Shown piece by piece: positions 1 to 21,605 of a stretch of 21,605 nucleotides of DNA. The notes under the pieces are model-generated. The model ran no database searches. It was not told the origin of the DNA and saw nothing but the letters and a program-made list of their open reading frames with translations. Origin of the DNA: Octopus sinensis (taxonomy: Eukaryota); contig NW_021823707.1 in NCBI RefSeq assembly GCF_006345805.1, positions 1 through 21,605 of the forward strand, in the 5' to 3' direction. Position numbers and translations under genes: made by a program. Numbering within the stretch: position 1 is the stretch's first letter; each line of letters starts with the position of its first letter.

Positions 1-80
1 TTCCTACTGCTCTTTCTAACACAACACTTTCTATTTGGAAGCCTCTTATGGTGTACATATATATATAAGCATATCATATA

Positions 81-113
<33 letters not shown>

Positions 114-350
114 ATATTATATATGAAAATATATATATTAATATATATATATAAGCATGATCATAACATAAACAACGACACAGAGAGTTATTCGAATATG
201 GCGGTTAGTCTACACTCTCAAGCATATGTGGTCATTAAGCCAGATATTTTCCTGACGTTATTTTGGAGAATATAAATGATTGAGAGCTTAGGATTTCTCC
301 AAGAAGTGATGTCAATCTATTTCAAGATTAACACACATATTCTACTTAAG

Positions 351-435
351 ACACAACACGATGTCCGCCCGAGAATCGAACTCCTATCTTTACATTAGTG
401 AGTGCAACAGCTTTAATTCAAAGCTGCGCTACTTC
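351..435 (-). mobile_element. Degenerate tRNA-derived SINE head
   Basis: Minus strand reads ...GGAGTTCGATTCTCGGGCGGACATCGTGTTGTGT: a B-box-like GTTCGATTC followed by the GTTGTGT seen after SINE heads. The A box is decayed. Confidence 0.35.
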
Positions 436-1518
436 ATGATATTGAGCTACTTCACTTTATGAATATGTTCGCGTATGTTAATGTCTGTGTTCAACTTAGT
501 GACTTAGCAGTCCGCTATTGTAAACCTCCAATAGATAGCGAAAAATATTTTCAATAGATATTCCTTTCTTTCTATAATATATATTTTTTTTTTTGCTGCA
601 GAACTAAATATGTTTTAAGCATATTAATATGTTATATGCATTAAATATGCTCTGACTTACTGAAACCTTTAATAAATATGCTGTATGGAGTTCCATTTAA
701 TTCCATAGAATTTTATTTTTTCACTTGTCATATTAAATGCTGGGTAGTTTCTTTCTATGTAAAAAGTATCTGAATGATATGACAATGGATGTTGAAGTAT
801 CAATTGATTGATCTGCTAATTCATTCTTCTATATTTTGCTTCTACCATAGGAATCGAAATCGATTTCTTTCTTTACACACAATGCTTCAAATTTGAAGAG
901 CACAGAATTAGGAATATGTGACATTCATTATTTTCTGAAGAGCTTTTTATGCTCGAAGTTACTTGATCTGATTTCACCTTGTATAGGAAACTACAATTTA
1001 AGAGCAAGCGTACCAGATTCAGTAGAAAGTGATTAATAAGTATTAGCGATTTCATTGTTAGAATCAAATTTCTATTTTACGGAAATCAAAGTTCAGCGTA
1101 CATAGTGAACTGCTAGCAATTTGCTGCACCGAAACACTTAAGTGATGCTCAGAACTATTTCACGTATTCCGCCCAACAACAATGGCTCGCTCACCTTGGA
1201 ATCAGTTAGGATTATCATCTGTTGATTGTTAGATCTGACAAAGAAATAGCGAGCACTAATTCGTGTGATGTGAAACACTATAGAACTACTGGTCCATATT
1301 TTCTCCAACACACCGGCACGAAACGAAAAACTGACATTTATTAACCGAATTCACTTTGAGTCAGCTGCTACAAAACTGATAAAGCTCTGCGATTCCATTA
1401 GTGTTGTTCTTTATTCTGAGCCAAATTTGTCAACCTATTCCTTTCCTTTTCATGTTTAATATTTTCAAAACAACAGCTTATATTGCTTATACTGATATTG
1501 ATGTTCTGGTACATTTTA

Positions 1519-1913
1519 GGGATCTTTTCGGTTTGAACGGCAGTTTTTTCTAGCGGTGTCATATGAAATTGTCACCCATAATTATGACCCTAGAATCGAT
1601 CTGTTGTATTTTAGGGTTAGGGTTAGGGTTTCTTTTTTTCTTCACAAATGTAAATAAACCCAATCTGTTTCTTAAACGGGGGACATATTCATACGGCGCA
1701 GAATGTTTTTACCTCAATAGACGTAAATGATTAGTTGAAATTGCAGAACTGGAAGAAAAAAGGCAACAAATATCTTACAAACTATAGAATTTTCTCAATA
1801 AAGCCAAGAGAAAAAGATGTTTTATAAACACATTCTACCAGTATACGAAGTTTAAAATTTTTTAGTTACCTAGAAATTATGTTAAAAACTGCCGTTCAAA
1901 CCGAAAAGATCCC
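1519..1913. mobile_element. MITE (non-autonomous DNA transposon) with perfect 30-bp TIRs
   Basis: GGGATCTTTTCGGTTTGAACGGCAGTTTTT at 1519-1548 is the exact reverse complement of 1884-1913. ATTTTA flanks both sides (1513-1518, 1914-1919). No ORF inside. Confidence 0.85.
1611..1628 (+). repeat. (TTAGGG)3 telomere-type hexamers inside the MITE
   Basis: Direct reading: TTAGGGTTAGGGTTAGGG. Confidence 0.9.
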
Positions 1914-2427
1914 ATTTTAGACACCTCTTCCATTTTAAAACAGGTAGATCATCCTATTCTTGCACGCTGGTGACATTGCTTTTGCTTATTTATGGTGTAA
2001 GGTCAGTAGCATCACTAAAACTGAAGCTGCATCCGGTTATATCCTGTTTGGCTCGGAAGATATGTTTTACATTGTTTTACATAAAGCTCTTACGATAACG
2101 TCTTGTATTGTTATGTCTGTGAGTCCAACGAGTAACCGTTAATACATTTAGTCTACTTAAAGAATATCCAACGAAGATGTTTTTAAACGTGAAATTTTAT
2201 CAGCTTAGAACCTTTACACCCTTACAATTTTTAACGGGTCTGCAACTTACAGTGAATCAGTTCGTCGACGCACGGCTCCTTTGCGTTATTTGTAGTAATA
2301 CTAGATAAATATAGGCTGCTATACCTTTATTTAATGTTCCATTTCTTAGATGCAAAGGACACAATGCTCCCAGTATGCAGTATGGTACTTCTAGTTGTGT
2401 GTATCTATGAGTATGGGTACGTGGGTG

Positions 2428-2575
2428 GGAGAGAGAAAGAGAAAGAGAGACGAAGACAGTGAGAGAGAGAGAGAGAGAAAGAGAAAGAGAGAGGAAGACA
2501 GTGAAAGAGAGAGAGAGAAAGAGAAAGAGAGAGGAAGACAGTGAAAGAGAGAGAGAGAGTGAGAGAGAAAGAGAG
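2428..2575 (+). repeat. GA-rich homopurine tract with ~40-bp higher-order unit x3
   Basis: GAAGACAGTGA recurs at 2452, 2494 and 2534 within (GA)n/(GAAA)n. Confidence 0.85.
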
Positions 2576-2792
2576 GGCCAGAGAAGGAAAGTCAGAAGTG
2601 AGCTGGGGAAATATTAATACCAGTAATTGACGGGTATATTTTTTATATGTTAACATGCAGTTTGCCAGCTGACTGCTATGCTATGGCGATTACTAGTTCA
2701 CTGTTTACCGGTCAGTATTGTTGCTGTTAGTGCTATTGATACACTCAAGAGGAGGAAATCTATCAATGTAAGAAGCTATATCACATACTCTC

Positions 2793-3012
2793 TCTTTACT
2801 CTTTTACTTGTTTCAGTCAGTTGACTGCGGCCATGCTGGAGCACCGCCTTTAATCGAGCAACTCGACCCCGGGACTTATTCTTTTGTAAGCCCAGTACTT
2901 ATCCTATCAGTCTCTTTTGCTGAACCGCTAAGTGACGGGGACGTAAACACACCAGCATCGGTTGTCAAGCAATGTTGGGGGTGGACAAACACAGACACAC
3001 AAACATATACAT

Positions 3013-3055
<43 letters not shown>

Positions 3056-3217
3056 ATGGGCTTCTTTCAGTTTCCGTCTACCAAATCCACACACAAGGCA
3101 TTGGTCAGCCCGAGGCTATAGCAGAAGACACCTGCCCAAGATGCCACGCAGTGGGACTGAACCCGGAACCATGTGGTTGGTTAGCAAGCTACTTACCTCA
3201 CAGCCACTCCTGCGCCT
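2793..3217 (-). mobile_element. ~410-bp tRNA-derived SINE, family A (resembles octopus OK-type SINE)
   Basis: Minus-strand head GGCGCAGGAGTGGCTGTG..GGTTCCGGGTTCAGTCCC (A and B boxes), internal (TA)n, and AGTAAAAG-type tail. Aligns by eye with copies at 5652, 6729, 13501 and 20861. Family name is from memory. Confidence 0.92.
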
Positions 3218-3239
3218 TAAGATTTCGCAAATAAATTCA

Positions 3240-3564
3240 ATAATCTCAGGAAATTGGACGTGTCATGTGACTTGTATGATTCGGGAGCGTCAGCTTAGAC
3301 TGTTTGATTATGTTGGTCGAATTTCCGACTTGGATCCTACGTGCTCTGTTCTCTTTTCCGAAGATCCGGCTGGGGTAATGTCTAATATTTGCCGTTCCCA
3401 TTCCTCATAGTCACTGCAGAAGAGGAAATATTTCACGGGGATGGAAACCAACTGGGACACCTCTCGGAGGGTTGTCCGAGACGACCCGAGCAGGTACCGA
3501 CATATGGCAGATGCAGCGACATGCTTGCAACGGCGCAGCCATCAACAAGTGACATGAACTGACC
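3240..3564 (+). mobile_element. 5'-truncated RTE-type LINE 3' remnant (C-terminus of RT ORF)
   Basis: One frame reads VTCMIRERQLRLFDYVGRISDLDP...CRSHSS*SLQKRKYFTGM...VVRDDPSRYRHMADAAT. This resembles the RTE-clade C-terminal I.ERQLRL.GHVAR...DP...GRP..SW...VDAAT pattern, with a TAG where W is expected. Confidence 0.65.
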
Positions 3565-4404
3565 TCTAAGATATCATTTTATATGTATGATCTCCAAGTA
3601 ATAAATGCCTTTCTATGAGCAAAATAAGAGTTTTGATGTAGTCAATTGATTTGCTGAAAGTAACAACCAAATTCCCCTTGAATTAGGACCTACCGTTCTA
3701 AAAAAAAACATGAGCGAACATTGGTTACTCTATTTCTGATAGTCTGATTGACACAACCATTGCGATGGTCACGAATCGAATGTACTTAATGACACGTCTG
3801 CTCAATCAGAACGAAAATAGACTTTAAAAAAATGAAAGCGAAGATTTTACATTTCTTCGCGAAATTTATTTTCAAGCAACAGAAAATTCTGTTAATTAAT
3901 GTTGAAAAAAAACTGAGGATCAGAAAGAAGAAACATGGGGGGAAAAGACAAAAAAAAAAAGAAAAGAAAGAACCAACAATGATGAGGAGTACTGAAGGTT
4001 TGATAATGCAGAGGAGTAGATGTGTAATAGAAGTGAGTAAGAGTTTTGTGAAATATTATCAATAGTATTGCCATCTTTAGTACATTATATTTGCCGTAAA
4101 TCATGATGCTAGTGACAGCATTACAAGAACCGTCTTCCTGAAACGCTCATGCAATGCATGTCTGTTAAAGAATCGTAATAAAACACAGATAAGATATGTG
4201 CCGAGGACATGAACTTACGCAGTATGGTTTCCACTGAATCAAAAAAGAATGGAAGAATTACATACATATTTTTTTCTTAAAGATTTTTCTACCCGATATG
4301 CACAATAGGAATATCATTTGGGGGGAAATTTAACATTGATTATTTTGCCAAAGCTTCAACAAAGCAACGAATACTCACATGCACGCATCAGTATATGTCT
4401 TGAT

Positions 4405-5117
4405 TGCATATATATATAATATATACATACATATATATATATATATATACAGAACGTGAGAGAGAGAGAGAGAGAGATGTATATGTATGCCATTCATCAT
4501 GGCGTTTGTTTCAGATTTCATTCGTCGATGTATCAGATTAAGGTTTAACATAAAGGAAAAGAGTGGCGGGAAGAGTAAAAGAGCGGATATAATGGTATAG
4601 AGTTTATGTATATGACATTCATGGGAGATCGGGAAGAAAAATGTAAATAAAGGGAAACAACAGTTGATGCATAAATATATATATACGAAATATATGCATA
4701 TGTATGTAGGTATGTATGTATGTATGTATGATGTATGTATGTATGTATGTATGTATGTATGTATGTATGTATGTATGCATGTATCTATCTTTCCACTTCT
4801 ATGCATATATGTATGTATGCATATAGTATATTAACAAATTTATCACTCTCTCTCTCTCTCTCTCTCTCTCAATATATATATATATATATGTATATATATA
4901 TTTGAGATGGCAAATATACCTCACATTGTTGTGCAGTTACTGTCTATATCTCGTTCAGAGATTTATTATTGTATATATATATATATATATATAGATAGAC
5001 ACACATATATATATTATACATATATATATATACACACATATATATATTATAATCTGCGGTGTGTAGATATATTATCACACGCACGCACCACACCACACAC
5101 ACACACCACACACACAA

Positions 5118-5163
<46 letters not shown>

Positions 5164-5345
5164 TATATATTATATATATATATATGACTGTATATTATTT
5201 CGTTATGTATGTATATATGCATAAGTCCTCAAACTCGCTAACGTACATACATATATGAACTCACAATAAACTTATATGTTCATAGTTACACACACACTCA
5301 CACACACACACATACACACACACATCTACGCCCACTCACACACAA
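4405..5345. repeat. Cluster of (TA)n, (GA)n, (TATG)n, (TC)n and (CA)n microsatellites
   Basis: Direct reading; short unique spacers lie between the arrays. Confidence 0.9.
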
Positions 5346-5651
5346 GCGTATATATAATGAGTACACAGAGATGTACGTACATACAAATGAAGAGGATGAG
5401 GTGAAGCGAATATTGATATAAAGATTTTTCGCTAAAGAGAAATGACAGCAAGAGAAGTCAAATTGAGAATGTAGATGTTAGGGGAGCACAAAGCCTGTAG
5501 AAAGGTGGTGGGTGCGGTGCGGAGATAAAAATGTAATCAGCTGAGAAGACGGGAGGAAAAACTTGTAATGAATATGTTTTGCATACCATAGGCATCGTAC
5601 ATAATATAACGAATGATAATGATGGAGAGGATGATGATGATAATAATAGTA

Positions 5652-6056
5652 TTTACTCTTTTACTTGTTTCAGTCATTTGACTGCGGCCATGCTGGAGTA
5701 CCGCCTTTAGTCGAGCAAATCGACCCCGGGACTAATTCTTTGTAAGCCCGGTACTTATTCTATCGGTCTCTTTTTGCCGAACTGCTAAGTGACGGGGACG
5801 TAAACACACCAGCATCGGTTGTCAAGCAATGCTAGGGGGACAAACACACACACACAAACACATACACATATATACATATATATACATATATACGACAGGC
5901 TTCTTTCAGTTTCCGTCTACCAAATCCACTCACAAGGCATTGGTCGGCCCGGGGCTATAGCAGAAGACACTTGCCCAAGATGCCACGCAGTGGGACTGAA
6001 CCCGGAACCATGGGTGGTTAGCAAGCTACTTACAACACAGCCACTCCTGCGCCTAT
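5652..6056 (-). mobile_element. SINE family A, full-length copy
   Basis: Same head, body and tail as 2793-3217; B box GGTTCAGTCCC on the minus strand. Confidence 0.92.
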
Positions 6057-6134
6057 ATTCATAATAAAAATTTCAAATTTGTCACAAAGCTAGTAAGTTC
6101 GTGCTAGAGAGTAAGTCAGTTATTTATATGGAGC

Positions 6135-6265
6135 TCAGTACTTCACTGGTACACGTTTTATCGACACCCAAAAATCTGAATGGCAAAGTCGACCTCGATG
6201 GTATTTGAACTCAGAACGTAAAGACGGACGAAATGCCAATGTCCTGGATTTGCCCGGAAATTGAC
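6135..6265 (-). mobile_element. SINE family B (Nin/Deu-like core), degenerate fragment
   Basis: GGCAAAGTCGACCTCG and ATTTGAACTCAGAACGTA are exact reverse complements of segments of the copy at 18347. Confidence 0.75.
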
Positions 6266-6326
6266 GTTGAGCCTTCGGTATTAGTCAAATTGTGGAATGT
6301 ACCGTTGCAGTGTGTCGTTTTTTTTT

Positions 6327-6675
6327 CTTCTCTTCTTCTTCTTCTTCTTCTTCTTCTTCTTCTTCTTCTTCTTCTTCTTCTTCTTCTTCTTCTTCTTCTT
6401 CTTCTTCTTCTTCCAATCAGGACCCACGCCATTAGCCGCAAAGAATAACCTCTAATTCGAGCCTACCCTAAGCTACTAAGAATGCGTGTGGCAACTTGAA
6501 GATCCACCCACCACACGCGATTGACTGGTGGTTGCACGGGTGCAAAAGCTGCGTTGTTATTCTCATTCCGTAAACGGTGACTTTTAACGGGTGGAGAGCT
6601 GAACCATTCTGGGGTACAGAGGATTCGCAATCTAGACTGCTTTGTGCCCTAACCACTGGGCCATTGCGCCTCCAC
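6327..6675 (-). mobile_element. SINE-like element, family C: tRNA-like head plus (AAG)n tail
   Basis: Minus strand begins GTGGAGGCGCAATGGCCCAGTGGTTAGGGCA (A box TGGCCCAGTGG), has a ~230-nt body, and ends in about 28 AAG units (6327-6413). The B box is unclear. Confidence 0.5.
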
Positions 6676-6728
6676 TGTCGTTGTTGTCGTTGTCGTCGTC
6701 ATCGATGCTGTCACCATCATTGCTACTG

Positions 6729-7135
6729 TTACTCTCTTTTTCCTTTTTCAGTCATTTGACTGTGGCCCTGCTGGAGCACCGCCTTTAGTCAAGCAAATCG
6801 ATCCCAGGACTTAATCTTTGTAAGCCTAGTACTAATTCTATCGGTCTCTTTTGCCGAACAGCTATGTTACGGCGACGTAAACACACCAGCATCGGTTGTC
6901 AAGCGATGCTGGAGGAACAAACACAGACACACAAAAATATACACACATACATATATATATACATATATACGACGGGCTTCTTTCAGTTTCCATCTACCAA
7001 ATCCACTCACAAGGCTTTGTTCGACCTGAGTCTATAGCAGAAGACACATGCCCAAGATGCCACGCAGTGGGACTGAACCAGGAACCATGTGGTTGGTAAG
7101 CAAGTTACTTACCACACAGACACTCCTACGTCTAT
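6729..7135 (-). mobile_element. SINE family A, full-length copy (more diverged)
   Basis: Aligns with the other family A copies across head, (TA)n and tail. Confidence 0.9.
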
Positions 7136-8789
7136 TGTTGTCGTCATTGTCTTTATCATTTTCCACTTTGCTGTCTTTAACATCAGAATTACCATCATCG
7201 TCACTAAAAATGGTGGTGACGCTGGTGCTCTTTGTTCGATGCGGGGCTGTTGGAAGTAGAGGTGTTATTACTGTTGGTGGTGATATCGTAGATATTGATG
7301 GTTTGTTAAATAATTGCACTCGACAGAAGAGGAAAAGAATCACTGTTTCAATTAGCAGAAGTTCGCATTACAAACATCGCTGACACTGACCGAACTTCAT
7401 CATTATTTCACAAGATCGTGTTGGGAGTCTCAAGCCTTGTAAATCTAATCACAGCAAAAGTTTGTAACGTTAGGTGGCGTCTAAAACCACGAAGGAATCA
7501 CATCGATATATAACAAACAGATATTCACTGAGAAGTGGTATACGATTTCAAATCACAATTATAGGCCAGTGAGTGTTATATATAGATTATGAAGTAAGTT
7601 TAAGATAAGTTTTAACGAATTAATCGACACCCTGTTCTAAGAGTTTTATCGTAAAACATTTGAATGTGGTCAATTTAGATGGAGATTAATATAACGAGAA
7701 GATATCGAACAGTACCGAGATCAAATATTATGGAGTGGTGAAATATAGACACGCATACAGAGATGCATACAAAAGAATATGAATCGATAGATTAATGGAA
7801 GCGATGATAGATATGTGAACGGACAGACAAATAGATGGATGCATCGGGATCTAACAGACAAAGATATGACGAGGTAACATCGCCTTCGAGGTTTCAAATC
7901 CTATCAGTCTTAGTCGCTTTAAAAGTGGAATCCACACTTTGACCGTGGAGATGATGAGACTTAACCTCCTTCGCATGTATAAAACATACCATCCACCTGT
8001 CGCCGGGGACCTGAGTCTACATAATATCAATATATATAATTATATGTAACTAGTATAATATAAAATTTTAAATTATTGTAACATTACTCACCGTGTTTGA
8101 ACATCGTGTTTGCAATAAACACCTTAGATGTTCTAACCACTATACCATAGTGACATGTCAAAATATTCCGTTAAAAGTAAAAATCTAAAACCAGAATATC
8201 TAAGACTACCCCTACCAACATACAAATGTCCTGTCAACGGAGTTCTTAGCATTTTTGCCTCTGGTTCCCTCTTGTAACTTTTTCAGAGTACCTGTTCACC
8301 CGTTTATCTGCACAAGTTAAAATGCATAGAGCTTCCTCGGAATGGAGATCGCAAAACCTGGATACCGTATTATACGGATATGCAATTTTATTACCGTTCA
8401 TGTGGTGTCTTGCATTCTACCTTCCATATGTTTCCAGATCAATCAGCGAGTGATGTGCATTTTTTTTCTTAGCAATGCTTTTAAATGATGCTGTATGATT
8501 TCCATATCGATTTTTGCATACATAAACAAATGTATGTATTTGCATTATTTTAGTAAACTATTTCTTTCCTGGCTTTACAATGTAAGAATGTTAGAATGTA
8601 AGATATATGTCTGTTGTGTGTGTGTGTGTGTGTGTTTATGAGTATGTATAGATGAATACATCTTTAGATGTATAAACTATATACATTACATTGCATGTGG
8701 ATTAGAATTCAATCACCCACATATATTGGTATAAACAGTAAAGATAGTAAGAACATCAGTAAGAAGCATATATGTGAGTATATATAAGC

Positions 8790-9089
8790 TGAAGCACTGC
8801 CTTGGAGAATTTTTTTTTACTCGAAAGAGTCGGCCCCAGAATTGTGTTAGCCTGCTACTTATTCTATCGGTCTTTCACTGACCGAGTGAGCTATTAGGTT
8901 ACAGGGACACAGCAACACCGGTTGTCAAGTGGTAGTGGTGGTGGTGGTAGGGTGGGGTGGGCAAACACAGACACAAAAACACACAGACAGACAGACGCAT
9001 ACAAGACAAGTGATTTTTCGTCTACCAACTACACTCAGAAAGCTTTGGTCGCATCGAGGCTATAGTAGAAGACAATTGCCCAAGGTGCC
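8790..9089 (-). mobile_element. SINE family A, old degenerate copy lacking the head
   Basis: Contains TACTTATTCTATCGGTCT, CGGTTGTCAAG, CAAACACAGACAC, GCTTTGGTC..GAGGCTATAGTAGAAGACA.TTGCCCAAGGTGCCA in the family order. Confidence 0.7.
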
Positions 9090-9261
9090 ATTCGAAACGT
9101 GGGGTAGGTGAAACAGGGACAACTGAAGAAGGGGAATCTCTTTATGTTGTATGTCTCGTACTCTGTCTTTTTTTCGCTGTTTGAAAAAATGTTCGTTTCT
9201 ATGTTTTTGTTTTCATGTTTTCGTTTCTCCTTGTGTTCAACGTCTTTTTGATGTCCTGTAC

Positions 9262-9366
9262 CCATATATGCATGCATATATACATATATATATATGTAGG
9301 TATGTACATATAAGTATGTATATACGCATATATTTATAGTATTTATATTATGTATATATATATAAT

Positions 9367-9402
<36 letters not shown>

Positions 9403-9461
9403 GTATGTGCATATATGTATATACGCATATATTTATATAGTATTTATATTATGTATATATA

Positions 9462-9494
<33 letters not shown>

Positions 9495-9569
9495 GTTGGT
9501 ATGTGCATATAGGTATGTATATATGCATATACTTATATATTATTTATATTATATATATATACATATATA

Positions 9570-9601
<32 letters not shown>

Positions 9602-9690
9602 CATGTATGTATAGAGTGTGTGTATTTGAGTGCGTGTCTTGCGTGCGTTTGTGTAGCGTGTGTATGCGTGTTGTGTGCGTGTGAGCGTGC
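9262..9690. repeat. TA/TG microsatellite field with ~100-bp higher-order unit x3
   Basis: TGT(A/T)GGTATGT recurs at 9295, 9398 and 9494, followed by similar AT-rich units, then a (TG)n-rich stretch. Confidence 0.85.
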
Positions 9691-10499
9691 GTAGGTAAAA
9701 ACATACATAAAAACTAAAGACGAAATATTTATTATATGAAATATATAACTTCAAGTTTAGATAAAATACTCAACCTCGATACATCTAATACGATTGAACA
9801 TTTTGACGATTCACTTAAATTAAATTATTCGACTGATCTCAGTTTAAAAGAGATTGAATAAAGTAGCTATTAATTGCCAGCGTGTGCGTAGATAGGGGTG
9901 TTGGCGGTAGAATATAGCTCTAGAATAGGCAGAATACTCTATGTTATCGAACTATTATAAACGAGAGAGTGCTGAAGTCGTTTTAGGATTATTGGAATGA
10001 TAGAATATATTATATATTTCAAATAGTTAACACCGTAAAATTCTCCGTTTATATCCAAGTACGCAAAGTAATAAAATAAACAAAGGCCATTTTAATTTAA
10101 ATCTTATATGTGTATGATTAACAAATGTTTCACTAAATATCAAAGACTTTTACTAATATGTATTCGTATAACAAACTGACTATGAAAATCAATAAATAAC
10201 TAGAAGTTTATATATATATATACAAGTTAATACGTATTCCACATTTGGAGAAAAACCGAATTATATATGTGAATATGCATTTTGGATAATATGTAGAGGT
10301 AAAATAATTGCGTATTTAGCAAAGTAGTAAATAGATAGATTGAATAAAATATCTGTTCTGACAGGAGGCAATACAGAAATTGCAAGTGTAAATGAATTTA
10401 ATGAGAATGGATGGAAGAACGCTTAAGAAATAGGTGTTAATACGGCCTCGGTTTTGCAGAACGCAGCGTATCGGTCTCATAACTAAAAACTACCGTGCA

Positions 10500-10597
10500 A
10501 TATATATGTGTGTGTCTGTATATGTATGTGTGTGTGTGTGTGAATGTGCGTATATATATGCGTGTATTTATATTTATATATTACATATATATGTATG

Positions 10598-10642
<45 letters not shown>

Positions 10643-10675
10643 TATGTTGTGTGTGTGTGTGTATGAATATATATC
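10500..10675. repeat. (TA)n/(TG)n microsatellite field
   Basis: Direct reading. Confidence 0.9.
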
Positions 10676-10729
10676 TTAGTCGAAAGACACATGTTTTTAT
10701 GTCCTGTTATTATTTTTATTGTATTTGTG

Positions 10730-11012
10730 TAACATTATCCGTTTTCTTTCCGTCATTTTTTCTGTATACATTCGCTGCTTTCTTCCAAGGAATCTAATGT
10801 TCTTAGCTTAGTCTTTCCTTGGGGCTGGCCAGATTGGAGCAATCTCAAGTAAAATTAGCCTAAATTGCGAAGATAATCTGGTGCTTGACTGAGGAAAGAA
10901 AACTTCGAATGATCCATCCTTGTTTTCTTTGTATCGTCTATCTGGATGTTATGTTGTCCCATTTTTGCCTCGCCTAACTGTCCGGATTTTTTCCGTGCTT
11001 GTCCCATTTTGC
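10730..11012. repeat. Probable dispersed repeat with internal imperfect duplication
   Basis: TCGTCTATCTGGATG...TTGTCCCATTTTTG (~10933-10966) is echoed by TCGCCTAACTGTCCGGATT...TTGTCCCATTTTG (~10970-11011). Dispersed status is recollection only. Confidence 0.3.
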
Positions 11013-11380
11013 ATTATATATATATATATGTATGTATATATAATTTTCAGGATCCCATGGAGTCAATGAATAAAAAAAGCACCAAAGTACAGTCGGGGAT
11101 AGCGAACCTGTTCACTCACAAGGTGTACTGTGAGAGAGAGAGGTTATGAGAGGTAATGGTGTCAGTAAGACCCAAAGCTGCCACCAAAACTGCATAGGAT
11201 CCACACGGGATTATCGCTCAGACGCAGATGCACTCTGCATCGACAGCAGATTGCAATCCCAGAATATAGGATGATACCCTTTAGTGAACATATTGAGAAA
11301 TGCGCAAAGCAACTGCTACCACAATTTGTAATCTTTCTATTCTATCAATATGCCATTGGAACACCAACACAAGTTAGATT

Positions 11381-11505
11381 AAATAAGGAAACATTCTTCA
11401 TTGAAAAATATAAGCCAAAACTTAACCATTTCTAAGATTTTTAAATAAGGAAACTCACCTCATTGAAAAAGTATAAAGCAATACCTAACCACTTGTAACA
11501 TTCTA
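11381..11505 (+). repeat. Imperfect 62-bp tandem duplication
   Basis: AAATAAGGAAAC....TCATTGAAAAA.TATAA...AA.AC.TAACCA.TT.TAA begins at both 11381 and 11443. Confidence 0.7.
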
Positions 11506-11863
11506 TTCTTTCTAAAACAAATCATGTAAATTAATCAAGCCTAGTCATTCTCAACATGTTTGATTATGTCCCTTTATATCGGAAAAATTCCCCGATTACC
11601 TTCCCCTGCTTTGAAGTCCATATTTCACAACATAGCGAAGACATGACACGATATGGTTAAAAAAAATCAATTAATTTGAAAAGAAAATACGAAACCGATT
11701 ATTTCTCCAAAAACGTTGTTACTATACGCAAAATTTTCTAACATTTTTCTAACATAACGATTTAACTATATTCTTTAACCATACAACACAAGCCTTCTGT
11801 AGTTTTTTCACTCCTTTTTGTTTTATACATCCAACCACGTGCTTTCACATACCAATTCTCTCA

Positions 11864-11865
<2 letters not shown>

Positions 11866-11927
<62 letters not shown>

Positions 11928-11952
11928 ATATATTATATGTACACATATATAG
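11866..11952. repeat. (TA)n microsatellite
   Basis: Direct reading. Confidence 0.95.
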
Positions 11953-13500
11953 TATCACATGTTACGAGTGAAAGATTGGCTATAACGCCACAAAAATATT
12001 ACGTGTCCAGTTACGATTTACGAATTTCCATGGATATCTTTGATTGGTGGATGGTTTTTGTCAGGGAGTTATAATTAATTTTCAACTTCCAGGAATGATT
12101 AAAGTTTTAAAATAGTCTTAAGCCTTCTAATGTATGTTCAGGGAGTCAGTTTAGAGAAGAACTATTTCGCAAACAGAATTCTCAAGCTATCTCATCTAGA
12201 AATACATCTTTAGTGTAACTAGATTTTCAAAAGAAATAATATTCACTAAAGCGATAACTGTAGGATTTTCACATTTTCCAACTCTTAGTTTTGTAATGAA
12301 AGAACATGATAACTCAGTATTACGGACATCTGGGAAAAGGTTTGCTGAATTATTTTCCCCTTATATGGTAACATACTCTTACTATCTCTTACACATAAAA
12401 CTTAGTAAACAGTAAACCATTTGAAAACTTTGCTAACTTTGCAAGAATCCAAATATAACACCCTAGTACTAATGCATCTGCAAATGGCAAGAAATCATTA
12501 GTTTATCCATTGCACCCATTTAAACTTGTTCGTATAATCTTTTGAAATTGTTATTTACGTGAGCTTTGTACATACGAATTGGTAAAACTATTCGTCGAAT
12601 ATTACTGTCTTGTGACTATTATACAAAAGTTCATCTTGCACTGAAAGTATAATAACCATTCAAGATATACGCACTAACATCAGCTTCAGAATTTCGATAC
12701 CCAAATGGTACAACTTGAAGAAAAGTTACGAGAAAACAAGAAAAGACACCAACGGAGCAACATTCTTCCTGCAAACCAGCATAGTCCACATTGTGATTTC
12801 TCAGCTAGATCACGTGCTGGTTTAATAATTCATGATTATTCTCATATCTTATATTTTGATTTTGGTGGCCTCAGGACTCATATGAAGAGTCACAAGTTAA
12901 AGTGAACGAAACAATTTAAAATTAAACTGAAGGAATACTCAGTACATTTGGTAGAGTATAAATTTATAATTCTTTAACAGTTTAAATATAAACTTTTGGC
13001 CAGCTAAGCTATCATCGGATTGCGAGGCAGTTGAGTTCATCCTTAATTTATATAGATTCTGATAGGTTAGAATCCTTCAGGTTAAGCTGAATTCTGTTGA
13101 ATGATAATCAAGATGTATGGTAGGTTGTGGTAATTTGACGTTATGGAGAATTTTTATTGCTTAAATTTATGCAAGTGCTAATTAGAATTTATTTATACAT
13201 GTAGAACATTCTAATTACGATTACGTATATTCATATGTATATGTCTGTGTGTGCGTATGAGCAGGTGTGGATGTGTGTCAAGTATATATATATATATACA
13301 CACATATATATATCCATATATGCACAGGTGTAAGCCATATGGAATTTTGTGTATATGAGAGAGTATGTTTCTCCGTATGCATATTTAAAAAGTCATTATT
13401 TATATTTATATGCGTGTATACAAATATTTATACATACACACCTACACCCGTCAATATTGTAATCTGCTGTATAATTTCCTTAGTATGTCCTGTATATACC

Positions 13501-13686
13501 CTTTTACTTGTTTCAGTCATTTGACTGCGGCTATGCTGGAGCACCGGCTTTAGTTGAGGAAATCGACCCCCAGGACTTATTCTTTGTAAGCCTAGTACTT
13601 ATTCTATCGGGATCTTTTGCCGAACCGCTAAGTTACGGGGACGTAAACACACCAGCATCGGTTGTCAAGCGATGTTGTGGAGACAA

Positions 13687-13717
<31 letters not shown>

Positions 13718-13863
13718 CATATATACGACGGGCTTCTTTCAGTTTCCGTCTACCAAATCCACTCGCAAGGCTTTGGTCGGCCCGAGTCTTTAGTAGAAGA
13801 CACTTGCCCAAGGAACCCGGAACCATGTGGTTGGTAAGCAAGCTACTTACCACACAGCCACTC
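13501..13863 (-). mobile_element. SINE family A copy with 18-nt deletion through the B box
   Basis: Reads CCCAAG-GAACCCGG where other copies read CCCAAG(A/G)TGCCACGCAGTGGGACTGAACCCGG. About 10 nt of the 5' end is also missing. Confidence 0.9.
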
Positions 13864-14149
13864 AATTTTAAATCATGGATTTTCTAGATACAGTTTAATA
13901 CATCGTGCTGATTACGCACGTATAACATTTCTCCATCAGATCTTTACCGGCATTGCATCAAATATTCTACCTATACGTGCGCATTTTATTTGATCCAATG
14001 AAACATTATTAAATTCTTATATACAATATCAATAGCCAACAGAAATACGTACTGTTCAGGAAATGTCAGTTTGACATTACGAACTGAAACATAAATCAAT
14101 TTCTAAATGTATACACCGTTTAATTATTCAGGATCGTGCACAGGCTGGA

Positions 14150-14610
14150 ACATATAAAAGTACATACATACATACATACATAATACATACATACATGCAT
14201 ACATACACACATATACACATACATATACATACACATATATATATACATGCATACATACATTCATATATATATATATACAGTGTATATATTTATATACAAA
14301 TATATATATATATATATACATATATATACGCCTACGTGTATCTGCATGTATATTTGTATGTGTGTATATATATACATATATATACATATGTACATATAAA
14401 TATGTAGATGTATACATATATATGTGTAGATGTATATATATACATATGAGTGTATATATATTTTTATATATTATATATACATATACATATATATATATAT
14501 ATTATATATACATATACATATATATATATATTATATATATATATATATCTATATATATATATATATGTATATATATATAAATATATTTATATATATATGT
14601 ATATACATAC

Positions 14611-14651
<41 letters not shown>

Positions 14652-14677
14652 ATATATATATATATGTATATATATAC
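14150..14677. repeat. ~530-bp TA/TACA/TATG microsatellite field
   Basis: Direct reading; it is the source of the I/Y-only ORFs. Confidence 0.95.
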
Positions 14678-15354
14678 AGAAAGTCTTGAAGATTTCGTTG
14701 CCATTCATTTATATTTCGAGATAAATTGCAACCAGATTCTTGTTGCGTTTGACATTTCCCCAGAGAAAATACTTCACTGGCACTTGATATATGCTACCAT
14801 CATTTGAATATTATTGTACGCAATTAAGTACGCCAGTGAGGGGTTGACACGGCAGGTAGTAAAAAAAATACATAAGCATATAGAATGAAAGAAAAATAAA
14901 CGCGTTTTATAAAATCCTTGATGTAAAGCAAATTCTTCAATTGTCACTCCTGTCGTTTTGGTCAGAACATTCTGAGAAGTAACTAGCAGTGCAGTAAAAG
15001 GAGTTAATGAGGATAAGAAAAGAATCACCCTCTAAAGATATTTCAGCTTTTGATATAATACTCCCGGTTTGAAAGATTGAAAATCATGACTTAAAAATTC
15101 TTCCATCATTACTGTGAATGCAAATCTGCCGTTCGATAATGAGGTTGTAATAAGCCTGAAAATTGCTCAGAGTTATTTCCCATACTCAGCTGAAAATGAA
15201 AGTAGCGATAGTGTTCTAAAAATATCGTAGTCAGTTTCATGCTTTGTCTTTTACGATGCATATAAAAACATTAATATATCTTAATTAAATTTAAGTTAGA
15301 TAATGTGGGTATTTCAATCAATTTTAACACGCCTTCTCGTCCTATGCATTTGTG

Positions 15355-15546
15355 ATCTTGTTCTTCTTGTTCTTCTTGTTCTTGTTCTTGTTCTTGTTCT
15401 TGTTCTTGTTCTTCTTTTTCTTCATTTTTCTTCAACTTCTTCTTCTTCTTTTTCTTCATTTTCTTCTTCTTTTTCTTCTTTATCCTCTTCTTCTTCTTCA
15501 AATTCTTCTTCCTCTTCTTCTTCTTCTCTTCTTCTTCTTCTTCTTC

Positions 15547-15616
<70 letters not shown>

Positions 15617-15705
15617 CATCATCATCATCATCATTATTCTTACTATTATGATGATGATGGTCATCATCATCTTCATCATCATCTTCATCATAATCATCAT
15701 TATTA
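15355..15705. repeat. Compound array (GTTCTT)n-(CTT)n-(TTA)n-(TCA)n
   Basis: Direct reading. Confidence 0.95.
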
Positions 15706-16003
15706 GTGGATTTGTCACGATGTTTGTTTACCTGAAAAAATAATCCTTCATGGAAAAAATATTTTTTCTTTGGAATAGAAAATGTAGAAATAATGGTAGC
15801 AAGCTTTATTCATAAACAAAGGTGAAAAATAGCTTCCAGCCAAATTTTTTTCTGCATATAGCCTTTTCAAGAGCGTGTATGTTGTATACACACCACTCAC
15901 GTCCACATCATACATACACAAACATACAGACATATACATGTGTGTGTATATATATATGTATATATATATATATATGTATATATAAGTATAGAAATATAGA
16001 CAT

Positions 16004-16174
16004 ATAGACATGGCTGTGTAGTAAGAAGCTTGCTTTCCAGCCGCAAAGCTACGGGTTCAATTCCACTGTGTGTCACCTTTGGCAGGTGTCCTCTACAATA
16101 GCTTCGGGTCCACCAAAGCCCTGTGAATGGATTTGGTTGACGGAAACTGAAAGAAGCCCATCGTATATATATAT
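16004..16174 (+). mobile_element. SINE family A, head plus body only, ending in (TA)n
   Basis: TGGCTGTGTAGTAAG (A box), GGGTTCAATTCC (B box), then CCAAAGCCCTGTGAATGGATTTGGTTGACGGAAACTGAAAGAAGCCCATCGTATAT, the reverse complement of the minus-strand copies. Confidence 0.85.
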
Positions 16175-16177
16175 AAG

Positions 16178-17089
16178 GAGGGTGGGAAATAACAAGACGT
16201 TAGAAATTTCTTATATAATTTTTAGTATCACTGGAGACATGACGAAAACATTTTTTTAAACAGACAATACTAATGGGGATTTCTCATTTTCTTGTCTTAT
16301 TTCTTATTTTATTATTGTCTTATTATCTTATTTCGTATTTTCCAGATTGCCGGTTGCTTGACTACTCGGGAGCCAGCTAAGATAGTAGTACACTATGAAT
16401 TGTGGAATTCCATCGTTTGGCTTCAGAGATGGTTGCGTGCATAGAAAGATAAACATAGAACACTACGTCCGGAGACGATAAAAATTGTCATGCAAAGCTG
16501 ATGACCACGGGCTCTGTGAACGATGCGAGAAGTGACAGGCTAACCACATCCCGATCGGCAGAGAACGTGGCAACAGTTCAGGAAATGTTTAATCGCAGTC
16601 CGCAAAAATCAACATGTCAAGCAGCTCGTGAAAGTGAACTAACAAGATACATAATACGTATGGTGTTGCATAAAGAATTGAATTTTCGTCGGTGAAAACA
16701 CCATTACGTGCAGGAGCCAAAACCTGAAGACTGACTGCAGAGTGAAATATGAAATAGACTCCAAGAGTTTAGACCTTCCTCCATGTGATCTTTACCAGTG
16801 AGGTTATACAAAAAAGGTGTACAAGACAAAACCTCACACACTGGAGGGCTTGGAGACTCAGGAGGTTCTCAATGATATCCCAGTCGACGTCCTTCAAAAG
16901 GTTGTTCATTCCATCCCTGGATGTTTGAGGAAACTGGTTGACACCACCGGTGGTTACGTTGAAATGTGAAGATTTACTTTCATTTCTCCATGTAATAAAG
17001 AACGTTTCATTTGTTTCAATATATTCGTAAAAGAAATATGGATATTATTACCACTTTTTAATGTCTAGTTACTTTTCACCCACCCTGTA
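16178..17089 (+). mobile_element. Internally deleted Tc1/mariner-superfamily transposon (transposase pseudogene ~16400-16969)
   Basis: N-terminal HTH-like MTTGSVNDARSDRLTTSRSAENVATVQEMFNRSPQKS. C-terminal DLPPCDLYQ*GYTKKVYKTKPHTL...GGYVEM* matches PRSPDLTPCDF.LWGY.K..VY..KP.TL. Right end CACCCTG+TA. The left end GAGGGTGGGAAATAACAAGACGTTA resembles the reverse complement of the right end. Confidence 0.85.
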
Positions 17090-17105
17090 CAGACACACAC
17101 ACGCA

Positions 17106-17158
<53 letters not shown>
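17090..17158. repeat. (CA)n microsatellite abutting the transposon right end
   Basis: Direct reading. Confidence 0.95.
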
Positions 17159-17159
<1 letters not shown>

Positions 17160-17611
17160 GTAAATTGTGGTGTGTTCTGTTAAGAAGCCATGGATGCTGT
17201 AGCATGGAAATCTAGATTTACTTACGGAGATATTAACTGAGTATGGCATGAGGAGACACATAGATCTTCTCATACAGGTAAATCGTTACATAATTTAATT
17301 TAAATTAAACTTTAAACCCTGTATATACGAGGATCTGTATGCATCGTAACATTTGTAGTGATTAAAAACCTGCCTAACCATAATTATTCTTCCTTTTGAC
17401 ACTTTTACTTTTTACTTTATATATATATATATATTGTATATAAATAAAAGAGGCAGGCAACAGGTTGCTTAGCCACATACCGAAAAAATTAGAAATAGCA
17501 GTCAAATACTGTTTATTCCTATTTTCTATAAATGAGACTCCACATAAGACATATCCCTGTAATTCACATATACAAAATATATTACTAATTGGAATGTTAC
17601 TCTTATTATAT

Positions 17612-17650
<39 letters not shown>

Positions 17651-17779
17651 TGTATTTTTTTGTGTGTGTAAGTGTGTGTAAGTGTGTGTCTGTGTTTGTG
17701 CACCCACCATTACTTGACAACTTGTCAAAATCTGTGCGAGTATGTAAGTGTGTGTAAATCACTACACCCCTAGTTATCT

Positions 17780-17912
17780 TTCATTTTGTTTTACTCATCA
17801 GATTGCAGCCTCGCTGGGGCACCAGCTTGATGAATTGCTAGGAGAATAAATCGACTCCGGTACTTATTTGCTGAAGGTTGGCGCTAATTCTGTCGGTGTC
17901 TGTCGCCGAACC
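17780..17912 (-). mobile_element. Highly degenerate SINE family A tail
   Basis: GCTGGGGCACC, AAATCGACTCCGGTACTTATT and TCTGTCGGTGTCTGTCGCCGAACC echo the family A tail in order. Confidence 0.45.
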
Positions 17913-17914
17913 CC

Positions 17915-18217
17915 TCTCACGAGTTCATTAATGTTTATCAGATTGTCCTTTTACTTCATCTTCCGAGCCATTCTCGTCTTTAGACTATTTCCTTTGCAGA
18001 CTTCGTCTAAGATCGATAATTCCCATCGGAAGTTCTCAATTTCCTTATTTCTAATGCGCTTTTTCTACCTTGGCTGTTTGTTTCCTTGTCTGGGAGACAT
18101 TTCCTTTATTTTGACGCCTGTTGTCTGTGTAGCAGCAATAGATATTGAGTATATAACATAGTTTAATGAAGTTGAATCTGTCGCCGTTTCAAGGAGAATC
18201 TGCTTCAGGGCACCGTG
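17915..18217 (-). mobile_element. Dong/R4-type LINE internal remnant (region N-terminal to RT)
   Basis: Minus frame reads GALKQILLETATDSTSLNYVIYSISIAATQTTGVKIKEMSPRQGNKQPR*KKRIRNKEIENFRWELSILDEVCKGNSLKTRMARKMK*. This resembles the T.LN..IY...A....G.KI.....P.W..RI...I...R..LS.L.E pattern I recall from R4/Dong ORFs; the stop sits at the expected W. Confidence 0.55.
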
Positions 18218-18267
18218 ATATTATTTTGACAGTACAGTGATTCGCTCGGGTGTAATTATTGTTGCTT

Positions 18268-18279
18268 TTGTTGTTGTTG

Positions 18280-18346
<67 letters not shown>
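18268..18346. repeat. (GTT)n-(ATT)n array
   Basis: Direct reading. Confidence 0.95.
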
Positions 18347-18347
<1 letters not shown>

Positions 18348-18565
18348 AGGTGGCGAGCTGGCAGAATTGTTAGCACGCCGGGCAAAATGCTTAGCGGTAT
18401 CTCGTCTACCGCTACGTTCTGAGTTCAAATTCCGCCGAGGTCGACTTTGCCTTTCATTCTTTCGCGGAGTGGCGGTCGAAAAATTAAATACTAGTGAAAC
18501 ACTGTGGTCGATGTTAGCGATTAATTCGCTGCCCCCCAAATTTCAGGCCTTTTGTCTTGAGTAGA

Positions 18566-18608
<43 letters not shown>
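18347..18608 (+). mobile_element. SINE family B (tRNA head, Nin/Deu-like core) with (TTA)n tail
   Basis: A box TGGCAGAATTG, B box GAGTTCAAATTCC, core GGTCGACTTTGCCTTTCATTCTTT...GGTCGAAAAATTAAATACTAG resembling the Nin/Deu domain GTCGAC.CAGCCTTCCATCCTT.CG.GGTCG.TAAA.TGAGTACC. About 80% similar by eye to the 20426 copy. Confidence 0.85.
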
Positions 18609-18710
18609 GAGTGAGCAGTGCATGCCATCAAAGTGACACTGGTGTAAAATATACGAAGCCCAATATACCCATCATGACTACCCGTCTGATAAGGGTACAC
18701 CAGGCACATG
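18609..18710 (-). mobile_element. Truncated (102-bp) copy of the ~550-bp unclassified element
   Basis: Near-identical to the left end of 19294-19843 (GAGTGAG..CATGCCATCAAAGTGACACTGG...CCAGGCACATG), abutting (ATT)n. Strand is inferred from which end is retained. Confidence 0.8.
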
Positions 18711-19256
18711 GTACAACAGGTTCAGCAGATGCTGACCGAGGTCCAACAAGGGAGTGGTCGCGCACCCATGCGGTCAGTGAAAGTCAACATATGTATTTAC
18801 TACCACCACAGTCAATAGGAGCAATGGCAGTCCTCGAAGAGAATCGACTTACGTTGTTCTGTTTCAATTCCAGATTGAAAGGGGAAAATATACATGCATT
18901 GCTGATTCATTTTTCTTTTTTACAATATTAAATGAAGCCTTGTTGCGCTTTACAGCTTTTTTGAGTTTGTGATTTGCAAATATGAGAGTTACTTATCTTC
19001 TGCGCTTGTTATCAGTTCTGGAAACTACTCTGACTTTCGGATTTTTTTACTTGATACAAAAGAGAAATGTTTGCTTGTTTAAGAAACTCGAAGAAATTAA
19101 GGGATTACGAACTCATAAAGATTCTCTTATCGTAAATTTGCTGAAGTTAGATAGCCGGAGGAGCTTAAGAGTGTTTTTGCGATTAAAGAGATATTTATAT
19201 ATAAGCGAATTATCACAGAGAAAGAAATTTTGAATACTGACAGAAGAAATTGTAGA

Positions 19257-19258
<2 letters not shown>

Positions 19259-19293
<35 letters not shown>
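19259..19293. repeat. (ATT)n array
   Basis: Direct reading. Confidence 0.95.
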
Positions 19294-19841
19294 GAGTGAG
19301 AGAGCAGTTCATGCCATCAAAGTGACACTGGGGTAAAATATACGAAGCCCAATATACCCATCATGACTACCGTCTGATAAAGGTACACCAGGCACATGCA
19401 TCACAACCATTGTGCGCAACATGGTGATCTCATATCAAGATAAACAGCACATGACCTTGCAGGTGGGCCCAGTTAGAATTTTCTTCAGGTTGAGTAGCCC
19501 ATCCCGCTCAAACGGTCCCTGAATAAGGGTTGTTTAAGGATGTTGAAAGAACCACCCATGTTTCCAGAGGTGAACTATCAAACCCCAAAGAATCCCTCTC
19601 AACACATGCTATGATGCTCCCCCACTACTTCTGCTCATGATCAGAGATGCACATATCGTCAGCACTAAGGGACATGCTCAACTGGTTAAGGTCAAACAAC
19701 TGACAAGCAAATCTGTGGTATTGAGCAGAATATTTGCTGTAGCCCATCTTTTATACCAAGACAAAACAATGTATATGATAACACTTCCAATCAGTTAAGA
19801 TCAGAAGCCATAAGAGCCACTGCCTGGTACTGCATCAGGGC

Positions 19842-19843
<2 letters not shown>
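19294..19843 (-). mobile_element. ~550-bp unclassified non-coding interspersed element embedded in (ATT)n
   Basis: Complex, GC-richer sequence sharply bounded by (ATT)n on both sides. A second partial copy lies at 18609. No TIR, long ORF or clear tRNA head seen. Confidence 0.75.
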
Positions 19844-19919
<76 letters not shown>

Positions 19920-19959
19920 CATCATCATCATCATTATTATTATTATTATTATTATTATT
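19844..19959. repeat. (ATT)n array with (ATC)n interruption
   Basis: Direct reading; it also serves as the tail or target of the adjacent Dong-like fragment. Confidence 0.95.
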
Positions 19960-20289
19960 CAGTAGTTTTATTTTTATAGCGTGCTTTCACTTCACTACCG
20001 AGCGCAGCTCTGTGTGCCTTGGGTATGTGCTGTGATTTGTTGTGATGCTCTGATGGTTATTGTATGGAAAGTGTTCTGCGTAGGATGTGTGCAGTGCCTA
20101 GTAGTGCAATTTTCTGTATGTTATATGTGCTTGTAAGTCCTGGTGTTTTTGTTATGTATTTGTCTGAATATTTTTTATCATGCTAATGCACCTACTATGA
20201 TAGGAATTGTTTCTGTTTTCAGGTTCCACATTCTAGTTACTTCTATTTCCAGGTCTTTGTATTTGAGAGTTTCTCCATTTCTTTTAGAG

Positions 20290-20290
<1 letters not shown>
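19960..20290 (-). mobile_element. Dong/R4-clade LINE 3' end: restriction-like endonuclease C-terminus, stop and ~95-nt 3' UTR
   Basis: With three 1-nt corrections the minus strand reads SLKEMEKLSKYKDLEIEVTRMWNLKTETIPIIVGALGMIKKYSDKYITKTPGLTSTYNIQKIALLGTAHILRRTLSIQ* (stop at 20057-20059). This fits the EK..KY.DL..E..RMW...IPI.VGALG...IQK.ALLGTAHILR pattern of R4/Dong RLE domains. (TAA)n lies on both sides. Confidence 0.88.
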
Positions 20291-20323
<33 letters not shown>

Positions 20324-20374
20324 TATTATTATTATTATTATTATTTTATTATTATTACTATTATTATATTATTA

Positions 20375-20425
<51 letters not shown>
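20291..20425. repeat. Imperfect (ATT)n array
   Basis: Direct reading. Confidence 0.95.
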
Positions 20426-20426
<1 letters not shown>

Positions 20427-20655
20427 AGGTGGTGATCTGGCAGAATTGTTGGCGCGATGGACGAAATGCTTAACGGTATTTCGCGCGTCTCTACATTCTG
20501 AGTTCAAACTCCACCGAAGTCGACTATGCCTTTCACCTTTTCGGGGTCGATAAATTAAGTACACATTGAACACTAGGGTCGATATGATCGACTCATACCC
20601 TACCCAAAACTGCTTCTCTTGTTGTAATATTTGAAACCATGATTGTCATTATTAT
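20426..20655 (+). mobile_element. SINE family B copy
   Basis: AAGGTGGTGATCTGGCAGAATTG...GAGTTCAAACTCC...GTCGACTATGCCTTTCACCTTTTCGGGGTCGATAAATTAAGTAC; aligns with the 18347 copy. Confidence 0.85.
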
Positions 20656-20783
20656 ATAAGTACTAGTTGAGTACTGAGGGGTTCATGTTATTGATGTTGA
20701 TGTCGTAGCTGTAGTTGTCGATGATGGATTTTTCTTGCCTACACGAGTTAATGGTTATCTGTTTGCTTCACCTCTTTCTTTTA

Positions 20784-20860
<77 letters not shown>

Positions 20861-20862
<2 letters not shown>

Positions 20863-21076
20863 CTCTTTACTCTTTTACTCTTTTACTTGTTTCAGTCATT
20901 TGACTGCGGCCATGCTGGAGCACCGCCTTTAGTCGAGCAAATCGACCCCGGGACTTATTCTTTGTAAGCCCAGTACTTATTCTATCGGTCTCTTTTGCCG
21001 AACCGCTAAGTGACGGGGACGTAAACACACACCAGCATCGGTTGTCAAGCAATGCTATGAGGACATAGACACACAA

Positions 21077-21111
<35 letters not shown>

Positions 21112-21277
21112 CGACAGGCTTCTTTCAGTTTCCGTCTACCAAATCCACTCACAAGGCATTGGTCGACCCGGGGCTATAGCAGAAGACACTTGCCCAAGAT
21201 GCCACACAGTGGGATTGAACCCAGAACCATGTGGTTGGTTAGCAAGCTACTTACCACACAGCCACTCCTGCGCCTAT
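20861..21277 (-). mobile_element. SINE family A, full-length copy with expanded (AGTAAAAG)n tail
   Basis: Minus-strand head ATAGGCGCAGGAGTGGCTGTGTGGTAAG...GGGTTCAATCCC; tail unit TACTCTTT repeated about 3 times at 20861-20885. Confidence 0.92.
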
Positions 21278-21605
21278 ATATATATATAGGTATGAAAAAC
21301 AAAAGGAAAGAATTCAGAATAGCCAAACCACCATCAACTCATATATGTTCGTATTTGATCAAGATAAAAATAATCAAGATAAAATATACGTGGTATTGCT
21401 GGTTTGCTTAATCTGAATTTTTTTCCTGTTATTTTTCCTACGTCTCTAATACCTCGAGTTCGACTTAAGCACTTCTAAGCAATCTATACAGTTCGTTAGA
21501 AATATATATATATAATATATAATGAAATGCCCAGTGAATTTTCGTTACTATTCCTTTGCCTACATGAATTGCTTTTTAAGTATATGTTGTCTGGGAGTTT
21601 TCTTC

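What the first reader, a model, noticed from the sequence alone, without database searches (positions are those of the whole stretch)
17915..20655. (TAA)n-microsatellite retroelement nest: LINE remnants, an orphan element and SINEs strung along ATT arrays
Seen: five ATT/TTA arrays (18268-18346, 18569-18608, 19259-19293, 19844-19959, 20291-20425) directly adjoin, in order, SINE B, a truncated 550-bp element, the full 550-bp element, a Dong/R4 RLE fragment and SINE B. A second Dong-like remnant lies just left of them. Established: the R4-clade element Dong inserts into TAA repeats using a restriction-like endonuclease. Inference: the arrays are a self-renewing landing pad, since each insertion adds TAA tail and so creates more target, shared by an autonomous LINE and non-autonomous passengers.
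Basis: partly seen in the sequence, partly recalled or inferred. Interest (0 to 1): 0.7.

Follow-up and report, generated by a model that had tools for sequence, protein, structure and literature searches.

The report
Retroelement pile-up in octopus TAA microsatellites
A 2.4-kb stretch of octopus-like DNA holds five TAA/ATT microsatellites with a truncated Dong-type jumping gene and three or four short retroelements wedged between them, which is the expected footprint of a known TAA-targeting retrotransposon family and not a new kind of system.

Summary
Five (ATT)n arrays, all with ATT on the + strand, each directly adjoin on their right SINE B, a 102-bp copy of the 550-bp element, the 550-bp element, a LINE fragment and SINE B again.

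The LINE fragment (19960-20290, minus strand) is the last ~75 codons plus a 97-nt 3'UTR of a restriction-like-endonuclease (RLE) LINE. It has (TAA)n on both sides in its own sense. Relatives fetched from other animals have sense-strand (TAA)n tails, (TAA)n directly upstream of 5'-truncated copies, and similar strings of copies. This fits the published TAA specificity of Dong.

Three parts of the interpretation fail or weaken:
- The "second Dong remnant" (17915-18260) has no detectable Dong homology.
- SINE B lies in the opposite orientation to the LINE, so its own tail would be (AUU)n, and it shares no 3' sequence with the LINE. It is probably not a Dong passenger.
- The 550-bp element is known from only 1.2 copies.

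SINE B's head abuts an ATT array in all three full copies seen, including an independent cephalopod-like contig with the same SINE B-(TAA)n-truncated Dong layout. The SINE-associated arrays therefore look like the original pads. Tandem duplication is excluded. This is a new instance of a known kind, of modest interest.

The parts
17915..18258 (.). It is not part of the system as far as can be shown.
   Evidence: No hit to the RT+RLE profile in any frame. No similarity to the LINE fragment, to cephalopod Dong contigs or to anything else in the window. Positions 17777-17915, just to its left, are a diverged SINE-A-like 3' domain.
18259..18347 (+). Array A: (TTG)8 followed by (TTA)21. It abuts the 5' head of SINE B copy 1.
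   Evidence: TRF rows 18259-18284 and 18283-18346, 100% pure. The junction reads TTATTATA|AGGTGGCGAGC.
18348..18568 (+). SINE B copy 1: tRNA-like head with a conserved core (GTCGATAAATTAAGTAC...).
   Evidence: 75% identical to copy 2 and 78.6% to the SINE in contig L011. An A-box-like TGGCAGAATTG sits at position 13 on the + strand, as in all three copies. The 3' end is ...AGTAGAAAG.
18569..18608 (.). Array B: 13 pure units. Read on the + strand it is the (ATT)n tail of SINE B copy 1. Read on the minus strand it is the (TAA)13 tail of the truncated 550 copy.
   Evidence: TRF 100%. The same junction, ATTATT|GAGTGAG, occurs at array C.
18609..18710 (-). 102-bp copy of the 550-bp element that keeps only the end next to the array. 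It is read as a 5'-truncated retrocopy.
   Evidence: 94-95% identical to 19294-19398. Homology stops at ...GGCACATG.
18711..19257 (.). Spacer with no repeat or coding signal. It is probably the original unique DNA between two separate pads.
   Evidence: No self-similarity and no profile hit.
19258..19293 (-). Array C: (TAA)12 tail of the 550-bp element.
   Evidence: TRF 100% pure.
19294..19843 (-). 550-bp non-coding orphan element bounded by arrays on both sides.
   Evidence: Longest stop-free stretches are 74 codons (+) and 41 codons (-). There are no pol III boxes and no Dong profile hit. Its 3' end is unlike the LINE 3'UTR (z < 1). The orientation is inferred from the truncated copy.
19844..19959 (-). 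Array D: (TAA)38 with a GAT/ATC block. It is the tail of the LINE fragment and also the 5' flank of the 550-bp element.
   Evidence: TRF 98%. It begins 97 nt after the LINE stop codon. Relatives carry their first sense (AAT)n array 67-150 nt after the ORF end.
19960..20290 (-). 5'-truncated Dong-type RLE LINE copy: the last ~75 codons (two stops and one frameshift), a stop at 20059-20057, and a 97-nt 3'UTR.
   Evidence: phmmer with the 36-aa piece gave 359 hits at E<=1e-3. Its closest named relative is the O. bimaculoides protein P0271 (85% identical to P0003). Profile positions 559-636 of 637 are matched. The fragment is 80-83% identical in DNA to cephalopod-like contigs L012-L015. Homologues carry RT, a CCHC motif and an RPD...D...K RLE motif, and they align to R2 structures through the RLE.
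20291..20426 (.). Array E: 46 units and the most decayed. It lies between the 5' end of the LINE fragment and the head of SINE B copy 2, and is read as the remainder of the original target array.
   Evidence: TRF 92% matches, 5% indels. The junction reads TTATTATA|AGGTGGTGATC.
20427..20659 (+). SINE B copy 2: body to about 20637, then a decayed ATT-type tail CATGATTGTCATTATTATATAA.
   Evidence: The layout LINE(-)-array-SINE B(+) is repeated in the independent contig L011.

Best explanation
The region holds two (TAA)n/(TTA)n microsatellite pads, each anchored at a tRNA-derived SINE (SINE B, + strand). They have been hit repeatedly by retroelements that integrate in the opposite orientation, with (TAA)n tails.

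The one identifiable machine is a Dong/R4-type LINE encoding a restriction-like endonuclease. The inferred mechanism has three steps:
1. The endonuclease nicks the TTA strand of the repeat.
2. The exposed ...TTA-3'OH pairs with the (UAA)n end of the element RNA and primes reverse transcription (target-primed reverse transcription).
3. Synthesis often stops early, which gives 5'-truncated copies.
Each event leaves repeat on both sides of the insert and adds a fresh tail, so the number of arrays grows.

Most parsimonious history:
1. SINE B copy 2 sat behind one array. A 331-bp LINE 3' end inserted into that array and split it into arrays E and D.
2. The 550-bp element then inserted into the left part, giving arrays D and C.
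3. Separately, a 102-bp truncated 550 copy inserted into the (ATT)n tail of SINE B copy 1, giving array B.
4. Array A, at the head of copy 1, is still unoccupied.

Shown: the identity, strand and truncation of the LINE piece; arrays on both of its sides; the same behaviour in relatives; the recurrence of the SINE B-array-Dong layout.

Inferred: which strand is nicked; that the 550-bp element uses the Dong machinery; the order of events; that SINE B is mobilised by a different LINE with an ATT-type tail, with tail-target pairing favouring ATT arrays.
For: - Arrays and neighbours.
- LINE identity. The fragment matches the C-terminal end of a family with RT, CCHC and PD-D-K motifs. That family aligns to R2 structures 9nl3 and 9dou at E~5e-27.
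- Family behaviour in 80 independent loci. The first array after the ORF end is sense (AAT)n in 23 of 48 loci and never ATT (background 0.07, p~2e-14). There are 98 sense AAT arrays against 20 ATT arrays overall. Sense (AAT)n lies within 250 bp upstream of 11 of 20 apparently 5'-truncated copies (background 0.10, p~9e-7). Strings of truncated copies separated by arrays occur in L047, L067 and L087.
- TARA loci L001 and L003 show the same pattern.
- Contig L011 has antisense SINE B head-(TAA)4-5'-truncated Dong, with a different truncation point and non-homologous flanks.
- Array purity fits the proposed order: B and C are 100% pure next to the youngest elements (94% pair), and E is the most decayed.
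- Literature: (TAA)n is the Dong target in molluscs and other groups (PMC7998251, PMC3812793). Dong-R4 is abundant and recently active in Octopus vulgaris (PMC13282606).
Against: - Only one LINE copy and 1.2 copies of the 550-bp element are available.
- No octopus genome could be searched.
- The 550-bp element shares nothing with the LINE 3'UTR except the repeat. An R2-like enzyme would be expected to need that 3'UTR.
- The truncated 550 copy has no repeat on its 5' side.
- The orientation of the 550-bp element rests only on the truncation argument.
- Clade placement within the RLE LINEs (R4/Dong against Hero or others) was not tested by phylogeny.
- SINE B's tRNA-like head is not recognised by ARAGORN or Rfam. 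Its strand therefore rests on box-like motifs, on the layout of its ends and on the variable phase of its 5' junctions.
Confidence: 0.68

Rival explanations
1. All four elements, SINE B included, are (TAA)n-tailed passengers or copies mobilised by the same Dong LINE. Each array is the tail of the element on its right.
For: Every array has an element directly on its right. Read on the minus strand, the nest is a regular string of element-tail units, like the Dong strings in L047, L067 and L087. L011 repeats the SINE B-(TAA)n-Dong order.
Against: - On the minus strand, SINE B would be antisense to its A-box-like and B-box-like motifs.
- All four copies also carry ATT-type runs at the other end: (ATT)13, ATTATT, ATGATTGTCATTATTAT and TTATTATGAATA. 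This fits a + strand element with an (ATT)n tail.
- The phase of the head-array junction differs between L011 and the window copies, unlike a templated tail.
- There is no 3' similarity to the LINE.
Confidence: 0.1
2. SINE B is itself specific for the same microsatellite but on the other strand. A different LINE with an ATT-type tail (for example an RTE or CR1 family), or tail-target pairing alone, places it into (ATT)n. The two element systems would then feed each other's targets.
For: The head abuts an ATT array in 3 of 3 full copies, and an ATT-type run follows the 3' end in 4 of 4 copies. The strand relation is always the same. RTE elements carry varied 3' microsatellites, including (ATT)n (PMC2887409). 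RTE is the dominant active LINE in octopus (PMC9115989, PMC8967140).
Against: The sample is only three or four copies, two of them in the same 2.4 kb. No ATT-tailed LINE was identified. The adjacency could arise because later Dong events or array expansion happened next to abundant SINEs.
Confidence: 0.4
3. There is no targeting. The arrays are only 3' tails that later expanded by slippage, and the elements lie together by chance in a repeat-rich region.
For: The window is very rich in SINEs and microsatellites. The truncated 550 copy has no array at its 5' end.
Against: The five arrays of the finding cover about 1.8% of the window, yet the 5' ends of the LINE fragment, the 550-bp element and both SINE B copies all touch one. 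Relatives show upstream arrays at 11 of 20 truncated copies against a background of 0.10. TAA targeting is published for Dong.
Confidence: 0.07
4. The cluster arose by local duplication or unequal crossing-over between arrays, not by serial insertion.
For: Two element families each occur twice within 2.4 kb. The duplicated 550 segment includes its array, with nearly the same length (12 against 13 units).
Against: The order is not collinear: SINE B-550 in one half and 550-LINE-SINE B in the other. The identities differ strongly (75% against 94%). The flanks of the duplicated pieces are unrelated.
Confidence: 0.08

Closest known systems
Dong / R4-clade non-LTR retrotransposons (Bombyx Dong, DongAg, DongBg of the snail Biomphalaria; annotated as Dong-R4 in Octopus genomes)
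   Same: Both have a restriction-like endonuclease at the C-terminus, a (TAA)n tail in sense and (TAA)n on the 5' side as well. Both show frequent 5' truncation and occur in molluscs and cnidarians. The window fragment matches the C-terminal end of such proteins and has the same 3'UTR length as its relatives.
   Different: Only 331 bp survive here, with no RT or catalytic residues. Placement in the R4 clade, as opposed to another RLE clade, was not tested by phylogeny.
R2 (28S rDNA-specific RLE LINE; solved structures 8gh6, 9nl3, 9dou)
   Same: Homologues of the fragment align to R2 from the RT domain to the RLE and the K-Y-K-x-L-E C-terminal motif. The TPRT mechanism is taken from R2.
   Different: The target is a microsatellite, not rDNA. 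Identity is low. There is no evidence here for the R2-type N-terminal zinc-finger/Myb architecture.
SINEU / Tx1-Mar, and other SINE-LINE pairs that share a target (Kojima 2015, PMC4494074)
   Same: Both involve the idea that a non-autonomous element found at the same specific target as a site-specific LINE is mobilised by it.
   Different: Here the tRNA-type SINE lies in the opposite orientation with the complementary tail. Only the 550-bp orphan shares strand and tail with the LINE.
RTE-borne microsatellite families (Tay et al. 2010, PMC2887409) and microsatellite birth from retroelement tails (PMC3812793)
   Same: Element tails seed and multiply microsatellites. SINE B's (ATT)n tail behaves this way.
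   Different: Those elements are not repeat-specific. Here the seeded repeat is also the target of another element family.

Membership tests
Dong/R4-clade RLE LINE | C-terminal restriction-like endonuclease domain (CCHC, then PD...D/E...K) downstream of the RT domain | tested here: inconclusive
   The fragment aligns to positions 559-636 of 637 of a profile built from homologues (E 3e-13 and 9e-10). Those homologues carry PF00078 RT, a CCHC motif and an RPD...D...K motif, and they align to R2 through the RLE. The catalytic part itself is missing from this truncated copy.
Dong/R4-clade RLE LINE | (TAA)n tail on the sense strand at the 3' end | tested here: met
   (TAA)38 begins 97 nt after the stop codon. 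In relatives, sense (AAT)n is the first downstream array in 23 of 48 loci and ATT never is.
Dong/R4-clade RLE LINE | Insertion into pre-existing (TAA)n, shown by repeat at the 5' junction as well | tested here: met
   Array E abuts the truncated 5' end. L011 has (TAA)4 at its 5' junction. 11 of 20 truncated relatives have sense (AAT)n upstream, p~9e-7. No empty site was available for this copy.
Dong/R4-clade RLE LINE | RT phylogeny places the element in the R4 clade and not in R2, NeSL, CRE or Hero | not testable with these tools
   The fragment has no RT, and no reference set of clade representatives was at hand. The octopus literature annotates such elements as Dong-R4 (PMC13282606, PMC9115989).
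tRNA-derived SINE (SINE B; Deu-type core by recollection) | Pol III A and B boxes in a tRNA-like 5' head | tested here: inconclusive
   An A-box-like TGGCAGAATYG (2 mismatches) sits at position 13 of the + strand in 3 of 3 copies. The B-box-like GAGTTCAAAYWCC has 3 mismatches. ARAGORN and Rfam call no tRNA.
Passenger of the Dong LINE (SINE B) | Same orientation relative to the repeat, and the same (TAA)n tail or 3' end as the LINE | tested here: not met
   SINE B has the opposite orientation and an ATT-type run at its 3' end in 4 of 4 copies. It has no 3' similarity to the LINE (z about 1).
Passenger of the Dong LINE (550-bp element) | Same strand and tail as the LINE, 5'-truncated copies, and a shared 3' end | tested here: inconclusive
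   The strand, the (TAA)12-13 tail and one 5'-truncated copy fit. The 3' end is unlike the LINE 3'UTR. Only 1.2 copies are known, both in this locus.

The most novel reading that the evidence does not exclude
The same microsatellite is used on its two strands by two different retroelement systems. A Dong-type LINE with its (TAA)n-tailed dependants uses one strand, and an abundant tRNA-derived SINE with an (ATT)n tail, itself array-specific, uses the other. Each system would keep regenerating the other's landing sites, and the SINE would seed most TAA arrays in the octopus genome.
Probability: 0.25. Interest if true: 0.55.

Novelty: new member of a known kind. Interest (0 to 1): 0.3.

Why it matters
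The region shows, in one readable locus, how a microsatellite-specific LINE builds strings of truncated copies and multiplies its own target. It also suggests that in octopus, whose genome is unusually rich in SINEs and Dong-R4 elements, many TAA repeats may be tied to one SINE family. If the opposite-strand relation holds genome-wide, it would explain part of the microsatellite and SINE landscape of cephalopod genomes. It would also be a tidy case of two mobile-element families sharing one safe harbour. As it stands, the region is mainly a good annotation example and not a discovery.

Tried and rejected
- Rfam at gathering and at permissive thresholds, and ARAGORN at default and lowered thresholds, gave no tRNA or other RNA family for either SINE. 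The only exceptions were very weak calls at 80-90% threshold.
- Exact-pattern scans for the SINE B core in JGI metagenomes, IMG/VR and GTDB genomes found 0 matches. These collections therefore hold no usable octopus DNA.
- Ten window ORFs were looked up and none is in the protein collection.
- P0003 has no contig on record.
- The SINE B antisense ORF, used as a probe for other head-array junctions, found no homologue.
- Contigs L012-L015 are too short or chimeric to show tails.
- 3'-end comparisons between the LINE, the 550-bp element, SINE B and the left segment gave nothing above shuffles. A 13-nt match CTGCWTCAGGGCA has z<1.
- Pol III box and ORF scans of the 550-bp element were negative.
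- Rejected: tandem duplication of the cluster.
- Rejected: Dong identity of 17915-18260.
- Rejected: L011 as an orthologue of the window locus. Its flanks are not homologous and its truncation point differs.
Full report
**What is there.** The window is AT-rich animal DNA full of microsatellites and SINEs. The closest named relative of its best protein match is an Octopus bimaculoides protein. TRF finds five (ATT)n arrays inside the finding:
- Array A at 18283-18346, preceded by (TTG)8.
- Array B at 18569-18608.
- Array C at 19258-19293.
- Array D at 19844-19959.
- Array E at 20290-20425.

A sixth array lies at 15547-15649. All six have ATT on the + strand. A masked self-comparison shows which sequences between the arrays are repeated. 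SINE B occurs at 18348-18568 and 20427-~20637 (about 75% identical), with a diverged inverted relative at 6055-6237. The left 102 bp of a 550-bp element (19294-19843) recur at 18609-18710 with 94-95% identity.

**The LINE fragment.** On the minus strand, 20288-20181 reads SKRNGETLKYKDLEIEVTRMWNLKTETIPIIVGALA. After two stops and a frameshift, it continues ...KIALLGTAHILRRTLSIQ*.

A search of the 36-residue piece against 1.84 billion representatives gave 359 hits at E<=1e-3. Its closest named relative is an O. bimaculoides protein (P0271, 85% identical to P0003). Longer hits (Exaiptasia P0010, Nicrophorus P0137) show that this motif closes a domain with a CCHC motif and an RPD...D...K motif downstream of a reverse transcriptase.

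A profile built from 60 RT+RLE homologues was run against the six-frame pieces of the window, each stop-free piece searched separately. It hits only 20345-20181 and 20182-20060, at profile positions 559-636 of 637. A homologue aligns to solved R2 proteins from the RT to the same K-Y-K-x-L-E motif.

The fragment is therefore the last ~75 codons plus a 97-nt 3'UTR of an RLE-type LINE, 5'-truncated at about 20290. In its own sense it has (TAA)n both downstream (array D) and upstream (array E).

**Is that family TAA-specific?** I fetched 80 loci encoding relatives of the C-terminal domain from metagenome contigs that carry animal DNA.
- 48 loci reach the ORF end and have enough downstream sequence. 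In 23 of them the first perfect array is sense (AAT)n, 67-150 nt after the ORF. In none is it ATT. Several others start with AAT-derived units. Against a background of 0.07 this gives p~2e-14.
- Over all loci there are 98 sense AAT arrays against 20 ATT arrays.
- The match starts inside the domain in 20 loci. In 11 of these, sense (AAT)n lies within 250 bp upstream, mostly abutting the copy. The background is 0.10, so p~9e-7.
- L047, L067 and L087 contain strings of truncated copies separated by arrays. TARA loci L001 and L003 show the same.

This agrees with the literature. (TAA)n is the Dong target in insects, molluscs (DongBg) and cnidarians (PMC3812793, PMC7998251). Dong-R4 elements are abundant and recently active in Octopus vulgaris (PMC13282606; see also PMC9115989, PMC8967140). 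RT phylogeny could not be done on a fragment that lacks the RT.

**The "second Dong remnant".** Positions 17915-18260 give no profile hit in any frame and match nothing else. Positions 17777-17915 are a diverged 3' domain of the window's other SINE family. This part of the finding is not supported.

**SINE B.** Several lines of evidence indicate that SINE B reads 5'->3' on the + strand, opposite to the LINE:
- An A-box-like motif sits at position 13 and a B-box-like GAGTTCAAAYWCC about 60 nt further on, both on the + strand of all copies.
- Each subfamily has a constant 3' end, AGTAGAAAG or TTTGAAA.
- ATT-type runs follow that 3' end in 4 of 4 copies.
- The phase of the head-array junction differs by one nucleotide between copies, unlike a templated tail.

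ARAGORN and Rfam do not recognise the head, so this is not airtight. I recall its core (CCTTTCA..TTTCGGGGTCGATAAATTAAGTACC) as Deu-like, and octopus SINEs are annotated tRNA-Deu and tRNA-Core (PMC8967140). The Deu assignment is recollection, not a test.

An RNA ending in (AUU)n cannot pair with the TTA-strand primer that serves a (UAA)n-tailed RNA. SINE B also shares no 3' sequence with the LINE. It is therefore unlikely to be a Dong passenger.

Even so, its head abuts an ATT array in all three full copies. The third copy is in an independent 743-bp cephalopod-like contig, L011. L011 carries antisense SINE B head-(TAA)4-5'-truncated Dong, with another truncation point and unrelated flanks. The association of SINE B with this microsatellite is real in this small sample, and the arrays next to it look like the original pads.

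**The 550-bp element.** It has no ORF, no pol III boxes and no Dong signal. The short copy keeps exactly the end that touches the array, with 13 units against 12 and the same junction phase. The simplest reading is a minus-strand element with a (TAA)n tail and one 5'-truncated retrocopy. That means the same strand and tail as the LINE, which fits mobilisation by it. Its 3' end is unlike the LINE 3'UTR, and only 1.2 copies are known. I put the minus orientation at about 70%.

**History and rivals.** The most economical history is the one given under the best explanation:
1. There were two SINE-anchored pads.
2. The LINE fragment and then the 550-bp element inserted in series into the pad upstream of SINE B copy 2.
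3. A truncated 550 copy inserted into the tail of SINE B copy 1.

Array purity fits this order: B and C are pure, and E is the most decayed.

Tandem duplication is excluded by the non-collinear order and by the 75% against 94% identities. Chance adjacency is unlikely. The five arrays of the finding cover about 1.8% of the window, yet four element 5' ends touch one.

**Limits.** No octopus genome was reachable.

**Verdict.** This is a clear local example of the known TAA-specific Dong behaviour in a cephalopod, with strings of copies and array multiplication that also occur in relatives elsewhere. The passenger role is plausible for the 550-bp orphan, unsupported for SINE B and wrong for the left segment. 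The one point that could be new is the opposite-strand, array-bound SINE.

Noticed in passing
window 2790-3217, 5652-6054, 6734-7133, 13490-13863, 20834-21275; partial 8816-9090; inverted 16011-16175; diverged piece 17777-17915: A second SINE family with about 420-bp copies. Its tRNA-like head is on the minus strand. It has a CORE-like CTTGGGCAAGTG motif, an internal (CA)n(TA)n microsatellite and an (AAGAGTA)n-type tail. The copies are 80-93% identical to one another.
   Followed up: partly
window 6055-6413: The diverged SINE-B-like copy (minus strand) ends exactly at the head of a SINE A copy (6054/6055). About 85 nt beyond the point where its homology stops there is a pure (TTC)30 array at 6325-6413. 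This may be another element-microsatellite association.
   Followed up: no
window 15356-15700: A compound microsatellite, (TCT)n-(TTA)34-(TCA)n. Its TTA-to-TCA transition is 94% identical over 115 nt to array D (19844-19958). No element is recognisable beside it.
   Followed up: partly
window 1611-1630: An interstitial run of 3.3 perfect TTAGGG telomere-type units.
   Followed up: no
window 9276-9683 and 14150-14678: Two long, impure (AT)n/(TG)n/(TACA)n tracts that match each other in inverted orientation (about 75-79% over about 145 nt). This is probably low-complexity similarity only.
   Followed up: no
L012:24-494 and L014:480-918: Two high-coverage metagenome contigs carry the same internal piece of a cephalopod-like Dong RLE domain, with identical start and end points but different flanks. 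It looks like a fragment captured inside another repeat, or an assembly chimera.
   Followed up: no
L066:3159-6489: In a termite-gut metagenome contig, two Dong-like copies lie head to head in opposite orientations, with ATT arrays beside the inverted copy and AAT arrays beside the direct one. Each copy therefore keeps the TAA strand as its sense strand.
   Followed up: partly
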